Below, in pieces: positions 1-64,000 of a stretch of 64,000 bases of DNA. A model generated the notes under the pieces. That model searched no databases, was not told where the DNA came from, and saw only the letters and a list, made by a program, of their open reading frames with translations. Origin of the DNA: Utricularia gibba (Eukaryota > Plantae > Magnoliophyta); contig NEEC01000009.1 in assembly GCA_002189035.1 (NCBI GenBank), forward strand, positions 1,612,001-1,676,000, given 5' to 3'. Both the position numbers and the translations under genes were made by a program. Position 1 is the first letter of the stretch, and every line of letters begins with the position of its first letter.

Positions 1-306
1 AAGTACGCAACTGCCGCCTTCCAACTGGACACCAAGCGACACGGATCCGTCGTCCCTTTTGCTCCACTATTGCAGTTCTCCGACAAAAAAAGGAGCTCAG
101 GCGTGTTCATGGCTAATGTCGCCGGCGTTGGAGGGAAACCCACATTTTGCGCCCCTCGGAACTCGAACCAGGAGGGGCTCTGGAGAGACCGGAGTTTTAA
201 TGTAATTTCAAGTAAAATAGCCATTAAGTTTAATGGATAGGAGCTGGGGGGTTGCTGTTGTGTAGTGCGGTCCTTCATAGGCTATTTGAAAGGGAAAATT
301 CCATTT

Positions 307-2527
307 CTAGGAGTCACTGGAACCAACGCCTACAATTTCCTTGACATTGTTGATCATTTTCAGCACCTGCCACATCGTTGGCCGCTGCTCAGGAGATGTG
401 ATGCTGCAGAAGCTAGCGACCTCAACCAGCATCCTAAGCCTCATGTCATCCTCTCCCTCGTTGTCTCGCATTGCCCGAACCCAGTCGGGCAAGTCCGGTG
501 GTGCTAGAAGCGGGTGCTGGGATGGATGCTTCCCTGAGAGGAGCTCCAGAAGTAGGACCCCAAAAGCATATACATCAGACTTCGGAGTAGAAAAATGGGC
601 AGATTTTCGAGTTTCGGGTGCTCGATAGTTGTCTGACTCTTGATCGTTATCCAAGGAAGTGTAGACGATAGGAGAAAGGCAGTAGTCAGCCAAGCAGGCC
701 TCGAAATCGGACCCCAGAAGAACATTGGAGGACTTGAGGTTGCCATGGATGAACCTTGATGCTTGATGGATGTAAGCCAGGCCTTTTGCCACATCCTCTG
801 CAATTTTGAGGCAGGATGTCCAGTGTAGAGGCTTTCCCTTGGTCGATCTCGAACCTGCAACACCAAACAGTAGACAACGAAATGTTAGCTACAAACTACC
901 CCCTCTCCACTCACTAGGTGAGACAATAGTGTAGTTACACATGTAAATGACATGCAATTTTCAACAAAATCTCGCATGGTTCCAAGACTGAATCAGGACA
1001 TACAATATTTCAGAGTAACATGATCAATTGGAATGTTAAACATACAGTGCAGAGCCTGTAAAATCTCCCCACCTTTGCTGTTCAACGTAAGGATGCATAT
1101 AACTATACTAACTACACAGGGTGCTTCTCAGAAAGCAGAAAAAGAGTTACCATGAATCAGATTGAACAAGCTTCCATTGGGTTGGTAATCATAGATTATC
1201 AATCTTTCTTGTTTGGCTCGAAAATAAGCTCTGATAGGAACCAAATTTGGATGTCTGAGAACTCCAACGGATTCCATGTGTTGCTCAAATGCTTCCTCAC
1301 TGATAATCGCGGTTTTTCTTGAATCCAATCTCTTCAGAGATACCGCGAATTGGTTTGCCATCACAGCTTTATATGTCGTACCAATGGTGCCTCTTCCTAA
1401 AAGCTCAGCTGAGGCCTTCATCAGTTGATCCAAAGTGTATTGTTCTTCCTCCACTGAAAAGAATTTCAAATTCCCTCCTGCAAATCGGTTGCCGACGTTT
1501 TTTCTGACTCCGGAGGTGTTTTCAGGTTGGATTGAGAAGAATGATGTCGTTTCACTCGAAGCTTTTAGATCCGCAGTTCTTTCTTCTGCCTTGAATTGAA
1601 TCTGCAACGTCTCTTCACTTTCCTCTTCTCTCCTTCTGTTTTTGAAAAGTGCAAATACACTCACCAATACAGCAATGAGAATCAGAGTTCCTGTAAACAA
1701 GCCAAGAATCAGCCCCAATTTAACACGACGCTTTCTTTTATCTGGAGTAGACGTCCCAGATGATTGTGCGTTTTGCAAAAGGGGTGATGGAGAAGGCAAT
1801 GGGACAGCGGCGGCGGAGGAGGAAGATGTGTTGAAAAAATCTGAATGCCGACAAGGAACATTGACGACTTCCCCACACAAGTTAGGATTATGCAGAAACG
1901 AAAATATGGTGAGTTTCTTCAAGGTTGGGGTCAAAGGAATTTGACCAGAAAGATTGTTATGCGAAACATTGAACACCGTCAAATTCGTCTGATTCAACGG
2001 CGGAATAAGCCCAGAAAACCGATTGAATTCGAGATGGAGAGATTCCAACTGAGAAAAACCAGTCAAATTCACCGGCAAAAAGCCGGTAAAGTTATTACGG
2101 GACAAGTCAAGAACTTGCAGGCGACCGAGGAACAAGACAGATGGAGGGAACTCCCCGGAAAAATAATTGCGACCCAATAATAAAGTCTTGAGATTGACCA
2201 GACCCGAAAAGTCGGGTACAGGGCCTGCAAGCGAATTGTTCTTCAGATTCAGAACCCGGAGCTGGTCTAAGCGACTGAGGGTGGCCTCCGCAACGCCGCC
2301 GCGAAGACCGAAGCTTTGTGCGTCGTACCGCACCACTCTCCCTTGCGCACATTTGACTCCCCGCCACTCACAGTGGTCAAAAGACTTGTTTATGTTGTAG
2401 CGGAGGACGTTATTCAAGTCCGCCGCCACCTTGAAGGCCACGAGACCGACGACATCAGGCGGAAGAGCCGCCGTGGAACCCCCCACCAACTGGAGAGGAG
2501 CAGCGATAGGAAAATTACACCGAGCAT
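307..2527 (-). CDS. Atypical (probably kinase-inactive) LRR receptor-like kinase, LRR-III type; 2 exons; apparent 1-bp frameshift just after the signal peptide
   Basis: Exon 1 is 2527..1151 and exon 2 is 854..307, with a GT-AG intron between them. It has LRRs ([16 protein letters not shown]), a TM helix ([25 protein letters not shown]) and a kinase domain ([12 protein letters not shown]; HGNLKSSN lacks the HRD Asp; ADY replaces DFG). The ATG at 2527 ([14 protein letters not shown]) is out of frame with the main ORF, and adding one base in the C6 run at 2479-2484 restores the frame. Confidence 0.9.
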
Positions 2528-3189
2528 CTCTCGTCGCCGTCGTCGGAGCTCAACGGCGGTGGAGAATGCGGTGCAGCTGCGAACTCGAAAGCTTTTGAAA
2601 AGACCCAAAGCTGGTTGATTCCAGTTGATGTAAAAATTTAAGGAATTAAAAAATAATTATTATTCAGCTCATAAAGTATTAAAAAAATCAGTATAATGAC
2701 GGCGACACTTCTAATTTAAAAATCCTAAAATTAAATCTATTTTTAATAAGATCAGTGAAATTATTTCCACGTGCCCATAACACCCACCAAAACCCAATCA
2801 TTTTCTTCTTCATCCTCAACTAATCTCCTCCATTATCCTCAGTCCTCACATAATTGGCTGGTGGGTCTCATAATCCCCTTTGCTTTGGCAGCTTTAAGGC
2901 AGATTTGTTAGTGTGCTATACCAACTGTTGTCTTTTATTACCAAATGCAACTCTCTTCCTCTGTGTCATCACTTATCTGTGCTACAGAGAGATGGGGCCT
3001 GGAATCCATGGAAGTCCAGTCAGCTGTCAGCCTAACAGTAGCTTCACAGTTCAAGAATCAAAGTTTCACCATGGTGAAGGATTTTTATTCAACTCACTCT
3101 TCAAACAGAAGCAACACATTCCCATGAATGAGTTTAGTGACAGGAAGATAGAGAGCACCTTTGATGAATTGAATCACCTGATGTGTTGT

Positions 3190-6122
3190 TCATCGATCGC
3201 CTGTGGAGTAAAATGAATCAGTGAACTCCCGTTCCCGTGACTTGGAGGGCGAATCGTCCTTTGTTTCTCTGCTGGTTCTGCTGTAATCCGATCTACTAGT
3301 GTCCTCTTGCCAAGCTTTCAGGAGCAGGGGGAGTGGGGTGAGAGCAAAGCTTGCGCAGCTGTTTGAGGAGTGATCCATTTCCTGATATGGTTTCCATGTA
3401 TCCACCAGTTGAGCTAGCACGTTTGCAATGTATCCCATTTCAGGGCGATGATTGGGCTCTTTGATGGTGCAAAGAGCAGCTAATTCTGCTATTACGTGAA
3501 TGCTTTGGTAGATGTCTTCTTTTGCACCAAGAGCAGGATCAATGGAAGCAATCAGATCAGACTTGTTTGATTTTCTGGTAAGAAACCAGTTCACCAAGTA
3601 CTGATCTTCCTCCGGCCGATGAGCATCCAGCGCCGGTGATCCGGTCAGTAGCTCCATTAGTATCACCCCGAAGCTGAACACATCAACTTTGGTGGTAACT
3701 TTACCCATAACTGGAGACACAAAAGCTGCAGTTAAAAAGTATTGTGTAAGGGATGAAATGAGCTTGAACAACATTTAGCCACTTTACCTGCATACTCAGG
3801 AGCAAGGTATCCAAATGTTCCAGCCAGCTTTGTGGCAACAGTTCTCCCCTTATCAGGAACCAGCTTCACCAATCCGAAGTCTGAAACTTTCGCCCGGTAA
3901 CCATCACCGAGAAGTATGTTTGCAGATTTGAGATCTCGGTGAATGAAGCTTTGCTCTGTTAATGAATGGAGATACTCCACTCCTTTGGCAACATCAAGGG
4001 CGATAGCCAGTCTTGTTGTCCAACACAAAGGCTCCATTTTTAGGCTTTTCCAACGGAACAAATGTCTGCTTAGAGCCCCCTTTGGCATGCATTCATATAC
4101 CAGAAGCCTCTCATTTCCCTCAATGGAGTAACCTAAAAGAGAGACGAGGTTTCGGTGTCTGAGCTTCGAGAGGGAGGCAATTTCAGCTTGGAATTCAGCC
4201 AGGCCCTTGCTGCCTACCAGCCCTGCTTCCATTCTCTTGACAGCAATCTCTTTATCATCATCAAACTTGCCTCTGTAAACTACTCCAAACCCTCCCCGTC
4301 CGAGCTCATTTTCTCGAGCAAAATTGTTGGTCACTCTTTGAAGGAGGTGAAAAGAGAAAACAGGGTTTACTACCTCGATCACTTGATCATTATTCAATGC
4401 ATCACTCATCTTGGTTACCTTGCTACTACCTTGATGGGCCTCCTTTGAATATGCATCCTGTATGGCAATCTTTACCATGTCATCCGGATCCGATGAATCA
4501 GCGTCCATTGCAGTCACAGTGGAAAACTTTTTCATCATCTTTTTTACCCTCCTCCGGATGCATATCACCGATACCAATATTGCAAGAACAGAAAAACCTA
4601 CACAAGCTGAAGCTGCAACCAGAATGGCAACTACTCTGGGGTTTTTAGAGTTTTGCAGCATTGGCTGTCCATTACCATCAGATGAAGGAGATAAAGTATG
4701 ACCAGGAGCTAGTGATTCATTCCAATGGGAAAATGGTGACTCGGGAGTGGGAGAGGGTGCATCATGCAACAATTTCTGATTACCATCTATCACAACGATT
4801 ACAGCATTGCCAAACTTTGGCAGAGGTGGTTCAAACTCATTTCCAGTAACGTTTAACAGCTTTAGTGATCTCAGGCGGGTTAGTTCCTCCGGAACCACAC
4901 CCTCCAAACTGTTTCCTTCTAAGTGAATTCCAACTAACGAAGATAAGTCACCAAGAGAAGGACTCAGAGTACCATTAAGACCAAGATTAGGGAGATTTAT
5001 GATTGAAACTTGGTTGTGAATGCAAGTGATCCCCCACCATGGTTTACTACAAGGATCATCACCTGTCCAATCAGAGGCAAGTGTTTTTGGATAGTTCAAG
5101 TAATGAAGAAAATCCAGAAGAGCACTAACTTCAGGAGAGCATTCCTGACCAGGAATATCAGAACAGAAGGAATTGGAATCTAGTTTGACATCTGCAGTTC
5201 TGAACTTCGGTATCGATCCCATGAGCATATTATTGCTCAAATCAAGTACTTCAAGGTTCAAAGTAGACAACCCTTGTGGAATCAACCCAACTAGTTGATT
5301 TCTATTCAATCTGAGATCCTTAAGAGAAGTTAAATTCCCAATATTCTCTGGAATCGACCCTGTAAACTGATTTCCATGAAGCCAGAGTTTAGTTAAACCA
5401 ACCATACTACCAATGACTTCAATAGTTCCTGATAATCCGTCCCCTTTCTGATCATTCAAACACAAAATTTGCAACATCATGCTATTAACACTACTCGGTA
5501 TTTCTCCAGTGAATGCATTCCCGGAAAGCGTCAGCACTCTCAGAGATGATAACATGCTGATAAAATCCGGAATCTGACCAACTAAATTACAGTTCCAGCA
5601 AGAAAAATTTGCCAGCTGAGTGAGCTCACCCAGCTCACTAGGTAAACTCCAACCAAAACTCCTATTCAAAGGGTTGTTATCCAAAGCAAGAACACGAATA
5701 CTACTTAGCCCGTGAAAAAAATCGGCAGGAATAGTATCAAAATCGTTGAAATCTAAGTATGCGTATTGCAGATTAGACAAACCACTGAAAGATGGCAAAA
5801 TCCCACTGAAATTGTTCTTCTGGAGACCAAGGTTTTGCAGCATTTTTAACTGATTAAGATTCTGAGGCAGCTGCCCTTTCAATCCCAGGCCCCGCACCTG
5901 AATTTGGGTGACACTTCCATCAGCGCAAAATACATGAGGCCAAAGGGGAGGGCCGCAAGGATCATTCCCCTGATCAGGCCATTCAAGAAGATGCGGATTT
6001 TCTAACCCATTTCTGAAATCGTTCAAAACAGTGAAATCATTTGGATTCGTGAAGCAAGAAGCCATTCCCATAGTGAGAGTAACCAGAAAAATGTGACGAA
6101 ACTTCATTGGATCAAAATGCAC
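3190..6122 (-). CDS. TMK: TMK/BARK1-type LRR receptor kinase; 2 exons
   Basis: It has a signal peptide, two LRR blocks split by a Cys-pair island (DPCSKPWWGITC), a TM helix and an active kinase (GRGGFGVVY, AVKRM, HRDLKSAN, DFG, GTFGYLAPEYA). The 77-nt intron 3787..3711 joins APEYA to VMGKVTTKVDVFSFG, as in the TMK family. Confidence 0.93.
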
Positions 6123-6416
6123 TCGTAAACTGACTCAACTCACTCTTCTCCTTCAATTAAGGATGAAGAGGCTTGGAAAAAAATACCCACCAGGGGCAGT
6201 GTATGATTTATCGCCAATGCGGTTACGCAGCGAGAAAACAAGTGACGGGAAATTTGGATCTTCAGCCATGATTGTAGCCTGAACGAAAAAATGGTGATGA
6301 TTCTGTTTGTTTCACAAATAAAAAACGAATAATGATTTTCGAAAATAGTTAACGGATATCTGGACTCTGGAAGAACCTCTGGTTAGGTTAGTCAACATGT
6401 CATGTTCATGATCCCA

Positions 6417-7762
6417 TCAAGAACAAAACTGTTGCCTGAATCCAAACCGCTGGTTCAGGAGATCGAATTCAAGGAAAAAGTTCTGCACAAACAAGTTTCC
6501 GAGTATAACCGCCGGCCCTCTCGGTGCCGTCTCTGGACCCATCGGCGTTCCATCGGAGACGGCGGCGAAGCACAAAGCTTCGTTCTCGCCGTCTCTCACC
6601 CGGGCGAAGTAGTTTTCCAACGGGAGCACCATTTTCCCCCTCCCTTGAAATGAAGCTTCAGTTGTGGAATCATCTTTGTGGAATTTCGTCCAACATCTTG
6701 GAAGCAGGGACTCAACCCTGACGCAGTCTCCATTTTTGAACTTCTGTTGTACGCTTTCACTTGCTCCGCAAACACTTCCGAGACGGATCGGAACACCGCC
6801 CTTGTCATGTAAGTCAGAGTTGAACCGGAATCCACGATCGTTCCGCCGTTGCCGGTGGAGATTTCTTGGTAATCGACATCAACCTTCTTCCCGCCGATGG
6901 TGAATTTCCTCAATCCGACGTAGTAATACTCAGATAACCCGGTTTTCTCCGGTAGATTAGGGTTTTTCAGAAACGGCGTGTAGGTAAGATTCTGTGTCTT
7001 ATGATGGGAATTTGATTCTGAGTCCATCAACAACAAGCTGCTTCTTGGATTTCCATCAAATCTGTGGGGAACTAAGCAGTAGGAGAATTTCTTCAACCCT
7101 AATTGACTCGGGATCGAGGCTTTACCGCGGCCGAAGCCAGCGATCCCCGCCGGCAGATTTGCGGCGTAAACAGAGCATCCGATCAGAAAATCAGGTACAC
7201 TCTTCTCACTGGAAAATGTCAACGTGTCCACCATCGCCACTCCTCCGGTGGACCCAGAGCCGTAGAGAATGACATACGGCGGACATATTTCTGTGCAGTT
7301 GTTCTTTTCCTGCAACCGGCAGTTGGGGCAACTTGTTTGAGAATCAAAGGATTTATGAATCCAATTACACTTGGGATTCAAACACCCCACGATTCTCGCG
7401 GAGGACGATTGTCTCGGCATGAAAGGAGATGAGATGGAGCAGTGATCGCAACGGTAGCTGTAGGTACAGGGTAACCAAGACATGGTGCTGCCGGTGTCCA
7501 TGAACATGGAGAGGTGCTGCGGCGGCGTGCCAAAGCCGAGAATGATGGAGTAGGCTCCGGCGAAGGGTGAAAGCGGCGCGGAGGAGGTGTATCCATTTTT
7601 GAGGTGGCGAGCTCTGGCTATGGCAGTGGAGGCAAGGAGTGTAATTCTGTGGAAGGGGTTTGTTGGGTGAAGCAAGAGGGTAACAGCAACAGATGCATCA
7701 GAAACCGAGGAGAACAAAGAAAGGAAAAGGGAGAGAACCAGGACTCCAAACATGGACGCCAT
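6417..7762 (-). CDS. Secreted A1 (pepsin/nepenthesin-like) aspartic protease, intronless, with apparent 1-bp frameshift near the C-terminus
   Basis: It has a signal peptide, both catalytic motifs (MDTGS, VDSGST) and a Cys-rich nepenthesin-type insert. The C-terminal part (MVLPLENYF...VILGNLFVQNFFLEFDLLNQRFGFRQQFCS) lies in the adjacent frame, and one extra base in the C5 run at 6636-6640 joins the two. Confidence 0.9.
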
Positions 7763-8516
7763 CAGCGATGTGGCTTCAGCTTCGGGGATGGAGGAAAGAA
7801 AAGAGGGAGACGGATGAATGAATCTCTGAAACGACTAAATGCAGGTTCACGGGGTTTGAAACACGCGCAGCTCACCGCAACTCCGACTCACGAGACCTGG
7901 AACGTGATCTCAAAGGCGGCGATTGAGGTGAAGATTGCAGAACCATTGATAGAAACCTTCCTGTAAAACGAACGCAAATGGGCTTGATTACATTACTGTT
8001 GCAAAACTAGGCAACAGCTGCACATGCTGACCTCTGGGTTTGAGTGGGCGATGATTGACAGACAGCCAAGCCAAATCATTGATGAGTTGTGGTGGCAAAA
8101 GAAAATGCGCACATGTTTTGATTTCGGGTCTCCACCCGGCTAACGCACACTGAATTCCCTGCTGGGCTGGCGGTTACTCGATGACTGTACAGAGAAGGCC
8201 CGTCCCCCTTCTTGGGCCGCCGTCTCTTGGTTTCTGGTGTCTTTATTACTAATTTGATATGTTAAAATAGGAAGCACGTGGGTGAAATGGAGTCGGCGCG
8301 TGCGTTCTCTCGACCTACTGGGTATGGAAATAGGCAGGATGGCACTCCGTAGTCTACGCCACGGGCTTTGACTGAGACTGAATTCAGTCAATGAATGCCA
8401 CCTCGTGAAACTTCTCTTCTCCTTCCTCCCAACACTGGTATAAAACACTTTCTTTCTTTCTTCTTCTTCGTCATCCACTCAAACACGGCTCAAAGTCAGA
8501 AGCTTGTTCTGCTTCC

Positions 8517-9343
8517 ATGGCCATGGCTTCCTTCGAGGAGAGTAGACCCGTAAAGATCCGCGAAGTTTGGTCACATAACCTCGAATTCGAGTTCTGCATC
8601 ATCTCCCAGCTCATCGATCGTTACCCTTTCGTTGCGATGGACACTGAGTTCCCCGGAGTCATTTTCAAGCTGCCGCCGCCGTGGACCCGCTCCTCCGCGG
8701 ATCATTACAGCACGCTCAAATCCAACGTGGACGCCCTCAACATCATCCAGATCGGGCTCACGCTCTCGGATTCTTTTGGGAATCTCCCGGATCTCGGCTC
8801 CGGCGACCGATACATCTGGCAATTCAATTTCTCTGATTTCGATGTGGCGCGTGACCCACACTCTCCGGACTCCATCGATTTGCTCCGCGCCCACGGCATC
8901 GACTTCGACAGGAACCGCACCGACGGGATCCAATCGGCGCGGTTCGCCGAGCTGATGATGGCATCCGGCTTGGTGTGCAACGAGCGCGTCAGCTGGGTCA
9001 CGTTTCACAGCGCGTACGATTTCGGCTACCTGGTGAAGATCCTCACGCGCCGCCTACTCCCAACGGGGCTCCCGACTTCCTCGCCGTTCTCAGAGCGCTA
9101 TTCGGGAGAAACGTGTACGATGTGAAGTATATGATACGGTTCTGCCATAGCTTGCACGGCGGACTGGACCGCGTCGCATCCGCCTTGAACGTGAACCGGG
9201 TTGTCGGAAAGTGCCACCAAGCAGGCTCCGACAGTCTCCTGACGTGGCACGCTTTTCAGAGGATGAAAGATGTGTATTTCTACGGGCACGCGCACAGAAG
9301 ATACGCTGGGATTCTCTACGGCTTAGAACTAGAGGGACACTAA
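8517..9343 (+). CDS. CAF1: CCR4-associated factor 1 (CAF1/POP2) deadenylase, intronless, with apparent 1-bp frameshift
   Basis: DEDD nuclease motifs are present ([28 protein letters not shown]). The frame switches at 9065-9073 (GGGGCTCCC), and one extra base gives a continuous ORF. Confidence 0.92.
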
Positions 9344-9696
9344 AGGAAGTGTCAAAAACAAGAACCAGTGAAATTGCATATTTTATTCTTTAAAATAAGC
9401 ATTCTGAGTTGCCGATAAATAGCAGAAATTAACTCATTGCTTTTACTGTACACATGTTATCACGCAGATGAAGTCTAAGTTATTTTGATTAAATTACCAA
9501 ACACAAAACAAAAGCCGTTGATGATACCAGAAAGCCAAAGAAATGCATGCCAAAGATATTTGCATTGACTAAGAAACAGGTATTTATCAGGAGTCTACAC
9601 TACAGGAAAACTTGTTTTAGTCCTATGGGGAGGTCATAGTATAGACGCTTTGGATGTACAGTTCAGGGAGACTTCAGGCTACCTTCAGTTTCAAGA

Positions 9697-11934
9697 TCAC
9701 TGGTGCGGGTTCGTCATTGCTCGGTAAACCATATCAATGAAGCGATCATCCTGATGAATAGGAAGGAAAGCATACATGGTAATTAAGGAAGCACGAAGGG
9801 GTGAAAGTCACAAGGCATGTGTGTTACCTGCACGAGCGACTGAAGTGCCTGCTGGACTTTATCTCTTCTCAAGGAGCCGTATCTTGGTTCAGTGATGGAA
9901 GCTGGAGTTAGTGATGGAGGCAGGGGCGTGGGGGGTGGGAATGGCTGCAGCAGTGGCGTACCATACGGTCTATGTAGATTCAGAGGAGTAAATTGTGGTG
10001 CGGATGGTAGAGATCCTGAAACGACCGGCATGATCAATGAGGGAGATGAAGAAGGTGGGCTGAAAAGAGAAGCTGGTCTCACTGGATCGGCCGAAAGTTT
10101 CGTTTCAGTATTGGACTGGGTACCTCCAAGGATAGACGAAAAAGGGTTAGGCACAGGAATAGTAGATTGATTTGGAAAAGCTGGTACGGTTGCTGAGACA
10201 CCAGTTTGCGTTTGAGTTGGAGGAATAGTACTAGCAGTGAGGCCGTGTGGCTGCATAATATTTGGAGCAACTCCGAGGTTCATGACTGTCTGCAGATAAG
10301 TTAGCAAGATCCATGGTAATAATGCGACAAATCATACTAAGGGAGTTTAGAAAGGAAAGGAAATGAAGGATATATACACTGAAAAAGTTGACAAAAGCAG
10401 AATCTTCAGGAACATTTGCCAAGTTATCAGCAGTTAAAGGTGGCTCTAAAGGGCCTTCTATTGTTGGCAACGTAGGAACTGCCTCCGGTTCTTTGAGCTC
10501 ACTGCTGGAAATGTATTTTATCAAACATAACAACTTCTATCACCGAAAAGAACTCACACTTATAATGTGTAAAGATTATAGGTGAAAATTATGAATCACA
10601 AGCTTAAAAAGCATTACAAAATCGTAATTATATGCTCTGTCAAATTCAAAAACACTCTCTCGTAATCATTTGGGTCCCAAAATCTTAAACGAGACGTTAA
10701 TGGACACATGAACCAGAGTCTAAGACTGATAGACATGAAAGATAGTTACCTTTGCGTTGAAGATTCCTTTGACTTGGAAGGAACCTTAGCATATGCATTG
10801 AGAATCCTAGAGAAAAGGTAAAAGACGGTAGCATATAAACATGATGAATAAAAGATGACACATAATAAGTGAACCAGCATCACAGTTGCCACGAAATATA
10901 ACTTGAAAACTGTGGAACCATGTGTTTCGATGTTAAATTTTAAAATTAGCAAATACACCACTCCATCACACAAGAGGGACCTGACGAGAACCAACCTTCG
11001 AAATAGGTTTGCAACCAACTCACATTCATGTGCATCATAGAACCATATGCCATTTACTTCCTGAGAAGCATTTCGATATAAAAGGTAAGGAACCTGCACA
11101 TCATATTCGAAATCCCCCAGCAAATCCTCGACAAGATTATCTGCTTGAAAGGAGTAAACTATCTTTTTAGTATCCACAGTAAAAAATAATGCCAACCTTA
11201 CAGGAGTCCTCATACAACTAAAAAGAAAAAGAAATCTACAAGATAAATTGAGGGCGCTACACTATCTTTGCATTGCTCATGTTATCACATCAAAAAATCC
11301 AGGAGAAGGGCACTCAGCCATACACAGTTTCATCTAGTCATCTAATCCACAGATGCAATTCGTTGCTCACAACAGGATGATAGCATATAAATGCTCATCG
11401 GATCAAAAAGATTGCCAATCAAACTTATTAGCGATCAAAGAGTGAGTAACGAACCCATGTTGCGACGATTCATTACTATAAACTGGAAACGCGGTTGATC
11501 ATTCCTGCGCAAAGAAAAGCATCCAACATTACAGTACCTTGCACGAAAAAGAAGAATTCCACCACTCCACAATTTAAAATTCCCAATTACCCAGATTAAC
11601 AGTGAACCCAACAGCTAACTAAAACAGACAAAACCCTAACCTTTTCACGACAAAGAGTGATCCTTCCACCCCCTTTCGGGCCTGCCAACCAAGATTCACG
11701 AACTAGCATCACTAGATACTTGGGTAAAAGAAAACCCATATCCAAATTGATTCAACACAGTGATCAGCATCGTACCCATTGACTAGTGTCAATATTAAAT
11801 TCATAAAAGGTGACGTGAGCCGCAGTCAAAAGAATCTCCTCCACGTAGGGATCAATCCTCTGTAGAACTGTCAAATTCAACACCTTCGTTGTCTTCTCAT
11901 CCAAATTAGGCATCAATTTCCCGCTCTGCTTCAT
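9697..11934 (-). CDS. DCP1: mRNA-decapping enzyme subunit DCP1
   Basis: Exon 1 (11934..11776) reads MKQSGKLMPNLDEKTTKVLNLTVLQRIDPYVEEILLTAAHVTFYEFNIDTSQW. Later exons read ARKGVEGSLFVVKR, NDQPRFQFIVMNRRNM and NLVEDLLGDFEYDVQVPYLLYRNASQEVNGIWFY (EVH1 domain), then a Pro-rich linker and the C-terminal trimerisation domain ending DDRFIDMVYRAMTNPHQ*. Confidence 0.93.
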
Positions 11935-12517
11935 TTTCCTTGGCTAATACAAGAAAATCAGATAATGAAATTACAAGGAAACTCCGGGAACCTCCTCTTC
12001 TTTTCACTGATACGTATTCGGTATTCCAGTTGCTCGTCCTCGTGCCAGAAAAACATCTAAGAGGGCTTTCCGGTCACCACCGTGAAGAGACCTCGTTCAC
12101 GAAAGAGGCTTCGGGCCGAATAAATGCTTGAGAAGGAGATCATTGAGGCCTTCAAATCTATATAGTATACTATTCTTTATTTCTTTATTATTACATAAAC
12201 GAATGGAGTTGGTCACAAAATTGTTATATACAGGAGTCCGTATCCGAATCCCGTACCCAGGATCCGACTCCCATATTTGACCCGAATCCGAGTATCATGC
12301 CACTTCTGATTGGATTCTGCTAGCACAAGTGCATGCAATGCACCACAGCCAGAAGAGGAATGGAGGGAGAAGAGTAGTAGGTAACTTATTGCGCTTTGAT
12401 AGCACTCATATAGCGTCAACCAGCAGGCCACAGTAAACGGGATACAAACTGCAAAACTATAAACTACACGTAGTGACGGGAGGGAAAGGAAAAGTGATGC
12501 AACCAGAAAAAACATAC

Positions 12518-15013
12518 TTATTCTGCGGCCTTCCCTTTGCGTCTTCCGTTTCCGCTGATTTCAATCAAGTAACAGACCATTGCATCTACGTCATCCCCGA
12601 AGATCCCATGAGCTTCCATCACCTGCATGTAGCTGAATCCCATGGCCAACATCACTTGCACGCTGCTGCTTAGAACTGGAGATTGCCCTTCTCCTGCAAA
12701 TGTTACCAGCATGTCATAAATAAATACACCCAAGTAAAAGGTCGACTATCATGGGACGAGAGTTAAGAACTTACTACTAGCTGTGGAGGATGATGGTTCA
12801 GCTCTAGAAGTTGAGGATTCCTGATGAATAACTTCATGTTTCAGCTTATTACCAGCAAGATACTCAGCCCTTGAGGCTTCCATGACCATTCTCTCGATTT
12901 CCTTTTCAGTCAGCTCAAGATCAGAGTAGAAGCGTCCTTCGGCAACAAGGGCCTAGCAAGACCAGCGGATCTTAATATACGGAAATTTATAGACATCATG
13001 CGATAACCCAATCACTTACATTATCAATCTGCTGGTCCTGTTGAGCTTTGATTGCTGCTTTCACCTGATCTTTATCAATATTTGCCTAGGATACACAGTC
13101 ACCAGTTCAAGAATCACGGATGCATTGCAAGAACTCCTGTTAATCTAAAATCTTGATGAATATGCAGTAGAAAAAGAAAAAAACAAATTGGCATACCCCC
13201 TGAAGAGAACTAAATCCAAGTCCAGCTCCGATGTTTAGTTGGCGTGGGTCTACAAGTGAGTTGTAATGATTGCCATGGTGGTAGCTCAACCGTATAGGAG
13301 GAGTGTCCGTGGTATAGTTTCCGTGGAATATATTTATGGGTTCTGAATGACAAAATTACAGTGTCAGGGTTAGAAAATATATCATCAATAAAAAGACATG
13401 GTATAGCACTCAAAAAGCACCTGCACTGTAGGAGTAGATATGAATAGGCCGGTTATACATTTCTGACAAAGCTTGGATCTCAATATTATTGCCATAAACC
13501 TAAGAAATCAAGAAAATCAAATAATAAAAACTAGCAATAAATTCTAAGTACAACACTTTTTTCTCGGACAGGTCACATGGAGCACATAAGTTAACAAGAT
13601 ACATTCAATTCTTCCTCAAGAAAAAAAAAAAAGATGAAGTCGTTTTTTAATTCAGCATTTTAAATCTGCAGTTGACGATCACCGAATGATAATGATATAT
13701 TGTACCTTATCCCTTCTCTTCCTCTTACAGTAGGAAGTAAAACCTTCCGTTATGAACTGTGAGAAATGGTTTCTTTCACGCTCCTGCAATGTTCTGAAGA
13801 AGGTAAGTTTTTCCATGCCGAAAAAACAAAACGGGTGCACAGATTATACCAAGATGAAAGCCCTGTCTAGATGAAAAAATTGAGGAGAGTGAACGGTTAA
13901 CATAAACGAAAAGTTTTCTTTTTTTTTTTTCTCATTGCATATTCATTTGGAGAAACAGAGGTCACGCACCATGTAGTCAATGCACAACTGTCTGACCAAA
14001 TCATACAGCTCAGAGTCACCATAAACTTGATCTGCCACAGCACGAAATAAGCAATTCCCATCTTCAAGCATTTTTCTGACTTCCAACCCTTCAATGCGCC
14101 TTAATTCAATCTCAAAATGGTGTTCTCTTTCCTGAAATGGAAAAATCAAGATATGCAAATGAACAAACCAAGGCTTGCACAAACGTATGATCTAAGGTCA
14201 GGCAATGAAACCATTCACTTAGAAGTCGGGTGCTTATTCATTTTTCTCATATGATTCAAAAAAAATGAAGGCATCTGGCAATCATATTTCAATGGCACAC
14301 ACATTATGTGATAAATCTCCACTATAGTTAAGATGTAAAGATGAGACTCTAGAACTCACAGCATCGTTATAAGAACTTAGGGACTGACTCTGCTCATCGG
14401 CACTGTTGTATCCTTCACCATCGCAATGAGAACGAGGTGAAGATGGGTGAGATGCATTTGGTGATGACCGGATGGAGACACCAGCCCACCCAGAATTTCT
14501 TCTAAATGATGTGGGCCTTGTACCAGCTGAGTCAGAAGAAGAAATCCTTGTGACTGAGTTCGATGATGAATGCTTGAGAGGTGGTGCAGGAGGCGGTGGT
14601 GGGGGATTTGAAGTGCCAGTCATCATCTGGATGGAATTTCCACCAACTGTATCTTTTTCATCAAGAATTGATAATCCGACAAGCCCCTCCTGCGCATTCC
14701 CAGGATTCACTGGATCACCATGAAATATCTCATTCTCCAAGACATTAACCTCATCTTGGTAGTTGTGTACATTTTTAGTTGCAAGATCCTCAGTTTTTCT
14801 TCCCTCGCTTCTATTTTCTGGAATGTCTTCCTGTACTTCATTGTGAAAAATCTCCTCATGCACTTCTTCAGCAATATTCTCATCTTTTACTATAGCACCT
14901 TGAGTGTTGCTTGCGACCTGAGTGGTTGCAACTGATACTGATGTTGATGGTCGGTTATTACTAGATGATGAAGATGAACCGGAGGATCCTCGCTGCACCA
15001 GTATCCGTGTCAT
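12518..15013 (-). CDS. OTU-domain deubiquitinase (OTUD5-like) with C-terminal UBA-like domain; multi-exon
   Basis: The catalytic motifs EDGNCLFRAVADQVYGD and RLSYHHGNHYNSLV are present, along with the family N-terminus MTRILVQRGS and the C-terminal VMLAMGFSYMQVMEAHGIFGDDVDAMVCYLIE. The exons I joined splice in frame with GT-AG introns. Confidence 0.92.
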
Positions 15014-15637
15014 ATTGGTCTTTTCTTAAAATAAGAGACCAAAACCTCTTATATTTCCCCGAATTCTACACGCACAATGCTGCAGGCTTAAATTCTCCCC
15101 TGTCCTGGCCTCACGAGATGTCTCGCCAACTCTACCTGTTAGCTATTTTTGGTTCCTCAAGCATCAATCTTGCACTACCCTAGTCATGAGACCTTGACCT
15201 CCAAACCAATGTTACTAACAAAAAAGACGAGCACTTGAGCGCGATACGGCGTAGATAACATATGAGCAACTTCCATAAACTGCAATTTAAGAAAATTGCT
15301 AGATAAACGGGAACAAAAATGAAACGTATTTGATATACCTCCATCAAAGATGGAATACCAGAATCACAAGAGCCAAGGTGCATCAGATAATCAAAATATA
15401 CTTCAAAACAACGAGAAAAATCACGAGCATGCACGGATTAATAGGGTGACAGCGTAAGCCCTAGAATTAGTTGGATTCCATTAAATTACTCACCGGAGCT
15501 AAGCGATCACAGAGGTGGTTCCCAAAATAGGGTTTAGCGCAATCCACCAAAAACGTCAGGAAGAATACCTTTCGAGTAAGGGTACTGTGACTCTGTAGAC
15601 AGTCGTAGGGATCCTTACGCGGGTCCGTGCAGCACAC

Positions 15638-15640
<3 letters not shown>

Positions 15641-15680
<40 letters not shown>
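15641..15680. repeat. (GA)20 microsatellite, reading (CT)n in the probable 5' leader of the OTU gene
   Basis: Directly visible perfect dinucleotide run. Confidence 0.95.
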
Positions 15681-15683
<3 letters not shown>

Positions 15684-15724
15684 GGAGAGAGACGTCTCCT
15701 ATGCGGGATAGATCGTGAGGCTGG

Positions 15725-15770
15725 GATCTTTATAAAGATCAGGAAATGAAGATCACGTGACCAGCACGTG
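15725..15770. promoter_or_regulatory. Candidate bidirectional core promoter: palindromic TATA plus two G-boxes
   Basis: GATCTTTATAAAGATC (15725-15740) is a perfect palindrome that gives TATAAA on both strands. CACGTG occurs at 15754-15759 and 15765-15770. The element lies between the divergent OTU and AKR genes. Confidence 0.55.
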
Positions 15771-15900
15771 GTACCCTCAATTTTTCATTCCACTTGTTTT
15801 TAAATCAAATCCGCTTATTAATTACAACAGTATTTCAAGCTCTTATCTTCGAACGCTTCATTACTCACTGCCACAACGGGTTCTCGATTGAAAGAAGCGA

Positions 15901-18564
15901 ATGGCGGTTACCGCTGCAATCTCACTGCGGCTTGTCATTGCCGGCACTAAAGATTATCGGCTATCCGGAGAACTGCGTAGACAGGAGAGACATAGACACC
16001 GACCTCTGGTGCGGTGCTGCGAGACGGCGGTTGAGGAGGCTACGGCTGAGAGGACGACGGTGGTGAGTAATGGGAAGGATTCACTCCGGATATGCAGAGT
16101 GCTGGACGGTATGTGGCAGACCAGCGGTGGATGGGGAAGAATCGACCGTGACGACGCCGTTGAGGCGATGTTTCGCTACGCCGACGCTGGACTTGGAACC
16201 TTCGACATGGCCGATCACTGTAAATAGTCTTCCCTTCGTTTGTTGGTGTTTGTTTTTTCAACTGATAGATGACGAGAATTATTATATTATCTGGACAAAA
16301 GTGTAATTGCATCTGAGAAGAGCATATGGCTAGGAATTTAAGTGGGCGTGGAAGATCGAAATTCATTTAGGATAGCTCCATTTTCAGAGTTGTGGTGCTT
16401 TCTTGTAAAGCTTTCAATGACGGGAACGCTGAATGGATCATGGATTTTGTGTACTCTCTCCCCCAAAAGCATCAGTAATAAAAGAGTTTATGGAGTTAGA
16501 AAATATTCTCGTGGGTCACTCGCTTGCTTGTTAACCTTTGACAAAGAGAGAGTTGAGGTAAGGAATGGGAAGGATTCATTGGACATCTGCAGAGTGGTTA
16601 ACGGGATGTGGCAGGTGAGTGGAGGCTGGGGAAGAACTGATGTCGAGAATGCAGTCGAAGCAATGCTTCGATATGCTGATGCTGGGCTTAACACGTTTGA
16701 TTTGGCTGATATTTGTAAAACACCTGAATTTGCATCTTATTTTGGTTCATTGTTTGGGATGCATTTCTTATTGTTTTCTATATGTTTCACAGATGGGCCA
16801 GCTGAGGATCTTTATGGCATTTTTATAAATCGTGTGCGCAGGGAACGGCCTCCTGAGTATCTGGAAAATGTGAGGGGGTGAGTGAATACACTCTTTGCAT
16901 GAAAATCAGGAAGTATGCGGGTGCCCTTCCTGGTTTCATACGCTGCTTGTTATAACAGCAGGGCTATTTTTCCTTGTAAAATGCAGCCTTACAAAATGGG
17001 TTCCTCCACCGGTAAAGATGACTTCTAGCTTTGTTCGTGATAGTATTAATGTGTCCCTGAGGAGAATGGATGTTGCCTGTTTAGACATGCTCCAGTTTCA
17101 TTGGTATGTAACTATCAACATCATCTCTACTTATAAAACGTTATTATAGTCTGTATTGCACCGATGCAATGACTTAAGTACTTGGAAACTTGTTCAAATT
17201 GTTTATGATAGTTTTCTTAATAAATATTTTTGTTCTGTGGCAATGATACCCGCACGGGTATGGCCTTTATGAATATATGTATATCTTTTTTGTATAATTT
17301 TATGTGGCAACATGGAATATTTATGCCTTGAATTTTGCTATGGTCTTGTGAAACCAGGTGGGACTACTCGAATCCTGGCTACCTTGACGCTCTTAAGCAT
17401 CTCACAGATTTAAAAGAGCAAGGTTTGTTTTTCTGTTTGGTTTAAAACGCTAGACGCAGAATGAGAAATCTTGATTTGAGAGGATTGCTATAGGAAAAGA
17501 AATCCCGTTGCAGGTAAAATTAAGACAGTAGCTTTGACTAATTTCGATACTGAACGGTTGCAAAAGATCCTTGAGAATGGAATTCCAGTTGTTAGCAACC
17601 AGGTGATGGATCCTTGAGATTTCTCTCTGATTTTTTAAGTTGTTGCTTGGAAAGTACTAATTCCTGGTTCCCTAGTCATCTAAACTTGTTTGATTTGAAC
17701 TCTTGACCTCCTATGCTCACCACCATTCATCAACTTCAAAATGCTAACATGCTCCATCTTTCTTCAGGTACAGCATTCCATTGTTGATATGCGCCCTCAA
17801 CGGAGGATGGCAGAGCTTTGTCAGCTCACTGGAGTAAAACTAATAACGTCTCTTGCGCTCTCCTTCTCCCTCTTTAACACTCCTCGACATGGAAAGGCTG
17901 TGTTCAATATCGAAGAATCTCATGGATCGCACTTCTACGTTTGCAGGTATGGGACAGTGATGGGTGGTCTATTATCCGAGAAGTTCCTCGATACAAATTT
18001 AAATATCCCTTTTGCGGGTCCTCCATTGAATACTCCTTCCCTCCAGAAGTACAAAAGAGTAAGTAATGCTGTTGGTCATTGCTTATTCAATCTTCATAAC
18101 AGTATTTGACACGATGGCTGGATACAATGCAGATGGTTGATGCATGGGGAGGATGGAGTCTTTTCCAAGAACTGCTGCAAACCCTGAATGGAATAGCCTC
18201 TAAGCACGGTGTAACAATCCCTTCTGTTGCTGTGAGATATATTTTAGATCAGGTAACTTCTGCAACTCCCTAAGATTGTACAGATACATGCTCTCGTATC
18301 ATTGGATATAAGCCCGTTTTCCTTGATTCTGTCGGTGGTTGCAATTTAGATGCATATTCTTGGTGTTTGTGTTTTCAGCAAGCTGTCGCTGGATCAATGA
18401 TAGGCGTCAGACTCGGGCTCGCAGAACACATAGAAGACACGAAAAGGATTTTTTCCCTGGTTCTGGACGAAGACGACATTGCCAGAATCTCACAAGTTTG
18501 TAGTAAAGGCAAAGATCTCCTTAAAGTAATTGGAGACTGTGGAGATGAGTACAGGCGTGTGTGA
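15901..18564 (+). CDS. NAD(P)-linked aldo-keto reductase family protein (often annotated flagellar radial spoke protein 5-like) with two alternative first exons
   Basis: AKR motifs include GMWQTSGGWG, TFDMADHY (catalytic Asp/Tyr), LTKWVP, DMLQFHW, ALTNFDT, SNQVQHS and the terminal GDCGDEYRRV*. Exon 1a is 15901..16219, exon 1b is about 16417..16714, and the common exon 2 starts at 16793. Confidence 0.9.
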
Positions 18565-18700
18565 AATTTGTATGCATTGAATGCATTGTGAGTTTTATCG
18601 AAGCTTCTATTGTAATCCTTCAACTGCGGCTGGAGCTTGAAGTGGAAAGCCACCCCACCCGTTCGACAAAATGCCTCTTACAACCTTGTTTTGTCGTATA

Positions 18701-18754
18701 TGGGCCTTCGTTCACTGGGTTCGCATTGGGCCTTTAATGAAATGCCTAGGCCCA
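18701..18754. promoter_or_regulatory. Site II (TGGGCY) cluster upstream of the RPP2 pseudogene
   Basis: TGGGCC occurs at 18701 and 18727, and GGCCCA at 18749. Such clusters are typical of plant ribosomal-protein promoters. Confidence 0.5.
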
Positions 18755-18876
18755 ATTTCGTCCCCCAAACCATGCGCGAATGTTCTTTGGGTATTCTTGG
18801 AGAAATAGAACTGTCTTTTTGTCTTGACTGAGGTGCTTACTTGCTCCAGTTTTCGGAGTTAACTCTTTTGGGAGCA

Positions 18877-19250
18877 ATGAAGGTGGTTGCAGCATACTTG
18901 CTGGGGAACGGTTTTGAAGGATATCCTTCTTGTGCTCCGTTACTTTTTCCTTTTACTGCATTTGTAGTTTCAGTTATGTGAAGAGGGAAGGAATCCTTAG
19001 TAATGTCAAAAGACTCAAATCCATACTTCACGTCATTGCTTTTTAATGCAGAAGTTTTTGTTGTTTTTGGTCGATGGTTATGCCTTGCCTGTTCACAGCC
19101 GGGGCGGACGCAGACGATGATAAGATTGAGCTATTGCTGTCACAAGTCACTGGCAAGGATATAACTGAACAAATTGCCTCTGGCCGAGAAAAACTAGCCT
19201 GTTGGCTGCCGCTGGTGTCACCGCTGCTCCCTTAACCAGTAAAAAAGAAG
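18877..19250 (+). pseudogene. RPP2: Unprocessed 60S acidic ribosomal protein P2 pseudogene
   Basis: The ATG at 18877 gives MKVVAAYLL, followed by a deletion and frameshift (an LKDIL remnant lies in another frame) and loss of the GT donor. The exon from 19099 reads GADADDDKIELLLSQVTGKDITEQIASGREKLA, then frameshifts to a stop. No SDDDMGFSLFD tail was found. Confidence 0.88.
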
Positions 19251-19611
19251 TGTTTTGGAGATACAAAGCAGGCTGCTCATCTTCAACCAGGGTTGCCTTG
19301 AAGGACACGGGATTCAGTGTTTTGGACCAGCAAGAAACAGAAAATCAGTGCACCTGGGAATTGTGAGGCGCAATGGAATTAGTCTTGTAATGCGCTCAAT
19401 ATCTCTCTTTTTTTCTAAAACTGTGCTCCTGATGATGCAGAAGCAGCAGCAGCTCCATTCAGGTTGGTGTGTGTTGGTGCAGAGTCCATCTAATTCCCAT
19501 TTTATTTTACAATGATATGATTTAAACAGTTTGGTGTTAAAAGCACATGAAGGGAAGGGAAGGGAAACAAGAATGTCCTAGAACCAAATTGTGTGATGGA
19601 TATGTTATTTG

Positions 19612-20469
19612 TTACTGGTTACTATTGCGGGCGTGGACCATGAATGAGAACTCCAATTTTGCTCCATCCTTGTGAAGGAAATTATGTTCCAGCCATGGTC
19701 GATTTTCCAGGCCGGTTCGGGTTCTAAATAAGAACCGGGCTGTGCCCGCCCCGGAATAACCGAGCCATTCATGAACATCCCACAGCAAATCCACCGCCAC
19801 TCCATCCAAGAAAACGGTTTCATTCCCTCTGAAATTCCAATGCAGTTTCTTCACATGAACCACCGGTTTTCTGTCAATGCAAACGCTCAGAACCGGGCTG
19901 TCGCTTTCTCTGCCGCATCGGATCAGAATGCTGTGGAAGTTCCCGGCGTCCGAGAATCTTGCCCTGGTGTACACGTTTCTGCCGGAGAAATGCTCGTGTC
20001 GCGAAATCAACGAGAATTTATTATTCTGTTGCTGTCTCGACTTCTTGTCGCCGAGAAGGAGTAGGGTGTCGCCGGAGTCCACCGTAGCGATGAGGATGAA
20101 GTAGCCGGAGATGGGCTCTGGCCCGGATCCAAATCTGGCCGCCGTGAGATCCCAACTGACCTCGACCATCTCCCCCGCGAAATCATGGGTTCTGGTGCCT
20201 TTGGGGTGAGTCAGACTCAGGGCAACCCCGTCATCGAAGGCGATGCTGACGGCGGTTCTCCCCCATGTGAGGCTCACAAAGAGACGATTTTTACTGGACG
20301 GCGATGGCAGCGTTGTGCTCGTGGCGTACAAGCAGGTGACGGCACTCTGAATCGAGGGCGGCGACTCAAGGGAAACCCCAGCAGTCGAAGAACCAGCGGA
20401 GGCGCAGGATGATGCATCGGAAACCTTGACTGCGTACTCACTGAAACAAGATGCGAAATCTCCCCTCAT
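19612..20469 (-). CDS. DUF868 family plant protein, intronless
   Basis: Family motifs: MRGDFASCFSEYAVKVSD, WDLTAARFGSGPEPISGYF, VHVKKLHWNFRGNETVFLDGVAVDLLWDVHEW, ARFLFRTR. Confidence 0.88.
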   Translation of the reverse strand: MRGDFASCFSEYAVKVSDASSCASAGSSTAGVSLESPPSIQSAVTCLYATSTTLPSPSSKNRLFVSLTWGRTAVSIAFDDGVALSLTHPKGTRTHDFAGEMVEVSWDLTAARFGSGPEPISGYFILIATVDSGDTLLLLGDKKSRQQQNNKFSLISRHEHFSGRNVYTRARFSDAGNFHSILIRCGRESDSPVLSVCIDRKPVVHVKKLHWNFRGNETVFLDGVAVDLLWDVHEWLGYSGAGTARFLFRTRTGLENRPWLEHNFLHKDGAKLEFSFMVHARNSNQ

Positions 20470-21380
20470 CCCGCAACCAAAGAACTGAAGAGAGAAAAGC
20501 AAGCAGATTTATCAACGGCCCCCCGCTCCCCTAAAATGGATATAAAACCATTAACTCAACCTTCCTCCAATCATGGCCTACAACAAGTTCTAAGCATTTA
20601 ACATAAATGGCTGCTGCTCTCTTCTCCGGCACCCCATTCCGGTGCGCTACAGTATCCACCTTCTGACATCACACCAAATTTTCCATGATCTCGGGCTCTG
20701 GTTTTATTCATACCCTAACATAGGACCATGACACATGAAGAGACAGCAACGAAAAATGATTTCTTTTGTCCAAAAAAGAAAACGAAAAATCATTTCTTTA
20801 TTTTTTATCCACGTTGAGATGGCCTGCGGAGCCCGTGTCTTCGTCTTCATAGGTGGGGACCACACTCGGGGAATATTTTAAACTTGGTAATTAGAGGGGG
20901 GATTATATCATTATTAGCCTCATAATTACGAATATGAATGAGATCACGGGGGGACCACATCGGAGAGAGTTTGGAATTATTATTTTACTAATTAGGAAAG
21001 TGTTTTATTATTTAAATAAGTATTTTTTAAAATTCAAGATTAAATTAATTTAAATTCAATTCAAATTTATTATTTTTGAATTCGATTAAATAATTCTTAT
21101 TATCTTCAAATAATTAATCTTATTTCGATAATAACTAATATATTATTAGGAGTCAATTTTGATGAGGGCCATCTTCCCATTAATTCGCGATGATCTAAAA
21201 AATATTGATTTTATTTTTAATGAAGTCATTAATGGATTGTTAGTTGAACTTTTTTCTTTTTGGGAAAAAGGGGAAAAAAAGCTAATCTTATTTTCAAAAG
21301 ATATTAATAAATATCCCGAAATTAAAAATGCTGCTGCACAAAAGAGTTTCTTTTACAGTTTGAAAGTCAGTAAACGCTTG

Positions 21381-24291
21381 CTACTTGAAAAACTTGTTGC
21401 ACACCCGCAGCAAGTTGGCAACGCCGTCATGGTTGACGGTGACCGGAGCGCAGGCGGCCGTCGTGGCTTCTTCTTCCCGTGCTGCATGGAGGGATCTCCA
21501 CTGAAGCAAAAGATCTGTAATTCTTTTCACCTGCATACCAGTACCATGAACAGCCATCACTCAGGGGAAGCCGTGGAAAAGGAAGCAGGGTGAAGTGCAA
21601 TGTCGGACAATGCGTTTGCATTCGAGGTTTTTTTGTGTTTTCCGGCGATGCGTGTATATGCGTGAGAGGATGGATGAAAGGATACCGCAGCAGGTCTGGG
21701 GTCTGTCGTCTTCATGGAAGAGGGCCGCCGTGGGCACTCCAGGAGTTCATCTTCGATGAGTTCAGTTTTACTCAGAAGTGCTGCGACGAGGGAGTGAAGG
21801 GTAGGTGCAGGTATCTCCTTTTCTTGAAACAGTGTCAGCGATCTTGCAATGACGCTCCAAACTGCAGTCTTTGCTTCGGTGTCGCCGGCGGCGAATGGCA
21901 GCACATCGAAAAGACCCTGCAAAAAAATGACATCTTTTGCAATACAAAGTGACCGGATTGCGATGCAGCAGGAAATATTATCAACTGAAGAGTGAAGAGC
22001 ATGGCATATTTGAAGAACCTTCTGATAGCAGCAATGCGAAATCATCAGATTCGGTCAGAATGTTGGCTACCACCACTGCAGCTGTTACGCAAGAGCTGGA
22101 AACCTGGAATAATGGTTGCAGCAACAGGTGAAGAGCAAATTCAGGTGATTTTCATTCTGGGAAAACGAGGAAAGATGCTCGAAACCATAAGCAATGACAG
22201 GTTTAGGTGTTTCAAGTTATCACTGAAACAGCTCACCGTTAACACGACACAAGATCAAGCAATGCAAGTAATGATGGATTGTCTGAAAGGCTGAAAAGAT
22301 CATTTAAACGACTATAACGAGCAACATTACCACATCTGGTTTCCTAAGCATACCTCCAACTTATCAGGTGATTCCACCATCTCTTTCACAAGCGCCCATA
22401 GCCCTCTATTCAGGCATATTTCACGTGAATGTATATCAATGGTAGAGAGAGCTTCAATAGCCCTAAGCATCATATCCAGCACATCATGCCTGTTTCAATC
22501 ATGTAATTCAAGCTCATAATGGCCACGCTAAGCGCTGATGGACAGAATGTAAATAGAATTATACTTCTCAAGTAGTCGTTCTCTTAGTTTGCCTATTTCC
22601 AAATCCAGAAGCTTGACTAGAAGGCTTGACAAATCTAAGTTGATCAAAGGTGGAAGAAGAATTGATAAAACACGAGTGTCGCTTTCTAAAATAGCCAACA
22701 GTAGCTCAACAATCTGAAAACATAGCCATGAGTTGATACAAACAGAAGATATTGACGCAGAGAAATAGTTTCAAGCACACAAGAAGAGCCAGCATCAAAA
22801 GAAATTCTGGCGATACCTTCAAAAGGAGCTCAGAATTCAACGTGTTTTCAGCAATCCAGAGGATACGAGAAATTAGTGTCTCTGCCTGCAATGCTTCTGC
22901 CAAAGTAACACTTCCACTGCCTCGGAGACACGAGGATATCACCCTAGTTTAACACATGAACCAACCACCAGATATGTGAACGTGGGTAAAACAATTCTAA
23001 CACTTTCACCCAGGACATTAACTTTTATTCTCAACAAGCCTTATGTACGTTTTGCAACATGATTTTTAACAAAGCAGGTTGGCACAGGACCTTTCTGGCC
23101 CAGAAGGAACTGCTGTGATAATCAGAACATAATTGTTTCACAAGTTTGAAAGGAAAGTCTATTTTTCCACAGAAAAATGAACTGTAAGACAAAGAATTTT
23201 TTTTCGAATATCAAAGTGCTTTCTTCCGTGAGTTAATACAGAATCAGAGAACTACCTGCAAGTTTCGCAGAGGATTGGAACATCATCCACAAGCAACTGT
23301 CCCACAATTACCTGAACCAAACCATTTGTGCAGCCAATATTTTCCTGCAAACACTCATGGCAAGCAATGTTCCCTAGTATTCCAAGGCAAATCTCCTGCA
23401 GAACGGGAAAAATGTGATGGAAGAATCTCATTGGCGTTGGGATATTAAATTTGACGCAACCCCCAAATATGCTACAAACAGTGTAGTAACTCACAGAAAC
23501 ACGTGACGACTGAGAAACCATAAGATTGGCGAGGAGAACTTCAAGGATCAGATTTTGAACCTACAGGGAAATAGGAAAAGTCTTTCAGCTACTAAAAGAA
23601 ACGTGAAACAAAGTACAATAGCATGTAGTGGTAGCAGACAGAGATAGTTATCTTGACCATAAATTGTGCATATTCTTCACTTGCAGAAAGATCCCATAAG
23701 ACACATCCACATTCTTCCCATATATCCTCGACCTCTGATCCGCCTTGTACTTCATTCCCATTTCTCCGTCTTGATGAATCTTGATCAGCATCATTGTCTA
23801 TAGTGGGTTTTGTCTCATCATGCTCATCAAAATAATGCATTTCCTTATCCCCACCAACTAAATAAACATCTGTATTTCCACCTTCGGCTTTCATTTTATC
23901 GGTGACTGAACACCTTTCCGCAGAGTATTCACTAACTTTCACATCTGATGGAATAAGTCTCCTTATCATAGATATCAGGTAACTGGGATCGACAGTCGAT
24001 GGTATGTCAAATGACTGCAATACAAATTGCGTGAGTTACCCTCCAGACCACAGCGAATTAGGATCTCTCAACACGCTCAGTGCATTGTATGATGTTGCCA
24101 TGACACAGTCACGGGTCCAAATGCTTTGTGCGCCAAGGATGACGAAAAGTAAACAAACAACTTACAGACGATAACGTAAAATCAAGATACTTATAGTTCC
24201 GTGAAGAAATCACCTCGTGAAGAGGGGCAGGAGGATTATGTGCCTGAGGAGCATCAAGTTCGTGTTTTTCTTCATTCTCTGGGGATTCCAT
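21381..24291 (-). CDS. SAAL1-like ARM-repeat protein; multi-exon
   Basis: Family segments: DAPQAHNPPAPLHE/SFDIPSTVDPSYLISMIRRLIP, WEECGCVLWDLSAS, EICLGILGNIACHE, LCETCR, FLQGLFDVLPFA. The last exon (21530..21381) reads VKRITDLLLQW...CNKFFK*. Confidence 0.8.
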
Positions 24292-24694
24292 GTAACTAAC
24301 CAGACGGGCGATATGCTTACAGCGCTCTCAAGTTTCAGTAAGGAGCTGCGTTCCGGTATACGTAGGATTGGTTCCCGATTAATATAAACGAGTATCAGAC
24401 CGTTGATCGATTGTAAAGGGAGAAGGGGTTTTCTTGAGCTAAAACCCTAATACCTCATCAACTGAACAGGGACGATTTGAGGGTGGTTTTGAAGGGATAT
24501 CCATCATATCATTAAATGCTGAAGTGCGTTAAAATGTTTGATCTTGCAAGCTTCAACAACCCCATTGGGAACATCATGGGGCTTATTTCTGAGTGCAAAA
24601 ATACAACTATAGCGCTGGAATACTTCCCCTGAGAGGATGGTACAGGAAAAAAAATGTTAACGTCGCAACCAAAATTTCTATTGCAGTTGTCAGT

Positions 24695-26226
24695 TCACTG
24701 CTTCTCTTGAAGAAGTATAGCTGTGCAGGAGAAAAGGGAGAGCAACTCATCCTGCGTCGCCGAGCCAAAGCCTTGCCATCGTACACGACCATGATCGTCC
24801 AACAAAAAAATGTAACTGCGAAGTTCAAAGAAACATGGTTGTCTCAATGTAAGGCGTTCAAAAATAAACAAGTTGCTGTAGTGGTGGATTACCTGGTCAA
24901 AAGATTCAGAATCTTGAGCTCCTTTCTCAGGTAGTAGTGGTCGCCAAAAGCATAAACTATGTGTTTCTGCATAATGTCGTTGCTTTCTGCAGGCTTCGGT
25001 TTCCTCATGATCTTAAGGAGTAGTTTCTTGATTGGACTACGCGTCAACAACCATGAATCTATGAAGGATACCTACATAAAAAGTCCACCTTCCAACTGAT
25101 TTTACTTTCGTGTATCAACGTTGAAGATTCACTGAAAAAATACCTCGTATAGGCAAACATCGGTTGAATGACCAAATGTTTTGATGAATGGAGAGATCCA
25201 TGATTCTGCCATAGGCTGTAAGGGTGAGAACAACATGTGGGAATCAACTACAGACAAAAACCCTTGTGAACAGCGGAAGAAACAATTTAACCCCACCTGA
25301 GACGTCGCTCGAAAGGATAAAGACAATAAAGAAGCCTTAGGGCCCTCAGAACCCTTCATGTCGGAGGTTACAGGAAGCTTAGCAGTAGCACCATTTGAGT
25401 AATTCACTTCGAATGTAGGAAACCTCACAGCTGCAGCAGCGGGAACTATGATCTTGTTGGCTGATGCAATCTGCAGCAAGGGTGTTTTCTCGTAATCTCG
25501 ATGGAAAATGTCATTACAACTAAATAAACAGATTAGCGCACCTTCCCACCGTGCACCTTCATTTCAGACATGTCTGCAAAGTAGCCCCTACTCATTTCAT
25601 CGTTACTGTACTAAGGTATATGGAATATTGAAAGTCACATCCATGAGAACAAATACATGCACAGAAATTAGAGGACGCAAACTCCTGGAAAAAAATCAAG
25701 ACGGACCCCACACAATTTTGTAAGAACAATTACTCACAGCCGAGCTCGTTCTTTCTGAATCGCATCCTTACTCATTAGCTGCGCCAAGAAACAACAAAAG
25801 GGCACCCATTAAACATCATCAAAGATATTTTTGTCAAAATAACACTGCCACGCGATCAATTAGATATGAATTGAGAAACTCGATATCGATTTAACAAATA
25901 AAGCACAACTGGACCAATTACGTAGACAAAGCCGAGGATCATCAGAAAGCAATGAGCGACGATGTTGCAACAACCAGAAACCAACCAATTCCCAATACTA
26001 AAATAGACCAGTGAGGCTACAATTTTTGAGCTGAGAAACCCCAAGAATACATTGATCCCCAAAAGTAAATCAGTAATTTCCAATGCACATAACCAACTTG
26101 ATGAATATCCAAGAAGCGCCGAGAGGTAAACTGCGACGGGATCCTTGTCAAAGTCCTTTCATCCCATCTTCGAGCGCAGAAATTTCTAGGAGTCGATAAC
26201 CACTGCAGCCTCTTCACTCTCATCAT
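24695..26226 (-). CDS. ATP10: Mitochondrial ATPase assembly factor ATP10
   Basis: It has a presequence-like N-terminus, then the exons FLDIHQ/LMSKDAIQKERARL/NDEMSRGYFADM, KASLLSLSFRATSQ/AMAESW, FGDHYYLRKELKILNLLTG/YIFLLDDHGRVRWQGFGSATQDEL. The stop is at 24695-24697. Confidence 0.88.
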
Positions 26227-26347
26227 TATCTCCTCCTCGACTCCTCTTCTCGAGAACCAGTTCACCTAGAAATGAAGAGGAATCTTGGACTCGACGTGTC
26301 CAAGTGTCGAATATATATATACATATTTTTTTTAAAAAAAAGCCTCC

Positions 26348-26406
26348 GAGCCCACATGGCAATTTGGAGCCCATTTAACCATCAAAACCGGCCCAGTATC
26401 TGGGCC
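26348..26406. promoter_or_regulatory. Site II cluster, including an inverted pair GGCCCAG-tat-CTGGGCC, in the divergent ATP10/CKS promoter
   Basis: AGCCCA occurs twice, and a perfect 7-bp inverted repeat lies at 26390-26406. Confidence 0.5.
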
Positions 26407-26965
26407 TTCTTTGTGGATCCAAATTCCAATCATTGATCAGTACATGCAAAATCTCTTTTTCAAAAAGAAAAAAAAAAATGTTTTTCATAATTAAATAACT
26501 TGAATTACTCATTTTTTAATAGAATATGAATTATTAAATAATCAAAATGAGGGAAAACCAATCATACTTCCAAACTAATGGAACTAAAAAAATCAAATAT
26601 ATTTTATGTTTTTTAAAAATTATGTTTTTTTATTATTATTGAGTAGCTCTGCTTAAATCGTACAAGCGGGGGAAGGTTAGGAATTTGAATTTCAAAAGAT
26701 GCACTTTGTTTATTTGAATTTGCCTAAAGAACCCCTCTTTTTAATTCTTAACAACTGGTCAAATTGACGAGAAGCTAATCATTTCCCACCGCCTCCACAC
26801 TATCGCGTTTCGATTCTCTTGCCGAGGTACGCATTCTGTGTGTTGCATTGGTGCATTGTTGATTTAGATCTCTAACTTAGTCGCGCTTTCGATTCTCTTC
26901 GAATTTCTTGTGGTTTTTGTGGGATGGATGAAGAAATTTGACGATACCTGTGAAATTACCAGATA

Positions 26966-27710
26966 ATGAGTCAGATCCAGTACTCGGAGAAATATTTTGA
27001 TGATACTTACGAGTACAGGTATTTCTTGGACTTTTCTTCGGCCGTGGTTGCACTTAGGTGGTTGATGTTTCCGTTTTTTGTGCGTGCATTTTTCAGGCAT
27101 GTGGTTCTTCCACAGGAAGTAGCGAAATTGCTGCCGAAGAATCGTCTTCTTTCTGAGGTATGGCTTATTCATGAATTAGATTGTATCATATTGGTATGAT
27201 TATGTACTTGCGTCCTAGAGTTGCTAGAAGGATAACAACATGCAAGTTATGGCTTTAAGTTATATCGTCATGATGTCAGTTTACACCTTTTTTTTTTCTG
27301 AAAGCATCTACTAGTTGATGGTATTTTGTGTGTCTTAATGGGTCCTGTTTTTGTTTATTCCGATATAAGAGGTAATTAAAAAACGATTAATCCTCTGCAT
27401 AACGTGTTTTGGGATTTGATTGTGTTTGCAATAATCTAAATTGCATGTTAGGAGTGATTGTGTTCCATTAGAGTCCAGCCTTTTATAAAAAAAGTCCATC
27501 AATCCTTTATATTCACACAGTGCCACTCACTTCAATCGTTGGTTTTCTTATCATTAGAACGAGTGGCGTGCTATTGGCGTTCAGCAGAGCCGTGGATGGG
27601 TTCATTATGCCATTCATCGGCCGGAGCCTCACATCATGCTTTTTAGAAGGCCACTTAACTATCAACAGCAGCAGGAGAACCAAGCTCAGCAGAACATAGC
27701 TGCCAAGTGA
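26966..27710 (+). CDS. CKS1: Cyclin-dependent kinase regulatory subunit; 3 exons
   Basis: Exons 26966-27018, 27097-27157 and 27558-27710 give [88 protein letters not shown]. Confidence 0.96.
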
Positions 27711-28190
27711 AATCGACTTTTCAACTCTATGTTCTTTATCCGGGAAACAGAAAATCCAAACTCTGGTTTTCTCTTGAAGTTTATCGTTCACATGGATGTT
27801 AAAAACTTGAATCACCACTCGGTGCTCGAGTGGATTGTGCTGGTCGTTTAGGGTCTAGGGATTGTGCTGGACGTTTTGCTTTGTTATTGGAAGGAATTAC
27901 ATTACTTGTTCTAGCTCCATGTGCACTTTAGTAGCTGGGGAAGGCTGCAAAATGATCTTTGATGTTGTTTTGGAATAACATGTCTTATGCAGTCTGCATT
28001 CAGGTTTAGACAAATTCTGTATTCTATTACGATACAAGCATCCATTCAACATTACCATCCCATGAACCTTGAAACCTCCAGGGAGAAGAGATGCGGGGAG
28101 CCACACTGAATGAGATTTTGGCTTCTTAGTAGGCGCATCAGCTCATTTGCAAAATTCTTTTTTTCCGATGCAGTCTTGGAGAAATGCTGC

Positions 28191-29622
28191 TCACCTTCCA
28201 CCAAGTGAAGAGAATGAGGGGGAAGGATGATCCTTCAGGAACTTCGTTTGAGCCAAGCTTTCAGTGAAGCATTCCTTGCTTTCATAATTCGAGATGGATA
28301 CCTGAGGACTCTTGAACTGCGCATCGAATTCCCGGGTCATGAGTGCTGGAGAAGAGAACATAGATGGTGTAAGTGAATGACTATATGGAGTCCCATCGTA
28401 TTCATGATCCTTCACATAAATAGGGCCGCAGGAGATAAGTTGCATGATCAACTTTGCTGGCTTCAGCTTCGTAGCAGGCTGGAGATGAGGTCCCTGTGTT
28501 TCGAAGGTCTTGAGCTTATCTGCTCTTATGAGGGTGTCAAGTGTATCAGTCTGGTAGCCAGGGAATGATTCACTGGATATCAAGAGAGGAGGTGAAATGA
28601 AGCCCCTGCTTGTCTCTGTAGCTCCATTCATTTCACAGACTCTCTTCTCATTGCATGGTTCCATTGGAGGGAAATCCTTATTGCAAGGCTGTTGATCGCC
28701 AATTCCAAAGGCATCTAGATCAGTCTGAGTTGAAGCATCGACATATTGTAATGGGCAGCAGTTCCACGAATTCTTCATGCTGATGAGAGAATCAGGAGAT
28801 GCAGCAGAGGAACAAGAGCGATGATGTATAGGGGAAAGATACTCTGCTTGTGAGCCTCTTCTGGTTCTAACACTCACGTTTGATGAAGAGGATGAATCAT
28901 GATGGAGTCTGGGCTCCGTCCATTGTTTCTTCTTGCGTAGTGCAATGGTTTCTGCAGGACTGAAGCCACCTGGAAAAAAGCAGAAGGCGTGATAATATGT
29001 TTCTGTAACTGGTGGCTTGTATTATCAGGAAAACACAGGACCGAAAAGCTACCTAAGCAAGATCCTTCGAGGAGCTCTGAGCCCTTGAGAACATACTCAT
29101 TGTTACCATCAGCAGGAAGAATCAGATCCTCTTCACACAGATCATGCCACACATACCCATTCTTATACCTCCTGCATCAACAGGAAAACAAGGATCTGGA
29201 GAGCCTTGAAAAATGCAAACCGGAAAAGGGAGAGGAGAAGGGAGCCTTTGAACCATTTCACCTCTTGAAAGACCAAGAATACTTTGCTGCCATCCCTCTG
29301 CCCCTCACAGCATTCAGCCTCTTAATGACATCTACAGGTTACATCAGCTTTATCTTATGCATCGAAACAGCAACTACTTATGATTCTTGCATACAAATGA
29401 ATGAGCTGCAAAACTACCTCTAAGTTGAAGTCCATCTGAAGAAGATACAGGAACTTCCATGAAATGGGGATGCTCCAGTTTTTGGTTGCTGGATAGATAG
29501 TAAACTATTGGGACTTTGCTGCTGCGTCTTTCTGGCTGATGCTGATACTTGGGAGATTTTTCAGTCCATTCTTTTATTCTTCCAGGACTAAGGTGCCCAT
29601 ACTTTCTCATACTCCCATCCAT
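28191..29622 (-). CDS. SOK3: SOSEKI (UPSTREAM OF FLC/DUF966) polarity protein, SOK3-like; 3' end uncertain
   Basis: It has the DIX-like domain [21 protein letters not shown]...[58 protein letters not shown], the DASTQT motif and the CG motif (LIMQLISCG). Confidence 0.88.
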
Positions 29623-31281
29623 TTTTCGGCTCCAGTATCAAATGTTCCAAATACAAACTAAATGGAACAGTGGATGACTTGAATCATCCGGAGTAACACA
29701 CTGTGCATTACAGATGTAAACGGCAAAAAGGGATGATACCAAGCATCACTCATTCAACACAAAGTGCAATGAAGAAAACATGCAGGGCCCAGTCCTCGAT
29801 TACCAAAAATCAATTAAAAATTGCGGTTTCTTGGGAAGGAAATGAAGCGACGGGATCAGCAAATGGGAAGTGTGGAAAGAAAACATGAGTCACGGGGCTG
29901 AGGAACCGCAGAAATGAAGACGAACGGGAAAGACTTTTGGAATGTGGATCCCGATCCTCACTCGGCATATCTTCTTCTTTTCAGTCATTATTTCCACTTC
30001 GCGGAAGATTGATTTTTGAATATCAGAGAAGAATCCAAAGCCTCCATCTCATCGCCTTTCTTCCTCCCATCAACCCATCAAACCAAATCCGATCATCATT
30101 CGATGACGACTGGCTTATTTTATCTTCCTACCGGTTGCCATAAGTTACTCCATAGTGAGACTTATTGGGACAGTTGAACCACATGAGTGTGTCCTACCCA
30201 CTCACTACAAGGGCCAACCAACAACCACACACACAAATGCTGAACCGGACCTCCACTTCCGACAAAGATCAGTCAGTCAGTCAATCTCGACATGATATGA
30301 ACCAAAAATCAACGCTAACTGATTTATGTTCGCCTTAGAACCAAAAAAAAATGTGGGTAAGAAGGGATCTTGTCTGGAGTGATGACTCCACTCCTAGTCC
30401 TCCTCCAGAAGGAGGATCGAATGTCGGGGAAGGATAAGTGAACCTTGAAAGATGGAAGTGCTCCCTCCCCCATGATGAAGTAATGGAGATTTAATGTAAG
30501 TTCGTTGGGGATATTGAATATGGAAACATGATGGTGTCTTGGAACCATAATGACATCTCATACCCGTCGGTCTCCACTCCCGACCCAGCCGCTGCCATCC
30601 CCTCTCCACCATCTTCATTAACATCATCGCCCTTGTGATCACTGGATCAGATGAATCCAGAAATTGCTAATTCTGCCGAATTATACATGATGAGTATTCT
30701 CCCTCTCCTCCCATTTCAGGTACAAATCCATGATCACGATTACCGGAGTGATCTAACTTCAGTGTTCAAGATATGGGGGCGAGTTCAAAGATTCCTTAAG
30801 GGTGCAATTAATGTGGTCAATGAACAATAAATTTCAACACTGTTCGAAAGAGATGCCCCCCCTGCACCCTTAGCATCCATCCTGGTTCGTACATGAAGAA
30901 GAATCACTACCATGATGTAATAACTGCTGTTTCCTTTTTTTTAATTATTTCAAAATCCATTTTCAAGTCAATTGTGAATGGGTTCGATGAATGATCATTA
31001 AAACTGACTTTAGATCCAATATCAATTAAAACAAATTTAAAAATCGTTTCGATTTTTTTGTTTTTTTATTTCAGAGAAAATAGGCATGTGGATGGATAAT
31101 AGGGCATCGAAGTGAATGAATGCTCCTCGACTCTGCTACCGAAGACCGAATCCCTCTGATGCCATCCAGCCCCCACTTTCACACATCATGTGACCCTCTC
31201 CTCACTCCGCCCCTCATACCTTTCCTCTTTTTTTCTTCTTTTTTTTTAATAAAAGAGACTGAAATGTGTTTTAATTTGGGG

Positions 31282-31295
31282 TTTAGGGTTTAGGG
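31282..31295 (+). repeat. Two tandem TTTAGGG units (telo-box / short interstitial telomere-like repeat)
   Basis: Directly visible: GTTTAGGGTTTAGGGTTT, about 300 bp upstream of the next gene. Confidence 0.7.
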
Positions 31296-31595
31296 TTTTT
31301 ATTAAGTGGATCACTAGTCCTATTCAACACAATAAGTATTAATCATCGTTACTTATCAACTGGGAAAGGTCCCCATCTTGCTGCAATGCAACAGGGAAGA
31401 GTTGGAGGGCGGCCGAATTGAACCGGTTGAACCGGGGTGCAATTTGGTAAAATAGTTTACACGTTTTCATTTTATTCAATTGGTCCGATTTGAATTTTTT
31501 TTTTTATTTTTGTTAGAAAAAAATGTATTCGGGAAAAGAAATAATTTGCCACCATATGGTTGTTGTTTGGGTGGTGGCATGGCATTTTTAGAAAA

Positions 31596-32160
31596 ATGTA
31601 CAACCAAAATCCCGACCACAAGTCCACCGGAAGTGCCGGTGCTCCGCCTCCAGTGAGTCCCAGAATCTCCTTCTCCAGTGACTTCGTAGCCGGATCCCAG
31701 GTCCGGCCGCCTGCTTCTTACCGGGACGCTCCCGTTTCCGATTTTGAGTTCTCGGTCAACAACTTTCCGGCGATGAGCGCCGACGAGCTTTTCTTCAAGG
31801 GTCGGCTACTCCCACTGAAAGAAGGCGGCGGGGGAGGAAGTAACAGGACCACCACTCTGAGAGATGAGCTGGAGAATGAAGACGGTGACGAATTCTGCCT
31901 TCGGCCGCCGAAGAATCCAGTGCCGGCGCGGTGGAGGGGTTTCCTTGGACTGAGAAAATCCCACATAGGATCCAAGAAACCTGAGAAAATGGGTGAGAAA
32001 AAGAGCCCATTTTTACAAGATGCATCACAATGCAGCACCAATCCTCAGGTCTCTTCTCAATCCCCTCCCTTCACACTCACAAACACTCGTTAGAGATCTT
32101 TGCATAACCATATGACGAACAAACACCTTCTGTGTCCAAATGCAGGAGATTTCTGATTGA
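31596..32160 (+). CDS. Uncharacterised plant protein with SPRISFS and ADELFFKGRLLP motifs (membrane-associated kinase regulator-like); 2 exons
   Basis: Exon 1 (31596-32048) contains SPRISFSSDF, DFEFSV, MSADELFFKGRLLPLK, TLRDEL and WRGFLGLRKSH. Exon 2 (32146-32160) reads EISD*. Confidence 0.82.
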
Positions 32161-34182
32161 TTGAACCCCAGCTCACTTCTCATCGCGATCAACTTCAACA
32201 GTACGGTATCTTGATGAAGCTCAAGCTCAAGCTCCTATCCCTTCAATTTTTTTTCAGGAAAAAAATGAATATATCCATATCTCCCTACATTTCTTGAAAA
32301 AAAAAATAGGGTTTTGATTCTGTGGTTTGCTGATGTTCGCACTGAGGCTGGAAACTGTATTTTTCATATTTTTTTTACTAAATTCCACTGTCTTTCAGGT
32401 TCTCCGTTACTGAGATTCCCCCAAAAAAAATTACTGCCACAAAACTGCAGAAAAACAAAGCATTGTTTTTTTCAAGTACTCTGCACTTGTGTTCGGTTTC
32501 CAATATAATAAATACTTTTGCATGTAATGATTAGACCGGGTTTGTTTAATCACAGACCGACAAGAAGATTTTTAGACTTAAAAAAAGCGGGTGTCGTCTC
32601 CATCCCCAGTCCGCAGATGGGGATTTCCTGTAAAGAAATGATTGAAAATAATAAATAGAAGGAAAACCAGGAAGAAATAAATGTGTCCGGTCAACGGTCA
32701 AGGCGCCAGCTAATGGAACAGCTGGTGCCCTGCTGCACCCCCATCACGTTGCTGCATGCGTATGTATGTGTGGGTGTGCAATGCGATAGCAAGGGAACAG
32801 TAAATGCCACGTGTCTTCCGGGCGGACCAGACCGGACCGGACCAGGCACAGCCGGCCTTCCGGTGCAGCAGCTACGGCGCAGACCTGCGATCTCAGTCGC
32901 TCACGCTTCGTCTCATTTTAGTAACCACCCCTTCCTGCAAGAGCCATTTGTCGTGTCAAAATATTCTATTTTTAAATTATTGAATAAGATTTAATTTATT
33001 ATAAAATAGATCTAAATTAAATAATGATTTCAATCTATTTTTAAAACATTGATTCACTCTTTTATATAATTTCCCTTCACACATTATGGATATGTTTTTT
33101 AATTTGAACTTGTTCTTCAGATTAGGTAGAATATAATCAGTTTTTAAAATTATATTAATAGAATCAGTTTAAATTTTTTTTATAAGATAATATAAAATTA
33201 TTTTATAAAATTTAATAAAATAAAATATGTATTGTAATATTAAATCATATATAATATTATGGTGTAAATATATATTTTAGAATTGATAAAAAATGAATAT
33301 TAATGAAGCTTTAAATCGGGATACACCACATGGAGGTGAGTGCTTATAAATCTGTGGTTGATGTATAACAAAATCGAATTCTCTTGAACGAAATTGGTTG
33401 GAAAAGATTTCAAAAACCTCTTGAAAACCTACTAGAGACCGATAGACCAATAAGTATAAGAACTAAGCAACAGTAATCATTTTGACAATCTGAAAAATAA
33501 TCGAATTATAGAAATATCAAAGTAGTCAACGTTTATCTACAAGCATGATAAATCAGATCCGATAAATTAAATCCCAACATCTAGAAATCGGTCTCACTTG
33601 ATAAAGCCGATTTCCTACCGCGACAAATATTATAATTTTTCTATTTAATTTCTTATTTAATCACTGAAATACATATTCAATAAGTTTAATAATTTATAAA
33701 TTAATTAAATTTATGATTTTACTACAAAACAGTTAAAAGGAATTAATAAAACATAACATCCCTATATATGCAATTGAATTGAATTCTCATTTTGCGAAAA
33801 TTAATTTTAGAAGGCCAGCTTTGAACTTAGGAGTCCCAAGTATATTTTGGATCCAAAAATCATAAAAATTTTGGGATAATGACTAAAATTCTGATTTTAT
33901 GATCATTTTTTATTTTTTATTGACCTTAAAAATAATCAATTACTTGGTGTAATAACATACCCAAAAAAGTTTTATTTTTGAGGTGCCACGTCAGAAATGT
34001 GTGGAATGTGAAAGAGCAAATGGTGTGGTCTGAAGTCAAATGAAAACTAAATCAAATGGAACACCTCAATTTAATGTTAAAATACTGTAATAGGTGTGAT
34101 GTGATTGGAGCTACATGTATGATGTATGTGTATTGTATGTATGGTGATGATGGGAGAGAGGTGAAGGATAAATATCCACGTG

Positions 34183-37100
34183 ATGGAAGCGAAAGAGAAG
34201 GAGATTCTAGAATTAGTTGCGATGGATACGATGCAGGTGAATTGGGAAGCCCTGGACGCCCTCGTTATCGATTTCGCCAAGTCGGAGCGATTGATTGCCG
34301 ACTCGTCGCCGCCCTCGCCGTCATCTTCTTCCTCTTCGTCCTACCGGTGGCGGCGTCTGATTTGCCAGATTAGAAATTCAATCGAGTGCGGCGACATTGA
34401 TTCAGCCATCGAGCTTCTCCGCCTCCACGCTCCCGTCGTGCTTGATGATCGCCGCCTCCTCTTTTGCCTTCAGAAGCAGGTGTGTGCTCGCGGTTTTATT
34501 GGCTGTTTGATTTTGTTTCTGTTAGGAATCATTTATTATTTGTGGTTCTCGGGTGCTATTGCAGAAATTTATCGAGCTTTTGAGGAAGGGAACTGATGAG
34601 GATCGGGATTCTGCCATCAAGTGCGCGCGTACGTCTCTTGCGGCCTGTGCATTGGATGCATATCCAGTAAGTTTTGGTTTTTGTTTAGTGGCGTTGATAT
34701 TAATGTATGGATGGGATTATTGAATGCTTAACTCGATGAATTTTAATCTTTCCGTGCGTTTAGTTAATGATAAGTCCCCTTATTTGTTACCTTTTTTTCT
34801 GATCAAGGAAGCATATGAGGAATTTAAGCATGTTCTCCTTGCCTTCATCTACGATAAAGATGACGAGATCTCTCCTGTGGCAAAGGAGGTAACCTGACAG
34901 ATGCCCCTATTTTGCACAAGTCTTTTCTCTTTGACGCATACCATTTTTAGCAAAATATGTCTCAATTGTCTGTCGTTTCTTCAAAATGTTTATGAACATA
35001 AATTATAGTTGATTGTCTGGGTGATAGACTGAAAAATCCGCAATTCATCGTTGCATGTCGATTGGTTGTTTCCCTGGTCTGCATGCTTGTTCCTTGACCT
35101 TGCGGGAAAATAGAACAACATGATGCGTGTAATTCAATTCCAAATCTGGGATTGATCCTTCTGACTATGCCATGAAATAAATGAGAATTATGATTGTGAT
35201 TACGTTGAAACTGTTGGCAGTTCATTGTTTATTTTATGCACGTTACAGTGGTGTGCGAAAAGGAGATATGAAATCGCAGCGCTGCTATCTTCTGTTCTTA
35301 GATCGCAGTTACATGCATATGATCCTATATTTTCAATGACTTTGAGATATCTGATCAGGTATGCCCAGCTTTTAATTGTTTTTTTTTTTTTTTCTATTCT
35401 TTCACGCCCCTAAATGCAAGCTTACTTACATTGGTGCCACATGTATTGCAGTCAGTGGCTTTAATGGCGCTTTTCTCATTTCTAATTGTATGTAAAATTA
35501 TTTGTTGTTATCTAATGGCCATTCATTTTGTAGCATACACAAGGGGTTCTGCCTTCGTCAAGGTGCCTCATCACCCATAAGTGATCTTACAGAGAGATTG
35601 CTCCTCGAGGAACGTGACCCCCTCCAACACTACAAGAAAGTTCGTTTGAAGCCCCACCGTTTGATGAGGTATTTGCCAAAAATTCATTCTTGGGTCAATT
35701 GTTTTTGTCACATTACTTCTGACGTTGGTCTTGCACCTTCGCTCTGTTGACTTGTTAAGAATCTCTTCGGGGTATATCATTATATGCATTAGTGTTCCTT
35801 TTATTACAGGTGGATATACAAGCGCTTGCTCATGCGGTTGAACTTACTAGACAGGGTGCAGTGGATAGTTTGAGGTTTGCGAAGGGTGATCTTTTCACGG
35901 CATTTCAGGTTTATGTTTTGATCTTTTATATGAGAATTGTGTGGCACCGTCAAAAAATTGGGTAGCAATTGCTTGGAAAAATTAACTGTTCTTCAAGGGA
36001 GTCCTATCCAAGCTCCTGACTGTATACCCTCCCCTCTTTTCTGCATTTTGCTTGTTGCAGAATGAATTATGCCGACTAAGGCTTGATATTTCAGTCCTTG
36101 ATGAACTTGTGCATGAGTATTGCATTTTTAGGGGTATTTTGGATACTCTTCATTCTCAGGAAGGTTAGTGTTTCTTCACTCTCCATTTCTTTCTAGTCAT
36201 AGTCATTGAGTTTTCATCCTTTATCTTATTCTGATTTTTCGTTTTCTTTCTCCATACGATCTGGAATGGCAGTGGATCAACTGAACCAAGGCAGTAGCAT
36301 GTCACCAAATTCAACATTTGTTTCTGAAAATGAATTATCTGTAAACGGTGCTAAGGTGGAATGCTTTCAAAATAACATTGATCTGGTGATGTCTGATCAA
36401 CATGTTGAAATTGAGGAGCGGTATCCCTGTGATGCGTCTGCTCTGAGTGAAGACTGTAGCACCAGCAGAACTTGTCAAAGTGCAGACAGCAAAGTTGTAC
36501 AAAGAGGCAGAAATCCTGTCCCTTCTGAGAGGGGCAAGCGCAAAAGATGGAGAGGAAGGGATGGGGACCTAGAAACTAGTTCAGAAGTTGTTGCTGGAAG
36601 TTGTACCCATGAGCAGAGTGCTAATGCATTTTCTGGTAGTGCAAACATGGTAATCAATTTACTAATTCTGTGTGTCTTGTTAATTATTCTAAAGTGAAGT
36701 TTCTCAGCTACTCTACAGCTGCAGAGTTTTAAAAAGTCACTCCTCATCGACAATCTAAGTCAAAAGCTAGACAAATTTGAGATTGTTCTGGAGATGAACG
36801 AATTAGTAAGGAAGGGAATGGCAGCAGAGGTCTTTGAAGAAATTAACTCTCTGGATCCGGAGTTTTTTGATCTGAACCCATTGTTGCTGTTTCAGCTGAA
36901 ACAAGTATGCACCTTCTCCTCGCCAACTTTATCTTTCAATCATGTGGGGTTTTCTTTGCTATTCTTGACATTTCAAATATGTTTTGATTGGTATATTTAC
37001 TCTGCAGGCTGAATTTTTTAAGCATGTAAATTCTGGTGACCAAGCATCTGCATTGAAGGTTGCATCATTGCATTTGGGTCCTCTGGCAGCTAAAGATCCT

Positions 37101-38099
37101 GCCTTCCTTAAACCTTTAAAAGAGACCTTACTGGTTTTTCTCAGACCCATCGAGGAACCAATTAGCAAACGCTTGTCCTTTGATGCTCTGGCAACTTCAC
37201 TCCAGGTTACATTCTGTAATGAATGCACGCACTATTCGTCACCACTTCTCTGCCTCGCGCCTCTATGTTTTCTGTTCATTAACTGATTGGAACAACTCCT
37301 TTAACCAAGTAAATACAATTGTATTGTAGAAGTAAGTCGGTTAGCACATTGTCCATGGGACCTTGGGGGCATTTTTTATATTAGGCATTTTCGTAGCATG
37401 TTTTAGTTAATGCCCACTCGTTTAATATAGGAGTTTTATGGTATGAAAAGAAAGCTTCAGATTTTAGTTTTTGGAGTATTCCAATAGGTTTGTTCGTACA
37501 TTTTGTTCTGTTCGAGACAGATGTGTTTAAAAGAAGTTTCTTCTGGTGTAAAGGTTGCTGTTGGCCGAAGGCTGGGTATCGAGGAGCCCCAGCTAATGAA
37601 GATAATTAGGGCAACTCTCCACTCACATACTGAATGGTTCAAACTTCAGATGTGTAAAGACCAGTTTGAAGGTTTACTATGGATCAGTTCCCTGAAACAA
37701 CCTGGCAGCCCTGTGATCGGGGATCCTTCATCCAAATCCGCAAACGGTACATGCACTCAAGTTTCATCATTGGTCACAATGTCCTCCAGCAATACGAGGA
37801 TACCAGAAAATGGCAACTCCAATGAAACATCGTCTGCTGATATTGGATGTGACGAAAATGCAATTCTCAAGGTTATGGTAAGTTCCCTCACTTTGTTGTT
37901 TGTTACCATAGAAAAATAAAAACAAGTTCTTTTGTTGTCACATTTTTGTTTATTCTTTGAATCACTTTTTAGAAAGAAATGACCATGCTGTTTCTCTGAA
38001 TTTCAGGAATTTCTCGCCTTGCCCAGAGCTGATGCTATTCATCTTCTCGCTCAGTATAATGGGAATGCAGAAACCGTTATTCAGCAAATATTCGCTTGA
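34183..38099 (+). CDS. LisH/CTLH-domain protein; multi-exon; apparent 1-bp frameshift at 35618-35622
   Basis: Segments: VNWEALDALVIDFAKSERL, CGDIDSAIELLRLHAP, KFIELLR, EAYEEFKHVLLAFIYDKDD, VDIQALAHAVELTRQGAVDSLRFAKGDL, FFDLNPLLLFQLKQ and the terminal ADAIHLLAQYNGNAETVIQQIFA*. The start could instead be the ATG at 34222. Confidence 0.88.
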
Positions 38100-39186
38100 T
38101 TCACCTCTGAATTGCAGTTGGTAATCTTAGTAAACGTCTCTCTCTTTCTTCAAAGTACATAGTTACGTACCACCGGCAAAGGTTTGTAAATTTATTCATT
38201 CAGATGCCCTCTTGGTGCATGTAATTTGTGGGATGTTGCACGAATGACTGGAACTAGTTACCTAAAAGAGAGTTAACAGGTATCTCATTGTTCTATCATG
38301 CTTAGGGAGGAACCCGAGCAAAAGATCCAGTATCAGTTTTTTTTGCAGGGTGTCCTTGGGACTCTGGGGAGCGAACTACGGATACACTAGGAGAGGAGAC
38401 CACTGTGGACCGTTTTCCAGCGTCGGAATTCAGGCGAAACGTGATGGATGATTGATGCATCGCACCCCTTGAAATTATGGGAGTCGAAATTATCGAGTGC
38501 TTACCGTAGGGTTTGTAAACCCTAATCCCTCTCGGCCCGCGCGAAAAGTACAACCGCACGTGCTTTTTAGGTTCCGGTTCGGGCCTATACAGGGTAGAAA
38601 AAAAAATCGCATATGGGCCTGGGTATACACTTTAAAACAGCCCAAACTCACTTTATGCGGCCCGGACAAGTATGGCTGTGTGCCTAGGATGCCCAGGCCA
38701 TAGCAGCGAGCCCCGACCTCCAGCTGACCCGAACTCCATAGAAGCAGGCCCTAGGCCTCCCAGAGATTTCTATAGTAAGTTTCAGGGTTACGGGCCTAGT
38801 CCATGGACATGGTAAGCAGCATGTCGTCGAGGCTAAATACATATTGCCAGTTTTTTTAATGAGATGAAGACTGTTTATTAGATTTATTAATGTCGAAAAA
38901 TCACACTTATTAAGCAACATATTTTCTAATACATGTGTAACTCATAGTTTGAAAATCACATGTAAAATTTGTATTAAATATATTTTTAATTTTAATTATT
39001 TAACATAAACATAAAAAATAGTACGATCCACCTAATGGAATCTAGTTAAATATAAGAAAAAATTTCATTATCACCAAATTGCAACTCCCTAGAACAACCA
39101 CTGCCATAAAAGATTTCTTCGTGCATGCATCGCCAGAAGCATAAACAAACCAAACCATGAGCTCATTTACTGAGAATCTAAACGTA

Positions 39187-40690
39187 CCATCGGCTGAAAG
39201 AGGCTGCATTTATTGCAACAAACCGCTTTTGCGTGAATGCATCCAGCTCATGTTGCGGTACATCTGCCTTTTAAAGAATATGAAGTACTGAAATCACAAA
39301 AACTGATGATTTCACAGTCGAGTAATTGCGCTTGCCGCAAACTTAACCAGCCAACATGAAAGTCGAAATTCAGATTAAAATTCCGCGTTATAGGCCGTTC
39401 TTACCTGCTCATATCCAAGAGTGCCCTGTATATAAAGCCCACTAAAAAACCGGAGAACATGCATCCCCTCTAGCTTCCGAGCTTGAAACCTCTTCAAGAT
39501 CAGCTTGCCATATCTCTATCTCTATCTTTTCAAACCTTTCAGTAAACCAAGATGACTGTAATATGATCTGAGGCCATCATTGGGAGTTCCTAATCCAAAG
39601 CGGGTTCAAGGAACACCGCTGACCGGAAATATTTACATCGGATGTAAGTCGATGGCACGACGGAATGCTCCTCCTTACACCTGCACAGAGAAATGAAAGA
39701 GATGGTGCCGGGGAAGAGAAGGGTGACATGCGATTAAAAATGAAACGAAGATTGAACTGACTGTGCTGGAGATGAAGCTAAGGGGTCATAATATGACCAG
39801 GCGTGTCCCAAATACGCAAAACCCGGAAGGCACATAAATCTACCTACACTCTGCACTAAGGATATATAAGTGCATACACAAACTAGCCCATCAACCAGAG
39901 TATACCTTCTCAGATCCCCCAGAAAAAGTAGTCATGCGCATCTGCTCCAGTTTGCTTTAAAACAGTCGAACAGTTTACACCTGCGCAATGCTAACAAATA
40001 CAGAAGTTACAAAATAAGGCTATCTCGGTTTCATGCTAGTATCATACGAAAGGTCAGGTACCACATGCAGTTACAGAATGATAATTAGGCCGGATAAGTT
40101 GGCGGCTAAGGCATAAAATGAATGAAAATCTATTTGAAAAACAAAGTATATTGCATTAAAGTGTTCCAGGCTATGGTGGCTTTCCTTCCGAATAGCTGAT
40201 TAACAAGAATATACATGAATCGAGATGGAAATATTCACTTTACATCATCAGCATCATTTAGAACATAATCAGCGCTTCCAGCACTAGGATTAGTCGCATT
40301 TCCATTTGTTCTAATGTAACTCCGATCTATCCAAGTTTGAGGAAAATGAACTAAATCATCCTGAATCTCGAACAACAATCTGTAACAACTCTGAGTCAAC
40401 AACGAAAAAAAAACACACACGCGCGCGTGGAATAAAGTGTAGCAGCACATCTGAGAATCAAGATCAACAATTCCACCCAGCGTGCAGACTCCTATTCGAA
40501 GCAGACAATCAAACTCACTACTTAACTGATCCTAAATGACGAGACATACGAATTAGGCCAGGGTGATGCCCCGATCTGACCGCTAAACTTAACTGATGGA
40601 TATCAGGCGGAGCTTACGGCGGAGAGTGAGAAGTTCCGCACCAGTTGCGGCGAGCGAGGGCTTGTAGAGATTCGTTCGTCTGTACGCATT
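39187..40690 (-). other. Unidentified spliced locus (lncRNA, short-ORF gene or decayed gene)
   Basis: There is a series of consensus minus-strand donors (GTAAGC 40617, GTATAC near 39905, GTAAGA near 39404, GTACGT near 39187) and acceptors with pyrimidine tracts (tgcgcag 39981, ctgtgcag 39681, gatttcag near 39288), but no recognisable long ORF. Confidence 0.4.
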
Positions 40691-41457
40691 GGCAACTTCA
40701 ATATCACTGGCTCGTGGAAAATCCACAACGAGAACAGCCTGGAGCCCACACATTTTTAAACCGGCCCGCGAAATTGAAAACGAGTCATCGAAAAAAACGT
40801 GATTAAAATAAACAACTAAATCATTTATTCCTAGTTTTTGGCTCGTCGGTTAACTCTTTTTTCCTAATAAAAATGAGGTATTTAAAATACAAAATAAAAA
40901 ATGAAAATAACCATAATACTCTTACATTTGAAAACCCTAAATTCACGTAAATTGAAGTCAAAAGAACTAATTTTTATCATTTTAGTTATCAAGTAATAAA
41001 TGTAATTGAGGTATTAATATGGAATTTCAAATGCCACGTAATTATTTCAAATGGTTTTTAAAATATAAGAATAGGAAATTGGTAATTAGCGTAATTTATG
41101 TCAAATAAAAAGGAGTAATCAGCGTTTTCACGAAACTTTTTTCAAGCGGTTAGAGTTCCGAAGTCGGACGGGGGAGATGGCGAGAAAGTCTGACACTTGA
41201 AGTAGCAGAAGAAGAACGGGGATCCTTCTTTCTGCGTGTATACGGTAGCATTCATTCGCATCGAAGGAGTTAGCTGGAATCTCAAATCCCTAAAAGAGAA
41301 AAGACGCAAACCTACTTCCCTTGGGTATAGGGAATCGTTTTTCTGGCATTCTGTTCAAGACTTACGCTGTCAGGTGTTACCAACAGATTTGATTATGATT
41401 AATTGAAGAAGAAGTCTTGTTCTGGAGAAGACCCATTTGGATTTTTCCCGTTTTGTC

Positions 41458-43386
41458 ATGGGAGGCGTAACGGTCGAGGATATCTGCATCTTTAACAAGG
41501 TGACGCTTCTTGATTCGTTTGGGAGATTGGATGTTTAACGTGTGAGAGCGAAAGAAGTAGGGTTTATAGTTCTGTGTGAACCCCATTCCTGTATTTTGAA
41601 TTTTGTTTAGCGGGTGAGAGCGAAGGAACTAAGGATTGAATTTTTCTTGTTCTCCTTTATAGTTTAGTGTGAATACCATTCCTGCATTTTGAATTCCGCG
41701 TTTTCCTGTTTCGATTCCGTGAATTTTCCTTCTGGGAATGGCTAGTCTTTTTTAAAATCTAATCTGCTTGGCATCAAATTGGAATATTTTCTGCTCTTCT
41801 TTTTCTTTTCCTGTCTTTTCTTTCTGGTTTTCCGATTTCCTTTAGATAAGCTGTGTATATTGCATTCTAGTCTCTTGTGAAGATGAACTCTCATAGCCAA
41901 GTTTACTGCTTTTTCTTACACATTGGGATGATACTTTGCTCGTGAGGGGTGATGGGGCTTTTCTTCATTTCTGATGGATATTGTTCTTGTGCTCCGTTTT
42001 TTTTTTTATTGTAATGATTTTTGAATTGTTCTACTAACTTGAATGCAGGATGCTATAATTATTAAGCCTCCTATGAAACCTCCTGCATCTAGGAGAATAT
42101 TATTTCTAGTGATTGCATTGCTTTCGGGTGTTTATATCTTCTCGGTTTGTCTGAAGCAAACCAACTTTCAGACAAGCTCAGAATTCCTAAATGTTGAATC
42201 TCATTCAAAACGTTGTAACGACTACAGCATTGATAGATCCCAAACTCCATTCTTGCACTATCCAAAACCCGCAACATTTAACAGGTCTATAGCTAGAAAT
42301 GTGTTTCACAAAGTCAATTTGATGCACCTCCTTGTGTATCAATCAGTCAACTGTGTTGTTTATTTGTTTCTAGGGCTGAATGTGAGTGCAATCCTGTACG
42401 ACTTTTTGCTATTGTCTCAATGCAAAGATCAGGGAGCGGATGGTTTGAAACTTTGTTGAATAGCCATACAAATGTTAGCTCCAACGGGGAGATATTCGCA
42501 GTCACAGGGCGGAGAAGCAATGCCTCATCAATCTTCACAACACTTGATCAAGTTTACAACTTGGACTGGTTTTCTAGTGCTTCGAAGAACCACTGCTCCG
42601 CAGCTGTAGGCTTCAAATGGATGCTGAATCAGGTTTCTTGTCAGCATATTTTGTGGGCTTCATATGCCTGTAATTCTCCGGTTAAGTATTTACATGCCTT
42701 GATGCTCTTCAGGGAATTATGGAGTATCACAACGAAATTGTTGACTACTTCAATAGAAAAGGTGTTGCAGTTGTCTTCCTCTTCCGCAGAAATCTACTTC
42801 GACGAATGGTATCAGTGCTTGCTAATTCTTATGATCGATATGCAAAACTTCTCAATGGGACACACAAGTCCCACGTTCACTCTCCTGAAGAGGTGCTTTC
42901 TGTTTCTGTGATTCAGCTCGCATCAGCTTCTAAAGCATCAGAAGCAAACTTTTTGATTTCATGTTATTGGCATTCTTTGCAGGCTGAAACTCTTGCTAGT
43001 TATAAACCCAAAATCGACCCAAAAACTCTAGTGACAGATCTTGAGAGCATGGAGAAGATTATTTCTCAGGCTCTGGAGTACTTCAGGAGTACCAGGCACA
43101 TGATCCTTTACTATGAGGATCTTGTGAAGCACAGAACAGTAAGTTCCCAAAACAATAAACAACTTTGCAGTGAATTTACTCACGATTTACGTGTCTCCAA
43201 CTTTGCTGCCAGAAACTAGATGATGTTCAGAACTTTTTGGGCCTACCATTGATGCCGTTGACGAGCAAGCAAGTGAAGATACACAAAGGACCCTTGAGAG
43301 AACATATCATGAATTGGGACGAAGTCAGTGACTCTCTCAGTGGAACCACTTATGAAGGCCTGTTTGACACTGACTACAGCAATTAG
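41458..43386 (+). CDS. NodH-like / Stf0-type sulfotransferase-fold membrane protein; multi-exon
   Basis: The first coding exon reads MGGVTVEDICIFNK, followed by DAIIIKPP and a TM helix. Later motifs are the PAPS-binding-like SMQRSGSGWFETLLNSH, SAAVGFKWMLNQ, LFRRNLLRRMVSVLAN, YYEDLV and QVKIHKGPL. The stop is at 43384-43386. Confidence 0.88.
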
Positions 43387-43936
43387 AGCGTTTTTTTGGA
43401 GCTGCTGAAGATGGCTTTTCGAATCAATAAAGCAACCCAGTTGACTATCGTTAACTGATCCTTGTATCTCTACCATTCTTTTGTTGCTTGAGGACCTCTT
43501 TTGCTAACAGTGAGCAGAAGAATGTGTACAGAGCTTATACTAAAGCCTTTTGTAGGAATCAGGAAGGCGTTCACATGCCCCCTTGCTGCTTTAAGGTTCT
43601 ACATTCACTGCATCCTCTCCTGTCCCCCCATTCCATCACAATGCACCTCAGGAAACAAGGCTTTTTTGCTTGCTCTGCATTCACCATCCTCCTCATATCC
43701 AGCAACCACCATTTTGATGCTCGAAAATGCACGTACCACATGAAATCTGCTCACCACAGACAAAGCAATGGGTGGTTGGCACACCCAGAGGCCGCAGCGC
43801 AGCCCATGAAATCTCCTGGGGCGAAATAAGCAATAGCCTTACGACGTTTTTGTAAATTCCAAAAGTAGCACACATATTAAACAGAAACCAGGAATATTTG
43901 CAACAAAAGAACTCATCTCTCCTCTCCTCTGCGTAG

Positions 43937-43950
43937 GTGTGTGTGTGTGT
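43937..43950. repeat. (GT)7 microsatellite
   Basis: Directly visible. Confidence 0.8.
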
Positions 43951-46550
43951 GCGGGCGCGCGTCCCTCTCGCTACAGTTCACCTCGTTCATGGTCCATATG
44001 GACCACAACCATCAAAAAAGGACAGCAACTGAATGAGACAATACGATCGGCTTTTCCAGACAAAAGCTAGCTGGTGTTCCAGTTCCCTTCTCCAAACCTG
44101 TGAACACGAACCTTTTTCGCTTCTCCGACACCCTGTAAATCCTCAATAGCATCTCCATTCCGACCCCATGGATCCCTAGACTGCCCGCAGCATGGAATCC
44201 GGGAGGGATTAAGTGGAGCTTAAGTTAATCTCTTCTCCATTGGGTGGCTCTTGCCATGTTTCTGGATTTAATGCAGAGGCATCATTTGTTTGTGTGTACT
44301 CGAGATTTTGTTGAACAAGGACCACCGTTTTATGTTTCTTTCTTTCGTTATTTTTTTAAAAATAAAATACAACAAAACAGTTGTTAAAATATATTTTTTC
44401 TTAATTTTGTCGTTAAAATCGAACACGTGGCAGCGTTCTTTCTCCATTCGGAAGTTGCTCATCATTCCAAATTCGGAAGCGTGCAGTGCGAATTGATTGA
44501 ATACATTAATGTATTTTTTGGTATGATTTTAAATTGAATTTGATTAAAACTTTTATAAAAAAATATTATTATTATTATTAATGTTTAATATTTCTAATTT
44601 TTAATAGAAAATATTAAACCGAATACAAAAAAACATAGATCCGAATTGAATTTAATTTAAGTTTGGGGTTCAATATTGGATTTTAAAATATTAATATTTA
44701 TTAGAATAAACAATTTCATATCAATAAATTAAAATGAAATGATTAAATATATAAAAGATTATCAATCATTAGTAATCAATTAAGTTTGATTTTTTTTTAA
44801 ATATGATTTAGATTTATTATATATTTAAATTTCATTTATGTTTGCACGCAATTTATCGGATCTTTAATTTTGACATAGTATGAGAATATTTGCCTCGTGA
44901 CATGGTCAAAATGGGTTTCGAGTCTAAGTTTCAATTAAAAAACAACAAAAACTATGCATTAGGTCATGGTAACAAAAAATTAGATCAATTTATGATTTTA
45001 ATACTATTCATAATAAAATAAATAAATTTTAATTAGACCAAGATTAATTCCACTTGAATAAGGGTATTAAAATAAATAATTCAACATTGATAAATTAAAG
45101 TAAAATGATCAAATATATACAAATTTTTAGTAATTGAATAAACTCAACTTTTTTAAATATGATTCATGTTTTTTTGTATATTTGAATTTTAGATGTATTC
45201 ATAAGATCCTTAATTTCAAGTGTCCATAACTAGTGAGCAAAATGTACAAAATCATATACAATTTAGTGGTTTAGTGCGTTTTGTAGAAATTATTAGCCCA
45301 TGTATCTGGGGTCGGGTCGGGTTTGCATTTTGGCACTGATGGGTCAAAACTCATGGATCCGAGTGCGATGGAGTGGGCATTTATATAGAGTTTGATCGTG
45401 CGAACAAATTGAAATTGGGGTAGTTTCCTAGTCCAGGGATGTAATGGTGTGAAAGGTAAGAAAGGTAGAAACTCCCACAATAGAAAGCCAAGGTGCGTGC
45501 AAATTTGGATAGTTTCCCTTTAAATCTCTCACATCAGTCGCTGGGTTGGGTCCATGGCCAACACTTCCACCCTTTTTCACTGCGGGTCCATCCTACTCCT
45601 TCACAGTGACGCCTTGCCCACCGCAATTCATTCAGGTCTAGCACCACCTTTTATTCCATTCCATTCTGGTTCTGTTTGTTTAGAATCCCCCCTGAATCGG
45701 AATCCGAGTCCTCTACCTATGTTTTCTTGGGAAGTTTTCAAGATTGATTTGGTTCCGAAGTGGGATGGAGAAGGAGGGTGTTGATCACTGTGCTGGGAAT
45801 GATACATTGTGTGTGCCAGAAAACACTCCTCTTCAGTAATTAAGATCCGGGTGATTAAGCCTACATGAAATTTAATTGGAGGGAATTTTTTACCTCACAT
45901 GCAGTAGGAACTTGGAATGAATGTCTTTGACGTGCTCACCTACAACAAAGGCGACCAAGAAGGTGGTTGGGTGGGTACGCACGCTTCTTAAATCAAGATT
46001 CCGATGGTGTAAAAACCTTTTGGTGGGCAATGCTAGTCTCGTCACCCCCTGAGCTTAAATTGATGATTTAATGGTTTTTTATGAGAAACCCAGGCGTCTT
46101 TTGTTCGCATTTATCGATTTTCCAGGTATTTACATTTCCTTGGCCAGCGTGGAATGCTGTACCTGGTTCAGAACCAGTTTTTTTTATCAGTGCCTTTTGT
46201 AGTTTTCACGCTTCTCCAAAAACCCGTGTGGTTGCAGTAAGATAAATGAAGTTCTACTGATGGGTAGAAGAGTTTTAAATTAACCCCAGAAAGGTGTTTG
46301 CGTTTCTGTTTCTGTGAATCTTGTTACTTGTCTCTGTTTTCACTTCCCGCAGTCGCTTACTGGGGTGAAACGTCGTGATAGTAATGGGTAGTCATTCGTG
46401 TTACACTTCATTCTTGGAACACTTAGTCATTTGACATTCTGCTTGACACAACTTTGTGTTTTGTTTTTGTTTCCCCTGCAGATGATTGAAAGCTCTGCGA
46501 AAAAGGTGTGCCGCAGATCCTGACGATGCCGTCAACTACTGTTCCATCAA

Positions 46551-47893
46551 ATGAATAGTAGCAGATCTGATTCAAAGAAACAGGCTAGTGCTGCATTTCT
46601 TCAAAATGTGAGCTGTGTTTGTTTACTGTTTTGCAAATTCGTTGGGAAAATGGAACTGGCAATCGGTGATAGTTTCTTGATATCGGTTTTGCTTGTTGCC
46701 ACCACAATCTATGCCAATTCTCCACTGAATTTTTCAAAATCTAGAGACAGAGTAACCCCCCCTGTCTGAATCTGCTTGTAGAAAAATAAAAAAGAGTTTT
46801 CAATTGTTGTGCTCTGCAGGGAAAGATGATGGACTTGCAGAGAAAAAAGTCAAAACTCGGAGAGAAATCGACGGCAAGACGGCAATCGGTGCGCGAAAGA
46901 AAGTTGGCATTGTTACAAGATGTAAGCAGCAGATGCAAAAGCATAAGATAAGAAGAATTATTCTGCAATACAATGTGCGAATGATCTGCGGTCTTTTCAG
47001 GTTGAAAATCTAAAGAAGAAGCTAAGGCAAGAAGAGAATGTACATAGAGCTTTGGAGAGAGCTTTTACCAGGCCCTTAGGTTCTCTCCCTCGTCTTCCTC
47101 CATGTCTCCCTCAATACGTAAGTCAAGTGGAGCAATTCGATATTCCTAGTCTGCTGAATGCTTGAAGCTTTTACCTGATCTCTGCTATGGTGTTGTAGAC
47201 TCTTGAGCTTCTAGCTGAAGTAGCCGTGTTGGAAGAGGAGGTTCTTCGTTTAGAAGAAAAGGTTGTTCATTTCAGGCAAGGTCTATATCTAGAAGCTGCT
47301 CACATATCCTCCCGAAATACATCGTTGCTATGGAGCATTAGCTCTAAGCAGAGGCACTCAGGATCTTTATGCCATAGTGAAAGTGCTTCAGATTCACTTG
47401 GCACGCCTTTACATCAAAGAGCTGCTTCAGCTAGAAAGTTGTTACCTGAAGACAGTGTCACTGATGGTCTAAGGCACAGCTCTGATAGCCCTTCAGACGG
47501 TAAACAACGCCTCAAAGTTAAGTTTTTGGAATCAGAAGATGCACTTGCTCGAAAGAATCGGTGCAGCTCCAAAACGCGCAAGGAAAAGGTGCATCCTCAG
47601 AAGAAACCAGTGGTTGAAGCATCCCTGATGAAGGAGTTGAAGGATGCAGCAACAGTAAAAAATGCAGATATCCCCATGATTCAGGTGCCTTGTGTTTGCT
47701 ATAATTTACACCCAAGTTAATAGACAGGCAACCAGTGCATTTAAGTAGGATATGATTGAATTGATGAAACAGTTACTGCCACCACCTTCATAGGAATGAG
47801 GTGAAGAAACAATATGTCTCCGTCTGTAATTATGTTTGCTGATCTCTGATGCGCCTTCATTTTCAGGCTTCTCCTGCACAAGCTACTACATGA
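46551..47893 (+). pseudogene. Truncated ternary complex factor MIP1-like gene: leucine-zipper domain only, DUF547 missing (pseudogene or short zipper protein)
   Basis: In-frame exons give [79 protein letters not shown]. The next exon (from 47867) stops after ASPAQATT. No DUF547 motifs (AFWIN-YN, HGIP) were seen before the SnRK2 gene. Confidence 0.7.
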
Positions 47894-49738
47894 GATGATG
47901 GGCAACAACTCCTCAATTCTCTTGATCAAGGGGGGTAGTGTGGAGGGAACCTATGGAATATCACTGTTTTACGGTGCACCGGAAAACACAAGCCCGGTAA
48001 CATGGGGATACACCGGAAAATAAGAAGGAAGAAGCAAAAGACAGAAGCTGAAACCTCCTACACTTGATGGGCTGATGCATCTCTTAAAGAAAGGAGTCAT
48101 GGGCAAGATTGCACCAACAACCGAAGCTTTTCCTTTATCACATGAAGAGAGATAGTCAAGTTTGTTTCTGCTGGAACAATAGAAGTTTTGTTATTTTAGA
48201 CTGCAAATAACGCGAGGAGGACTGAATGTGCCGCTCCACGAGGGAGGGGCGCTTGTTTTCTTCCTTGTACTACTACAAATTCATTTTTGTATTCCGAGGA
48301 AGCACCTTCATCATTTGCCATCTCACTGCCACGTGGACTCGCACATGCACACTCTCTACCATAGAGGTATGTTTTCAACTCAGGGATAAAAAACCTGACC
48401 AGTATAGAGCCGGATTCAAAGCCCGGTTTGACCGGTCAAATTGAAATTAATAAAAATATCTTTTTAAAAAATCATTTTGAATCTCATTAAATAATCAATT
48501 ATCAATATTAAGTATTAATAAAAAAATAAATCCATAAATTAAATTTTTAAGAACACATGTGTTGTACATAAAATAATAAAAGTATAAAAAAATTAGATCT
48601 TTAATGACGAGGTCAGAGATAGGAGAACAGTTGGTATTCTAGTTATGGATGGATCAACTCAAGTTTTTAATCCTGGATCCTGCATTAATCATGCTGTGTT
48701 ATTTTCCTAAACATCATTAATTAACTTATTGGATAACCTCTTGACCGCCCGCGCGTAGGTCATTATTATTATGAATCTACAGGAGGCCAAGGAAAGAAGG
48801 AAATTTTCACATTGCATCGATTCTCTGTTCGGAATCGCGGTTGAAGCTCGCTCTGATCGTGCGTGTTTCTGATCTCTGCTCCCTACCGGAACCCTCGCCG
48901 CCGCTCTGCCCCGTTGCGATCAGGTTCCGATTCTCTCTTACGTCCGACTGATTTTCGTTGTAGCTTAGGCCGCCGTCCTCCATGCTGTAAAAATCGTCGT
49001 TAACGAGGGAGGGAGGGGGTGAATTCTGAATGACGGACGAACTCAGGGTTTCATGGTTAAAAGGGTAATTATGTCTTTTCCCATTCACATTGTTTTATTC
49101 ACCTATTCTGCTTTATTAAATAATATTCAAAACCATTCATTCATTCATTCCATCATGGCTATGACAAGGGGTGGACCAAACGAGCAACATAATTACTGTT
49201 TGTTTTTTTTAATGGACAACGAGAACCCAAGTTGCTGCTTTTATTTGACTAATAATTAATTAAATTAATGGAGGGGGGAAATCAAGTGACGACGCTGCAA
49301 GTTGACAACTGGCAGTATGACTCATTATTTATTTATTTATTATTTCGGTGTTATTATTATTATTATTTTTATTTTTATTTTCCGAGTCACATGGGGAGCC
49401 ACATATGGACATTAAACAGCCACCTAGAATTATGCTATTATCCAATCACGTTAGCTAAAAGGGCATCGAGGGGTAGTCGTTTTCAGTGGGCAACGACGCC
49501 GTTTTAGTTCACCCCCCCAACCCGCCACCGCCATATCCGGAACTCGCCTTGTCGGCGACTGCGATCCTGGAGATTTCGTAGTCTTTTGTCTTGTTCCTCT
49601 ACCACAGCCGCGATTCCTCTCCGAATACTTCGCTCCAATCGGATTACTCCGTGAGCCGCTATCGGCGACCGGTTTCTCCAGTGGGAATGAGTGAGTGAGC
49701 TGAAGGGACTATATTAGTGCGTCGTACCTTCAGTTGGT

Positions 49739-52394
49739 ATGGATCGAGGCGCGATGAGTATGGGTCCGACGATGGATTTGCCGATCATGCACGATAGTGA
49801 TCGATACGACTTCGTTCGGGATATCGGGTCTGGGAATTTCGGCGTGGCCCGGTTGATGAGGGATAAGCAGACGAGGGAGCTTGTTGCGGTGAAGTATATC
49901 GAGCGAGGCGACAAGGTTAGTTGGATTTCTTGTGTGTGATACTTTCAGTTCCGTATTAATTGCCTTCTTGCCCTTTTATGCGACAATGATTCCCCTTTCG
50001 GTGATCTGGTCTGTCCTGTAACGCGTTCGTGTCTGCGCAAAAATGGAATGTTTGCTTTGGAACTTCTTTCGGGTTCTTTGTTGCTGCAGTTTGGTTTTAA
50101 TATTAATATTCCCAATTTCTTTATGGGTTTTCCAGATTGATGCTTTCGAAAATACCAAGTGTACAGCTGCTAAAAATGGCAACAGTTTGTATCGTATATT
50201 TCGATTTTTATCATTCTCTCTGGAAGTAGCCTTGAGATCGCTGCTGTTTAGTGCTTTCTCGGTTCCAATCGAACGGATTGAGATTTTTGTTTTCAATTTA
50301 TTTTGTGGCTAAAAGGAGAATTCTTGAAGTGCGGCGCGATTGTTCATTTTGGATGATGAATCTTCATGTGTTCATTCTTTGCTTCTATTTCTTTTTGGGT
50401 TTTGTCTGCTGGGTTCACCAAGAACATTTCTAGGAAATACTTAAGAATCTCCAAGTGAATAATTTGATTTACCAACGGGTTGATGAGAATGTCACCTCCT
50501 TATCTTCCATTTTGTGACAGATAGATGAAAATGTTCAAAGAGAAATCATCAACCACCGGTCTCTGAGGCACCCCAACATCGTCAGATTTAAGGAGGTTTG
50601 CTCTCTTTGCTCGCCGTGTTTTTTTTTTTTTTCCGTCCGTTGGTAGTTAAACAAGGATGCTGGGCTATGTCTACATCAGGGTTTGGCCTTAAGCTACTTT
50701 AGGGACCAGCCGTAGGGATTCTACGATTATTTTTTTTTTCTAAAAAATAAATTATCTTAAAAAGTATGTCTATTATCTACGAAGTGTTCTGCTCTAGGTT
50801 ATTCTGACGCCTACTCATCTGGCAATTGTCATGGAATATGCATCTGGGGGTGAATTATTTGAGCGCATATGCAATGCAGGGCGTTTCAGTGAAGATGAGG
50901 TTTTTGAATCTTGATTCCATGAGTTTCAAAAGCTCACCTGTGACCATATGCTTATTTTGAGTTCTGTTTGGATGTTTTTGTTGCACAGGCACGCTTCTTT
51001 TTTCAACAACTTATATCTGGAGTCAGCTATTGCCATTCAATGGTATGATATTCAAGTGTTTTAGCATGCCTCGGAATTGATTTTTTGGAAGCTTTTAGCA
51101 TAATCTTTATTTTGTGTCAATAGAAATCTTAATTGATGTCCACGTGTTTTATATGAAGCAAATATGCCACCGAGACTTGAAACTGGAAAACACACTGCTG
51201 GATGGAAGCCCAGCTCCTCGGTTGAAGATATGCGATTTCGGATATTCTAAGGTGATTTGGCTTTCCTTAACTTGCATCATGAATCGTTGATTCCAACATC
51301 CGTGTTTTGATAATCTTAATAATATCTTGGTCAGTATGTTGTGTACTCTGTTTATTTCACTCTGTTTCCTCATCTGTAACTCAATATCATTTTCGTTTGG
51401 CAGTCATCATTGCTGCACTCTCAACCAAAATCTACTGTGGGAACGCCTGCCTATATTGCTCCTGAGGTGCTACTCAGGAAGGAATATGATGGGAAGGTAA
51501 TATGATGTCTGGCTTTTGAGCTACAAAAAAAGGGCTGGGTTATATCTGAGGTTCTTGTAGTGACTACTTGGATATTCTTGTCCCATCACATTTTCTTCTG
51601 AAACTTAGATGCCAACCGAGGAAATGTTTTCTCACCCCCCATGTTCTGCCGTGGTCCCATTTAACTTTAGCTTGATGGTTTGCATGATTAGGATTTACTT
51701 TTCTTCAGGTTGCCGATGTGTGGTCTTGTGGAGTGACGTTATATGTCATGTTGGTTGGTGCCTATCCATTTGAAGACCCAGAAGAACCAAGGGACTTTCG
51801 AAAAACCATTCAGAGGATCTTAAGTGTTCAATACTCTGTTCCAGAAAACATTAAAATATCAGAGGAATGTCGCCATATAATTTCAAGGATATTTGTGGCA
51901 GACCCCGGACAAGTAAGTGAAGCTAATCCTTTTCTTTTTCTTTGAACTTTCTATTATTCTTCTGCCATGTGGATCTCTTCTTTCTGACTTTGCGTCCTGG
52001 GAACCATTCCATCTGTCCTGAAGGCCTCTACCTTACCTTTGCCACAATGATGTAGATGAAGCTTTAGAAGCCTATTATATTGCATCTGGATTCTCACCCT
52101 CGAAACCATTTGTTCCTTCAGCGGATTACAATACCCGAAATCAAGAACAACAACTGGTTCCTGAAGAACCTCCCCGCGGATCTAATGGATGAAGGAATGG
52201 GAAGCAACCAGTTCGAAGAACCAGACCAGCCACTCCAGAGCCTTGAAGCGATCATGCAGATCCTGTCAGAGGCCACGATCCCCCCTGTGGGGTTGTGTAA
52301 CCTGGACATGATGGATGATGACGACATGGAAGACTTCGATTCTGATCCAGACCTTGATGTGGATAGCAGCGGGGAGATTATTTTCGCCATGTGA
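49739..52394 (+). CDS. SnRK2: SNF1-related kinase 2, subclass III (ABA-activated, SRK2D/E/I-like); 8 coding exons
   Basis: Exons are 49739-49915, 50521-50595, 50798-50899, 50989-51042, 51159-51251, 51404-51496, 51709-51912 and 52122-52394. Motifs are [45 protein letters not shown] and an acidic ABA box ending [14 protein letters not shown]. Confidence 0.97.
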
Positions 52395-52931
52395 TGATGG
52401 AGGTAGATAGGAGCTGTTGTTTCATGACATCACCAAATTTTGTTTCTTGGCAATGGAACGATTCAAAGGCAAGCCCTCAGACCAACCGCATCTAAAGAAG
52501 AGACAGCAGCAGCTGCAGCAGCTTGTTTGCAGTTGCATTACACGGTGTTGTTTATGTATCCACTGTCAGTTGTTGCTCGCATTATGGAGAGTCAACTTCA
52601 GTGTTGCTCCTTCGCATTAGGATCTCTAAGAATAGCTTTGCATTGAAGGAAGTGTGTTGTAAGGGACGGCTCCATTTCTGTGGTTTGTAGTGTTCCTCCT
52701 TTGCACCTTGAATGTGCAATGCTCCTGTACACATTAAGTATTCAACTGCTTATTACAAAAACTTGATGTTTTTTTTTTTAAAGAAACGCACGTTCCTGTC
52801 TCTCGAGGAGTTAAACATTTGTGAAACATGCTCCGGAGCAAGAGTCTAGAAGAAGTTTGATCGGGTTCCGACGTTCTCTGCTTCTCCTTGGAGTTTGTTT
52901 GCCCTACGGCATTGCGCGACCGGCGTTCGGG

Positions 52932-54186
52932 ATGGATTGCGAGGTCTGCCAGCTCAAGGAACTCGTAAGTTCTGATTGCTGTTGAAGTTACAAGCTTCGT
53001 GAGTTCGTCTGTGCTGACTTCTGTGACTTTTTCTTTTGGGTATCTGGAGTAGGAGGTTGAGAACTTCGAGATTCGAGAAGTTCTATGTAAGCTGCAATCT
53101 TGCTTCACTTACTAGTATCAATTTGTGGGATTCGTGTATTGAGAATGGTGAATGTTTAGTCGTTATCCTGATGTTGATTTTGATTCTACTTAGGTAGCCT
53201 TGTGGAAATTAGGATTGGTAATGGGAGGTTGATGGGTTTGAATTTCTGTGGCGCTCTGTCTTTTGGCATTATATTTCTTCTTGATTCTTTGTGATGTAAT
53301 TAGGTCAGGGGGCATTCTACACACCATTGTTTTCCACAGAGCATTAGGACTAGTCCGCCCCAGGGATGTTGATTTGTAGCCTTTTGAGATTGCGCACGTG
53401 AGTGATTCTCAACTCCTGGAAGATAATGTTGGTTGTTTTGCTCTCTCAATCCTTCTCGGATTTTCCCCAACGAGCACCACGAGTGTCTGCTCTTCATATT
53501 TTTAAAGCTATTCACACACTTGCAATAGATGAAAAACAGCCTAACAAGATGAATCAGGTCAGTTGATGCATTCTCAGGTCATGCTAATATGTTAGTGTCT
53601 AGAGGGTTGCCATTATGCCGCGTGACATGGCGCTTTGCTGTGATTTTAGCTGAAAATCTGTGATGGAATTCTTTCAATCTAGATATCCTTATTCTTCTAT
53701 GAAGTCAGAAATAATCAAACCACATGGTTTTCTAATAAGATTGAGCGTCTTTACTGGGAACACTGGTACATAAATCTGAATGTCGTCCGTCCTCCTCCAA
53801 AACAGCTTCCTTGATCCCAGAGATAGTTTCGATTTCAGTTGCCAGGTTGTGATTTCATGGAATGCATCTCACGGATACAACAGCTAAGGCAAGGACTGTT
53901 CGATGTACAACATTAGAAAGCTCACTCAGAGAAGTGATGTTTCAGATAGTCAGATTTGTGAATGAGAAGAAGGATCATACTTCACCCGTACCCGACCTAG
54001 AAGGTGTCTCATTTCCCTACAAAATCACCATTTCGCCACAATTGTTTTCCTGACGTTCATGCTCATTTTATTGAAACGCCTTATGGAATTTGGAGAGATC
54101 TTGGTCACTGCAGTTCGTTGGAGTCTCCATTTGGAATGGATATGCTGAAGAGGATGCTTCAAACAGGGCAAAGAACAAAAAAATGA
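52932..54186 (+). pseudogene. ATG101: Unprocessed ATG101 (autophagy-related 101) pseudogene
   Basis: The exons give MDCEVCQLKEL/EVENFEIREVL/WGILHTIVFHRALGLVRPRDVDL* with an in-frame TAG at 53377-53379. Exon 4 is reduced to IDEKQPNKMNQ. The next exon (FYEVRNNQTTWFSNKIERLYWEHWYINLNV) ends in TGA. LESSLREVMFQIVRFVNEKKDH and FGMDMLKRMLQTG remain, with a missing donor between them. Confidence 0.88.
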
Positions 54187-54564
54187 CTTGTAGTAAGTAA
54201 TATTTTTGAATTATGTTCAGTAAAGTTTTAGGTTGTGCTTTATATTATTAGTTGTTTATATTTCTTTAGATAAGAAACTACTAATTTTATTTGACGGTTG
54301 ATCCAGATAATGAGCCAGCGGTTAGAGAAGAGCAACCGCAAAAAAATGGCTGCCTGTAAAATCTAACCCTGAAATAAGAATGCATTCACTATAAAAACAA
54401 ACGGAAACATCACAACACATCAAGAAGAAGGGAGAATAAACCTTGGCAAAGGGATTTGCCAGATTCTGAGGTACTTCTCTCTAGCTTTTCATCCATTACA
54501 TTCATCCAAATGTCTGATATTTCATCCAGTTTCCACCTAACACAGGGATAATCTTCTCTAAGTC

Positions 54565-56546
54565 ATGGCATGTCACTGGTTCATGCTACTCTTGTGCTCT
54601 CTGCTTGCTTCAATCCCCCACGTCCGTAGTATCGAGAACGTAACAATAACTCATGTCAAGGGTGCAACCAAAAAAGGAGCCGGTACCTTCAGACACTTTG
54701 ATCATTGTTGAACAATCATGTCATGAATCGCTGATAGGTGTTTTGTTGTTGACATTTAGTTTGCTTGGACGGTAGCCCTGCAGCCTACTACTTGAAACCA
54801 GGGTATGGAAATGGAGCCAAGAACTGGATAGTTTTCTTAGAGGTATGATTGCACTCCGAAAATCCTTCCCATTTTTTAAATCAGTGTCTCATGAAAGGAT
54901 AGCATAGGGTGAAGGTGATACCGTAAAATTTAGTCAAGTCTTTTATAATTATGTAATCCTGAAAAATGATTGAATTCAGGGTGGCGCGTGGTGTGCCACT
55001 GACGGCGGTTGTACCCACAGACGAGGCATAGCATTGGGAAGCAGTGTCATCCAAGGGCGTGAGCGACAGAGTTTCGGGGAGATCTTGGATAACGTTCGCC
55101 AGTACAATCCATGTAATAGCTACTTGTCCTAATTCATGTGGCCTACCTGTCGGAACTAACAAAATTCAGCGTCGCTTTCCTGTAGATTTCTATAACTGGA
55201 GCAAGGCTTATGTTGTGTACTGCGACGGCGGCTCCTTCACCGGAGCCGTCCAAGAAGTTGATCCGGTCAGTTTTCTTTTCTCTTTTTTTCCCCTCATGAT
55301 TATTCCGTACATGAAACACGTTTGAATCAGCACGACATTTGTGATCCCCAGAAAACCAATCTCACGATCAGGGGTTCGAGGATATTCGATGCAGTGATGC
55401 GGGAGTTGCTGGCCAAGGGAATGAAACATGCCAAAAACGTACGTGGCCGCCCGCTTTCCCTGCTACTTTGCATGCATGAACTTATTCATCCTCGAACACG
55501 CAGGCTGCACTCACAGGTTCCTCCGCCGGCGGCCTCTCGACGTACCTGCACTGTGATGCATTCCGGCGTCTGCTCCCAAACACTAAAAGAGTCAAGTGCA
55601 TTGCCGATGCCGGAGTCTTCTTCTACGGGTAATGCCCACAACCTGTTTTCTTCCAGAAAGAGTTAGTTATAAAAACCCAAAAAAAAAAGCATGCTTTTGC
55701 AACAGGAAGGATCTCCTAGGAGCCGATTTAAGGAAGAATTACACCGCACAGATGTTTGAGTATCATGTAATCTCTAACCCCTCTTTATCTCCATGAACGT
55801 AACCAGCAACATTGATGTGTTCTCGTATCCAGAACATGTCGGGTTTCTTACCAAAAGCCTGCGCTTCCCGAATGGCACCGGAGATGGTAAGAATTCATTT
55901 TTCGTTTTCTTTTTCTTTCAATGAATAACAATCAATCCCTTCTTCAGTGTCTTTTCCCTGAGAACTTCATCAACGACATCAAAACCCCGATCTTCATAGT
56001 GGAGTCAGCTTTCGATTGGTATCAGGTGAGAGAGAGGTTTATTCCTGCGGATCAGAAGCCCATATGGGGCGTCAATGGCACGAACTGCCTTTACAATGTA
56101 ACGAACTGCTCCGATTGGCAACTGGATATGCTCCAGGGTATGGCGCATCCTAAACCCAATCTAACCTCCTCGCTAACCACGGACTAAGCTGTCTTAAGTT
56201 GTTGCTTTAGATTTCCGACGGGCGATGGTCGGGACTCTGGAGAAGCTGAGCATGCCGCCTTCCCGGGGACTGTTCGTTCACAATTGCCTGCATCACACCA
56301 ACATCATTTTCAGCACGCACATGTGGAGGTGCAACCACGTCTCCGGGTCCAAGGTAATAGAACAAAAAGAACTGCTCCTTGGTGATGTGTACTGATCCCT
56401 TGGTTATGGCGGTGCAGACGCTTGCGGAGATGATCGGAGAATGGTATTATGATCGGAGTACGACGCAGTGGATCATGCCGCAAGGGAACCCTCGTAATTG
56501 CAGCGTGACGGCAGAACAGATGGAGAAGTGTGTGATTCGCAAGTAG
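54565..56546 (+). CDS. PAE: Secreted pectin acetylesterase (divergent); 11 exons
   Basis: It has a signal peptide ([22 protein letters not shown]) and the motifs [37 protein letters not shown], nucleophile [28 protein letters not shown] and IGEWYYDR. All exons join in frame. Confidence 0.88.
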
Positions 56547-56766
56547 GGTTTCTGTTCTGCACATCCCTTTGCTGTACAATTCCTTCCTTCTTCATATTGA
56601 ATAAATCTGACAAAAAACAATAATGTTTATTTGTTCATCTCCAAGGGGGTAAAAATCTTCCTTTTCGCATATAAATAGAACTCGAATTGGAAGAACCTAA
56701 TCCCTAAAACGCCTAATTTGATTTCCGTCTGGCTTGGAGTTCTGCAAACGAACTTTGTGGACGGCT

Positions 56767-58814
56767 ATGGTGAGATGCCCATTATCGGTTCCTCAATTAA
56801 GGTAATGGGTTCCTTTCCTGGTTGGAATACTTCAATTCGAGGTGTTGGGCTGTGTGTACCTTGAACGAATTGGGAGCAGAAGAAGTAATTTTGATTGATA
56901 CTTTGCTGCTCGAAATCGTGAGAGTTTCCTTGCATTATGTTCTCACACGGTGTGCATTTCTGCTACTGTTTGTGATTAGAAATCTGTTTCTTATCATGAA
57001 TGGTCGACTTCATCCTCTGATCGTATGTTGACAAGCGGCTTTCCAGCTTTTCATCCGTTTTTCTCTTCTCATTTCATCCCACGTTGTAGAGTGGCATGTT
57101 GTAGCAAGATGGCTCAGAAACCAGATCCGATTTGTCGAAAGTTCATCCCGATACCGCATAGCGGCCTCCCCTCATACAGTGAATCTGATGGTTTATACTT
57201 GAAATTTATCATCCATTTTGACCTTACCTTTCAAAATCTGCTAGTCTCTGTTTTGTATTTCTCATTTTAATAATGACTTGGTGTTGCCTTATTGTTCCTG
57301 TTTTACAGACTACAGATTCAGGCTTATTTCTTATAATATTTTGGCTCAGGTAGCTTTCCAATCCTTTGTTTTTCCTTTATCAAACCCTTTTCTGTTTGTG
57401 TTCCTAAACCCACCATTTGCAGGCATATGTGAAAAGTAGTTACTTCCCACACTCACCAGCTCCATGTCTCAAGTAAGTGGGTAAATCTTCACCACTAAAC
57501 AGGATCCCATATCATTGCCTGTTCAAGAAACCTGTACGTCCTGGTTCTTATATAGCATGCTCTGATAAAAAAAATTCTATGTTTTTATGCAGGTGGAAAG
57601 CTCGCTCCCAGGCCATCTTAACTGTTCTTAAAAGCTTTGAAGCTGATTTTCTTTGTCTGCAGGTGCCATTCGCCTCTTTTCTCTCTTTTTTAGTCGGTGG
57701 TATCCTTTTAACTATTGGGGTTACACCATTTCTTCAGCCTTATCACTACTTCTGTGTAGGAAGTAGATGAATATGATACTTTCTATAAGAAAGAAATCGA
57801 AAATCTTGGCTATGCCGGCATGTACGTCCAACGCAGTGGCAGGAAACGCGATGGGTGTGGCATTTTTTATAAGCTAAACCGGTATCCTCTTCCTCCCTTT
57901 CTTGAATAGACGTGTAGTGAAATCAGCATTTCCTAGTTCTGATCTCACTTGTGTCTTCTATTCTCTAATTAGCGCAGAATTGGTCCTTGAAGAGAAAATA
58001 GACTACAATGATTTGGCAGAGTCAGTTGAAGATGGAGAATTTTCTGCCAATAAGGAAGTTGACAACTCATCAGGTATTCTTGGAGGTCCAAATGATATCC
58101 GTATAAGATTGAAGCGCGACTGTGTTGGCGTCATGGCCCTCTTCAAACTCAAGAATTCTTCGTGTCAGCACATTATCATCTCAAACACTCATCTCTACTG
58201 GTATTCCTTCCTCCCCTTTCTTGCTCCTCAGGTAAAAAAAGATACAGCAGGGGACTTTATCGCTGGTTTGTTTTGAATGGTGATCAGGGACCCAGAGTGG
58301 GCAGATGTGAAGATTGCGCAAGCTACATACTTGCTCTCACGTCTGGCTGCTTTCAGAAAGTTAGTTTCCGGCAAACCCAATTGCGTACCTCCGATCATTC
58401 TCGCCGGCGACTTTAACTCCGTTCCCGGTGACCCGGTAATGCTCGTTTCTTAGATTAAGAATCAGACAGGTTAATAATTGTTCAGAATATAATTAATAGG
58501 TTTCAAATCCCCAGGTGTACAGACTGCTCACCTCGGGTGCAGATGATCAGGAGTCGGACGATCAACGTCTTGTGTTATCGAGTGTCTACGCTTGCACAAA
58601 AGGAGAACCAGAGTTCACAAACTGCACCCCAGGTTTTACTGGCACCCTTGACTACATCTTGTTTTCCGACAATGGAGATATAAAGCCGGTCAGCTGTCTC
58701 GAGCTGCCGGTGGCGGAATCCGACGATGTTACCGGTGGGTTGCCGAATTACTTTCATCCGAGCGATCATCTTCCCATTGGAGCTGAGTTCGCCGTCCACA
58801 TTCCAGAGATGTAA
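56767..58814 (+). CDS. CCR4-like (carbon catabolite repressor 4 homolog 4) EEP-family deadenylase/phosphatase; multi-exon
   Basis: It begins MVRCPLSVPQLR/VACCSKMAQKPDP and continues with SYNILAQ, WKARSQAIL, DFLCLQEVDE, KRDGCGIFYK, RLKRDCVG, SNTHLYWDP, ILAGDFNS, GTLDYILFS and PSDHLPIGAEF. Confidence 0.9.
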
Positions 58815-59289
58815 AGTCACGCGCCGTGTCATACTGAAAAAAATTATTTTTATTTTACTCCAGAACAATTTTGTTTTCTCTCTCAAAAAAAAAAAAAAGA
58901 TAAAACCCATCCAAATTCAATCCCCGGAATTTGGAGCAAGGAATGATTAGCAATTCTCCGGCGAGTCGGACGTAGTTCTGGATGATCATCATTTTAAATG
59001 ATTCAAATCATTTACAAATTTTAGGCAATCCCACAATGAAGGTTGAAATAAGGGTAAAAAAATAATAATAACAGAGTTGTGTCTTTGAATAATGGAGAAA
59101 ACATAGAATCGTGCAGAAGAACAGAACTCTTGGTATGCAATAGGCGCAAGCATGGGCAACAAACGGTGAAAAAGGCATTAGAATCAAAAGCCTCGACTTG
59201 GAATACCTGCGCTACAAGGGCAATTCCAGTTAGCACCACCGGAGACTATGAAGCATCAACGCGATTAGCAATGGTGAGATGGAAGACGA

Positions 59290-61523
59290 CTAGCGACGCC
59301 CTGTGCGGGATTTGGCCCTTGCTTTCTGAAAACATTGAAGAGATGAAATTATGAGCAGTTCTTGAACATGATTCGATATTTCCTAATCTGAGTGTTGTAA
59401 GTTAAACATGGAATTAAGACAAGAGTCCTAAACAGATGGTGGAGTTTCAACCCAAAGCCTAGCACAACCAAATAAACATTACTTGGAAGAAATATGTGCA
59501 TTTATTGATTGAACTGAAATAGGAGGAGGCAAAACTACTCACGGATGCAGTATTGAAGCTTGATCCCGATCCAGTTGCAGCTCCTACTCGCAAAATAGAG
59601 AAAACTCCATCAGAAATTAAGAAAAAGGCTATAATACTGATACAAAGCAATTAATATATGCAGTTTCATCAAGATGGAATACTGTTTTTTACAACAAAAA
59701 AAAAAGTCTGTGTGTAGCTTCAGATAAGACACAAATAAAATACGTTCATCTTTACAATGCAACATACATTTAAGGATTACTAGAAATGGCTAACCTGTTG
59801 CAAAGGGCGTTGCAAATGTTGAAACTCCAGAAGAAGGGGTTGACATGAACAAGGGTGCGGAGCTGCCGAAGGGGGTGCTGATATGTTACTAAAAAGCGAT
59901 GTCTGGGAGGACACAGCTCCAGATGAGGAAGCAAATGGAGTAGATGTTACTGGGGTGGAGAAGAGAGATGGGGTGGATGGGGCCATGACAGGAGTTGAAA
60001 AAAGTGAGGATCCACTTGCAGCTGAAGCTGATTGAACAGCATGCACGCTTGCTGCAGTCGATGGTCCAGATGCTGACGTGATGGCTAGTTGTCCAGCAGG
60101 TTGACCCATTGGTTGCGATACTACAGGTAAATGTAATGTTGGGTGAATCCTTCGAGCTGCAGCCTCCTGTTTGGCAGTCTCCCGCCGCTCAGCTTCAAGA
60201 AACGGGTTACTTCCATCCCCTCGCCGGCGCTGGTCATCCAGGTAGGCTGTCTTCATAGATTCAATGTACTGGTGAATGCTTTCAACCTACAAATGCCAAA
60301 CCATAAATCACAGGAACAACAGTAGAAAAGGCATCAGAAACTCAAGCAGCCGCAGCTTGAAGTCTTATGCTGGAAATGAAGGAACGATGATGAGGCATTC
60401 CACGACACAAAGTAGAGAGGAATTCAAGTTCAGTACCTTTGCAGCAACATGCACAAAAAATTCATGAACGTTTGTCATGACTTTTGGCAGAGATTGCAGG
60501 AGTGAGGAACTACCACCATTGGAGTTCCCATTCTCTAAAAGCAATAACTGCTCCAGCTCCTCGATCCACTGACGACACTCTGCCAGATACTTATCGAATC
60601 GGGAAACAGTTTGCTGCAAAAATGGAGATGGTTTCTTGGGCAGTCCACTGTAGAAATCAATTATTGGTATCATTGCGCTTGTCGTAGGTGAACCACTAGA
60701 TGGTTTAGGAATAGCTACTCCTGATGATTGGGATGTTCCAGTTGTAGCAGTAGCAGCTGTCTTACTTTGGTGACTAAAACGTGGTCGCAACATCATAAAA
60801 GACCGAACAGCTACCTCCGCATGTCGTAACATATCTTTAATAGCAGACATAAGCTCCTTCAAAGTCACTTTTTGCCTCTCCATAGCAATACTATTTCCAC
60901 CGAGTTCCTGAGATAGTTTACTTTCAAAACCTCGATAACTAGGAAATCCTCATTTACAAAGAACACTATTCCAGAAAAAAATTAATTAACTCCAAAAAAA
61001 AGAAACAAGTATATGTTATACCAACCACTTTGGACAAGAAAAAAGGCGAAAGATTTCCAAAAAAAATGAACCCCAATATGAACCTGAGCCATTGAGCTAG
61101 CAGCGGCCTCGAATGCGTTGTTAGGAATGGGAGAATCATAAAGCCTGCTGCATTGATCCAATCGCTGGCTCTCATCTCTGTATTCTAATATTCTTTCCCT
61201 GAGACCATCCATTTAAGACTCAATTCAACCCTTTGAACTCAAAGGAAACAACTAAGAAAGTAATATCGCAAAAATAATTACTCAATTTGAAGCAGAAATT
61301 TCTGGGAATCAGGATGAAGGTCGGCCCATTTGGTCCCATAAGTTGCAGGAGATCTATCAGCCGTGAAAAGAAAGAGTTTCTGTTGAGATTGAGATTGCTG
61401 CTGTGGAGGCTGCGGCTGCTGCAGTTGGAACTGAAAAGGGGACTGCTGCGGCTGCTGAAATGGAGTAGCTTGTTGAAACGAGGATTGGAATGTAGACTGC
61501 TGTGGTGTGAACGAGAATGACAT
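59290..61523 (-). CDS. NUP58: Nuclear pore complex protein NUP58; multi-exon; apparent 1-bp frameshift at 59871-59875
   Basis: It has a Q/F-rich N-terminus and the segments TKWADLHPDSQKFLLQIE/ERILEYRDESQRLDQCSRLYD, KDMLRHAEVAVRSFMMLRPRF, ECRQWIEELEQLL and AYLDDQRRRGDGSNPFLEAERRETAKQEAAARRIHPTLHLP. The last exons read GAATGSGSSFNTAS/KARAKSRTGRR*. Confidence 0.9.
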
Positions 61524-62252
61524 CCTCGCCGGTTACGCAAGCGTCTATGCCGAAAACATCAAACCGGAAACCATGAGAAAGAAAGGATCTTGGAAACCCC
61601 TTTTCACCTCTAAACCCTAAATCTTAACGGCGAGCAACAAAAATGGCGCCACTGGAAATTGGGAGCTTTTTATTTTCAGTGGAGTTTTTTTAAGAAAATT
61701 AAAAAAAAACTGTTATATAAAATTGTATTTTCTTTTTATTTTAGCTACTGGTATCTTGTGATTTTAGGGCTTCGAGCAATCCTGATCAAATTTGTCGTTC
61801 TTCTTCGTAATCATCTCACCGCTACTCAGCACCTACGTGAACATCACGTATTTTCTCCTCAGTTGACGCTGTAGATACGACGTCTTTGGTCTTACGTGTT
61901 CGGTTTTGGAAGGTACTCCTGGTTCCGTGGCGAATATCTGTTGTTGCTTAAATTTTGTCAATTGTCTTCTCATAGTTCTCAATTGAGTGCTACTGGTTGT
62001 CATGATTCTAGATTGGTTGCTGCTGTATGTACGTATGTATACCCTTCTGTGTCTGTTAACTCTTATGGGAAGTCTGTTGGCTCCGGGTGATGATTGTCTC
62101 CGTTCGACAGTTTGACGTTTGCTGATTTCCGACTAAGAATTAGCTGTCTTGAACCGCATACTAATTGGGTTGCTGTTTTTTATTTAAAAAAGAAGGTTAG
62201 GATTCAGGGGCAGAATTCAAAGTAAGCTTGGTGCTCATGTACGTATTGGAAG

Positions 62253-63776
62253 ATGAATGAAATCCATATTAATGATAAGAGGAGTATGCGGAGCAAGAGT
62301 GCAGAAGGTACTAGGAACCGAGGTTGGACAGCATTCGACCTTGAGCAAAGACGGAAGCAACATGGTTCCAAGGCCGATGATTCCTTAGAAGACTATCCTG
62401 CATTAAGGGGTGAGTACCCCAAGAGACCACCACTTAACAAACACAGATCACAGTTAGAGAAGCCCTTTTCTTCAGTAGTTAGAAGTTCAGTTCGTACTTT
62501 GGCTGATACACAAGACAGAGCCCAAGAGAAGACCATGGCGCCTGGTACAATCTCTTCTGTAGATTCAGGCAGAAATACTGATGCTTGTCAGAGACTTAGT
62601 GATCTTCATCCTTGGGCTGACAAAAGCTTCATCCAGGACGTGTTGGCTGCTGTCGATCAAGATTTGGATGAGGCATCGCGTTTTCTTGGGGAGATGCTTG
62701 TCGGTGGCAGTAATCATGACAACGCGAGTTTAACGTCTGATGGTTGTGATGTAACAGCATTTGATGTCGAACGTTTGTCTGCCGACAGGAAGGAAGAAAT
62801 AAGCTGCCATTCGCATGGTGCACCGATTGATGCCTATAAGACTAGCGACTTTCTAGCATTGCCAATATTAACATTGGATCCTTTCAAGCCCTCCGTTGAT
62901 GAGTCCGAGCCTTCCTGGAGTGAGGAGGATGTTTACATGCGCCATAGAAAAGAAGCGATAAAGATGATGCGGTATTTTTATTTTAATGTCTGTGGTGATA
63001 GTTTATATTCATTTGATTGTATCTTACATTTTTTTTTCTCAGATCTGCATCCCGCCTATCGAAGTCTGCAAATGAAGCGTATCTGAGAGGTGGCCACATA
63101 GCTGCACGCCAATTCTCTCGGAAAGCTCATGAGCAATGGATTGCTGCCCGGAATCTGAATGCCAAGGCAGCTAATGAAATTCTCAGGACTAGGAACTCCT
63201 CGAATGACATCTGGAGATTGGATTTACATGGCCTACATGCGGCAGAAGCAATTGTAGCATTGCAGCAGCGGTTACAAATCGTGGAATCTGTTCATCCACT
63301 ACAGCTGAAAGCCACTTCAAATCCCTTCTCCAGTGAACCAGCAACATCCACCCCATCAGAACCGTCTGCATCTCCCCTCAAAACTCATAAGCTTGGGACA
63401 CAGAACCCCACATCTAGGCAGATTCCTTGGTTGCTGGAAGCCATAACAGGTTAGCCACTTGGAACCAAAATCCTTTCGCCATGATGAAAACCTACATCTC
63501 AGTTTTTTCCCCACAGGAAAGGGCAATCATAGTCAAGGTCCAGCTGCACTACCATCAGCAGTAAAAAGCTTTCTTAGTGAAAATGGGTAAAGGAAACACA
63601 TCTGCTTTAAATCTTTAATCCTCGTTGAAGAATAATTTTCCAGTGTGTGGTTCTTGAAGGGTGTGCAGGCCTGCTCATACTGGTATATTAACATATATAC
63701 TCATCATCTCTACAGGTATCATTTTGATGAAAGACCGGGGGCGATTGTAATTAGACCAAAATTCCGGCACCGGTAA
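62253..63776 (+). CDS. Smr (small MutS-related) domain protein with DUF1771; 4 exons
   Basis: Segments: GWTAFDLEQRRKQ, LHPWADKSFIQDVLAAVD, RHRKEAIKMMRSASRLSKSANEAYLRG, WRLDLHGLHAAEA, LEAITGKGNHSQGPAALPSAVKSFLSENGYHFDERPGAIVIRPKFRHR*. Exons are 62253-62969, 63043-63449, 63517-63586 and 63716-63776. The start may be the ATG at 62286. Confidence 0.88.
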
Positions 63777-64000
63777 GTTGCATTTAACATGAAACCTTCG
63801 ACAGCCATCCTTCTGCACCTTCTTCCTTGTATCATATTCTTCTATCTTGGTAACTTAGAGAGCATAATCCACGCAAGTGGGTTATTCTTGTGTGTGCGGA
63901 TACCATCGATTTTGTGTAATATTCATTTAAACTCCATTTGTGGTAGCTGTTAAAGTTTCTTATTATTCTTCTAATTGCTGGATCACAGTAAAATATATTA

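What the first reader, a model, noticed from the sequence alone, without database searches (positions are those of the whole stretch)
15901..16881. Aldo-keto reductase with two tandem-duplicated, mutually exclusive first exons that swap the targeting peptide and the active-site neighbourhood
Seen: the same 52-codon block occurs twice, in exon 1a (VSNGKDSLRICRVLDGMWQTSGGWGRIDRDDAVEAMFRYADAGLGTFDMADH) and exon 1b (VRNGKDSLDICRVVNGMWQVSGGWGRTDVENAVEAMLRYADAGLNTFDLADI); by my count 39/52 residues are identical. Third positions are strongly diverged (GC-rich in 1a, AT-rich in 1b), yet neither copy has a stop or indel. Both end in a phase-1 T/GTAAA donor (16219, 16714) that completes the Tyr codon with the shared exon 2 at 16793. 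Each copy has its own in-frame ATG (15901; 16417) followed by an S/T/R/K-rich leader that is poor in acidic residues at its start. Known: in AKRs the D and Y of FDxAxxY are catalytic-tetrad residues. Inference: one locus makes two enzymes from two promoters, differing in transit peptide and in the residue next to the catalytic Tyr (ADHY vs ADIY), and both copies are under purifying selection. Strong internal GTGAGT donors at 16063 and 16615 could add further isoforms.
Basis: partly seen in the sequence, partly recalled or inferred. Interest (0 to 1): 0.8.

Follow-up and report, generated by a model that had tools for sequence, protein, structure and literature searches.

The report
Reductase gene with two first exons
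A plant aldo-keto reductase gene has two duplicated first exons, each with its own transcription start and both spliced to the same second exon, so one gene makes two enzyme forms; the exon pair is found across flowering plants and databases list both forms, but I found no paper describing it.

Summary
The two 52-codon blocks (16063-16218 and 16558-16713) share 39/52 residues and 108/156 bases. Synonymous sites are saturated and dN is 0.19.

RNA contigs from two independent studies show both predicted junctions, 16219>16793 and 16714>16793. The exon 1b contigs start inside intron 1, at 16376 and 16383, with no coverage between the two exons. Exon 1b carries about 18-27% of the depth. No contig joins 1a to 1b, and the internal GTGAGT sites are not used.

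The exon pair is old. An H-type exon (L...ADH) and an I-type exon (V...ADI) occur in many eudicots, grasses and a magnoliid, and RefSeq lists them as isoforms X1/X2. The order is H-I in eudicots and I-H in rice and Tasmannia. Musa, Brassica and Rhynchospora have only H.

Both copies are under purifying selection (omega 0.06 and 0.12 against Citrus). Only two block positions separate the types everywhere: L/V, and H/I next to the catalytic Tyr.

The two leaders are homologous, so different targeting is not shown. Verdict: real, conserved alternative first exons, a new member of a known kind. Function is still untested.

The parts
15630..15850 (.). Upstream promoter region of exon 1a. It holds a (GA)n run at about 15640-15680 and lies between this gene and a transcript of the neighbouring gene that reaches 15629.
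   Evidence: Sequence. In run X1 a 2129-nt contig ends at 15629 and the exon 1a contig starts at 15851.
15851..16219 (+). Exon 1a (H-type). 5' UTR from at least 15851; ATG at 15901; leader 15901-16062; conserved block 16063-16218; phase-1 donor T|GTAAAT after 16219.
   Evidence: RNA contigs cover 15851-16219 (X1), 15896-16219 (X5) and 15941-16219 (X10), and all join to 16793.
16220..16375 (+). Intron sequence between the two first exons. It has no RNA coverage and must hold the promoter of exon 1b. A TATA-like ATTATATTAT lies at about 16279-16288.
   Evidence: Depth bins are fully explained by the exon ends alone. Sequence. The promoter role is inferred.
16376..16714 (+). Exon 1b (I-type). 5' UTR from about 16376; ATG at 16417; leader 16417-16557; conserved block 16558-16713; phase-1 donor T|GTAAAA after 16714.
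   Evidence: Contig 16383-16714 joins to 16793 at depth 13.9 in X1. Contig 16376-16714 has depth 79 in X5 and ends exactly at the donor. Five RNA runs hold 97-100% of the sampled words of this exon.
16793..16877 (+). Shared exon 2. Its first two bases complete the catalytic Tyr codon (T|AT). It encodes YGPAEDLYG and onward.
16987..18564 (+). Shared exons 3-9: 16987-17103, 17358-17422, 17514-17602, 17768-17847, 17947-18058, 18133-18252 and 18379-18564 (stop). The 3' UTR reaches at least 18675.
   Evidence: The gene model gives open frames of 390 aa (1a form) and 383 aa (1b form). All seven introns are confirmed as GT..AG joints in RNA contigs.

Best explanation
This is a nuclear aldo-keto reductase gene of the plant clade that databases label 'flagellar radial spoke protein 5' or 'oxidoreductase At1g06690-like'. 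From memory it is the At2g27680 type. It has two tandem, paralogous first exons.

Each first exon has its own start codon, its own N-terminal leader and its own copy of the first 52 residues of the barrel, up to the residue before the catalytic Tyr. Transcription from the upstream promoter gives exon 1a, whose donor at 16219 is spliced to exon 2 at 16793. Exon 1b is then removed as part of the intron, because no acceptor in front of it is used. Transcription that starts inside that intron, near 16376, gives exon 1b, whose donor at 16714 is spliced to the same acceptor. Promoter choice alone therefore makes the two exons mutually exclusive.

Shown: both mRNAs exist, 1a is the major form, and both exon copies are old and under purifying selection.

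Inferred: the two proteins differ in function through the fixed pair L/H (1a) against V/I (1b). H/I is the residue just before the catalytic Tyr, which is an active-site position in other aldo-keto reductases. The two promoters probably give different expression. Both leaders descend from one presequence, and the 1b leader's start is not mitochondrial-like, so both forms probably go to plastids.
For: Transcripts:
- In X1, contig 15851-16219>16793 has depth 38.2 and contig 16383-16714>16793 has depth 13.9. Their sum is close to the depth of 58.4 on the common exons.
- In X5, from another study, the 1a form has depth 358 and a separate 16376-16714 contig has depth 79.
- There is no coverage at 16220-16375 and no 1a>1b joint.
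- Exon 1b words are 97-100% present in five RNA runs.
- A stop two codons after the 1a donor rules out a read-through fusion in this window.

Selection:
- Between the two copies, dS is saturated and dN is 0.19.
- Against Citrus orthologues, omega is 0.06 for the H block and 0.12 for the I block.

Conservation:
- Both blocks occur in one locus in Citrus, rice and Tasmannia.
- About 40 fused gene predictions from eudicots and grasses hold both blocks.
- H and I forms of one species are listed for Ipomoea triloba and Silene latifolia (RefSeq X1/X2) and for Ranunculus and Kalanchoe.
- Spliced I-type contigs occur in other species' runs.

Tree and residues:
- In the best tree all angiosperm H blocks lie on one side (91-96% bootstrap) and all I blocks on the other (93-97%). 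Window 1b is sister to Sesamum 1b.
- Only positions 14 (L/V) and 52 (H/I) separate the types in all 37 H and 25 I blocks.

Active site:
- The N-terminal block aligns to AKR14A1-type chains, with FDxAxxY in register.
- AKR1C1 and AKR1C2 differ in the active site only at residue 54, Leu against Val (PMC5349110). Established knowledge, not checked in a paper here: that residue lies next to the catalytic Tyr55.
- Full-length relatives match Pfam PF00248 at E 1e-72.
Against: - The RNA evidence is assembled contigs, not reads or CAGE. The 1b start (16376/16383) is only where assembly ends, and the tissues are unknown.
- A third study (X6) and a related organism (X10) showed no 1b contig, at low depth.
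- No protein-level, localisation or enzyme data exist for either form.
- Musa, Brassica and Rhynchospora manage with the H exon alone, so the I form is dispensable in some lineages.
- The window's own 1a copy carries Asp at a position that is Asn in every other angiosperm block sampled (Thr in the liverwort Calypogeia), and Asn in runs X5 and X10.
Confidence: 0.8

Rival explanations
1. The two first exons mainly send the enzyme to different compartments: 1a to the chloroplast, and 1b to mitochondria, another plastid type or the cytosol. The catalytic difference would be secondary.
For: The leaders differ strongly in core eudicots. H leaders average 59 aa, 24% Ser+Thr and 12% Ala, with the first acidic residue near position 38. 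I leaders average 47 aa, 17% Ser+Thr and 4% Ala, are richer in Lys, and usually have Glu at position 3. The I leader is unusually well conserved in length and pattern across eudicots.
Against: The two leaders are homologous. In Tasmannia the two whole first exons, leaders included, are 239/300 bases identical, and the leader sequences are visibly alike. Tetracentron I and Nelumbo H leaders align over their whole length, and so do Colocasia I and Spirodela H. Both types keep the x-(R/Q)-C motif before the mature part. In this window the first 20 residues of the I leader hold no Arg, and Arg is also rare there in the other eudicot I leaders aligned. From memory, that is unlike mitochondrial presequences. 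No targeting predictor could be run.
Confidence: 0.25
2. Exon 1b is a decaying relic whose transcripts are noise from a cryptic intronic promoter. Only the 1a enzyme matters.
For: 1b is the minor form, at 18-27% of depth. It is absent in Musa, Brassica and Rhynchospora. One Malus locus carries a broken copy with a stop in the 1b leader.
Against: The frame is open, the start codon is conserved and the donor phase is exact. Omega is 0.12 against Citrus, and synonymous sites between the two copies within this gene are saturated. The I-type exon is kept in dozens of species from Ranunculales to asterids, in grasses and in a magnoliid. Ile at position 52 is invariant in 25 I blocks.
Confidence: 0.05
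3. The H/I pairs of eudicots and of monocots plus magnoliids arose by separate duplications, followed by parallel change to L...H and V...I. This would explain the opposite exon order.
For: The order is H-I in Citrus and this window but I-H in rice and Tasmannia. The Tasmannia copies are much more alike (dS 0.72) than copies elsewhere. The AU test does not reject a tree with all eudicot blocks as one clade (p 0.195).
Against: The best tree groups all H blocks and all I blocks across monocots, the magnoliid and eudicots, and the constrained tree is 17.4 log-likelihood units worse. This rival needs the same two substitutions (to L at position 14, to I at position 52) to be fixed independently in each lineage. 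An array that gained and lost copies explains the order flip without any convergence.
Confidence: 0.15

Closest known systems
UGT1A and clustered protocadherin loci of vertebrates (variable first exons, each with its own promoter, spliced to common exons); comparison from memory
   Same: Tandemly duplicated first exons, each with its own promoter and start codon. Exclusivity comes from promoter choice. The variable exon encodes the part of the protein that decides specificity, and the common exons encode the rest.
   Different: There are only two copies here. The variable part is small: a leader plus 52 residues, with two fixed differences. The gene is a plant organellar-type reductase. The copy order differs between plant lineages.
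Type I alternative first exons in plants (Chen et al. 2007, PMC2174465)
   Same: Mutually exclusive first exons from two transcription starts in a plant gene.
   Different: That survey reports that most type I cases leave the ORF unchanged, and the words 'duplicat' and 'aldo' do not occur in its text. Here the two first exons are paralogous, coding and conserved across angiosperms.
Mutually exclusive internal exons from tandem exon duplication (as reviewed in PMC6071210)
   Same: They arise by tandem exon duplication, keep the same length and phase, and exactly one copy reaches each mRNA.
   Different: Internal pairs need a splicing mechanism, such as competing RNA structures or steric hindrance. 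Here no such mechanism is needed, because no acceptor in front of exon 1b is used in any run.
Arabidopsis At2g27680, an uncharacterised protein recovered as a chloroplast 2-Cys peroxiredoxin interactor; identity of the clade is from memory
   Same: The same aldo-keto reductase clade, as judged by the Brassica orthologue. It carries an H-type first exon with a leader ending in the x-x-C motif (the Brassica copy reads V-N-C). Arabidopsis and Medicago family surveys place it in a group of its own (PMC7037683; PMC7346168).
   Different: The Brassica locus has only the H exon and a 75-bp first intron. The model plant family therefore probably lacks the second form, which may be why it has gone unnoticed.

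Membership tests
Aldo-keto reductase superfamily (Pfam PF00248) | Significant match to the family profile over the whole barrel | tested here: met
   Each first exon alone gives E 1e-4 (1a) and 5e-6 (1b) on profile positions 2-41. Full-length I-type and H-type relatives, 79-83% identical to the window's forms, give E 1e-72 over profile positions 2-289 of 291.
Aldo-keto reductase superfamily (Pfam PF00248) | Catalytic tetrad Asp-Tyr-Lys-His | tested here: inconclusive
   Asp and Tyr of FD(M/L)AD(H/I)|Y align with FDLANNY of AKR14A1-type chains. Candidate Lys (GLTKW) and His (LQFHWW) are present in the translation, but I did not align them to a solved structure.
Alternative first exons (type I, mutually exclusive) | Two different 5' exons, each joined to the same downstream exon in separate transcripts | tested here: met
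   Joints 16219>16793 and 16714>16793 lie in separate contigs, and no 1a>1b joint is seen.
Alternative first exons (type I, mutually exclusive) | An independent transcription start for the downstream first exon | tested here: inconclusive
   1b contigs from two studies begin at 16376 and 16383, are collinear with the genome and have no upstream joint. Coverage at 16220-16375 is zero. This fits an internal start, but contig ends are not mapped transcription starts.
Tandem exon duplication | The two exons are homologous, have the same phase and lie next to each other | tested here: met
   39/52 residues are identical, both donors are phase 1, and the exons are 197 bp apart. In Tasmannia homology covers the whole first exon, including the leader.
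Named bacterial reductase equivalogs (YdjG methylglyoxal reductase, YghZ L-glyceraldehyde-3-phosphate reductase, DkgA) | Score above NCBIfam's curated cut-off | tested here: not met
   The best score is 63.5 bits against a cut-off of 550. These names are only distant resemblances.
Chlamydomonas flagellar radial spoke protein 5 (the name given by RefSeq) | Full-length similarity to the solved spoke protein | tested here: not met
   Only residues 160-322 align with 7jtk chain I (E 3e-19), and the N-terminal catalytic block does not align. The name is an annotation transfer, not evidence of function.

The most novel reading that the evidence does not exclude
Promoter choice flips a two-state switch that flowering plants have kept for well over 100 million years. 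It sets three things at once: where and when the gene is expressed, which of two related presequences the protein carries (perhaps tuned to different plastid types or ages), and the active-site pair L/H or V/I of an otherwise identical and still uncharacterised plastid reductase. One gene would then supply two substrate specificities. The opposite exon order in eudicots against rice and Tasmannia would mean that the array has been rebuilt by gain and loss of copies while selection kept exactly one copy of each state.
Probability: 0.3. Interest if true: 0.65.

Novelty: new member of a known kind. Interest (0 to 1): 0.5.

Why it matters
- It is a clean, conserved plant example of a duplicated coding first exon used through alternative promoters. 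This kind is well known from vertebrate UGT1A and protocadherin genes but rarely documented in plants.
- It explains a frequent annotation error. About 40 deposited angiosperm gene models of roughly 390-570 aa fuse both exon copies into one protein.
- It marks the residue before the catalytic Tyr, and one strand residue, as the positions evolution has held different between the two forms. That gives a direct handle for finding the substrate of an uncharacterised plastid reductase.
- The Brassica orthologue lacks the second exon, so the Arabidopsis family probably does too, and the second form will not be found by work on that model.

Tried and rejected
- Both blocks in one mRNA: rejected. No such joint exists, and a stop follows the 1a donor after two codons.
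- Internal GTGAGT/GTAAGG donors at 16063, 16558 and 16615, and a possible 16062>16558 in-frame join: no joint in four runs.
- A splice acceptor at 16387 feeding exon 1b from upstream: rejected. The contigs run collinear with the genome past it, to 16376 and 16383.
- Literature: seven searches gave no description of this exon pair (papers read). One search call failed on term length.
- Amborella locus: the protein is not on record, so no DNA was obtained. Only a truncated X2 form was seen, with V at position 14 and H at position 52.
- A moss-like contig for P0056 could not be read because the file was too large.
- Earlier notes of this scan hold nothing on this locus.
- NCBIfam gave no family above its cut-off.
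- Not attempted: a targeting predictor (none available), structure prediction (no coordinates are returned, so distances to the active site could not be measured) and tissue-resolved expression (the single read-laying run was already used).
Full report
**1. What is in the sequence**

The gene lies on the + strand. My model has nine coding exons.
- The first exon is either 1a (CDS 15901-16219) or 1b (CDS 16417-16714).
- Exon 2 is 16793-16877.
- Seven more exons follow, ending at the stop at 18564.
- The model gives open frames of 390 aa (1a form) and 383 aa (1b form).

The two conserved blocks are 16063-16218 and 16558-16713.
- They share 39/52 residues and 108/156 bases.
- Third codon positions agree at only 21/52. 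Third-position GC is 0.63 in 1a and 0.46 in 1b.
- Nei-Gojobori counting gives a synonymous difference of 0.82 per site, which is saturated, and dN 0.19. The excess of synonymous over non-synonymous change has Fisher p about 1e-12.
- Both exons end with T|GTAAA in phase 1. The T joins AT of exon 2 to make the Tyr of the FDxAxxY motif.

**2. Both first exons are used, from separate starts**

Five RNA runs from two studies hold 97-100% of the sampled words of exon 1b. I laid four runs on 15501-18900.

| Run | Exon 1a contig | Exon 1b contig | Depth on common exons |
|---|---|---|---|
| X1 (study P1) | 15851-16219, joined to 16793, depth 38.2 | 16383-16714, joined to 16793, depth 13.9 | 58.4 |
| X5 (study P2) | 15896-16219, joined to 16793, depth 358 | 16376-16714, depth 79, ends exactly at the donor | 358 (same contig as 1a) |
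| X10 (related organism, low depth) | 15941-16219, joined to 16793 | none seen | 6.83 (same contig as 1a) |
| X6 (study P3) | not covered | not covered | 3' exons only |

- In X1 the two first-exon depths sum to about the common depth. This is what two branches that meet in an assembly graph look like.
- The depth bins between the exons are fully explained by the exon ends, so 16220-16375 has no coverage.
- The 1b contigs run collinear with the genome past the acceptor-like ttttcag at 16387 and carry no upstream joint.
- No joint links 1a to 1b, and none uses the GTGAGT/GTAAGG sites at 16063, 16558 or 16615.
- All seven downstream introns are confirmed as GT..AG joints.

Exon 1b therefore has its own start, somewhere at or a little upstream of 16376, and makes about 18-27% of the transcripts in these samples.

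Caveats: these are assembled contigs with word depth, not reads. The run type is guessed as RNA, although the removal of eight introns shows it is. The tissues are unknown.

**3. The exon pair is old and widespread**

A search of 1.8 billion representative proteins with the exon 1b peptide returned proteins that carry both blocks one after the other.

A wider search listed about 40 angiosperm gene predictions, mostly of 390-570 aa, that fuse both copies. They include Glycine, Vigna, Prunus, Malus, Citrus, Acer, Gossypium, Theobroma, Vitis, Camellia, Beta, Spinacia, Linum, Populus, Sesamum, Buddleja, Salvia, Tanacetum, Coptis and several grasses. The same search listed many RefSeq 'isoform X2' proteins of about 380-387 aa that carry the 1b-type N-terminus.

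I call the copies H-type and I-type.
- H-type: ...RVLNGMWQ...FDMADH, as in exon 1a.
- I-type: ...RVVNGMWQ...FD(M/L)ADI, as in exon 1b.

H and I forms of the same species are on record for Ipomoea triloba and Silene latifolia (RefSeq X1/X2) and for Ranunculus and Kalanchoe.

The window's forms are closest to Sesamum and Buddleja, so the organism is probably in or near Lamiales.

At the DNA level:

| Locus | First exons found | Order |
|---|---|---|
| Citrus | H at 6043-6303, I at 6834-7085 | H-I |
| This window | H (1a), I (1b) | H-I |
| Rice | I at 4082-4288, H at 4574-4768, exon 2 at 5227 | I-H |
| Tasmannia (magnoliid) | I at 8001-8300, H at 9110-9409, exon 2 at 12294 | I-H |
| Musa, Brassica cretica, Rhynchospora | H only, short first intron | - |
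| A second Malus locus | degenerate copy with a stop in the 1b leader | - |
| Selaginella, a Ceratodon-like moss, one unidentified non-angiosperm contig | single first exon | - |

Outside angiosperms the picture is as follows.
- Ginkgo, Adiantum, Diphasiastrum, Sphagnum, Ceratodon and Calypogeia proteins all have V or I at block position 14 and H at position 52.
- The only Amborella protein seen, a truncated X2, has V and H.
- Selaginella and the alga Closterium have I at position 52.

**4. One duplication or several?**

A maximum-likelihood tree of 76 blocks puts all 37 angiosperm H blocks, grasses and Musa included, on one side of a branch (96/85). The I blocks lie on the other side (93/79). 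Window 1b is sister to Sesamum 1b.

I then removed three long outgroup rows and added the Tasmannia H block. All 38 H blocks (91/79) and all 30 I blocks (97/79) are again each on one side of a branch. Forcing all eudicot blocks together costs 17.4 log-likelihood units, but with only 52 columns the AU test does not reject that tree (p 0.195).

The simplest reading is one duplication before monocots, magnoliids and eudicots split. Later gain and loss of copies in the array would then explain the opposite order. Separate duplications with parallel change are not excluded.

**5. Selection and what differs**

- Against Citrus orthologues, omega is 0.06 for the H block and 0.12 for the I block.
- Across 37 H and 25 I blocks, only two of the 52 positions separate the types without exception: position 14 (L against V) and position 52 (H against I).
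- Five more positions differ only in their majority residue.
- Compared with non-angiosperm land plants, the H exon changed at position 14 and the I exon changed at position 52.

Position 52 is the residue just before the catalytic Tyr. The block aligns with AKR14A1-type structures, with FDLANNY matching FDMADHY. In human AKR1C1 and AKR1C2 the equivalent residue (Leu54 against Val54) is the only active-site difference (PMC5349110). That this residue lies next to the catalytic Tyr55 is established knowledge, which I did not check in a paper here. A difference in substrate handling is therefore plausible, but it remains an inference.

**6. The leaders**

In core eudicots the two leader types look different.

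| Feature | H leaders | I leaders |
|---|---|---|
| Mean length | 59 aa | 47 aa |
| Ser+Thr | 24% | 17% |
| Ala | 12% | 4% |
| Typical ending or pattern | ...SVRC(C) | MAE-LL..SF.(K/N)FTFN...RK...RPFQCV-LTED-(K/N)RR |

They are nevertheless homologous.
- The two whole first exons of Tasmannia, leaders included, are 239/300 bases identical, and the leader sequences are visibly alike.
- The Tetracentron I leader matches the Nelumbo H leader along its whole length.
- The Colocasia I leader matches the Spirodela H leader.
- All keep an x-(R/Q)-C motif before the mature part.
- In this window the first 20 residues of the I leader hold no Arg, and Arg is also rare there in the other eudicot I leaders aligned. 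From memory, that does not look mitochondrial.

I therefore rate 'both forms go to plastids' above 'different compartments'. No predictor or experiment was available to test this.

**7. What the enzyme is**

- Full-length relatives match Pfam PF00248 at E 1e-72.
- No NCBIfam equivalog comes near its cut-off.
- The RefSeq name 'flagellar radial spoke protein 5' rests on a partial match to the Chlamydomonas protein that does not cover the catalytic block.
- From memory, the clade is that of Arabidopsis At2g27680. Two papers treat that protein as uncharacterised: one recovered it with chloroplast 2-Cys peroxiredoxin (PMC7346168), and a family survey puts it in a group of its own (PMC7037683).

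**8. Novelty**

Alternative first exons from tandem duplication are a known kind. Automated annotation already lists the two forms in many species. Seven literature searches found no paper that describes this exon pair, its age, its two fixed residues or the order flip. The general plant survey of alternative first exons does not mention duplication.

I class it as a new member of a known kind. It is well supported at the transcript and evolutionary level and untested at the protein level.

Two earlier first-stage notes of this scan flag duplicated or alternative first exons in other genes of the same genome, NAGS and BCKDH E1-alpha. I did not test them, and they did not change my reading.

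Noticed in passing
window 16105 (codon 69 of the 1a form): The assembly and run X1 have GAC (Asp) in the NGMWQ motif. Runs X5 and X10 have AAC (Asn), which is also the residue in every other angiosperm H and I block sampled (Thr in the liverwort Calypogeia). The window's genotype therefore carries a rare change at a near-invariant residue of its major isoform.
   Followed up: partly
window 15501-15850: A (GA)n run of about 40 bp at 15640-15680 sits in a gap of about 220 bp. On one side a 2129-nt transcript contig reaches 15629; it probably belongs to the minus-strand gene whose ORF starts at 15013. On the other side exon 1a starts at 15851. This looks like a short bidirectional promoter.
   Followed up: no
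L006 223-3811 (rice) and L010 2092-4841 (Rhynchospora): In both monocot loci a monodehydroascorbate-reductase-like gene (Pyr_redox_2, MDHAR3-like_C) lies directly upstream of the reductase on the same strand. An Hpt-domain gene lies downstream in rice, and also in Tasmannia (L008). Some synteny is conserved around this locus.
   Followed up: no
L002 6001-8230 (Malus domestica, second locus): This is a degenerate second copy of the gene. Both first-exon blocks are present, but there is a stop in the 1b-type leader and several common exons are missing or scrambled. It looks like a decaying duplicate, yet it has been deposited as a 341-aa protein.
   Followed up: partly
P0006 (Closterium sp. NIES-64, 492 aa): The algal homologue's predicted protein repeats the first part of the block (GKDSLD.CRVVNGMWQSSSGAW) three times, and a later segment (TKFVP..DR.TR.VV.VAI) also three times. 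This may be tandem exon copies or an assembly or prediction artefact.
   Followed up: no
P0424 (Kingdonia uniflora, 351 aa): This is the only protein seen with L at block position 14 together with I at position 52. It may be a chimeric gene model or a real recombinant between the two exon types.
   Followed up: no
window 16420: Run X5 reads G instead of A, which changes codon 2 of the 1b form from Thr to Ala. Ala matches the MA- start of 1b-type leaders in Sesamum and most other species.
   Followed up: partly
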